Of a DNA stretch of 64,000 bases, positions 1 through 64,000 are shown piece after piece; position 1 is the first letter of the stretch; every line of letters starts with the position of its first letter. Location of the stretch: assembly GCA_036172245.1 (NCBI GenBank), contig JAYWIR010000001.1, positions 8,928,001 to 8,992,000 of the forward strand, read 5' to 3'. Under the pieces are notes generated by a model. It saw only the letters and a program-made list of their open reading frames with translations, was not told the origin of the DNA and searched no databases. A program made the translations under genes and the position numbers. Origin of the DNA: Raillietiella orientalis (lineage: Eukaryota).

Positions 1-183
1 TCAACTGATGTTCCCAATATGTTTATCATGTATCAAGTGATGAATCATGAACCACCAAGACATATATCTTATTAATGAAGAAACAGACGATAACTTTATT
101 TCCACAACTATGATTTTCAAGCATCAATTGGATTTTTCATTGCAAAGCAATCCTTAACATAATCACCATCAGATTTCATTTAG

Positions 184-1402
184 GAATTGGAAATTAATAT
201 GCAATAGTTCAAGCAGATGGCAAAGGTTTTGTAAACAGGCACCATGGTGTCACTCTGAACTAACACAGAAAAAACATTCGATGCTGCCAAATAAACAGGA
301 ATGTGGTTTTAATTGGAAACAGGTTACAAATTCAGCATTGGTGATTTGTATGATGTTACTGAAAATTTCAGGAATTTGGTCGACGTTATCGTACTTACTT
401 AAATTGGCTACATGGCAATTGTCATGTAACAACATTTGAAGGGCATTCACAAGCCATTTCTTGCATTCAGTATGATAATGCGAGAATTGTAAGTGGTTCA
501 CATGACAAAACCATAAAGGTGCTTTGTTGTTTCATTGTGATTTTTGGTTGTAATTTCCCTGTACATTCAGGTTTGGGACATTCATTCCAATAATCCTTGG
601 TCCGTAATGACACTTGTGGGTCATTCTGGCACAGTAAGATGCTTGCATCTTTTACACAATCGGCTTATCAGTGGCTCATCAGACTGTACAATCAAAGTAT
701 GGGATTTAGATTGTCAAGAACAATGGTCAAGCATTGCTTGTAAAGTTACACTGTTGGGACATCGAAATACTGTACGTTGCCTACAGGCAGATGAAAATCA
801 AGTGATTAGTGGTTCTTATGATCACAGCATCAAAGTATGGTGTATTCAGACAGGAAACTGTCAGTGTACATTAAATGACCATTCAGATGCGGTGTTTTGT
901 ATGCATTTTGTGCAAACTAAGTTGGTAAGTGGCTCAGCAGACTGTACCATAAAGGTAAGCATCATTGTGGCATTAAATTTCTACATTTCTACCTTGAATG
1001 CAGATATGGAACTTTTCTACAGGTACTCATATCAATACTTTGAGAGGTCATGAAAATGCTGTGACTTGTGTTGCATGCGATGATCATCGTATTATATCTG
1101 GTTCTCTGGACTGCACAATCAAATTCTGGGATTGGCAGAAAGGTTATTGCTTGAGTACAATAGATTGGATGAAATCAGAAGGTCATACTGGGGTAATTCG
1201 ATGTTTGCAGGCAGATTGCTGGAGAGTAGTTAGTGCAGCAGATGATAAGACTATAAAAGTGTGGAAACTTGATACAGGAGAAAGAGTAGTTACTTTAAAA
1301 AATCATACAGATGGTGTGACATGTTTGCAGTTTACTGACTATATCATGGTTTCTGGATCCTATGATAAAACTGTCAAGTTATGGGACTTTTCTGTATGTT
1401 AA
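184..1402 (+). CDS. F-box/WD40-repeat protein (FBXW7/beta-TrCP-like architecture), 3' part; exons 184-322, 372-518, 571-954, 1004-1402
   Basis: Spliced frame gives NWKLICNSSSRWQRFC (end of an F-box) then seven GH...SGS.D.TIK.W WD40 repeats and TAA at 1400-1402. Three GT-AG introns of 49, 52 and 49 nt keep the frame. The 5' exons were not identified. Confidence 0.9.
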
Positions 1403-1474
1403 ACTTCATAATAGCCTTTTATCAACTATGGAACAGGTATAGCAAACCAGTATATTTACTCATTTCAATCTATT

Positions 1475-1480
1475 AATAAA
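1475..1480 (+). terminator. Polyadenylation signal AATAAA of the F-box/WD40 gene
   Basis: AATAAA about 70 nt after the stop codon. Confidence 0.6.
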
Positions 1481-1989
1481 GTTATGATTATTAACACATA
1501 ATCAGTTCAAACTAGGTAACAACAGGTTATTACTGACTCGAACTTCACAAATCGAGTTTTACATATCCATCCATTTGTTAGCACACTGTATTCTACTCTT
1601 TTGCTCACTAGCGTTCATGTCCTCGAATTTGGGTTGTAAAGCAGAAACAAATCGCAAATACGATGACAAAATGTGAATGTTACAAATCCTCAATGGATCA
1701 TATCATATGAATATACATTTTCGTTTTTCACGAAAATGAGAGGTAATGTGAACACAATGAAAGTTTGTTGTACGCGTCTTCATTGCAATATTTCGAGCGA
1801 GTCATGAATCATACGGGTGACTGTCGAATGAATCAACGTATTGACGGTTTTTCAGTTTTCAACAGTTTCGTGATTAAACTTTACGAAATTTCCGAATTCG
1901 GAATTGCGGTACCAAATTTTGCGTTAAAAGAGGTCAAATTTCTCAAAGTATCTTACTCGCCAATAAAATGTGTCATCCTTTCAAGCATG

Positions 1990-4480
1990 CAATGTGCTTG
2001 CCTGCCAAATAGGCCGGGAACGAAGTGACAAAAGCGTAGCAGATGCTCTGTACATCTGAAAGTGCAGCAAGTAATTTCATCAGATCTACACGATGGAGTC
2101 CTGTTTACCTTCCATTCCGAGCAAAAGTTTGGAAATAGAAAGACGTCACCCGTTTCAGCTGTTGCTACAAAGTCGTCCCCGTTTGCACTACCTCAAACAT
2201 GCGCCATTCCACTGCTAAGATGTCTTTAACTTATCCGTTGATCAATATAGTTGAATTCTGCGATGATGCAGCTTCCGCATTAAATCTGGACGCTGGCTTT
2301 TAGATGTAAACCATTTGATCCTTACATTTATGGTCACATTTCCGGTCAAGGATAGCGAGTGGGTGCTGCTCGTATAGCGCAAGGAACCACGACCAAGGAA
2401 GAAGTGGTCACCCGCATCTCTCCCTTCCCAAATGTATTCACTCATCCCCTGTACCAGATCTTAATCCTGCATTGTACAGCGGATTGCTTTTTCCCTCCCC
2501 GAGGCTGTATTTCAGGGAACAAACAAACCTCCCTCGCAACCGAACAGTGATCCTAGCTTCCCAGTTATCTTCGTTCTGTGAGTGTTGGAAATGCATTCAC
2601 TGCACAACGACAGCAGCACAAAGAAAATATGGAATATTGGATCCAGAACGCATTTCAGCATACAAGTATGCTTATCCAATGATAGGCAAGCCTCCATGGA
2701 TATGGAATATGATTCCTTTTAGTAATGGAACACCATGCTTAACCCTTTTCACCCCCAAGCGTTTGTTGACACGACCGACCAGCAACTCCCCAGCGCACTT
2801 TCGCAATCAAAAATCTGAAAAGTAATGGCTTGGCTTTGATAAGTAAAAAAAAATTATAAATGTTTATTCGTCTGGTGTTTTGCTGCGATGATTCTTTTGG
2901 CAAAACTGTTGGTTTCTTCTTCGAGGATCCCCTTGACAAGCTCTTCTGTGAAAAATAACTAGAAGTAGTCTATGGGTTTTACAATGTTAGATGCAATCTG
3001 TGGTCCAGTGAACCTGGGCGATACTGTAAAATGAATGCTTTTTGGAATCCTTTTGCTATCTGTTATATCGGCCCATTCATCTTCTCCGAAAGAGTTTTCA
3101 TTCAATAATTCCGATTCTTCGTCGCCTGTTCGCAATAATTTCGAGAATCACTAGAACGAATTCCGGAATCATCATCACTTGCACTATCTTCAGATGCAAC
3201 ATCAGTTAAATTGTCATCGACTAGGTGTAAATGAAGTTCTTCTTCACTTTCATCAATTCAGAATTTTCATAATCCCTTTCCTCTTTATCCATCTTTAGCA
3301 AATTGCTTTGCAACTGACTGATGGCAACGACAGAGCAACAATTCGAGGTCCTGTTCGAAAACAAATCAACTTTAAGAAGTCATGGTTGCAACTGTACACT
3401 GTGTTTGCAGAGCAGTGATTTGTAACAGGAAGCTGTGAAAGATCACGGCGCTTGCTTGCACTCACTTTGTATGCCGACGAGTGGGCTGTACATTTTGGTC
3501 TGCAATGTAAAGAATGCATAACCCCCACTCGAATGCCTCCACAGTGCGTTGGAACCGGAGTTGTGCCAGACTGCATGTGCAATGGCTCCTCTGAGGGGGC
3601 CGGAATGCACGTGCCCTCAGCGGAGCCAGTGGATCTGTGGTGCAATTTTAAATGTCCCCTCAGAGGAGCCAGTGGAGTGCAAAGGGATAATACAGTTTTG
3701 CTTTAAACCTTGCAATCATGACAAAAGAGGCTCTCCAAAAAGCCTTTGGAATCTTTCCTCGTCCATTCCACTAAGTTCATCTCTCCGATGAGTTTGGAAG
3801 TTTTTATCGGTTTCTTTCGTTTGCTATTTCTCCGCATTTGGATTCTGGAAGAAAATACTAACAAATCTTAAGATGCATTAAATGTTTGCAGCTTTTCTTC
3901 TTCCAAAAAATGCATCTTCCTAAGAAACGAAGCATCTCGTGCTACCTAAGGAGGATGAACAAAGCGCACTGTTGTGGCATAGACATTGGGTTCGTTTGAA
4001 ACTCACGTTTGACAAATACCCGAGGATTTTTGCTAATTAGAAATCGTTGTTGCTTCGAGAAGCGGTCAACATACAAATGCACCCTCACTGCAGAAGGGGA
4101 TTCATTGGGAAAACATATATTGAACAAATTAAATATGAGGCTACTGCCTTTACTGTAGCGTGTCTGAGATCTTAAAGACAGCTGAAAACTGGTTCATTGC
4201 AGTTCTGAAATCGTTTCATAGGGTGGTGATTGTCCCTTTTGAGTTTGCTCTGAATTCGCCATTTGATTTTACACCTCACAGGGGGTTGATTTTGAACAAG
4301 CGTTTAAAGACTCCACACTTACGTGAGATAGTACTGCTCTGAAGCATTGCAACCTGTGCACCTGATAGATTGTGCACTGACAACCAAAGACTCGTGCTTC
4401 CTGTTCATGGGAACCGCATCGCACACATGTTATATAAGCTCTGGATTGGTTGTTAGGTGGAATACTCAGACTGACTGCAG
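1990..4480 (-). pseudogene. Decayed gene with two Cys/His zinc-finger-like repeats, interrupted by the piggyBac
   Basis: Minus-strand remnants PIIG*AYLYAEMR...PYFLC..(C) (~2690-2590) and PIQ.AYITCVRC...FGCQC...VLSH followed by a GTAAGT donor (~4450-4315) look like two copies of one motif. Many stops and frameshifts; family not identified. Confidence 0.25.
2743..3686 (-). mobile_element. Non-autonomous piggyBac-family DNA transposon (internal deletion derivative, 944 bp)
   Basis: TTAA (2739-2742) then CCCTTTTCACCCC at the left end; GGAGTGCAAAGGG then ATAA (3687-3690) at the right end, i.e. 13-bp TIRs with 2 mismatches and one decayed TSD. Minus strand ~3295-2880 encodes an acidic N-terminus and KPIDYF*LFFTEELVKGILEEETNSFA, typical of the start of piggyBac transposases. 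Subterminal repeats CCCTCAG(A/C)GGAGCCA at ~3584-3676. Confidence 0.85.
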
Positions 4481-4754
4481 GTGTTGCGGCTAGCAGGAGC
4501 ATGCAAACAGGTGTGCAAGGAGATGACGGCTCTGAGTGCTCCACGTGGAAATACGGAAGCAACGTCAGCAAAAGAGGACACATTCTCAAATACTGTCCCT
4601 TTGATGCTCTTGTTTGTTTTTTCTTTTTCTTTTTTTCCGAGGAGGAAACCCAAAAAAAAGAGCTAGACGACGCTCTCTGGACAGTGATCACTGCGAAGAA
4701 GTCCGCGCGGCGCCGTAAACTCACAGAGGGGCTCGCTGACAAGAATGTTCCTTA

Positions 4755-5073
4755 GACAAAGAGCGACATATCTGAAGTCTTCTCCCGGAAAATGAGGCAG
4801 GTAAGTCGCTTGCCTTGCAGCAAGCGACTTACAATAGCAATTGTATCCACAAACCGCTATTCCAGTTAAGCGAAAAATTAGTTCATCCATCTCATCTTTG
4901 TATTTTCTAACTTTTAAATCATGATCACTTGGAAAATTAAAATTATATCCTGCTCTCCTTTTAGGAACCTCTGTTACACTTCTAATAAAATCAATATTTT
5001 CAACATCTTTCAAGTATATATTATCATCATCAATATAATAGAAATCCAAATAAGTGTAGCCATGCTCTCTCAT
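4755..5073 (-). other. AT-rich orphan reading frame (~105 aa) embedded in a retrotransposon relic
   Basis: Stop-free MREHGYTYLDFYYIDDDNIYLKDV...CGYNCYCKS...ALCLRN with composition distinct from its flanks. No family recognised. Confidence 0.35.
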
Positions 5074-6604
5074 TCTTGCTCGAAGTAGTATGGCGCGGTG
5101 CAACGGTGAGGCCATTGCTACCGTAACACTTAGTTGCATCATGGCAGAGACGAGAGTCTCTGATGCGGACGGTAGACGACACAGCGATTCCTTCTCGAGG
5201 CTGTGAGCATCCCCTATGCAGCCTTCGGACTCCGAAGTAAAGACCAAGACTTCCTTCGCTAATAGCTGACCTTCACAGGCGCTCGACGGAGAAGAGCGTG
5301 AGACGAGAAACAGCTACAAGGAAGATGAAGAAGACGTTTTCTCTGAAGAAAAAATCGAAATCACCTCTCCACAGTCCTCGGCGACAGGGGAAGGCAGTGC
5401 ATGCGATGTGGGGCCACAGGACAGGGAAAAACCACATTTCTGCATAGGTTTATACCGCCACGTGATCACTCACCAGAGACCGAAATGAATGCTTCTTCTC
5501 CAGCTTCATCCCCGATTCGAGTTCGAGTTACTTCGTTCGACCGACGGGAAGTTGGCCTATCAGTGTGTGGAGAATGCCAGGGGATTGACCGAGATACCCA
5601 GGGGCAATGGAGTCACTCCGCTGCTGCCTTCGTAGCTTTGCCATTCATAGACTCGAGAATTGGGATCTGTTGAAGATCTGTCTGATTTTTGCGAGGCGCT
5701 GTTCTCTACCTTCCACTAGCTGGCTTGGGGGAGGTGCGCACACCGGCAGAGTCTTCCTGCAAATGCGCAGACTCTCTCGAAGTGTTCGGCGTCTCTCAGA
5801 ATACAAAGAGAGGACCAAGCGCCACAGTGACTTGCCTTCTCGATGAAAAAGGTCAGCAATGCTGAGCCCAAGCTAGGGTACGATGCAAGTTGACGGGCTA
5901 CTATTCCTCGTTATATGAGGAGGTACCCCTTGAGTGCAGTTTTTCAGAGCAGTTGCTATCCAGAAGTACCTTCGCAAAAGTACGCGTCTTGAAGGACCCC
6001 ACACAACGGAAGTTCTTCCCTCTTCACGCGGCTTTAGAGACGGAGTACATCAGGGGAGGAAGGCCTTCCGGTGGAGTTTTCAGTGCTTCGTGGTGGAGCT
6101 GAGTGTTTTGGCGCTAATGAGGAAGACAAGCGATGCAAACGCCTTCTTCTGATCAGCTAAAGTGTGTCTCTTGCCAAAAGGTGGAGACCTTCGCAGCTTA
6201 TGCAACTGGCATTTGATCACGTAACTGAACTTAGAGGTCCAGTTGCTTCCAATGTTGTGGACCGCACTGTTCAGAAGGGCGGGGACTCTTTGACGAATCA
6301 GGAGCAGACGTCTGCTGTTTCCGCACGATATATGAAGGCCAGTCTTTTTATCACACGACCCAGGCTCCAGATTCAGTGTCGTCTTGCGCTGGACTGTCAT
6401 AGAGTAGCGAACCCCCGGTGGGCTGTACTTGGGATGCCAACAGCGGGTGGCAGTATCCACTCGCTGTTGGCGCAGTAGAGTCGCAGTAGATCTGAACAAA
6501 GGCTTCGACTGCGTCACCCAGGAACTTCCTCGGGAACTACCAGAACTACGCCACTGCCCCCGGCACAGTTACTGTTCTAAGGTTGCTTCCGCTGGCGCAA
6601 CGCG

Positions 6605-6688
6605 ATAACGAGCGTCTTTATGAGTGTGGCTAAGATCTCTGCGTGTGATACCAAGTGTCGCGGGTTCAAATACCCGTAAAGGATCGAC
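6605..6688 (+). repeat. tRNA-derived SINE head fragment
   Basis: GTGTGGCT...ACCAAGTGTCGCGGGTTCAAATACCCG...GATCGAC aligns by eye with 31319-31393; B-box-like GGTTCAAAT. Confidence 0.6.
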
Positions 6689-7159
6689 ACAGCCTCCCTT
6701 GAAGCGGCAGGATTCGGCATTGCAGTTGTTGCACTGGGAGATCCCATGCAACGCACGAGTCCCCCACTAGACAAGAGGCAGTGTAGCCCCAGACTGTTCC
6801 AGGTGTGGGGAACAGGAAACCTTCCCTCACCTGTTGTTGGAATGTGTTGCGCTCCTGAGTGTCCGGGAACGCTTCGCTGCGACCCTCCCACTCCCGATGG
6901 GCAACGGCAAAAAGGTTTTGCGATGCCTCTTCACGCGCGACTCGACATCGCCTGCGACTTCCCTTGAAGCTCCGTGCTGCCTTCGTGGAGTCGTGGCGGC
7001 GAGAAGCCGCGTCGAAAGAGGCCATCGAACGTTGAGGTCATCCCAATCGTCTGCTCCTCCGTGAGGAAGGCGAGAAGATGGCCACATCTCTGCTAGCAAA
7101 AGAAAGAAGTTGCCGACATTCTCCAGAAGATGCTGAGGACGCCAGGAAGAAATCCGTGA

Positions 7160-7998
7160 TCTCTTACATTTTTTTAAACGAGCAATCACACCTTCCACCG
7201 GCCAATCAGCAGAAACACGAAAACCAACTACATGCTTGCACAATACTTTGTAACCACAAATAATATGCACATTCATCTCAGATTCCTTTAGTTTTCCAAC
7301 CAAGGACAGTACTTCCTATCCGGCATTACCGGATTTACATCACCAGTAGCAGCTTCCTCTTTCTGTACACATGGTCTAACATGTACAGATGCATCCTTAT
7401 TCTTGAATTTGCAAAAAGTACTAGAACGTCTATTCAAATGCTATGTCAAATTTCGCGTTGTAATATGATGATCAAATAGCTCAAAAGAATCAAAGTCTTC
7501 TTCTTCCCGAGGATTGGTTACAATCACATAATCATTATAACTATAATCGCCCCTAACTTGAAAATTCTGTTCATTTTATCAGTAAAAGGCTCAAGTGTAT
7601 AGCGAACACCATACAACTACACATGCTCCAAGTTCCCAGCCATATCACTCAATTTCCAAAAACCAAGGATACTCTTCATAGGAAAACCTTTCGAACAAAA
7701 CATAACACATCACCATCTCATTCCTCTCGAGAAGTTCAAACGCGCATCAACCGAAATAGTTACAGCCCTCGTATAATCATTACAACCAAACGGAATGCGA
7801 GAACCAGCTTTCAAAACAGGACCAATCCATCGCAACTTGTTCCTTCTATAAGCTGACGCCTCAATGTACGCCTGCTACTAATTACATTCCTCCAATTAAC
7901 CAGCAACGTCCACGCACCAACCTCCCACGCCACACCATACGACGATAAGCGCGATAAAGAGCACGTGTAAGCACAGCTAATCACAAAAGATAAACCAT
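7160..7998 (-). pseudogene. cap: Degenerate capsid gene of an endogenous CRESS-DNA virus
   Basis: ATG at 7998, Arg-rich start (RALYRAYRRMVWRGRLVRGR), later VHVRPCVQ...YCPWLEN...MNVH..CGYKV resembling circo/cyclovirus capsid C-terminal motifs. Divergent from rep, with several stops and frameshifts. Confidence 0.6.
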
Positions 7999-8072
7999 AA
8001 GCTGATAAACAAAAGAAGGAACCCCCGAACCCGTGGACTCCGCACAACGAAAGGTCCTTCAAACACACACAC

Positions 8073-8121
8073 GGTGTATGTGTGTGAACAGTGTAAAAAC
8101 CCACACACACACACATACTCC
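8073..8121. other. Candidate viral origin stem-loop between cap and rep
   Basis: GTATGTGTGTG (8076-8086) pairs perfectly with CACACACATAC (8108-8118), extended by GG/CC. The loop contains CAGTGTAAA but no canonical TAGTATTAC. Confidence 0.4.
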
Positions 8122-8124
8122 AAC

Positions 8125-8950
8125 CAGTTTCAATACCCCATACGCAAAGGCAACACAGTGGTGCTTCACTTTAAATAACTACACGACACAGGACGAAGAC
8201 CAACCCCAAAACTGGATGACTAAAAAAACAACATTTGCCATCATATAGGAAAAGAAACAGCAAAAACAGGGATGCTTCATTAACAGGGATGCTTCGAAAG
8301 CAAACAACCACACATCATACCACAACTGGAAAAACAGCACGGGGCTAGAAAGAAGCCATCTCGAATTAGCAAAGGGATCACCAGCATCTAGCAAAGATGA
8401 AACAAGACCAAACACCATGGGAGAGAGAAACACCACCCGGGTGCAAACAAATAACCATACAACAACAGGTAACCCAAATACAATTTACTAATCGCAACCC
8501 TATTCTTAGAGAAAACAACACGTACTACAAGGATAGAACAAAAGATGAATCTGGGGAAAAAAAGCAGAAACACACGAAAAAAACAAAACCTTCATACTCG
8601 ACAAAAGCAAACCGCATAACCAGTTCCATGATATCCCTATAACAATCACTACAATGATGACTACGACTACTACGAATGACAGAAGATAGGCCAAGCAACC
8701 GAGACATCCACTGTACACGGATTACCAAGGAAGCACCCGCAAGACAGCAGTAGTCAACCATATAACCTACGACGGCCTATACCTCAACAACTCAAATACG
8801 GCGATGCAGCCTATCTATATAACGGTGAAAACATAGTCATGGTCGACTTCACAAAGGACAACCGAGACCACATACACCACGGATTCATCGAAACTATCAA
8901 AACCGGAACACTATGCAGACCAAATACCAAGGGCAAGTCAAATTCTTCTT
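8125..8950 (+). pseudogene. rep: Degenerate replication-associated protein (HUH endonuclease + SF3 helicase) of an endogenous CRESS-DNA virus
   Basis: RCR motif I WCFTLNNY (8159-8182); GKETAKTGMLH*QG (motif II HLQG with a stop, 8278-8289); SHLELAKGS...SKD with motif III eroded; Walker A-like YTDYQGSTRKT (~8714-8746); Walker B YNGENIVMVDF (~8818-8850); IETIKTG...KYQGQVKFF; truncated before motif C. Confidence 0.9.
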
Positions 8951-8966
8951 TGTTGTTGTTTTTGGA

Positions 8967-9865
8967 GTCCCTGTCGTTCTGGACTCCTCTGGAGTTGCTC
9001 CATGAAGTCACGGTCCCGCCACGTGGGCAGTGCAGTGCTGCTGGGGATGAGACCGGCGTGAGGGCATCGTGCAGGAACAGGCGCTTCAAAACGTCTCTGG
9101 CGTTGCCGCCGGGAGTTGCAAGGGTCGCGGCAAAGCGCCCCAAAGGGGCTGGAGGCAACACAGTCCACTAGGAGGTGCGGTAGAGATTCCCGCTCCCCGA
9201 ATCTTGCAACAGTTCGGGGAGCGGGACCCTCTCCCCCGTGTCGAATGATGCCGGTGGGCGTTGCACAGGACGTCCCAGTGCAGCAGCATCAACGCCGACC
9301 ATTGCCACTTTAAGGGGAGGGTGCGGGTGTTCATGAGCGCCGGGGGTCGCTGCAGGTCTTCCTCTTGAATACCAGTAGCACGCCCTAGCGAAAAAGTCGG
9401 CACTGGTGGAATCCGGATTCCCCGGTTGACTGGTCTGGATTGGAAGTTTACCCTTCGGGGTCCTTCCAGGAATGAAGGAGCTGGTTCCCCTGTGGTTGTG
9501 GAACAGGAGCCCTTCCCCGAGAAAGCGGGGAGGACCCCTCACCTGGTTACATGGAGTTGGTTGATTCTCCTCCTCGAGAGATTGCCTCTTCAGAGTATCC
9601 AAGAAGCGCGTTGCTCCCTTCAGAAAAGAAACCTGAAGAGTTCCTTAAGGGTTCTCTTCAGAGGAAGAAGCAAGGAGAATTCCCTTCGGAGGAGGAATGA
9701 GGAGCGTCCCTCTTCGGGGGATCACTCCAGAGAGAATCAGGAAGAGGTTCCCCTACCAAGTCCACCTTCCCCCTCCTTCGGATGAAGGAAGACCCCTTCA
9801 TCCGGAGCCTTCCTGGATTTCACAGGGTGGTCCCCTCCCGGCGTACCCCCTAACTTATAGAGTTA
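8967..9865 (-). mobile_element. Composite repeat copy A: L1/Tx1 zf-RVT segment (minus) joined to a plus-strand low-complexity ORF remnant
   Basis: Minus strand LPLKWQWSALMLLHWDVLC...GERESLPHLLVDC (frameshifted); aligns with 31856-32795. Confidence 0.75.
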
Positions 9866-9889
9866 CTACACTCACCCTCGAGGTGACTA

Positions 9890-10200
9890 CAGAGGGAGGC
9901 CCCATTCAGCCAAGCAAGGAGAGCTTCTCGACAAGCCCTTTGGGTTGCCCATCGGGAATCGCAGGGTCATGGAAAAATGTCCCCGTGAACTTCGAAGAGC
10001 AGCGCACGCGATCACCAAATGAGGAAGGGTTTCCGTTTCTCTGCCGAAAAGGACAGAGCAACAAGGATGCAACTCCCGACATGACCTCCTTCAGAAAAAC
10101 GACAAGATGGTCCCACCTAGGACCGTTCAAGGATCAACTTGCCAGCATCCTGCAGATGATGCAGAAAACGCGTGGCAACGGACTGCGATCCTTTCCCAAG
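9890..10200 (-). mobile_element. Divergent L1/Tx1 zf-RVT fragment
   Basis: CC...ETETLPHLVIACAAL...TLRFPMGNPK matches ETFPHLLLECVAL...TLPLPMGNGK at 6.8-6.9 kb. Confidence 0.6.
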
Positions 10201-10349
10201 CTCCGCTCCCACATAAATCACTCTCCTATTTATTTCTCGATTTACTCCTCCCCCTCCCTCCTAACGTTCGCAGCGGACGTCGCTGGCCAACCGACCGGCT
10301 GCTCGACATCTGCCGTCGGGTTGTTCCGGCTTGCTGGGGCCTAGATTGC

Positions 10350-12000
10350 TGCTAATTTTGTACTCCGGCTGCTATTTCCGTTTGGGACGAACTCCCTGGC
10401 GTCACCTGGATCGAAAAAGTCCTTCTGGATGACACCTCGGCTCATAGGAATGGAACGTGCCAAAGCCTGCGCTGGTGCAGCCGTCCGTCTATGGAAAGCG
10501 AATCGGCAGCATCCCGGTTTTTGACTTCCGGCGACGATCGGCGCGCGCGGATGCTTGTCCTCGGAGTTGTGCCCCCTTGCCGCTTTCGGGAGACGGGAAA
10601 GCGGGAGGAGAGCACGTGCGGATGCGGCGGAAAGCGCACTGCTGCTCCGGCCGCGACGCCTTTCCAAAAGTCAGGTCAGCGACGCGAGCCACATGCAACG
10701 AGCTCGACTGCGCCCGTCCCGGGGCAAAGCGCGCCTTTCTGCGGGCGCTTGGCAGTTGGATGGCTCGCCCGCGCTGTCGCTACGGGAGGTGGCTCCTTCT
10801 GCCGAGCGTTCCCGCAGGGGACGGGCGTCTTTTTAGCACGCAGGATGCGCTGGCTCCTACCCCCTATCAGCCAGAAGGAGACCCTGCAGCTGCACGTCCG
10901 TGGAGAAGCATCTTCCGCCCACCTTCCCGTTCGAGGAGGCTCCGACCTAGAGGGACAGGCGAGATTCGTTCCCGACGGTTCCATGGAGCGGCTACGGAAG
11001 GAAGACTTCGCATTGGCGGGGCAGATGGAATGCGAAGCGCTCCCGGATCGCATCCTCCTTCTTAGAATCGCTGCTGCTGTTTTCGCGTGGAAGACGTGCG
11101 AGGCGAGATCGCTCGGGAGCGAGCACGTGGCGTGGCGCCCGAGGGCGCAACACCTTCCGCCGTGTGTTGCTCCAGGCGGGCTACTGATCGACTCGCTTTT
11201 CCGGTGCTTCCTGCGAGCCTTCAGGCAACTCCTCTCCGTGCGTGGCCTCTTCGTGAGCCGCATGCATCTGCTGGCCGTCGGGTTGAGCCACAGCGAGAGA
11301 CGTCCGGCGTCCTCTCGAAGGTTTCGTGCGTCTTTGGCTCCCCTTCGTATAGAGAAGAAAGGTCATTCGTTTCCGGGCCTTCTTCCGTGGTTGCTCCGAG
11401 GAGATTGGTACTTTCAGAGCACCACGGGAAGCGAATCGCCTCCACTGCTCCCCCTTTTCGATCGTGTTCCCCATGGCAACACGCAGGAGCCTTTTCGCCG
11501 CCGGAGGGGAAAGTTGCTGTGCACCATCCACCTCCGGGGGATGAGGAGCGGACCGACTGAAAAGGACTGTTTGCGTGGCCTTGTGAAGTGAAGAGCATTC
11601 TTCGACTGTTGGTTTGGTCGAGTGCCTCAGGACCTTGCTGATTCCGACCGTCAAGTGGAACGACCCCCATAGCAACTTGCTGTGGCGGCGGTTGCACGCG
11701 CCGAGAAGTCGGATGCTGCCGCAGGATCATCGGGTTGGGACAGGGACGAAGTGGGCGTCGCGTAGCCGTCGCGAAACGGCACTTAGAGTAGCCGCGTGGC
11801 CTCGCGGTGCAATGCCTTGGAACCACAGACTCTGCCCCGTGCTCATCCGACCCGACAATGCTTCGAGGCGGTGACCTTGGGCCAGGAAAGCCGTCATCGG
11901 CGCGTGTTCCGAAGGCACTGCGAGCGTTTGGCCTATTGCATCATCTGGATCTCTCGACTGCGAGTCCCGACCCTCGCTTCCTCCTCCTTGACGTGCAGGA
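10350..12000 (+). mobile_element. Heavily eroded LINE ORF2 relic
   Basis: Remnants RAFPQG (QG motif), VFAWK...LPPCVAPGGLLID (post-RT GGL motif) and RETAL...GAMPWNHRL...GQES...C (zf-RVT) in the expected order. Confidence 0.45.
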
Positions 12001-12149
12001 CGGCTTCCGTAAACTTCCCGGGGAGGATGCTGCAACATCTGCCGGCAGGGGCACCCGTGTCGTATGGGTTAGGCACTCGAGTCCGTCATGGGTAAGTTCG
12101 CTCGAAAGATGCCCTCCGTATTCACCTGTGGCAAACGATGACCCGATCA

Positions 12150-12800
12150 AAAAGGACCACGGACGAAAGGTGACGCGATCCGTTCCCGGAGGTCGGATGT
12201 CCCGTAGGCGAGGTCGGACTTCCACGTTGGGAGATCGCGGAGGGCAGTCGAGTAGGGAGCCCCGAACGATGCTTTCGTCCTTTTCGGGAAATGGCCCTTT
12301 GGTTTTCCTAGGATCGTCGAGAGACGATTTCAAACGGGTCGAAGGATTCAACAGTCTACCAATAAGTGCGGGAAGGACTCCCTCTCGCCGCACTTTGTAC
12401 AATGGGCATCGACGCTCCCCCGTGCCCAATGAGAGATGCGTGGTCTGCATGGGATTCCTCAATGCAAGAACAGCAACGCCGTCTCTCGCCACTTCAGGGG
12501 GAAGGTGCCACTGTCCCAACACTCTGGGAACACTTCACCTCCTCCGGAGATTTTGTGAGCAGCTCGCCCCAGAGTACAAGTCCTTTCGGCGGGGTACCCG
12601 AGATAGCAACATCCGCCAGCTGCCGAGTTGTCCACACGCAGTTGTTTCCTGCCTTCGATGCAGCAGGATGTCTTCTATCTTGCCTGTTCATTGCTGTCCC
12701 TCTCATTTTTCAGGGAAGGCAGCACTGGGACAAGAGGGGTGAACGAGACTCACAGCAGTTTGCGTGGGTTGCATACGATCTTCCGCAAGGATTGTCGAGT
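12150..12800 (-). mobile_element. L1/Tx1 ORF2 3' fragment with zf-RVT
   Basis: FPLKWRETALLFLH*GIPCRPRISHWARGSVDAHCTKCGERESFPHLLVDC*ILRPV* at ~12510-12330. Confidence 0.75.
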
Positions 12801-14924
12801 GTATCTCAACATCTAGGTTAATAGGTGGCCTTGAAAATTTAAGACTACCTATTAACCTTGAAAATCTAAGGAAGTTCAGCAGCGTAAGAGCCCCTCATAA
12901 AAATATTCTAGTTCATGAAGGCATGGTGTACGATTTCTGTATTAGTACCATTCCTTCACCGAATCAGTATGAGGAAAGCTTCAAGAGTTAGAACAGAATT
13001 ACATCATGGAAACAATAGATATCAGGATAGAATTAACAATAGATTATTCTGATTCATAACATCTTTGACTCATTATAAAATCAGCCTTTGTAACACATCA
13101 AGGTCATGTTCACATAACGAAATTGCTTTATTTGTTACTGTAGCCTGTCAGTCAGTCATTCACCTTTAAATGTACTCAAAAACAATCTGAAAAAAAACAT
13201 AGTAACGAATATCTCTTACAGGACAGACAAATAGATAATCTCCTCCTGAGTATCACCCAAGTATCATCGAAGATCATTCAAGTAATATTTTGTATTACAA
13301 TTATCATGAGAATCAATGTAAACATTCAAATTCCATTGGAGCATCAAAAATTGCAGTAAATTGAATTTCTTAAGAAAGTTCAAAAGGCCATACCAGCAAA
13401 AAATTACACACTATGGACTATGATGTAGAACCATAGTTGCATGTTAATGTAAAATAAATTCATCGAATTTTTATCGCTTCTTAGAGCAGTGCACCTTCAC
13501 TCATGGACTAATCCAATTAATGACTAGCCATGGTCCTTCTTATAATGTTGACTATTGATCAACAGAGAAGCTTTTCACTTTCATTTCGTATGTCTACTTT
13601 ATTATACATCATTAGGTTGGTACCTGCGAGTGAGTATATTAGCTATACTTATTCCTGTTTTATCAGGGTTGTCATAAAGCAGCTTGTGTTGGTATTTGAA
13701 ATAGCTTATTAATGAATGTGTTAATTTGATGTCATTGTCTTTGGTAATGAAAATTGCAGATGAAAAAAAAAAAAAAAAAGCTCTGAATACAGTGTTTTAT
13801 ATACTAAGAAATGTAGTGTTCTCTATTTGCAAACGATTAGGACAAGTTGCATGCTATAATTGAAGATCTACTGTGAAGACACTTGATTTTCAGATTTAAG
13901 TCTAATTTTGCTTATGTAAACTTCAAATATGAGCTAAAGTAAACACAATATTCTAAGGAATGCCTACAATTACTGATCAGAGGAAGTTTGCAGTAGAAGT
14001 GGAGCTAGCATCGTAAACTTGGAATTAGCACAAGGTTCTACTTAGAATATTCAAGCATTTGTTTTTTGTTTTTTTTTGGATAAATCAATTCGCTTGTTAT
14101 TTCTACTAAAACTTAGATTTTCATAAATTAGACGCTGACATAAATGGTATATAAATAATAAATAAGTATATTTTCATAAGATAAAGCACGTTGGCATGCA
14201 TATAAGTGAAATTTAATTTGTGATCTTCAAAACAAGTGTGAATTCCTAAGAATAAGCATTTTTCCCCCAGTAATTCAGAGTTCATTCATTCTTTGTTCAG
14301 TATTTCTTATTCATGAATTCATAAGATATTGATCAACATTTTAAGGAGTTAGAAATTAATGTACTGTACTCGTCAAAGCTTCTTCCTGTTTTTTCTCCAG
14401 AATTCAACATCATTGTCGTAGTATTTTAGCCTTCTATGAAACGAATGTTTTATTAGTGATTCGCATGCTGAAACTGGCTATTGATTACCTTTTCATCTAT
14501 TATTCATACTGCCCATTACAATGTATGCTTTAAATTCAGTCTTTGGATGCTGTCTACTTTCCACTCTTTTATAGACTTGAAGCGGGATTGTCAAGTATTT
14601 TTTATATCGGCATATGAAAACTTGAAGAGAAAACTGCCACCTCGCCACATATACATGAATTCATCATAATGAAACTGACGTTTTTTCAGTCTAAAAACTT
14701 GTAAAGAAAACCAGTTTGGTACCTCTGTAGTATTTACTTCTATGTTTACTCATATGAATATCAGTAGTGCGAAAAGTGAAATTGCGTTTGTTGCAATTTC
14801 TCTGTAAAGCTTTTATTGTATATGTATGTTTCTTCATTCTAATAATTTCTGATACTGTATTAGTTTAAGATCGTTTAAAGATTTACTCTTTATTTTCTGC
14901 GATCCTCGATGATTTGTAGGTGAA

Positions 14925-17164
14925 ATGTTTTCCTCTGGACCAAATTACAGTAAACTTAAAACAAATTTGCGTTTAGCAGTGAGTCGATTGAAGTTGTTGG
15001 AAAAGAAAAACACCGAATTAGCACAGAAAGCAAGAAGAGAAATTTCAGAATATATTGCAAATGGAAAACTGGAAAGAGCAAAAATTAAAGTTGAACATAT
15101 TATTCGAGAAGATTTTCAAGTTGAAGCAATGGAATTAGTTGAAATGTATTGTGATTTACTATTGGCAAGATTTGGGCTTCTCCAATCCATGAAGCAAGTA
15201 TATAATTGATCCAAAACTTGCATTATTTTTGTAGCCATTATGTCATTTATATTATATATGCTACTTATCATATCTCAGTGTACTTAATTGCTTATCTATA
15301 TTTGATTGTGCAGAAACCTGGATGAAGGACTTGCAGAAGCAATAACAAGCTTAATATGGGTTGCACCAAGAATGCAAGCAGATGTTGCTGAATTGAAGCC
15401 AATTGCCGAAACACTGAGTATGAAATTTGATAAGCTGTTTGTTCAGGTATGTTTCTAGAGATGCTTTGTTTTCTAAATGCTTTAGTTTATGCTTTTGACA
15501 AAAACAATTATTGTAAAACTGAAAAGAATTGTAGGGAGGGAAATGAAAAGCGGATTTCGGATAAACTGAAACAGAAGTTGAATGTGCAGGCACCACCAAA
15601 AATTCTCACGGAACAATACCTAATAGAAATCGCACGAAGTCATAATGTTACTTATGAGCCTGATCCCCAGGTAATTTTAGTTTTTTGGTATTCATTAGTG
15701 GTGTATTGAATGTCTAGTACATAAATATGAAACATTGTGTTGACATTATGTGCGCTTTTATTTTATGAATGTTCTGTAGGTATTCTTCATTCCATTAATT
15801 CCTTATTTCATTAACATTTTCATTAACATACTTAATTTGCTAAATTGCATTGAAGTATGTTTTTGTTGGTCAAGGGTATTATTAATTTTGATATCTGCTC
15901 ACAGATTATAAATACTGATGGGAAATCAAGTAGTGGAGTCCTCATTGATTTTGGCGATGGCAAAATGAATAATCTGGATGATGAGAAACCACATCCCACA
16001 GGAGTCCCTTCAGCTCCTGGTTTTATTGATTTTCCCTCCATGCCACTGCCACCATATTCACCTCCTGTTTTAGGACCAGTTGGTCCTTCACAGGTAATCA
16101 TCCATGCACTTTCTTCGATTGCTTTTCAAATTGTTATGAATTTTATCAATTGATTAAGTCTGTATTGTAGGGTCTGCCAAACATATACCCTGGAAGTCCT
16201 TATAGTGTGCCACCACGAGCAGATGACGTTAACACATTTGGAAGCAAAAGTTCCATGCTGCCATCCACTGATATTACTAAGGTGCGGGTCCTTCTTCCAA
16301 ATTAGAAAGAAAATATTTTAAAAAACTCCAATTTTAGATGCCTGTGGATGCATTCACAAACCTAGTTTTTAAAAAAAAAAAAAAACTTTGTGATGTCTGT
16401 ATGTATCCACATGTATCAGGGTTACTATAATTATGGTGTTGTTTTCTTTCCTTCTCTGTTCCCTGAGCCTCATTTTGTTGTGAGTTTTTAAAAACAAATA
16501 ACAACTATGTAGTGCATTATGCAAATGTGCAGCAACATGGTATGTGAGCTTTAGAAAACAAGGTATTTTCATCATGGCAATTTTGGTGTAGGCAACACCA
16601 AATGTTTGTTCTCCTTGAATTAAAACTGAGTGCTTTCTTTCTAACAATTCACATAGTAGCTTGCTCAAAGTTCTCGTGTGATCTTTGTTTGTATGTGGCA
16701 GTGTATTTAGGATTGATGGATATCTTTGTCACACTAATGTAGATGTAGTCATTGGTTCACAAAAATGTGTGTCAGAGTCTGCTCATGCCACTTAGTTAGT
16801 TGATGTTTATCTGTTGAACTTTTTTTTTGGATCCCATTGTATATTTGAAAACAGAGATACGAACAGTTTCTTGTACTAGGTGTTTAGCATCAAGGGTCTT
16901 AAAAGTTATGCATTTACCAATAGTTGCCTGGACAAATTTTGTGTTAAATTTGCACAAAATTTGTATTGTCTGTATATCATTTTGACACTGTCAAGTGTTT
17001 TCTTATTTCAGTCTAATGTGCATCCAGTTGTACCATCCGATTTTTTAAATTTGCCAAGTGTACCAGATGAGATACCCCCTGTGAAGCCACCAGATTCTAA
17101 TGAAGATGTTGTGGACTTTGATGATCTAACTAAGCGTTTTGAAGAACTTAAGAAGAGAAAATAG
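14925..17164 (+). CDS. IST1: IST1 homolog (ESCRT-III-associated); exons 14925-15193, 15314-15446, 15527-15670, 15905-16093, 16171-16281, 17012-17164
   Basis: MFSSGPNYSKLKTNLRLAVSRLKLLEKK...EHIIRED...CDLLLARFGL; LAEAITSLIWVAPR; APPKILTEQYLIEIA; C-terminal LPSVP and DFDDLTKRFEELKKRK (MIM elements). Exon phases are consistent. An acceptor just before the ATG implies an upstream UTR exon. Confidence 0.93.
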
Positions 17165-20100
17165 CTTCATTTCCGCTCTATTAACGAGGACATACTGTAG
17201 AATGGCTACAGTTCAATTAGCCTTTCCAAGGCAGTTAGCAGATGATTAGTGACCCTGTTGTGTTGAACTGAAGTAATGGTCTTATAAGCATATGAAGGGT
17301 TTATTTCAGTATTGGAATATATTTTTGCTTCAAATCAAAATAATTAATCATTTCGAACGAAATGGGACCATGGTGTCCGATGCTTATGGATTTACATTTT
17401 TACATGTAAGGATGCATAAGGTTGTATGTACCATACATGAATCTTTTTTACCAGTTTTGTTAGATGTAACGGATTCTGTGCTTGCTAGAATTCCTCAGTG
17501 TTTTTTTTTTTTTTACCTAATGAGGTCGTTCTAATGAATTCAGTTTTATATACAGTGGATCTGTGTGTACCAGGATAATAATTGGTTAATGTAAGGAGCT
17601 GATCATTTCAGTCACTCGTTTTCTCCATGAAAAACCTGTTGTAACAATCTTGGCTCCCGGTTTCTTGTATCTGTTTATGTGAAACAGTCATGTTCATTGA
17701 AACCAATACATTTGGGTATGTGTTGCCTTGCATTTTGAGATACGATGGCTTCAATGGTTTGTAGAAAACCATGTCATGGTGTCGAAGTTCCATTTATGTA
17801 TATTTCAGTGAGCTATGCACGTGGTTGCATAGATAGGTAGATCTCGTGATCGTGGTGGCACAGTGTTGTGTTTTCATGAGCTTCTTGCCTGTCTTCTTTA
17901 CCCAAAAAGCAAGCTCATGATGAATGAACGGTTAACAGGCAACGACAGATGATGACAAATAGTTTGTGCATAACTTACATTAGCTAATTCCGCGTGAGAG
18001 AAACAAGGATAAATTCTCCATCGGCATAAATTCTATTGTGCGAACTCAGCTAACTATACTTCTACGGTAAGCCCAGTAATCCTGTTCTCAGGTTATAAAA
18101 GATGTCATTTAAGTTGAAGAATTGTAATTCCATGTCATGTTAATGCCCCGTGCCTTTGTAAGATCATTGGTTTGGTTTCCCATTGTATGCTCCGTTGCGC
18201 TACTGTAAACACCTTATGTGACCTTTCTTTAATTTTTTTCCGTTCCGTCAGTCAATTTTTCAATGCACTTGTGCATGTGTAGGATATTTTCCAATCCTGA
18301 TTTCGGAGGAGGAGGGATTTGAAATCATTACCAGTTGTGGGTTATCTGCCCATCAATTTCTCTTTGGTTGACGGAAGAATTTCAGTGATGAAGTCTTCCG
18401 AAATTCAACCTCCTATGAAAGTGCTGCAAATTCAGCGAGTGCAGTTCTTGCTGTTAAAGTTGATGTGCTGATCTTTCTTTCCACTGGATCTTTCTCCAAG
18501 GAAACTCGACGCTCATGAAAGTTCGACGGGGAGGCCGAAGTCTAAGGATGAGAATTGCAGCTCATTCGGTTGTTTGAACCCCAGTTCGTACTTGAGATGC
18601 ATTCCGTCCATGACCGTGATGGCCATTCAAGCCGGGCTTCCAAGTTATTCTATCGAGTATTGTGTCAAGATTTTGTCGCCCCACAGCATCTTCGATGCGT
18701 GGTGATCGAAACTCATTATCGTTCGGAAAAAATTTCCTACTTTATGCATCCCCTTCAAATTGCCTCCGTTTCTCTTCCCTTCTGCGGACAGCCAATTTCG
18801 AACTTGATGCAATCCAGAATACAAAAGAAAAATTGAATGTAAGATGATTTGTGTTATGGTCGTGTAATACGAATTCTCAGTGGAGCGGCTCTCAATATCC
18901 GAGTGACGCGTTTATGAAAGTGAGCCAAGAGGCGTTCTTTGCGGCTACCAGATTCATCCACTGATTTCTACCCTGTCCGAGCATCATTTTTGATCATCTC
19001 TCACTCGGTACCCAATATGCTTGGGCGTTCGTAGGGGTTAACCGGAATCTGAAGGTGGGCGTCACCTCACAAGGCTTGCGTGGCTGTCTTTTGCCGTTCC
19101 CAGTCGAAGGCTAGAGTGCGGTGATCCATTGGTGGTCAGACATCCACTGCTCGCAAAGTAGTTGATCTGCTTCTTTTTGTGGATCAACTATCTCGACGCG
19201 CGGAAGTAGATCGGCCGTGTACTACTGGAAAGGACGACACTCTTACGCAGCGTAATGAGACTGGTTCTGCGCGGTTGGTGTCCTGGAGTCCTGCAAGTGG
19301 TGATGGAATCCCCATCGAAATCGGTCCGTCTCTAAAGACTCCTTGGCGCCTCTCTCTCCTTCTCTTCCTGTACCTGCGGTGCCCCTCTGAGTGTGAGTGG
19401 CTTCCTTTGTGCTTTGCTGATTCCCGACTTCGCTGATTTTCGGGAAATGAGAAAGACGAGATCCTCTACCGGATCGCTGCTCGCAGACTGGAATTATTCT
19501 TTTCCTATCTGTGACTTTTCCCAGGGTGTCCATTCGAAGCCTGGGGGCGAAACTCGTTCCTTCGCTAGCTCCCACTCTTCAGACACTCAAAGTTCTTTCT
19601 TCTTTTTCACCGTCAATTGCTCATTTCAAAGTAATAATAATGATGCATTTCCCATGATCCGCAAGAGGTGCACTTGTCTGTTCTCGATCGAAGCCTTTTC
19701 TTGGCTGTTTTGTTTTTCTTTCTCTGGTGACGTCACGACCTTCGAAAACGAAAATTCTCTTGAAATTCCTCTTCTTCGCCGCTTTGCAACTGTGTGCTCG
19801 TGAAGCCGGCATGCGAAGCAAGCGTGAGCGGTGCTGCTGATGCTCACAGACGGTTTCGGTTGCCAAGGTTTCCGTTTCCTGCGAGCCTTCGAGCTTTCCG
19901 CGCGCGGCTCCCAGGAGAGGGGAAAGGGAAGGACTTCTTCGCATTACTCTCCCGCGCCCTCGGCCAGGAAACCAGCTCGTCCTCCCCCTTCCATCTTGAA
20001 CCTCCCTTTTCCGTTCCTCCTCGTCTTTGCCGTAGCCCTGTTTCCCAGGAAACGGCGCGAGTTAGCGCCAGGTGCTTGTCGAGGCACGCCTACGCTCGCG

Positions 20101-20639
20101 GGATGCATCCGCGAGTGCCACCCAGCCGGGTTTGCGAAAGAATGGGATAAAAATGGCAACTCCCCCCACACACCACCACCACCGACGACGACGCGCCCTG
20201 AAAAAAAAAAAAAAAATGGGTCAGAGAGAGCGAATGCACCTACGGAAGCAAGGAGAAGGACGAAGAGGTCATCAGGGGGAGGAAGAACGACGACAGCAGG
20301 AGCGGCAGTCAGGGAGCAGCTGCGGGCAGACGTGAGGCGAGCGTCCGAAGTGCGGAGAAAGTGGGGAGGGCCTCCTGGGAACGCCGCGGCGAGTCTCCCC
20401 ACGGAAGCTGGGGAGAAAGGGCAACGCGACCGCCTGCAGCCCGCTGTTTGCGGATGCCCAGACCGCGCCGTCCCAGAGAGGCCGCGAAGTGAGCGGACAC
20501 CATCTGCCTGGACGTGCAGGGTCCGCCCCGGAGAGACCGGACGTCGGTCCTCCTCCCCTCCCTTTTCTCTCTCTTCGCTCCCCCTGCCCCCTTCCTTCCC
20601 TACTCCTCCTCTTGGGGATTCAGCGGCTGGCTAGGTCGG

Positions 20640-21200
20640 GAGGCGGAGGAGCGACAGCCGGATAGCTCCGGAAACGACGGGTTGCCTCGTAGCGATCGAG
20701 GACCGAGGAGGAACTCCGTAGGAGGTCGAAAGACCTCGGAAGTTCTGGCAGACCGTCTCGGGTGGGAGAGCGCGCGGTAGCCGTACCTGGGAAAGAAGGC
20801 GATGCAGTGGAACGGCGGCAATAAGAACGGGAGGGAGTGCCCGTGAGGCCAGTGGCTCCGCCGCTATCATCCCGAGAGGGCGCGAATCGCCCGGATGGCG
20901 CGATCTTGAGACGGAGAACTTTCCGGACGGGCGACCTGCTCTCCCTCCAGCACGCCTGGATGCTCCCCGGTGAGGGCGCTGGGGAGAGCGGCGGCGGATT
21001 CTCTCCGGCGCGACCCGTACCCGGGAAGAGTTCGGGGGAGCGTGCGAACCTCTGCAGTGGGTTTCGCAGGACTCCCGGGGGGAGGCGCCACTCCCTCACC
21101 CCTTGGTCGAGGCGGCGCGCTGCTTCAAGCACGCGTCGCCATGCAGCCACTGGACCGCCGTAAGTCCACGATCTCGGGACGATCCGCACCCCGCCGACCC
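20640..21200 (+). mobile_element. Eroded LINE reverse-transcriptase relic
   Basis: SSGNDGLP (~20664; cf. PGPDGLP), RPVAP (cf. RPISL), LLSLQHAWMLPG (cf. Q.GF.PG), LDRRKS (~21150; cf. LD.EKAFD) in the expected order. Confidence 0.35.
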
Positions 21201-22068
21201 CAGGACTTCTCCTGCCGCCGAAGAGGCAGCTGTCGGTTCCTCCCCTGACTCTCCCGCCCCCTCCTTCCCCAACCTACCGATGCAGCCGTCTCCCGTGGGG
21301 ACTCTCGCGCGGCGCTCCATTCCCGGAAGCACCTTTCCTTCCCCTTGCAGTTTCCAGGGTACGCATGACCTTCCTTCCGTCCCACGACCCGCAGCCGGGG
21401 GAACGGTCCGCCGTGCCCTCGACTGCCCGCCCACCTCCGCCCTTCCGGTCGCCCGGCTTCCGCGAAAACTCGCCGCGCCCTGCATCTTCCGCATCTCTCT
21501 CCCTCCCCCGACCTCCTTCTCCTCGCTGGGGGGCGGGGGGAAGCATCTCTCTTTCGCGACCTTCGACCGTGAAAGTTCCCGCCCCGTCCGTGCCTCCAAT
21601 CGCTGATGGCGTCCCCGGTCGCGTGTCAGGGTCGGACGGTGCCACTCCTCGCAGTCTGCGCGCGCTCCGATCTCCCAGATGGCCTTCGGGGCCACGTGGG
21701 ATCCCCCCGATCGCGAGGGGGGGCGGCTAGGTAAAGAGAGTGGGGAGTCCCTTCGGCTCCGCTCAGTCTCCTCCATCTTCCCCCTGGACCCCTCCTCCTC
21801 GCCCGCTGCGGAGGCTTGGCCCGCCTCCATCGCGAGAGCGGCGACGGCAGCGCTCGTATCCGGGAGGACGCGGAGGGGTTCCTCACCCCCTTCTGTCCCC
21901 ATCCTCCCATTTTGCCTCTCCCTCTTCCAGTCCGGCATCCTCCGAAAAGACCCCTTTATTGAGTGGTTTCCTGGGGCGCGCGCCTGCCTGTGGGCCAGAC
22001 GTCCCTCGGACTAGACAGGAGGAGCGAGGGGGTGGGGAATCGCCTCGCAGGGGGGAGAATGGGGGGCT

Positions 22069-24348
22069 TCATGGCGAAAGTTCCTCGGTGTCCCTCCCCC
22101 CTGCCGCTCGCGTCCCGCGGGACGCTCCTGCCGTGGTCATCGGTGGATGCAGCCCCTGGCGCCGGCGGATGGAGCCAAAGACCTCAGCGACGCGCGGTCG
22201 GGGTCGTCTGCGGAAGCGGCGAGGGCGCCACCAGGCCTTGAAGGTGCCGCTCCGGAGCGCCGGGATCCGCAGCACGGACTCCACCTCCAGGCGCCTTCCT
22301 AGCACGGCGACGGTGCACGTGCTCTCCACCGCTGCCGAAGCGGCAGCACTACTGTCGTCGTCGCTGCTCCCGTCGGACGAGGAGGGCGGTGGCCCCTCCT
22401 GCTGTGGGCGTCGGCCCTCCCGCAGTCTCCTCGGGGGGTCTCCGGGCGTGCCTCCGGGCCAGGTTGCGGGCCGGCGGCCGAGGGAGGCGTCCCCGGGCGC
22501 CGCCATCCAAGCAGCCGGGCCCTCCTCCTCCCGTTCTTCGGCCCCCAGGGTGCTTCCGCTGTCGCGAGCTCCCCCGAGGGGACTCCTGCGGGAGGCGGGG
22601 AGGGAGTCTCGCTGCTCCTCCCCTGCAGCGGACGGCGGGCGGCCAGAGTCCGGGTGCAGCACCAGCGCCTCGTAGGCGTCGCAGCGGAACTCCACGGGGG
22701 CCGGCAGGATCAGGCGAGCCCCCCTTCGCCCGGCTCCGATCCGAAGGGACACGTGCACCCGCTGCCGCTCCTCCTCCTCCTTTTCCTCCCCCGTTGCCAA
22801 GGTGGCGGTGGCCGCAGGCGGTCGCTCCTCCTCCCCTGCGGCGGAGGGCGGGCGGCCTGAGTCCGAGTGCAGTGCCAGCGCCTCGTAGGTGGCGCAGCGG
22901 AACTCTGCGGGGTCGGGCGGGCTCCCAGCAGCTTCCTGCAGGTCCGAGCCGATCCTCGGGGATGCTCGCCGCCTCCCTTCTCCCTGAGGACGATCTCCCT
23001 CCGGGACTCCTCGATCGCTCCCCGTCCCCTCCGGGCTGTCCCGGGAAGTCCCCGAGAGGTCCTCAGGATGCGAGTTGCCGCTCCCGTCAAGAGTGGCGGC
23101 GGCGCTCCCCGGAGTCCTCCGTGGTCGCTCCTCCTCCTCCTCCCCTTCCTCGCTGGACGGCGGGAGAAGGGGGCCGGCACAGATGGAGCCACCCCCCTCG
23201 AAGCTCTCCGAGGATCCTTCCACGCACACGTGGTAGTGAACGTCCCTTTCGTCCGCGAATCCTCCGGTGTCGTCCTCAGCGTCGGATTCGGCGATGCGGT
23301 AGAGGTGGTGGCGGCAGGCCCAGGGGCAGGGAGGGGGGGGTGAGGTCCCTTCTCCTCCCTCGTCCTCGCCACCGTCGTTGTCGTTGTCGGCGTCGGCGTC
23401 GCGTCCCGGCACCGCGGCGGCCCTTCGGCCCTCCTCCGCACCGAGGACCAGGAGGTCCGCGGCTTCCGGCGGGACCTCTCCCTTCACGGCCCCACTCAGA
23501 GCAGGATCGCTTCCCGGAACTTCCTCCAGCGAGCTTTTTCGGCTGCCCTTTCCGGGGGTATCGCCCCTCGAGGGCCAGTCCGACTCGGAAAAGGGGGGAG
23601 GCGGCCCACCGCCCCCGTCCTCCTGTTCCTCCTCGACAGGAAGGCCCCCGGAAACTCCCCCGTCCTCCGGGAGACAGTGGGGGTCTTCGGACTCTTCTGC
23701 GGTGGACCCGGGCGGCTCCTGGTCGCCGGTCCCCGTCTCCGGGGCGCTCGTGGGTCGGCAGCCCTCGGGGTTCCCCACTCCCTCTGGGAGCCTGGGGCTC
23801 TCCGGAGGGGCCCGGAGTTCCTGTCCCGGAGCGAGGCCCCGGAAGCTCCCCGGGTCATCCCTGAGGCCGCTCCCGTCCGCAATCTCTCCCGCAAGCTCCC
23901 CCTGGGCCGGCCCTTCGTGACTCTCGGACGCAGCAGGACGTTCTTCCTGCTCCACGGGAGTGTCCCTGGAGCTTTCTGTCCTCGTGGCCGGCCCTTCGGG
24001 TCCTCTTTCCTCAACCGTCGCGGGTCCCTTCTGGTGCTCGCCCGTGGAGACAGGGCACTCCCATGTTTCAGAAGGTTCGTCGCCCTCGGCCATCCTCAGA
24101 CACTCGCCGACCTGGAGCTCCAGGAACCTCAGCAGGCCCTCGGGGGCGTCCTCTGGCCCTTCGGCATGCGGCTGGCTGGGGAGCGACCCGGCGTCCTCCG
24201 GAGGGCTCGCGGCCGGGGTCTCTGCAACAGATCGCGGGCGGTGCCGGAAGAAGGAGAAAGTACGAACGGAGGGTTCGGGCTTCCTGCGGTCCGCAATCCC
24301 CTTAGGGAGGTCGCCCCATGGACTCGGTCCTGTTCGCCCAGGCGGCAT
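22069..24348 (-). CDS. Long Glu/Gly/Pro/Ser-rich low-complexity ORF, possibly a large exon of the RIIa-domain gene
   Basis: 759-codon open frame, acidic, with internal repeat EFRC..YEAL.LH.DSGRPPSAAGEE (22612-22692 and 22825-22906). High GC weakens the ORF-length argument. Confidence 0.45.
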   Translation of the reverse strand: MPPGRTGPSPWGDLPKGIADRRKPEPSVRTFSFFRHRPRSVAETPAASPPEDAGSLPSQPHAEGPEDAPEGLLRFLELQVGECLRMAEGDEPSETWECPVSTGEHQKGPATVEERGPEGPATRTESSRDTPVEQEERPAASESHEGPAQGELAGEIADGSGLRDDPGSFRGLAPGQELRAPPESPRLPEGVGNPEGCRPTSAPETGTGDQEPPGSTAEESEDPHCLPEDGGVSGGLPVEEEQEDGGGGPPPPFSESDWPSRGDTPGKGSRKSSLEEVPGSDPALSGAVKGEVPPEAADLLVLGAEEGRRAAAVPGRDADADNDNDGGEDEGGEGTSPPPPCPWACRHHLYRIAESDAEDDTGGFADERDVHYHVCVEGSSESFEGGGSICAGPLLPPSSEEGEEEEERPRRTPGSAAATLDGSGNSHPEDLSGTSRDSPEGTGSDRGVPEGDRPQGEGRRRASPRIGSDLQEAAGSPPDPAEFRCATYEALALHSDSGRPPSAAGEEERPPAATATLATGEEKEEEERQRVHVSLRIGAGRRGARLILPAPVEFRCDAYEALVLHPDSGRPPSAAGEEQRDSLPASRRSPLGGARDSGSTLGAEEREEEGPAAWMAAPGDASLGRRPATWPGGTPGDPPRRLREGRRPQQEGPPPSSSDGSSDDDSSAAASAAVESTCTVAVLGRRLEVESVLRIPALRSGTFKAWWRPRRFRRRPRPRVAEVFGSIRRRQGLHPPMTTAGASRGTRAAGGRDTEELSP

Positions 24349-24631
24349 CTGGCAGAGAGCGCGTCAACTCGGATGAAGGCGCAGCCCCGGGCGGCTTGCG
24401 AGAGCCAGGGAGGCCCCCCAGGGGGTTCCAAGGCGGCGGCTGGCACGGGGCTGTCGTTGGGAAGGCATCCCGCGGATGATCTCTGGACCGCGGGCCGGAG
24501 GGGGAGGGAGGGCGGGCGAGGGGTGGCGCCGGAAAATGCGGGCGAGTCCCGGGGCTGGGGAAGGAGGCCCACGCCGGGGGTGGAGTCCACGAGGAGGGAG
24601 GAGTCCGGGTGCGGCGCCGCCGCCACACCCG

Positions 24632-24765
24632 ACTTCCGCCGCCGCAGGGGAAGAGGAGCGCCCGCCTGCCGCTGCCGTCGCCTTGGCAACAGGGGAGAGG
24701 GGAAGGAGGAGGAGAAGGAAGAGGAGAGGCTGCGCGTGTCCCTGAGTCTGGGCGAAAGGGGGCCG
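24632..24765 (+). repeat. Inverted copy of 22717-22850
   Basis: Plus-strand SAAAGEEERPPAAAVALATGE...RVSL matches minus-strand SAAGEEERPPAATATLATGE...HVSL at nucleotide level. Confidence 0.75.
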
Positions 24766-25168
24766 CCCCCTCCTGTTCCTGCTGTGAGTGGTCAGCAGGC
24801 AGGAAGGAGGGGGATCCCAGAGCGGCGCGCGTCCCTTCCTGGAGGCGCCCCGGCTCCGAGCTGGCACCATGAGGATGGACGTCCGCGGCTCCAAGCGGAC
24901 CGTTTCCACCTGACCTCGCGCGTCCTGACCCCTCCTTGTGCGTGCCGCTGCTGCATCCCCACCGCCGGGGCGAACCGGGGAAGGAAAGGATCCCCGGGTC
25001 GCCCTCGCGCTCCTCCCGTGAAGCAGCAGCCTCTATCGCCGCGTTCCCCGAGAGTCTCAAAGCCGGCGCTCTTTCCCTCGTGCAGGGGGGGGAGGGGGAG
25101 GGGTCCGCTCGCGAGTTCCTCTTCCACTCCCGCCCCCGTCCCCCGTCGGGGTCACCGGAGCTCCTCAC

Positions 25169-25379
25169 CTGGTCCTCGCCCGCCGTTGCGGCGGCAGATC
25201 TTCTTGTCGAAGTGCTCGGCCGCAAACGCGTAGATGTCGTCGGGCCTCGATTTCAGGACGTCCTTGGTCAGGTCCTTCAGCGCTTCGCTCAGCCCTGTGG
25301 GCACCTTCACGAAGGGGTAGAGCGGCGAAGAGAGGAGCAAGGCGGCGATCTCCGCCCTGGCGACGTCCAGCAGCTTCAT
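25169..25379 (-). CDS. Exon encoding an RIIa dimerisation/docking domain (Sp17/ropporin/PKA-RII-like)
   Basis: ATG at 25379; VKVPTGLSEALKDLTKDVLKSRPDDIYAFAAEHF fits the RIIa consensus (P.GL.ELL......VL...P.D...FAA.YF); followed by a G|GTGAGG donor. Confidence 0.75.
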
Positions 25380-28300
25380 CGTCTCCGGAGGGATCTCCTG
25401 AAGGGGAGCAGAGGGAATTCGCTTCCCCCGTGGTCCTTCGTCCTCCTCGTCCAAGGAGGCAAACCCGAGGGAGCAGCGGCCACGGGAAAGGGGGGGGGGA
25501 GAGTTTGGATCCTCTGTCTCGCGTCGAGCACACGGGGTCAAGGTCGAGGTCGTGCACGCGGCACGGCTACCCCCTTCTGCACGAGCGCGACGCCCGGAGG
25601 GTTCAGGCGCGATCCGTTCCTCAGCAGAGGGTCCCGGAAGCTCCGAGAGCTGCTGCCTCTCAGGGCACCGCCCTCGAAGCCGCCGAAGGCCACCTCGTCG
25701 ACAGCGAAAGAGAAGAAACCGTTCGAAGATGTCCCCTTCTCTCGCCGGGCCGAAGCGCATGCGAGCGAGCGTGGGCGGGTTGACCCCAGCCACTTCCGAC
25801 CGCACCTCGAAAAGTCTCGGCCCGCCGGTGGTCCGTGGCCTTCCCGGGTCTCCTCGACTAGGAGCGTATCTCAGTCCGGGACAAGTGGCGCTTCCTCGAA
25901 GGGTCCCACGGAAGAATCGGCAGTCCCTACGAACCCAGGAAGGTCGGAAGAGAGGGGGGAGGGACAGCGTCAATGAGCGCGTGCGCGCGCGCGCAGATTA
26001 TCCCATTCCGTGCGCCTGTGTGTGCGGCGTGCCAGCGCGAGGGAGCGGCCACTAGCCGGTGGAGAGAACCGCAGTCTCTGCGGGCGGATGGACACGCCGC
26101 GCGCGCGGGACCTCCCGAGTTGGGAGAGGAAGTCAGGCGACCTGACTCCCGTCGTCCTTCGTCTGCTTTCCGCAGAGCAGTGCAGGTCGCTGGCCTCCAG
26201 TACGGTCCCCCGAGCTTCACAGGGTTAACCCGCTAGCTGCCTCCCGCTCTCCTCCGCCTTCCTTTCTCGGCGCGCGCGCTTCGAGCGTGCTGCTGGAGCG
26301 CGGTGCTCAGGGTCGTCTCCGTTCCTGCGTCAGCGGGAAGCGCGCCCCTCCGACACCAGAAGAAGGGGGAGGCCCCATGTTTCCCGCACGCCCTCCTTCG
26401 CAGACGAAACCAGAACGGCTGAGGGAGGAAGGCTGAGAGGCTGTCTCGAGGCTGTGAGGAGCCCACGGAGTCGCGCAGGGGGTGCGACGGCTGGTGGTTG
26501 CTCGCTCTTCGTGCCGCGTCTCCGGAAGCGGCTCTCCCGCTATCCAGGGGTGTGGAAAGCACGCCGCAGTCGCGTGTGGCACGAGCGTTCAAGCCTGCGC
26601 GCTCCCTCCCTCCTCGCCTTTCGCTCCAGAGAATTTCGCGTCGCTTACAACGCGAAACCCGAGTAGGTACGACGAAAGCCAAGGAAGAAGAGGAAGAAAC
26701 AAACAGAGAAGCGCACACACGCTCCGAAAAAAAAAAAAAAAAAGATCGAAAGCTCCGAAATGAAAGAAGAAGGTCGAGCGAGCGAATCCCTCGTGCGGCC
26801 CTCGCTCATCGCGGAGAATTTTCGCGTGTTCCCTAGCCGAACGGAAGGTCCGAACGCTGCTGTAGAGATCCAGCCGAGCGCCGGCTCGTGGGAGTCCCAC
26901 GCGGGATCGCAAAAGGAGGAAGAAAAGCTAAAAATAAAAAATCCAGAGGATGCCCTGCGATCGAATCAGAAACAGCTACGATACTAACCGGATTCAGACC
27001 AAACATGTGTCATGCCAGTTTATTGACAAGTGTTTTTTTTTTCTCTTCCTTTTCTCCCTCCACGGAAATAGACGGGCACGAAATTGAAATAGCGATCGTA
27101 AAAAAACGTTTCCAACGTACCATCTACGCGCGAAGACGCCGTTCACGAATGTTTTCGCCGCGGCGCGCAGCAACAATGCGATCCATCCCCGGGCGCGCGT
27201 TGCGCCATGACAGCGCGTTTCAAAGATGGCGGCGGGTGGTGTTCGTCACCAAGGACGTCGGTGTTGTGCCATGTTGTGTTTCATTACGACGAAAAGCACA
27301 TGAAGGCAAAAAAAAAAAAAAAAAGAGGAAAAGAAAAAAAACTTTGCACGAAAATTCAAAGTCCCGGATGCAAACACAAGTTGCCTACCGTAAAACACAC
27401 GAAAGTTGCAAGTCCCCGCTTTCGTAAATGTCTCTCGCCGAGCCGGCTGATATTTCTGAGTTTCTGAAATCCCCTGTGGTTGTTGTGCTTGCATTTACGT
27501 CATGCACGCTCCGAATTATACAAGCTTACCTTAATTGCAAGGAATTGTCTGTGTATGTTACCTCCGGGAATGCCTTGCTAAATAGAAGTTTCAGTGTTAT
27601 CTTTTGAATGACGATATCAATCAAAAGTCAGCTTTGGCGTAATGGACACCCATTCCAGCGTCTGCAATTGCAGTTCGTGCGTATTGATTAAACGTATCCC
27701 GTGACGTACAAAGTATCCTATTTTAAAGAAAGAGGGACGAGAAGAAAACTCTGCTTCCGCGAATTTGAAGGGCGGGTCAGCCAGCTTGTTCGAATCGTCT
27801 CTTTGCGTCCTGGATGCCCTCTCCTCCTCTTGGAAGACTTGCATGGAAGGCTGCAAGTAACGCAGCTTCCTGCACACATCTCGCGACAAAATTACATGAC
27901 GAGCCTCCTCTTGCACACACATAAGTGACTTTTGTCGTAATGTCAGCTGCTGCATCTCTAAATCCGAGTTTGGTGTGTGTCCTCATAAAGAAGGAGGTCC
28001 GACTCCACCTCGTCAGAGTGCTAAAGAAGGCAAATTTGAAGGCGTTTCCGATCTGAGTGGGTATGCGTTCGCATTTGTTCTATTGCGATTTCTTCCCAAC
28101 ACTTTACTTGCAAGAGGAGATGAAAAATTTGCGCAAACGGTTTTTTCCAGTCATTGCCAATTTAGCTGAAATTGCCAATTGTGGATTTTTTTTTTTTTGT
28201 TGTTCCTGCTCCTTGTTGAGGCCAATCCGCATGCAGTGCACCACATGGAACCACATCCTCAAATAATTTGCTAGTGGAAATGAGCGTGCGCCCCTCCTGT

Positions 28301-31300
28301 AGGTCTCAGCATTCACAAAACACAGGAGCACTCTGCTCAAAGACAAATTTTTCGATAGGATCAATCACAGATTTCAGCCGAATCAGATGAAGCATCCGGG
28401 TAAGGACGGGCTCAAAATCGAAGCATAATTTCGCGTTGCTAGCCGAAACAACAAGGACAGGCGGAAATTCTGTTGGTTTTCCCATGGTCCTACTACATGG
28501 CTCTATAGAACTATAGAACTTGGTTCATGAGGGCCCACTTGAATCAGATTTTGCGGTTCATACGAGCCTGCTGCACTCTCTGCTCCTCTCTCGTTTTCTT
28601 CGGGGTTTTCCCAGTCAGAAGATGTTAACCTTGAGGTAGTATGTGTGCGTACGATCCGCATGTTTGCTCAACATTTTTGCCCGGGCAAGCAGCCTCGTTC
28701 CTCGGTAAAGGAAGAGAGCGGCGCAGACTCGCATCAGCTGAAGGGAGCGAGGCCAGCATTTTTGGCAGCCACGCTGCCGTCCAAGGGGTAGGCAACCACC
28801 ACCTACGCGCTTGGTGGGGGGGCAGGGGGGTCCAAAGATCGCACCCGAGCACCAAGCAGAGAGCTTTTGCTGTTTACTTCGCACGTCTCACCTCATTTTT
28901 CTTGAACGTCTCGACGGGCGTGCACGTCTGTGTGCAGGTACGGGGGGAGAGGGGTCTTTTCGTGTTTCCCGGCTGCAAAGGACAGATCGTGTGCTCACCT
29001 TCGCCTCTTTCCCACTGTCTGAAAAAGGAAGAAAACGGGGGAGGGACAAGAGAGGGGAAAAAAAAAAAAAAGAGAGAAAAAAAAGGGAAGAAAATCACGA
29101 GGTTTCCTCGCCCACTTGCGAGTTCTGCCAGCAGCAGGACTGCCCTTGCCGCTCTTGGAGCGGAGTTCGGACCGAGAAGCCCAGCGAACGGTCCAGAGAG
29201 ACCCTCCTGCACGGCGCGTGCTCGCGGCCGAGCCAGCGGACATAAGTCTGCCTATCGGGGCGGCGGCACACCAACGAGCATGCAGTGGAGGGAGGCGGGG
29301 GGCAAAGAGAGGGACGCGGAAGAACAAACTTTGGTCTGTAGCTGCATCTCGCCGAAAGGTTCCGCCTGCGGAACACACGATCCGGACCCGCCGGCGACGT
29401 CGTGCGAGCCCGGGCTACTGAGCACGCGCGCGCGGATGGAGTGGAGAATCGTCGAGCAAGCGGTGCCCGTCTCCAGGCGGGAAGCGCGCACTCCAAACCC
29501 CCTTCCCCCTCCTTCCCTCCGTTCCTGACCGTTCGGGGCGCGTCCAAGTGCACCCCAAGAGCCGGGTTGCACTTGGTTCCTTTCCAAGTGCACCTCGGCT
29601 CTCTTTCGGAGTGCAGCGCGAGCGACGTGCGTCCATTGCAGAAGAGCGACCCGGCGGCGGCGGCACGAGTTTCCGCTGTCACGTCGGCCGCCTCCCCGAT
29701 TTGTTACCGGTCGCGCGGGTGGGAAAAGACTCTTTGCGAACGGCAGGCAGTTCGCCGATGGCGCCTGGTGGAACGGGGAGAGAGAAAATGCCTTGCGGAG
29801 GTGGAGGAAGGGTTCACGCTCTTTCTGGCGGATGCAGCTGCATCCTGGCGATCGAGATGAAGAGGGAGGGAAAAAACGGGTTCGTTCGGAACCGGGAGAG
29901 ATTTCCTGGCGACATGGGAATCCGAAGGGCGCCCCCACGTCCTCACTTCCCTGCCAGAACTCAAAGAAGGACCCAAGGGCCTTCGTAGGGTCCCTTTCGC
30001 GTTCTCGTTCCCCCTCCTCCCTCGCCTCTTTTTGTCCCATCCGCCTTTTCCCGGATGGGCTTCCCACCTACGCTCGCGGCGGGCGTGTGCCGCCCGCCCT
30101 CCGGACGTAGCGAGGAGCTGGGGCCGCTCCTCCGGGAGGGGGAGCGGCAAGCAGCTCGGCACTTCCCGGAGGGCGGTTACGAGGAGGCAAAGAGGGGGAG
30201 GGGAGGAGGAGCGGCCACCGGAAGGAAAGAGGGTGCTTCCTGAAAGGGGCGGAGGCGCCCTCTTCCTGTTGCTGGCTCCGCCTCGCCCCTCGGACGTCCC
30301 CGTTGCCGAGGCAACGAGGCAACAAGCACGCGCTGGGTTTGCGGGGGCACGATCGGGAACTCGCGGGCGCCGTACGGAGCTTCCGCTGCGCGCCGTTGCT
30401 TCCGGGAAGGGGCGTGAAGGATGGTGGGTGGGCGCGCGTGGACGTGGAGCCGCTGGGTGGCCCCAGCAGCACTGGGTGGTTGCTGGGGGGGAGGCGTGGC
30501 TCGAGGGAAAGACGACGCGGACCTTTCATCCGGTTCGTGGGTCGTTGCCGTCCATCCCAGCAGCGTGCCTTCCGCTGCGCCTTTCGTCGCTTCGCGAGTG
30601 CGACAACGGAGGGAATGCAGACATGGGGAGGAGGGCGGGGTGCAGTGTCCATACTTGGACTCCTTTGCCCCGGGGCGCACCATATTCTGTGGTCTTCGAG
30701 GTGCCTCAGGGCAAAAGGCGACCTCTCTCGGAAGAAGGAAAGGGCGGCGGCTTTTCGCACAAGGAGGGGGAGGTGCTGCTCACCGGCGAGCCCGCGGCAG
30801 CGGTGCTCAGGGCAGGGGCAGCAGGCATGACCGGTGCAGACTGAGCGACGCTCCCCCGACGGACAACCCAAAATGCATCGCCGAGGGGAAGGGGGAGGAA
30901 GGGGAGGACGGCCTTCGTCCTCAGTGAAAGCGACGTCCTCCCCTGCAAGCGGCGGCGCGTGCGGGCCAAGCCGCCTTCGCCACAGGGCAGCGGACGACGT
31001 TCCCGTCAGGGAAAACCGGAGCGCCGCTGGACCGAGGACGCCCTCGGCGCGACGGCCTTGTACCCATCAGACGGTGAGCCTGCGTCTCCGTGCGCTGCCC
31101 GGATCGCCTCCTCGCTGGGATCCGCCGAAGAAAGGGATTCCGGTTGGTCGCCCGGGTCCTCCCTTGCGTGCGCAGCGCGACGCGAAGCGACGTGTCCCGC
31201 CCTCGTCAGTCCGTCCTGGAGCGATGATTCCTGCATCCCCCTCCCCATTCCTCGCTGCTGCATACAGGCTTCGACCGCTGGATGGTCGCAGTAGACAAGA

Positions 31301-31302
31301 GA

Positions 31303-31700
31303 GTTCGCGTCGACAGCCGTGTGGCTGCGGCCTCCGCGCGCACGGAAACACCAGGCGTCGCGGGTTCGAATTCCGCCCGGGGGAAAGATCGACTCCCGAG
31401 TAATGGGGGGTGCGGCGTGGGTTTCGAGTCCCCCAGCCCGCAGGATGACGCTGGTTGGCCTATTCGGGTGCGGCATTGGTTGACACCCGGTCATACCGGG
31501 ACCACAGACATGTATGTTTATTTTTTTTTATAAATAAAAATACACGTCTGTGGCAGGACGTTTGATCCTGCCATGTTAATCATAACTACGAGGAGGAACC
31601 TGCCGGGATCTGGCACGCAGGCCAGCGGGATCGCCCCGGCAGCACAGGGGAAAGGGAAACAAACAAAAAGAAAAAAAAGTTAAACATAAATAAATAATAC
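31303..31700 (+). mobile_element. tRNA-derived SINE-like element with structured body and A-rich tail
   Basis: A-box-like CAGCCGTGTGG (~31314), T-arm GCGGG-TTCGAAT-TCCGC (31360-31376), several hairpins, A-rich tail ~31650-31700, and a second head copy at 6605-6688. Confidence 0.6.
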
Positions 31701-31739
31701 AGTCAAAAAATGGGGGGAAGTTCGGGAAGGGATCACTGT

Positions 31740-32795
31740 GTGCTGGAGGGTGTCCTCTGCATCCTTGTAAGGATGCCGGCAAATTCCTGTTTCGAGGCTC
31801 CCAGATGGGGCCGTTTTGACGATATCCTCATGAAGAGGACGGCAAAATAGATGGCGTCCCTGTCGTTCTGAAATCCTCTGGAGTTGCTCCATGCAGTCAC
31901 GGTCCCGCCGCGTGAACAGCGCAGTGCTGCTAGGGATGCGGCCGGCGTGAGGACGTCGTGCAGGAACAGGCGCTTCAAAACGTCTCTGGCGTTGCCGTCG
32001 GGAGTTGCAAGGGTCGCGGCAAAGCGTCCCCAAAGGGGCTGGAGGGCAACACAGTCCACTAGGAGGTGCGGGAGGGATTCCCGCTCCCCGAATCTTGCAG
32101 CAGTTCGGGGAGCGGGACCCTCCCCCCCGTGTCGAATGATGCCGGTGGGCGTTGCACAGGAGGTCCCAGTGCGGCAGCATCAACGCCGACCATTGTCACT
32201 TTAAGGGGAGGTTGCGGGTGTTCATGAGCGCCGGGGGTCGCTGCAGGTCTTCCTCCGAAATACCCAATAGCTCCTCCCAGCGCAAAAAGTCGGCACTGGT
32301 GGAACCCGAATGCTCCGGTTGGCTGGCCTGGATTGGAGGTTGACTCTCCAGGGTCCTTCCAGGAATCAAGGAGCTTCTTTGGGGTTTCCCTCCGGTTTGG
32401 AAGTGGGGCCGTCCAGTAGTTCCTGGATGGTGCTGGTGGTATGATGATGACTCTCCAGAGTGTGAAGAAGCGGCTCCCTTCCGGGAGCGGACCCTTCAGA
32501 GAAACTTGGAAGCGTCCCCTTGGGGTCCTCTTCAGAGGAGGAAACAAAGAGCAGCTAACTCCCTCCAGAGAAGAAAGAAATTCCAGGAGCGGATCCTTTC
32601 GGGATTTCCTTCGGAGAAGAAACAAGTGGCCCCTCCGGGGGAGAATCAGGAAGTGGTGGTTCCCTTCGTAGACAACCAGGGAGAGGGTTCTCTTCAGGGT
32701 TCCCCTATCCAAGCGCAAGAGAGGAACGGATCCCCTCCTCCGGAGCCTTTCCTGTATTCCACAGGGTGGTTCCCTCCAGGGGTACTCCCTATCTT
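31740..32795 (-). mobile_element. Composite repeat copy B (L1/Tx1 zf-RVT segment plus opposite-strand ORF remnant)
   Basis: 31856-32300 is closely similar to 8967-9410; similarity continues more loosely to ~32795; appears to retain ~120 nt more ORF2 C-terminus than copy A. Confidence 0.75.
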
Positions 32796-33899
32796 GAAGA
32801 ATTACCCGCACCTGGGGTGGCGTAAAGCAGCGTAAAATAGCTGAGTGAGCCGCCAGGCGAACGGCTCTTCAGTACTTGGCGAACCTGGAAGAAGGGTTTC
32901 CGGGTGCCCTCCCGGCCGAGCTCGAGAGCAGGCGACGGGGTGCCAGACGGCTGGCGCGCGCGCGAGCCGGACGCTAGAGGAAGCTCCCGAAGGATTCAAA
33001 TCGCGCCGCCGCACGCTGCTGCTGCTGGCTGCCTGCGGTCGAGCGGAAGGGAGTGTGGGGGAGGGAGAGAACATCTTCCCGGCCTAGGAGCCGTCCGCAG
33101 CCGCAGAGCTCCCGGATCTCTACGAGCGGTAGTGGTTGTGTACCGCCGCGGCGGATGCAGCCTGCCTTCCCTGAGCTGAACATTCGGGCAGCGCACGAAA
33201 GGCAGGCAGCAACCAAGCACGAAAAAAAAAAGAAAAAACCTCAGCAGCTGCCGCAACCTACCCGTGTCTGTTACACGGGTGTATTTTAACAGCAGCTGCT
33301 GAGATTTTTTTTTTCTTCTTCCTCCTCCTCCTCCTCCTTTCCTGTTCAAGTGCCTGCAGTTGCGGCACATCAGTCCCGTCGAAGAAGCGAGCGTTGGAGG
33401 CTTTCCAAGGGACACACCTCCAGCGAGGCCAGCCAGAGACTGTTGTTGCCGCGCGACCGGCACGCGTGACGGGACGGTGGGCACAAGGCAAGGCAGAGAG
33501 AGATTCGCGGATGGGGGGGGGGGGGGTTGTCGGATTTTTGGAACCCGCGACAGGATTCCAGAGGGTAGACGCGTGGCTTTCGGATGAGCACAACGCGAAG
33601 GTGATGCTTGTTCACGGGAAAAATTGCTGCATTCAAGAGCGACAAGCTCGTGTTGGAGAAGCACACTAAGAAGGAAAAAGAGAGATGCGCTGACATTTCA
33701 TGCGCTTGCAGTTGACGCCAACGCGTCTTCGAAGAGCGCTCGGCACCATGGTTGCATCTGCATTCTTCGGGAGGTGTGCTGCTGCTGCCGATCCCCGTCG
33801 ATGCACGCACGTGACAGGTTTAGCGGCGAGTGATCGCACAAATGCAGGAATGCCAAGTTCAGTCAAAGATCCGAGAGCTCCACCGCATCCATCATCCTT

Positions 33900-34330
33900 C
33901 CGACGATGAAATCAAAAGCAGCGTCGTTGTCGCCCCTACCGCCTTCGGTGGGAACGCAAGCACCGCGCTTCCCTTCGAGGTTCTTTGACGATCGTCAGCA
34001 ATGAGAGATGGCTTCCTTCCGATTTCTACCCGGAAGCCAAGCAGTCTGAAAAATTCCTGATGAACACGTGGGAGGATAGGAGGGAGGGAGGGGGGGAGGT
34101 ATATTTTATTCACGGGAGTCAGTGGGTGACGTGGCAAAACGAAGGAGAAACTGCCGGTTTCATCATCGAAAATCATGAAACATTTTTCGGAAGCCGTCCA
34201 TTCGTTCGACGTCCCGCTCGCTATTCTCACACCTTCGGCACACGCGGGAGATCCAGACGCGGTCCGTGAAGTTCTTCACCGTTCCGAAAGCAAGCGGGAT
34301 CCTGGACTGGGTGAAGTGACCTTGCCCCGA
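33900..34330 (+). pseudogene. Possible pogo/Tc5-like DDE_1 transposase remnant
   Basis: GGNAST..L...LTI, W...GF...MKHF...PLAIL...H...KFFTVPK..GILD loosely follows DDE_1 motif order; frameshifted. Confidence 0.3.
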
Positions 34331-34977
34331 CGTCAGGATCGAACGTTTAGCTTTTTCAAACGACTTGGAAGGGAAGGGGGAGAGGGGAAGGGGAGGGGGG
34401 GGGGAGAAGAAATCCGTGAGCGCTGCTGCCGATAGCGCGAACGGTACACAGATCACAAGTAGCTGGCCAATCTTTTTTTTTTTTTTTTTTTTTTTTTTGG
34501 CTGTAGGTGAATCGGACCCGTGCAGGCAATGGAAAGCGCGCGCATGGATGACGGAAGGGACGCCGGACCTTCTCGACTTCTGCTGTTCCCATAACGCGAC
34601 GTGAAGGAGTGTCCTGGTGTGCGGCGAGCAGGAGGCTCTCTACCCCCACCACGCCCAGGCGCACACGCACACACTTTCCAGACGAGTACGGACCCCTTGT
34701 CGAGTCTTAATGGTCCCACAGCCTCCAATGAATAAGCGGGCGGAAATAAAATATATAGCATACTTTTTATTTCCGTAATATAAAACCAGATGACTCTCGT
34801 TGGGCTGGCGAGGGCATGCAATAGATATGACATTCACGGCCTCTCGGGACTAGAGCCGTTCGAGCAGGGCGCACAAAAAAATATACTTTCTGCTATAATG
34901 TATAAAATAGAATATGAATCTGAAGGATGCGGGAAAGCTGCATCACAAAGACGGCCAAAAAGTCACTGAGGCACGAA

Positions 34978-35892
34978 TTACAAAGACACCAGTTTGGGTG
35001 GAAAGGCATCAGGACTAGACAAATCGGGAACGGAACTGCGCTGCTGAGATGCACACGATTCCGCCAAGGTCGTAAGAGACGAACACGTTCCCAATCCCAT
35101 GGATATTCCGTTTGTTTCCATTAACGATTCCAATCCCGGGATACCACTGGTCGGAGTTCCCAGGGTGAACCCGGAAGGATCACAAAACGATAAGAATCCA
35201 GGCCGGACACGGTTGGATGCAGGCACCTCCGTTCTATTTCGTATCAGGACGCACGTGTGCCTTTCTAGCACGAATTTCAATTGTTCTCGCTGAGTTCGCA
35301 ATCTTTCGATTTCTTCTTGCAAATTCCTTTTTTTCTCCTGAAGGCGCTCCGTTTTCTAAAATCATCCCGATCGATGCCTGGAAACTATAAATATCTCTTC
35401 GTTCTTACTTCTTGCAGTAAGTTCGTGTGATCCATGCGACGCTTACGACAGCGAGCAGCTGCAAGTTTGTTTCGTTCTCTACGCAAACGTCGTCTTTCTT
35501 CCTCTTCGGGAGAGAGCTGGAAAACAATCTTGATTTCTTAATGCTGTTATCCGTGCTTTGCTTACCTTGGTATTCGAAGTAGGTCGTCTTCCACCTGCAT
35601 TTTTCCTGTCGCTGTTAGATGTTGTTCGAAACACATTTGGAACGAAGGTTGAACGTTCGTTGTGACGCCAAGACTTATTTTCCATAGCAGAAAAGGTTGT
35701 AATTTCACTTGAGGAATTGACGACAGGATGCACAACTGGAGGAACAAATCCAGCTTGGTGTGCAACAGGAGGAAGATTTCTATTCTCCATTAAGGATTCA
35801 GGTATGTTGCTCAATGTCGTGGGGGTCATAGTAGGAGTTGTCTGCGTAGCGACTCCGGGAGCTGAACTCAAAGCCTCGGCTCCAAAATATAT
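34978..35892 (-). CDS. kay: Fos-family bZIP transcription factor (kayak); exons 35892-35566, 35516-35409, 35355-34978
   Basis: [13 protein letters not shown]...HQAGFVPP; b[72 protein letters not shown]-terminus SQQR...DLSSPD..PPKLVSL; phase-0 GT-AG introns of 49 and 53 nt. Confidence 0.95.
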
Positions 35893-38800
35893 CTTTAAAA
35901 AAAGGGGGAAAGAAAGAACGGTGACCACTTGAAAAAGAAAAAATGATAGGAAAAACGAAAACGCGCGCGCGCGCGCCAGCGAACCGCTTGCTCGCACCAA
36001 ATCCCCTAAAAAACGAACCTCCCCTATAAACGAATGCGCTCCCACAAGACGAATCAATCGACTGGGATCTTTATTAGCATTTGACTGCCTTTATTACTAC
36101 TTGAACTCATTATCCCAAAGTAAGATGAACGATATTTTACAAGTGGACTGGGCAAGTGCATGCGGATGTATACGTCTATACAAACGAAAGCTCTTTACTC
36201 GCGCATACAAAGAAACATCCGAACTGCCACGCATGTGACGGCGTGCGCCTGCATTTGGATTTCTCAAATCCACTCCTGTTTCACCTGTTTTCTTTTTTTC
36301 TGGCCCCCTTTTCGAGATGATTAAGCGAACTGCAAATTCATTTTTCTCACAACAAAAAAGTCAGCTAAGAAAAGACTTAAAAAAAAAAAAAAAAAAATCC
36401 CAAAAGAGCGAATTGATGTGTCCAATCGAAAAAAAAAAAAGAAACAAAAACACACACACACACTCAGGAGCGCTTATTCTTAAACAAGCTCTGATACATC
36501 TTGGTTGCCAACAACAAATGTTTACGAAACAAAACATAAACAGACACGTTTACTGCTTGAAACGAGAACATTTTTTCATGTCATCTGCATTTGTGGTTGT
36601 GAACAGATGGCACTTCATACAACTCCGCACTTCAATTTATAGCTTTCGAAAGAGAAACACACCTTGCAACTTCTTCACTCTCCTCACTTACAAAAGTGCG
36701 TTTCCAAAACATTTCGCGAATGGCTGCATCCGACTTCTGTGCTTCTGCAACAGCGCAAGGAACAACAAATTCGTCTGAATTAGCAGCAACCTGTTGCCAT
36801 GATGATGCATGATTCGGAGGAAAACAAAACCTGTCAGTTCGGGGACAAGAGGAACTTTACTGAAACAGGGAAAAGCCTCTTAGAACGGAACCGTGGTATC
36901 ACGTGGTGTCAAAGAAGAAGAAGAAGAAGAAAAAAAAAATAACCACCACCCCTGACTAACTAAGACTCTGTGAAGGTTGCTGAGAACCCATGCGAGCTGC
37001 ACACGGGATAACTACGTCGGCCTCGGTCGAAACGACGCCGCTCGGGGTGGTCGACAAGGCGACAAGGAACTTTTCGATAAGTGCTGCGAGATCCAGCTCA
37101 ATTTATGAACGCTGACCGTCACCCCGGGCCACTTGACGCAGGTCTTTCAGATTGCGACAAGGAACAGATGATGATGTGACCGCAAATCGGAAACTGGGGA
37201 TACCACGGCACCGAACCGTGCCCCCCCCCCCCCCGGAAATTTCGCTGCTCGGAAACCTGCCCAGACGTTAGAGCTCCGTTCGCCCAGTTTCGTTTACTGG
37301 AACTGGTTTACAGTGTTACCGGGCATTCGTGAATTACGACCTGCAATGCACTAATCATCAATCTCTCAGACGTCTGAAGCTCCTATTCAAATAAGGAAAA
37401 ATGCTCCTATCATGTAAACAACTCGAGGACCAAAACTCGAACCTTGTGCAAAAGTGTGCGAAAATAACTCGCACTTGTTTTATTTGCTCTTTCCCATTTG
37501 AGATGCCACGATAGTAGAGCGATGGTACGAAGTAGTAATGGAATGGGAAACTAAAATAAGAAACGATAAGGAGAGGGCACTTTTCATAATTTCGAAACTT
37601 GACTTGACTTGATTCTTCCTAGAAAGGCACGGGAGTGACTGGGTGTTCAGATGAGATAACAAATTCAACCGAAGGAATACGACACACTTTGGTAATAACA
37701 AGGCCCAAATCAATAACCCCAATAACAGTTCAAGATAACTGCAAAACCTCGTTATGAGAACCATGCTAGAGCACAGTTTTTTTTTTTTTTTTTTCCATGA
37801 CGTGGCATGCTAATTTACTTCATCTACAAGTTCTGTGTGAAGCTGAATCGCAGCCATGAACTCTAATGAATTACTGATGTTGCATGATTCATCAAAATGA
37901 CTTTTTTATTATAATTTCTAATAGCAGTTATCATTTAATTACATTGCAATGGGTGTTTGAAAGGGACTATATTGAGCGAGTTTCAACAGAAAAAAGCAGG
38001 GCAAAGAACTTATATATTTTAGCTTATATTCATTTATATCTCAGCAGAATCACATCAGAACATCCACTTGGTACCGACAAATCATTTTTTTCAAAATCAC
38101 TAAAACTGAATCTACCAATCGGAGCTGTACCAGGGCGAGAACGAACCGGGAACCATCCAGTCTCCGTCATTTAGGAGACCTCTAAAATGGAAAAGGAATG
38201 TCGTTAAGACAACTTTCGTGGCTAACTAGAATCAAGTTTTTCGAATTAAAAACCGTACGTTTCCGTGAATACCGCAGGTTTTCCGTACGGCACTGCCATC
38301 AGTTCTGACGTTGGACACGAACAGATTGACCGTAACCCGTTAACACGATAGGACGCAGTTCCGCGATAAGAAAACTCGAGGCGACCAGCAAGCCTCGAGC
38401 CGCGAGAGCTGGCACCAGGGATACCAGAATCCACCAACGACGGGCGGCATACGAATGCAAACTCTCGGTTCATTTCCAGTTATTTGTTAGGAAAACATAT
38501 TCCTACTACTCATTTCCTTCTGCTGTGAGAAAAGAAATGACTCAAACACCCATAATGAGAATTTCGCTTGAACAAACGTTTTCGTTCACAACTTATTGAG
38601 GGTAATGGAGAATTTCTGCCGCACAGAAATAATAATCACAAGAAAGTTATACGCCAACGAATGACAAGCATACTTCTGATTCGGTTCAGGATTAATGTAA
38701 TGCTCTAAACTAATTGGATTCTGATTAATTGATGGATTTTGTTCCAGGTAATACATCACTGTATTACTGTAGAGGAGGACCCAATAGTCCCACCATAAGC

Positions 38801-40879
38801 GGAGTTGATTAAAGGCATCACATAATAAGCGCATCATGAACTTCGAATTTTTTTTTTTTTTTTTAATTCGAAAAACCAGTTCACAAAAACTGAACTACGG
38901 AATAAGAGGGGGGAGGAAAGGGGGGGGGAGGAGAAAATTTTAGAAGGAAGCACGAATCATCTACATATTAATGATAATCAACATTTATTCTGATTGCTGT
39001 AGTAAGAAAACGATCAATCAATAAAACGATATTGTACGCAAAGAAGGAAACTGAGCAGCCAATCAAAGAACATTGTTAAACTCTGGCATCAAAGAAAAGT
39101 GAAACCAACATAATCAAAAACATCAACGATTTTATAAATTAAAAGAATAACTAATAATGCAAGTTGCAAGAATATAAAAAGACTACAAGATTTGCTTGGT
39201 TGCATAAAAATCGCCAACAGCTCTGGGATGCTGCAGTCTCATGCAGCATCACTACCAACAGCAGTGGTACTGAATAACCAAATAAATAATGAAATCAACT
39301 AAAGCACTTCAATTTCTAGAACTGAGAAATGAACTCTGTTTCCAGGTTTCAGTGAAAAAAAGACTGCCAAATAATTTTCAAACCTTACTATTCACTTTCA
39401 TTTGTCATTAACTATCCCTCATGTATGTAAACAAACAGTATGCAGACTACATTAAAACAGGAATTATTGATTATGTATATTTGTTTTTTATTCTTTTTAA
39501 GCATGAACATTTTTTTTTTCTTCTCTCTCTTGAAGGTTACTATGGTATATGTTTGATAAATGCAACCTTACTCTAACCATTTTTCTTTTTCAAGAGCACT
39601 GGAAAATCCATTAGAAAAGTGGGAAATCCAAAACAGGCTACCAACATGCATGGACTGCAAATATGAACTAACAATACATTAACTTGATAACACATAGTAT
39701 GGCATACAAAGTATTTATTAATAAAGGCAACATATGTAAAGTAAAGAAGGAAATGAAGAGCAACTTGCATCCTAACTCTAGAAGATGAACACCAAATAAT
39801 TATGATTTCTGATGGCAAAAGAATAATTTACTTAGAGCAATGAAATTTTCCATCTCAGATGAACTGAAAATCAACAGAGGTAATTGGAAAAACTTTCACA
39901 ATGTATGACTTGAAAAAATTAACCGGAAATAAAAGAATGCCAAAACTAATGTCTCAAAAAAAATGAAACAAAACAAAAAAAACTTCACAGCGTGTTGAGT
40001 AAGTTTAACAGTATGTTACATTTACTATTTGATTATTTCCCAAGAACACTTTTGGATGAAACGCACAGCAATCCCAAGGATAGTGAAAAAATAACCAGTG
40101 AACATTAAATACCTCTCATCTTGGATCCTTCTGCGCCCCTATATTTCCATGACACCAATTTCTTCCCACAGATCCCATTTCTTTAAAATTTTGGCGCATT
40201 AGCTGGGACCTTTCGGTAAGAATTTGAAAATCATGTCGAGCAAAACGACACCCATAAAACCTACTACTAAAAAGACAATTGCTCCAACATCCACGTTTCG
40301 TTAACCGGAGATGCGGAGAGGGGGGGGGATCAAAACGGACCAAAGAAAGTTTTCCAGAAACCGAGTTGCAATCAAAGATGAGGGCACTGAACACCAAATA
40401 TCGGTGCAGCAGAATGAGACCCGTGCTTGATCGGCATGTAAAACGCGATTGTGGTTCTTCGATGGCATGAATATCCTCCCTATTAAAATTTACATCACAT
40501 TAAAAGCTGACACAAACAAGGCTTCAAAAAAAATTTTTTTTTTGATGCGGTAATCCCGCGTAGGCAAACAAAGATTGCTGCTGCCTCTCACCCTTCGTTG
40601 ATGTGCGCAAACATTCCCCATTTTCGGTCGGCTTTCGAGGAAACACCAGGGAAGATGGAAGGAAGAGGGGGGGGGGGAGGAAGGATCCGAAAAAGAGGGA
40701 AGGGGGGAGGGCTAGAACGACGGCATCCCTGCCCCCCTTCTCCTGATGGCAATCGGAAGCGAACCGCGCACGCGCGTATTCGGGAGCGCGCGCGCGCGCG
40801 ACCGACCGACCGACCGACCGACCCATCCCGAGATGCAATCGCGTCGTCATCCGCCGGGGCAACAATCGGCTCCACGTAC

Positions 40880-41020
40880 CTCGCTGCTTCCGGTGCTGGG
40901 CAGGGACCGCACGGCAGAAAACTCATAACAATGCGTGCGCTCGACACTGTGAACCGCTTGGTTAGACGGGTAGAGGCTCTTGCAAAAGTCGCTGCTAGCG
41001 GTTACACTTCCCGACACCAT
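40880..41020 (-). CDS. kay: Candidate first coding exon of kayak (47 aa)
   Basis: ATG...MVSGSVTASS...STGSSE ending at a GAG|GTACGT phase-0 donor compatible with the acceptor at 35893; no homology evidence. Confidence 0.4.
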
Positions 41021-41303
41021 TCTAAATTACATGTTCCGTGGTTCTCGGAGTCCCCGTACGACACCTAACAAAATCAGGAATCATAATGATGCATTTTGCG
41101 ACTCGTGGAAGGCGGCATGAAGGCAAGCAATTTCGTTCCTTTCTCTCTCTCCCTCTCTCTCTCTCTCTTTTTATTAAATTCGAGTAGAAGAACACTGCAC
41201 AGATCATCCATAAAAACACAACTCCATGCGCCGCGCCCCCTCACATCACTCGCACATCCTCCGAGCTTCACAGGAGTTGAACAACTGCTAGCACCACAGT
41301 CGA

Positions 41304-41310
41304 TGACTCA
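41304..41310. promoter_or_regulatory. AP-1 site TGACTCA upstream of the candidate kayak exon 1
   Basis: Exact consensus; further copies at 38538-38544, 47059-47065 and 47728-47734. Confidence 0.35.
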
Positions 41311-43479
41311 CGAGTTACTCGACGCATGAGCGTAGCGCACTCGGTTGGCGAGAGTCCACTGGTGACTTCTCAATGAAAGCGCCGTGCCCCTTAATGTATC
41401 TCGTGCTCGATATTTATTATTTTCCGAAGTGGCCTCTTGGGCCTTCTCCTCCTGGCCTCCGACGCGCGCCGGCAGGAAGGAGCTGGGATCACTGGGACGC
41501 GTCCTTCTTTCACAGCACGGAAAGCTCTGTCGGAACTGCCGCTCGAGAAGCCACTGCGGGTTTATTTATTTTCCGTTTATGTAGTGCGAGCAGAAACGCG
41601 TCTCGGGAAGGGCACCCAGACTTCCGGAAAAACGAATTTCCATATCGTATGTAATCAATGCAATGCAAAGAGGCGCAGCAGTACAGTATTTGCATTTTCG
41701 GACGTAATTGCAGCCATTAATTAATTCATGATTACTGAGGCTGGATGGAAGGATCACCCAAAAAAAAATGAAATATATATATATATGTATACATATATAC
41801 CAGTGCAATAACGACCCATTCAGAGTAATGGTCTACACTTTGACCTTATATCGCCTGAACGTAATTATTTCTCTGCGTGGGCTAACGCATACAATTTATG
41901 TACCATGCGCTCATTAATAAAGCTTATAAATCCACATCTGGTAATCCACTCACTCCTAGCCTGAGAAGGTCGGAGAACAACTACTACTCGATGTGTCTCT
42001 TTGCAAGGGAGATTCGTCGTCGGTTGAGAAGCTGTTTTTCAGGGAATTTCGTTCCCTGAAAATTTTTCGATCCGATTTGTTTACCGCCGTCTTCAGGGGG
42101 GCTACTGGGACAAGCCGTCAGCCGGACGGTTGGATTTTCTCGCAAGCAGCTTGCTAGAGGTGAGCACGAAGACGCTCACTGATTCTGTAATGGCTGATCG
42201 GGAGAACTTGCCACGGAAACACCGTCGTGCACGAATCGAGACCGTGCACCACGGCTGATCGAAGGTGTGAAGACCACCGGAATCTTTTGGTGACGTTCCA
42301 GGGAGTTGGGCACACCAGGTGTGTTTTCAAAAACCTTTCCGGCTCGCCTAGCGCGGTGGTCTGAGCTCCTGGCACCACCGACCGGGAAAGCATCTGCCAC
42401 GATCTGCGCGATCGGCGGAGCTTCGCTCTCGGAGGCAGCTGGTCACTCCGAGAGCTCCCTCCCTGTCGGAACGTGCTGTGCTCTCAATGAGCCTTCAACC
42501 CCAGCGGCCAGTGGGTGGTGGTGTTCCCGGCGAAATCGAGCTGGAACGGAAATTCCTTCCTTGGCCGTCGGGAGATCCTGATGGCAGGCAAGGAGGACTT
42601 TTGCGAAGCGAGCGTGCCTGTCCGCGCGTCGCTGGGCGGGTGGCTGAAGCGGCGACTCACGAACAGGTGACCGGACTGAAGTCTGGGCCCACGGAAGCCG
42701 ATGGGCCGAAGCTTTTCCTTCCGATCCATGCAGTGGGAAGACCCGGCATCGCTTGAACGATGCGCCGGGAATGCTAAAAAAACCGCGGTCTAATTTTGGT
42801 CTCTCCGTGGTGCTGGCGGGCTCTCTAAGGCTCCGTTCCTCAGCACGCTCGTAGGTTGAAGGAATTTCTGACATACTTCTGTGCGAGATGGTGCTTCGCG
42901 GGCGAATCTGCAAGAAACGTAGCGATCTGATTTGTGTGCGCACGCTCGCGTGTTTCCAAGACAACGGGAGAGGAGGATTCCTGCGCCCGTGAAAGCAGGT
43001 CGCTGAGGTCTCCGATTGGGACATCGGTGGTCCTACGGCGACTGGGAGATTCCCACCGCTCGTCTCCGGAGCGAGGACTTCGCTTCACGACCACCACAGG
43101 ATGCCGACCGTCGGACGCCTCGCTCGCGGGCGAGTCCAGTGCTGGGCAGCACCCGCACCAGATCCGCCCTGGCTCTCGACGAGGAAGCCTCACGGCAACA
43201 GCCACGTTCTTCTGCACTGGCGGCCCAGAGAGAGAGAGAGAGAGCTCGTTTCCTTTTTTCCCGCGTCCACAGAGGAGCGACCCAGTAGCAAGTTGGCGGT
43301 CGCGCGTGGGAAGAGCTCCGGAAGAGCCGAGGAGGTGCGGAGGCAGGAGGAAAGAAAAGGAAAAGCCGCCGCTCCCGGCCACAAGGAACGAGCTCGGGAG
43401 AGGAGAAACGTCCTGCTGCATGCACTGAATGCACTTCCCCGGAAGTTTTCGGCTGAGGAAGGGATGGGGGGGGGGGGGG

Positions 43480-45150
43480 GAATGTTCGACGCCAGGGAGA
43501 GGTTTCCACTCTAGAACCCTGCGACGCGCTGTCAGGGCGGGGAAGGCCCCTTGGGGGACACGCCGCCGTCCGCTGCTGGCCCAGAAGAGAGTCCAGATGA
43601 GGGAACAGAGGCTCACGCGTGCCGAGGTGCTCCAGGTTTCCCGCCCCGCGGAAAGGGGGAAGGGAGGACCTCCCTGAGGAGACCCAGAGGAGGTCGACGC
43701 CTTCAGGGCTGACCCTTCCGTCCTCCTGCCACAGCGCCCGTCTTCTCCGGGCACAAGCAGGAGACCAAGACAGAAACATCCCTCTCCCCGTTGCTCCCGA
43801 TATGGTCGCGCGCGGGGGATCCCTGCTCCCTCCCGGGAGCTCCGACCTTCGCTCCGAAAGATGGCGGAGTCCTCGTCTCCCGGACGGTCGCTCCCGCGCC
43901 CTCTCGGCGCACAAGGGCGTCCCTCCCCTTTGCGTTACGGCGCGGATGACCGCCGAACTCCGCGCCTCCTCCCCCTCTGCCGTTTCCAGGAAACACATCT
44001 CCGAGCCGGCTCTCGGCGCGGGAAAGGACAGGGGCGGACGTCCTGGCGCGCCCTCCGAAATTCCCACGCACTCTCGCGGTTCGCGTGCTTCCCCTCCTCG
44101 CGGGTGCGGATCCTGGTCGCCCGGATCGGTCGCCGGCGCTTGCGCACCCGTCGGGATCGGTCGGTTCGGCTGCTGGGATCACAGGGCGTTCTCCCCCCCT
44201 CCTCCTCCTCCTTTCCTCCGTTCTGGTCCCAGCCCAGCGAGGGTCAAGCTGATCCTTCCGCCCACGTGACTCCTCTCCACCCCTTTTTTGGGAGGAGTGG
44301 CTCTGCGGGGAGCCCCACTGGCCTCCGGCTGGCCGTCTTGTCCCTTTCTCCCTTCCCCCCTCTTTCGCAGCTTCTCCATGTCACTCTCCTTGACCGCAGC
44401 AAACTTCCCGCAAAGGTCGACAGTTCCCTGTGGTCGCTATCCCCGGCCCACCCGTTCGAAGGGGCGAGCCGCGAAGACGGCAGCAGCCGGAAGATGCCCG
44501 ACGCCTCCGACTGACCGTTCCGAGCTGAGGAAGGGGTGGGGATGGGAGTGGGATCTCCATGGAAACGAACAGCGCCACGCCGCGGTCCCGGGAGAGGCCC
44601 GGAGGAACTCTCCATTTTTTCCCCTCGTGGTCCTCTGGGCCCAGGACGAGACCCGCTGCCCGTTGTCCCGTTTTCCTCGGTCATCGCGTCCACAAAACCC
44701 TCGTTCGAGTGGGGCCGACAGGTCCCTAGCCCTCGGCGCGGGGAAGGTGGAGGGGGTGGTTCCGACAGGAATCCGGCCCAGGGGAGTCCCCGCTAGCCCC
44801 GGGTGCTTCTGTGACCCTCTGCCGGGACCTCCCTCCTATAACAATGGGGATCGGAGGGCGGTGGATTCTCCTTCCCCTCTCCCGTGGGAGAGCGCAGTGT
44901 CCGTCCCTCTGGGGAACTGCCGGTTCAGAGGCAGGGGTGCCAGACGACCTCCAGGGGCGGACTGCGGGTCGACCCGCCTCTTCAGTGCCCCTCGCAGCCT
45001 GCCGCAGGGATCCCCTGCCCTTTGGACCGGGTGGTTCCCCAGAGGGAGGAGCCGGGGTCCACCCCCTCTCTTGTGCGAAGTCCCCGTACCCTCGGGATGG
45101 GACCCGCTGTCCCCTCCCTGCACTGCGGGCCCTCGCCTCTGTTAATCGGA
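43480..45150 (-). mobile_element. Eroded LINE ORF2 relic (APE endonuclease and start of RT)
   Basis: PIVIGG (~44848; cf. IIGGDFN), GFVDAM, SDHR (44438-44427), PGEDG (~43750), RVSLCSL (cf. RPISL), QGAFPA, in the expected order. Confidence 0.5.
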
Positions 45151-48100
45151 AGGGAGGCCATCCCTGTCCGAGGAGGGTCCTTCCTGATCCGTCCAGGGTG
45201 GGAGGGTTCCCCGGGCAGGGAGGAGGAAACCGCAGGCGTCGCAGTGGGCTAGGAGTACATCGGAGGGGATCGCGGGAGATTTGCCTCCCTTTCCGCCTGA
45301 GGAGCGGGCAGCGGTCTGCAGGATACGTCCGTCGACAGGGAGGAGAGCGAAAGGTCGCGAGACGGACTTCTCTGCAGCGCCTTTTGCGCTCCTCAGCAGT
45401 TCCTTGCGCGTCCGCCGCCAAGAGGAGGAGGAGCAGACTCGGAGGAGGGGGGGGGGTTGAAGCGCGCTTGCGCCGGGCGGATCCGCAACGCGCCGAGAGC
45501 GCATGCTGGGAAATCCCGGGTTCGCCTGTGACGGTGGTACGAAGAAGGGATTCTGGGCCCTCGTGGGGACGAAGGAGTGGCGGCGAACGAGCTCTTCCTC
45601 GCCGCGGTTCGAAGGCGATGAGGGATCCCTGGAATATCCGCCCCAGGGGGTGTTCTCCATAGCACCGTCAACCACGAGAGCGGAAGGTGGGGGGGGGAGG
45701 GGAACACCGACAGCTGCTAGGCGCTCCCGAAGATTTCGGTCCGGGAGTGTGCGCAGCTTCTGCGTCTGATAAACGGAGTGAGCAGAGCCCCCTTCCCGGA
45801 AACGGGCGTCGTTCCCGGAGGCGCGAAGCCGCAAATTTCTGCCTCCCGCGGTGACCCCGCATGCGCGGCGTCGGTTCCCGTAGGGCCGGAATCTCTGCGG
45901 AGGTGGTGGTGGTGGTGGTGCCGCCGGGGAGAGGGGGGGTGGGGTGAGTGTCGCCTGCGCGCTGTACCGTCTTCTGTACCGCTCGGGAGTCAGGAGGGGG
46001 GAATACGGGAAGGGAAGAGGGAAGAGCATGTCCTTGCGTCGACGCCGCCCGGTGCTGCAGCTTTCGCCCCGTCCGGTGCGCTTCGCACGCACGCAGCGCA
46101 CCTCACTATGCGTGCCACCGCCCCTTCCCGGAGCCGTGACGAGCTCGCACCAGCGCGAACGCCCCGCGCGCGCGTTCGCGGCGGAGGAAACTTCCGTCGG
46201 CTTCCGACCGACACGTCACGGCTTGCTGGAAACGCGGATTTCTCGCTTACGCAACGATTTCTCGGGAAAGAATTCGGCCCGCGCGCGATAAGCCGTGCGA
46301 GGGAGTAGCTGGAATTCACCGGCGACGCCTACGCGCACCGGTGCGGGAGAAACCGGAACTGTTCCTCTCGTTTCAGCTCGCAATCCGGATACCTCGGGAC
46401 ATCCTTCGGAAGCGGAGGCTGCGCGCGCGACGGTGCCGGGAAGAGGAGTCCCTTGAGCGAAGAGGAAACGAGCGATTCCCGGCAGCACCGCAGGAAGGAC
46501 ACAGGTGGAAGTGCGTGCGAAGGAGCACTGCCGGGGGTGACGCGAGAGGACCACTTTTGAAGCATCTCGCGCGAACCTCCTCCTTTTCTCCCTCCCCTTA
46601 CCCTTCCTCCTCCCTAGGCCAGGAACCGCCCTCGCCCACAGTGTGGGCTCCGCAAAAAACCTCGTGCCGTGCTGCAGCCGCGACGTGTTCCGTGCGCTTT
46701 CACGCGTTCCCTTCGCCGCGCCACAATGGGGCGGCCCTGAACGGGAAGAGGTGCACCTCTGAATGTTTCCTTCCGTGGAAAACCGGAAGCCCTCATTGTG
46801 TCTTCGATTATCCGGCTGTGCTTCCGACCGTTGTTGTTACAATTTAGTAATTGTGTGAATAATAAACAGAGAAAAGGGGAGGAGGACGAACCGAAATGAA
46901 AACGCCGCGCCCATTAAGTTTCCTTCCTTCCTGCGCTACCCATGCGCGCCGCGGCCGCCACGGGAGGGCTCTCGAAAGCTGAGCTTCTTTGTCTACGGCA
47001 GAACGGAACGGGTCTACCAATCGATAACGTAGGTTGGTCGCCGTTTAGTCAAAAAGGATGACTCACTCTTCCAGGGACGTGATTTATCTTTAATTATCAA
47101 TGGCAGCGCTCAAGCAGCCTTCGTGCCGTTCCAAACAGCTTCCATAGCTACGGCGAAAGACGCTCGCATTTCCAAGCAGCGAAAAGTACTTTTTTTGTTT
47201 TTTTTTATTCCCATGAAGAGATCTTATCTTTTATTTTTCATTTTTTTTTTTTTTTCGTTTTAGTAACATGATGTGTGGGCGACTCGAAAGGAGCGATCTC
47301 ATCAAAAAAAAAACACACACACACACGCACGCACGCGCGCGCGCAAACATGCAAAGGACGTTGCATTCTTTTTAATTTGTGAATGAACTTTAATTCTGCT
47401 CACTCAGCTCGTTTCCTTAATTTCTTTCGCTTGATTTTTCCTGGATTTATTGCTCTCCTAGTGTCTAAAGCAATAAATCCAGCAGCCAGCCATGTGCTGC
47501 ATTTAGCATTTTGTTTCCAAAGAGAACCGACGAGTAATGCACTGAACTGTCTAAATAAAATTTGATTATCGGCTCTACTTGAACAGACGAAATAAAAAGT
47601 CAACAGATGTACAGAGGAATTACTGCGCTGATACGATGATAAGAGCTTATTTAGCGTCAAATTGTTTGCTCCCGTTCCGCTGCTCTTTGATAACATTTAG
47701 AGAAAGCAGCGGAGGAGCCGCTGAGCATGACTCACAGTGCCTGGTCGACCCGAATGGCAGAAAGTACGGAAAGGTCGCGGCCGAGCAGCAGCCGAAGAAC
47801 GAACCGATCCCTTCCCCGAAAAATGCAACCGAAGGGGGAAGCGAAAGACGCTTGCTGACGACGTCGCGCGGGAACAGCATCCAGCGCTTCGGAGCCTCTT
47901 TTACGGTCCACCTAGTCTTCTTCGAAACTTCCGTGCGAGCCACGTGACATGGAATTCCGATATCACGTTTATGTAACGGCTTGCGGGAACTAAATAACAA
48001 GCAAATCGGCTTGCTTTGGGAACCCGTGAAGGACATTTGGCGTGTCCAAGCGCGTCGGGATAGACAGTCAAATACGTCATGTGCATCTCCAGTGCTGCTT

Positions 48101-62329: not shown

Positions 62330-64000
62330 AAGGGTTTTTCTCATCGCGAATCTCTTGACTGGAAAATGCTCTCAGAAATCTATACATCTCTGATGACTTG
62401 TTGTCAGATTCGAGGCACTGAGCTCGATAAGAGATATCCTCATCAGAGTTGAAACGCGTGCAAGCTTTTTTTTTTTTTTGTTTTTTTTTGGCTGTTGTTG
62501 TTGTTTCAATTCGACTCGGTCGCGTTTGTTTCTCGCCAAGTTCTACCATGGATGCGGCGAAAAGAGTGACCTCACCGTCTCTCTAAAAAAGCTAACTACT
62601 TGTGTTTTGCAAATGACTCTGCCTCGAGAGTAAATGTGATTTCTGGGTTTCTGTTTCACACCTCTTGACTTTGTTTCATTTTGTTTTCCAGACTCCCTTC
62701 TCAAGAAGCTGTAAATCTCTCCGTGCCAGTGCTCTATTTTGGAAATTTGACTTCTTCAGCCTTGCAAACTGCATGCTGCTCTATCCGCATTCGGCAGACG
62801 AATTGCTGATTCATAAGGTGAGTTTTCGAAAAACACCACTCTTCAAACACCAGTTGTGCTTGGCGCTCGATACACTTTTGGCGAGAAGACGAGAGAGACT
62901 GACGTTTTCAAAAGTGTTGCCGAGGTTGTGACTGGGAACGGGAAACACCCGTCTCCTCCTGAAATCTAGGGGATGTCATGAAGGGCAACAGATGACAGTT
63001 ACGGATTCTGTTTAAGCTGCTTGTTTTCCTTTCCCAGCAACGGATTTCAACGGCACTTACATCTTGGAATCTAGTTCTTGTAGACAATAATAACAGCATG
63101 TTGGATTAAAAGAGGATTCCAAGATCCTTAAAAATGGAATCTAGGATAGCAAAACTTTTATGCTCTTCACTTTTAGCTTTGTTTCCTGACATAATGTACA
63201 CAGAAACATGGGATGGGATCGGAACGAATGCAATATAATGCAGTGGGAGTGAGGAATGGGGACAGCATGGAGTGCCTATCCATAGGAGACCAAAAAACGG
63301 ATCAAGTTTTTTCAGCTTGTAATGAGTGGCCAAATTGGACCTGCTGAATGGCATGGAAGAGGATGCGTATCACCCAGGGCAAAAGATTCCAGCTGCTGAG
63401 GTTCTCTCTCGGAGAAAACCTCGGCACTGTGACTAATTGTCAACCCAAAGGCAGCGTCCTTCTACAGAAAATTCCTCTGGAATTGTTGTGCTCTTTCTTT
63501 TTGATCTGAAGGTTGAGATTACATCGGACAATTGGACAATCGGACAATGGTACGGTTCGAAGAATAACCCAAACTTGGCATTTTTCACAGAGGCCAAACT
63601 GCTGTGGGCATCCTCGCATAAAGCTCACCATGTCTTTCTCGATAATGATTCCAAGCTGTCTTTAGCATGTGTCCTCGTCAAGTGTTTCAGTGCTCCTGAT
63701 TTTTGCTTGCTGGATCAGGCATTTTTGTTTCCGTTGTGGTGACCGTAAGAATCCGCCTGAACTCAAGTGATCCTATGCTTTTTTCGAAGCACACTGGTTA
63801 CCCACTTTTGGGTCGCATCGTCGGTTCCTTGTTTCTTGATGTTGGCTTCTCCTTTTCAATCTTCAGCGTTCGCATATCAAATTTTCCTTTACTACGAGGA
63901 GGTTGAGGAGCCTTCGGCTGCTTGCAACTCGAGCGATACCTGGGGCTGATTACGTCTCAGATCTTATCCTTTGTGCTCAGCCGTGTGGGATGGTTCCTAG

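What the first reader, a model, noticed from the sequence alone, without database searches (positions are those of the whole stretch)
7160..8950. Near genome-length fossil of an ambisense CRESS-DNA virus
Seen: Rep motifs I and II plus Walker A/B on the plus strand, an Arg-rich capsid-like frame on the minus strand, and a short intergenic region with a stem-loop, in ~1.8 kb with a strongly A/C-rich plus strand. Known: this divergent layout is that of circo/cyclovirus-like genomes, and many described endogenous CRESS elements are rep-only. Inference: an old germline integration that links a virus lineage to this host. The ORF track hides it because of stops and frameshifts.
Basis: partly seen in the sequence, partly recalled or inferred. 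Interest (0 to 1): 0.8.

Follow-up and report, generated by a model that had tools for sequence, protein, structure and literature searches.

The report
Degraded CRESS-DNA virus fossil insert
A 1.76-kb piece of a small circular single-stranded DNA virus, with a clearly recognisable but broken replication gene, sits inside the tail of a retrotransposon in a eukaryotic genome; this is a known kind of viral fossil, and the claimed capsid gene could not be confirmed.

Summary
The core observation holds. Window 7180-8943 is a compositionally distinct insert whose right 800 nt (8147-8940, + strand) is a broken CRESS-DNA virus Rep gene. Both Rep domains are found by homology. The HUH endonuclease domain is hit by a local profile of 27 Reps at E 4e-9 and a profile of 84 Reps at 7e-7. 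The superfamily-3 helicase is hit at E 3e-9 by tblastn and 3.7e-4 against 1.84 billion proteins. A frameshift-tolerant alignment follows 263 of 316 family positions collinearly, with 5 frame changes, 1-3 in-frame stops and no 3' end.

The helicase is not of the circovirus type. It matches an unclassified CRESS Rep family that includes crucivirus-associated Reps.

Four tests gave no support for the minus-strand capsid. The Arg-rich frame and the stem-loop are no better than shuffled sequence, and no canonical nonanucleotide is present. The left 960 nt is tied to the virus only by the same extreme A+C-rich strand bias and by the expected genome layout.

The insert lies in the T-rich 3' tail of a 5'-truncated non-LTR retrotransposon. 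Age, germline status and the cause of the strand bias remain open.

Verdict: a new member of a known kind, of moderate interest.

The parts
7180..8943 (.). Whole virus-derived insert (1764 nt), defined by strand-biased composition and by the end of homology to retrotransposon copies
   Evidence: Composition bins. GC skew is -0.34 and -0.22 in the two halves, against a range of -0.21 to 0.21 in 1207 windows outside. Flank alignments to the copy at 31.6-32.4 kb. Boundaries are good to about +/-6 nt.
8147..8940 (+). Broken Rep gene, family positions 5-267 of 316. It falls in six segments in three frames, with 5 frame changes and 1-3 in-frame stops. The start codon is not identifiable and the 3' end is missing.
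   Evidence: Frameshift-tolerant alignment scored 173, against a mean of 40 and a maximum of 49 in 20 shuffles; 73 of 253 codons are identical to the family majority. P0004 aa 10-298 aligns with 79 of 259 identical.
8147..8431 (+). HUH endonuclease domain remnant, with motif I at 8162-8182
8245..8349 (+). Motif II segment, read in a different frame from motif I. It contains an in-frame stop inside the motif (8278-8289).
   Evidence: Profile domains with i-E 0.18-1.4 in the alternative frame at the right place, and on the path.
8265..8295 (+). Tandem duplication: two exact 14-nt copies spaced 17 nt apart, inside the motif II region
   Evidence: the repeat finder family D4.
8729..8746 (+). Degenerate Walker A remnant. 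Two of the three family-invariant residues are kept.
   Evidence: It lies at the expected spacing upstream of the aligned helicase segment and on the path segment 8711-8764. No profile reports it alone.
8785..8937 (+). Superfamily-3 helicase segment: Walker B at 8833-8847 and the conserved stretch after it
   Evidence: 24.1 bits, E 7e-7.
8901..8948 (+). Last recognisable Rep residues, in a third frame. The gene stops here, about 46 family positions short of its end.
   Evidence: A C-terminal sub-profile gave 4.1 bits, E 0.006, in a search of 3 frames only. This is weak.
8073..8121 (.). Stem-loop between Rep and the putative capsid side. The stem is CA/TG repeats and the loop is 21 nt. A nonamer-like word with 2 mismatches lies on the minus strand at 8101.
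   Evidence: (I9). Not better than shuffles.
7180..8060 (-). Putative remainder of the viral genome (capsid side). The coding strand is not established.
   Evidence: The only evidence is shared composition, size, and the layout of relatives. No homology was found.
7906..8001 (-).
   Evidence: 8 R in 32 aa, not above chance.
6690..7179 (+). Left flank: 3' fragment of a non-LTR retrotransposon (zinc-knuckle end of ORF2, 3' UTR, start of the T-rich tail)
   Evidence: Alignments A3 and A4. A related copy at 12.5 kb gave Pfam zf-RVT at E 0.006.
8944..8962 (+). T-rich stretch, read as the rest of the left element's tail, split by the insert
   Evidence: Local alignment to the tail of the 31.6-kb copy scored 27. 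This is low-complexity sequence and the support is weak.
8963..9482 (-). Right flank: a second copy of the same retrotransposon family, inverted and lacking its own 3' end
   Evidence: 91% identical to 31852-32375. Alignments.

Best explanation
Window 7180-8943 is a non-functional endogenous viral element derived from a CRESS-DNA virus (phylum Cressdnaviricota).

SHOWN.
- Its right 800 nt is a Rep gene with an HUH endonuclease domain and a superfamily-3 helicase domain.
- The gene is collinear with 263 of 316 positions of an unclassified Rep family.
- It is broken by 5 frame changes, 1-3 in-frame stops and a 17-nt tandem duplication, and it is cut off about 46 residues before its end.
- Host repeats flank it on both sides.

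INFERRED.
- The left 960 nt is the rest of the same viral molecule, that is, the intergenic region and a capsid gene on the other strand. It shares the same extreme strand bias, and it has the size and position seen in relatives (about 50% likely).
- The viral DNA was captured as a linear piece, broken near the 3' ends of the two genes. It entered at a break in the A/T-rich 3' tail of a 5'-truncated non-LTR retrotransposon.
- The element does nothing now.

The A-rich, G- and T-poor plus strand was acquired before or at integration, because it stops exactly at the junctions. Its cause is not settled.
For: REP N-TERMINAL DOMAIN: E 4.1e-9; E 6.8e-7.

HELICASE.
- One search found 5 proteins at E<=0.001 among 1.84 billion. 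Two of them are full Reps carrying Viral_Rep, and P0004 also passes the RNA_helicase cut-off.
- One search gave tblastn E 3e-9.
- One search gave E 7.1e-7.

COLLINEARITY AND DAMAGE.

SPECIFICITY: of 111 Rep queries, 98 HSPs at E<=1 fall in the insert and 39 in the other 97% of the window. 35 queries reach E<1e-3, all in the insert.

COMPOSITION.
- Both halves lie outside all 1207 windows elsewhere.
- They lie outside 97 related genomes.
- They lie outside 114 capsid-side ORFs and 95 Rep ORFs of relatives.

FLANKS.
- The right flank is 91% identical to a copy at 31.9 kb.
- The left flank aligns to the 3' UTR of that copy up to about 7176.
- The T-rich 8944-8962 aligns to the tail of that copy.

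LAYOUT OF RELATIVES: 58 of 65 are ambisense, median genome 2229 nt, median largest other ORF 265 aa.
Against: - No capsid similarity was found. This covers Pfam on three minus frames, 764 non-Rep ORFs of 118 related genomes (34 of 2274 HSPs fall in the insert, which is background), 22 cluster profiles and 12 cluster majority sequences in a frameshift-tolerant alignment. The best of these was reached by 3 of 150 shuffles, before correction for the 12 clusters tried.
- ORF lengths in the left part are not above chance: 82 and 34 of 500 shuffles.
- Motif III is not recognisable.
- There is no nonanucleotide.
- Pfam Viral_Rep stays below its curated cut-off.
- The 'empty site' rests on one diverged paralogous copy and on low-complexity sequence.
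- The junctions are supported by the assembly alone.
Confidence: 0.85

Rival explanations
1. This is a Rep-only fossil. Only 8060-8943 is recognisably viral, and the left 880-960 nt is not a capsid gene. It could be viral non-coding or an unknown viral gene, or other DNA that went through the same process and was joined to the Rep piece.
For: All capsid tests were negative. The Arg-rich frame and the ORF lengths are at chance level. In vertebrates, most fixed circovirus sequences are rep-derived (PMC6372831; only the highlights in the listing were seen).
Against: The left half shares the out-of-range strand bias and the same sharp boundaries. Its length fits an intergenic region plus a capsid of about 265 aa, as in relatives. 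CRESS capsids diverge fast, and this copy is heavily damaged, so negative searches are weak evidence.
Confidence: 0.35
2. The whole molecule was hit by one-strand base deamination (host editing, or damage to single-stranded DNA) before or during integration. It would then have been dead on arrival, and it need not be old.
For: - The bias stops at the junctions and covers both genes regardless of coding sense.
- A is above, and G at codon position 1 below, the range of 95 working Rep ORFs. This is not the composition of a functional gene.
- Of 31 differing conserved columns, 7 fit that one change type alone, against 0-3 for each of the other 11 types.
- The first-base test gave 4 against 1 in the reverse direction.
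Against: - The numbers are small, and 24 of the 31 differences need other changes.
- The T deficit in the Rep half is not explained by deamination.
- G at codon position 2 is unchanged.
- The affected strand is the complement of the Rep-sense strand. 58 of 65 relatives carry the nonanucleotide on the Rep-sense strand, so that is probably the packaged strand.
- Some relatives approach this composition naturally, with A up to 40% and G down to 16.6%.
Confidence: 0.3
3. Insertion was mediated by a retrotransposon. A long viral transcript was copied into the genome by the reverse transcriptase of the neighbouring non-LTR elements, rather than viral DNA being captured at a break.
For: The insert lies in the A/T-rich tail of a non-LTR element, a typical target of such enzymes (established knowledge, recalled). 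Both flanks are A-rich on the minus strand.
Against: There is no poly-A tail at either end of the insert and no target-site duplication. The insert spans two oppositely oriented genes and the intergenic region, which no ordinary viral mRNA covers. The flanking retrotransposon sequence does not share the bias.
Confidence: 0.1
4. Assembly chimera or contamination: an exogenous virus sequence wrongly joined to host repeats.
For: No read-level check was possible (one search listed no run). The flanks are repeats, where assemblers make errors.
Against: The Rep gene is far too damaged for a replicating contaminant. Both ends join host repeats within one contig. The two flanks fit the two sides of one retrotransposon tail.
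Confidence: 0.03

Closest known systems
[quoted passage not shown]
   Same: Rep-derived sequence with stops and frameshifts, embedded in host repeats. Such elements are reported from many eukaryotes, sometimes with a capsid remnant beside Rep (PMC6186406; passages found with 'endogenous').
   Different: This copy has an extreme one-strand composition. Its Rep belongs to an unclassified family rather than to cycloviruses or circoviruses. The host was not identified here.
Endogenous circoviral elements (CVe) of vertebrates
   Same: Same kind of fossil, and mostly rep-derived (PMC6372831; only the highlights in the listing were seen).
   Different: The helicase here is not of the circovirus type. 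The window shows no CpG depletion: observed/expected is 0.67-1.09 in all 4-kb bins. By recalled knowledge, that does not fit a typical vertebrate genome.
Unclassified CRESS Rep family around P0004 and P0005. Named members: a Crucivirus sp. Rep (QKV51285.1), a Cruciviridae sp. Rep, a Pacific flying fox faeces associated circular DNA virus-3 Rep, and an uncultured marine virus Rep.
   Same: This family gives the best matches for the helicase segment (43-44% identity over 46-48 aa), and the whole Rep is collinear with it (30% identity).
   Different: Identity is only about 30% overall, so no close relative is known. The left part is too short for the large tombusvirus-like capsid of cruciviruses (recalled), and Pfam finds no such coat.
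Porcine circovirus 2 Rep (PDB 7LAR/7LAS)
   Same: The nearest solved structure to the family profile, E 3e-35.
   Different: The match covers only profile positions 6-153, the endonuclease and oligomerisation parts. The family's helicase is not in the matched stretch.

Membership tests
Cressdnaviricota Rep (HUH endonuclease + superfamily-3 helicase) | HUH motif I | tested here: met
   8162-8182, inside profile hits at E 4.1e-9 and 6.8e-7.
Cressdnaviricota Rep (HUH endonuclease + superfamily-3 helicase) | HUH motif II (HxQ) | tested here: met
   A remnant at 8278-8289 in another frame, with a stop inside it. The profile domain in that frame has i-E 0.18.
Cressdnaviricota Rep (HUH endonuclease + superfamily-3 helicase) | Motif III with the catalytic tyrosine (YxxK) | tested here: not met
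   Alignments stop just before it. No frame shows it at about 8399-8420 (reading). It is most likely destroyed.
Cressdnaviricota Rep (HUH endonuclease + superfamily-3 helicase) | Walker A | tested here: inconclusive
   A degenerate remnant at 8729-8746 on the collinear path. No profile reports it alone.
Cressdnaviricota Rep (HUH endonuclease + superfamily-3 helicase) | Walker B and the following conserved stretch | tested here: met
   8785-8937.
Cressdnaviricota Rep (HUH endonuclease + superfamily-3 helicase) | Motif C and the C-terminal end | tested here: not met
   The gene ends at about family position 267-270 of 316. A C-terminal sub-profile finds nothing at either end of the insert beyond 8948.
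CRESS-DNA virus genome | Origin stem-loop with a nonanucleotide (NANTATTAC; motif recalled) | tested here: not met
   The stem-loop at 8073-8121 is not better than shuffles. There is no exact nonamer in the insert. The best candidate has 2 mismatches and is on the minus strand. 62 of 65 relatives have the motif.
CRESS-DNA virus genome | Capsid gene | tested here: not met
   This is weak negative evidence, given capsid divergence and the damage to this copy.
Circoviridae (Circovirus/Cyclovirus) | Circovirus-type Rep helicase | tested here: not met
   A profile of 27 circovirus-like Reps gives no helicase hit at E<=10. The P0004-type profile does.
Circoviridae (Circovirus/Cyclovirus) | Circo_capsid (PF02443) | tested here: not met
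   No Pfam family at E<=10 in the three minus frames.
Endogenous viral element (germline) | Host sequence on both sides, and disabling damage | tested here: met
   Retrotransposon copies on both flanks. 5 frame changes and in-frame stops.
Endogenous viral element (germline) | Reads across the junctions; the same insertion in other individuals or species | not testable with these tools
   No run was listed and no genome is held.

The most novel reading that the evidence does not exclude
The insert is about 80-90% of the genome of an orphan CRESS-DNA lineage. It was hyper-edited on one strand, over its whole length and across both genes, by a host nucleic-acid deaminase or by single-strand damage, just before it was fixed in the genome of a host without CpG depletion. 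That would be a footprint of editing-type restriction of a single-stranded DNA virus outside vertebrates. It would also be a direct host link for a virus group known only from metagenomes.
Probability: 0.15. Interest if true: 0.6.

Novelty: new member of a known kind. Interest (0 to 1): 0.35.

Why it matters
Endogenous CRESS elements are one of the few ways to tie the many metagenome-only CRESS-DNA viruses to real hosts. This one ties an unclassified Rep family, whose named members come from faeces, marine samples and crucivirus-like genomes, to whatever eukaryote this window comes from. The sharply bounded one-strand composition is unusual. If it proves to be editing, it would say something about host defence against single-stranded DNA viruses. 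Otherwise this is an ordinary viral fossil.

Tried and rejected
- CIRCULAR PERMUTATION. I tested whether the missing Rep C-terminus sits at the left end of the insert. It looked possible by eye, but neither the whole-family profile nor a C-terminal sub-profile at E<=1000 in a 3-frame search finds anything at 7180-7400. Rejected as unsupported.
- SECOND REP COPY IN THE WINDOW. Only noise-level profile hits turned up, at about 36.5 and 39 kb (E 3.5-5.9), and tblastn found nothing.
- SEQUENCING RUNS. None was listed for 6700-9400 and no RNA holder was listed, so junctions and expression could not be checked.
- WHOLE GENOME. None is held.
- EARLIER FINDINGS OF THIS SCAN. Nothing by place, by sequence or by words.
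- HOST IDENTITY.
  - The retrotransposon ORF piece found no homologue.
  - 19 of the 20 long ORFs scanned elsewhere had no Pfam family at E<=0.01 beyond one weak, sub-threshold STE3 match; the exception was a WD40 exon.
  - The protein-atlas look-up of that exon gave only generic WD40 clusters.
- PFAM ON SINGLE ORF PIECES. No hits.
- P0002. This was the top hit, but it is a repeat protein matched four times by a short stretch. It has no Rep domains and is discarded as unrelated.
- TARGET-SITE DUPLICATION OR POLY-A AT THE JUNCTIONS. None was seen.

Full report
WHAT IS THERE

The window is eukaryotic. It holds a U6 snRNA, a WD40 exon and retrotransposon fragments. CpG is not depleted: observed/expected is 0.67-1.09 in every 4-kb bin.

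Between about 7180 and 8943 the plus strand is 38% A, 27% C, 15% G and 20% T, while both flanks are balanced. A+C is 62% in the left half and 68% in the right half, against a maximum of 59% in 1207 windows of the same size elsewhere in the window. The GC skew of both halves is more negative than in any of those windows.

THE REP GENE IS REAL

Reading the three plus frames through with X at stops, Pfam gives a single family, Viral_Rep. It scores E 0.09 and 13.5 bits, below the cut-off of 26, and covers nearly the whole model.

- A word-indexed search returned one protein, P0001. It is a 281-aa Rep with Viral_Rep and RNA_helicase domains, at E 0.63 for 5.8 billion proteins. By tblastn it hits 8147-8398 at E 2e-6 within the window.
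- ORFs of 38 related IMG/VR genomes hit the same place. This accounts for 17 of the 80 best rows, including the 8 best.
- A local profile of 27 such Reps gives E 4.1e-9, with the best hit outside the insert at 0.67.
- Motif I is intact at 8162-8182.
- Motif II is seen in a different frame with a stop inside it, next to a 17-nt tandem duplication.
- Motif III cannot be recognised.

THE HELICASE IS REAL BUT NOT OF THE CIRCOVIRUS TYPE

The circovirus-like profile finds nothing downstream of 8431. An exhaustive phmmer search of the 89-aa ORF 8680-8946 against 1.84 billion proteins gave 5 hits at E<=0.001.

- Two are full-length Reps: P0004 (355 aa; Viral_Rep 3e-19, RNA_helicase above cut-off) and P0005 (372 aa; named as a Crucivirus sp. 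Rep).
- Two are helicase-only pieces (P0003, P0006).
- One is an unrelated repeat protein (P0002), which I discard.

By tblastn these proteins hit 8785-8937 at E 3e-9 to 3e-10. P0004 has 300 relatives at E<=1e-5. A profile of 84 full-length ones hits both the N-terminal domain (E 6.8e-7) and the helicase (E 7.1e-7), with the best hit elsewhere in the window at E 2.6.

Of 111 Rep queries, 98 HSPs at E<=1 lie in the insert and 39 in the rest of the window. The family profile matches the solved PCV2 Rep only over its endonuclease and oligomerisation parts.

HOW BROKEN IT IS

A frameshift-tolerant alignment of the family majority sequence to 8100-8960 runs collinearly from family position 5 to 267 of 316, over 8147-8940. 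Its score is 173, against a mean of 40 and a maximum of 49 for 20 shuffles. It crosses 5 frame changes and 1 in-frame stop. With P0004 itself, 79 of 259 codons are identical, with 5 frame changes and 3 stops.

A degenerate Walker A remnant lies on that path at 8729-8746. A weak match in a third frame carries the gene to about 8948. The last 46 or so family positions, including motif C, are absent. They are not at the left end of the insert either.

THE CAPSID IS NOT SHOWN

- The minus-strand Arg-rich frame (8 R in 32 aa) is matched by 9 R on the plus strand at the same spot. 56 of 500 shuffles reach 9.
- ORF lengths in 7180-8100 are ordinary.
- Pfam finds nothing in the minus frames.
- I fetched 80 more genomes of the P0004-type family and took 764 non-Rep ORFs from all 118 loci. 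34 of their 2274 tblastn HSPs fall in the insert, the background share, and none is significant after allowing for 764 queries.
- 22 profiles of recurrent non-Rep ORF families give no hit in the insert at E<=3.
- Twelve cluster majority sequences in the frameshift-tolerant alignment score like shuffles. The best, the largest capsid family, was reached by 3 of 150 shuffles before correction.

What speaks for a capsid side is indirect. The left half has the same out-of-range composition: G is 13%, below the minimum of 17% over 114 capsid-side ORFs of relatives, and A is 35%, above their maximum of 32%. The boundaries are the same. The length fits relatives, of which 58 of 65 are ambisense, with a median genome of 2229 nt and a median largest other ORF of 265 aa.

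THE STEM-LOOP

An 11-13 bp stem with a 21-nt loop lies at 8073-8121, between Rep and the putative capsid start. It is built from CA/TG repeats and is not better than shuffles (z -1.3 and -1.2 on the two strands). No NANTATTAC occurs in the insert, although 62 of 65 relatives have one. The only nonamer-like word inside a long stem has 2 mismatches and lies on the minus strand.

CONTEXT

- The right flank, 8963-9482, is 91% identical to 31852-32375.
- It is related, in inverted orientation, to the left flank.
- Both flanks end with the zinc-knuckle part of a non-LTR retrotransposon ORF2. A third copy gives Pfam zf-RVT at E 0.006.
- The left copy aligns with the 3' UTR of the 31-kb copy up to about 7176.
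- The T-rich 8944-8962 aligns, weakly, with the T-rich tail that follows in that copy.

The simplest reading is that the viral DNA entered the tail of the left element, which already abutted a truncated inverted copy. No target-site duplication or poly-A is visible.

THE STRAND BIAS

Against 97 related genomes, the insert is outside the range for G content, GC skew and AT skew. Along the Rep path, A is above the range of 95 working Rep ORFs at all three codon positions, while G at position 1 and T at positions 2 and 3 are below it. So this is not the composition of a functioning gene.

Tests of direction give only modest support for deamination of the minus strand: 7 of 31 differing conserved columns, against 0-3 for each other change type, and 4 against 1 at first codon bases. 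The T deficit of the Rep half and the polarity problem remain unexplained. The polarity problem is that relatives carry the nonamer on the Rep-sense strand in 58 of 65 genomes.

Because the bias ends at the junctions, it predates or accompanies integration. The damage therefore does not by itself show great age.

COMPARISON WITH WHAT IS KNOWN

CRESS-like endogenous sequences are well described in many eukaryotes, including cases with a capsid remnant (PMC6186406, passages seen). In vertebrates most are rep-derived (PMC6372831, listing highlights only). Supplementary files were not consulted. This is a further example, from an unclassified Rep family.

VERDICT

This is a new member of a known kind, with interest 0.35.

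Noticed in passing
window 50079-50187 (-): Full-length U6 spliceosomal RNA gene, 83.5 bits.
   Followed up: no
window 541-1050 (+): Open frame of 170 aa with three WD40 repeats (PF00400, E 4.8e-21). It is probably an exon of a host gene.
   Followed up: partly
window 6690-7179 (+), 8963-9482 (-), 12150-12510 (-), 31650-32375 (-): At least four 3' fragments of one non-LTR retrotransposon family with a zinc-knuckle ORF2 end. Two of them are 91% identical. A 23-nt inverted repeat (9179-9235) recurs in the 32.1-kb copy.
   Followed up: partly
window 20-27 kb, 29-34 kb, 42-47 kb, 51-55 kb: Blocks of 60-73% G+C alternate with blocks of 31-45%. The G+C-rich blocks carry long open frames on both strands with no Pfam family, probably a by-product of composition.
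   Followed up: partly
window about 36.5 kb and 39.0-39.9 kb (+): Noise-level matches of the Rep family profile (E 3.5-11) in an A-skewed stretch. They are not supported by tblastn and are probably a composition effect.
   Followed up: partly
P0003 (protein, 354 aa): A protein filed under a Methylococcales metagenome bin consists of two tandem copies of the CRESS helicase domain, without the endonuclease domain, on a 3.9-kb contig. It is probably a mis-binned or rearranged CRESS sequence.
   Followed up: no
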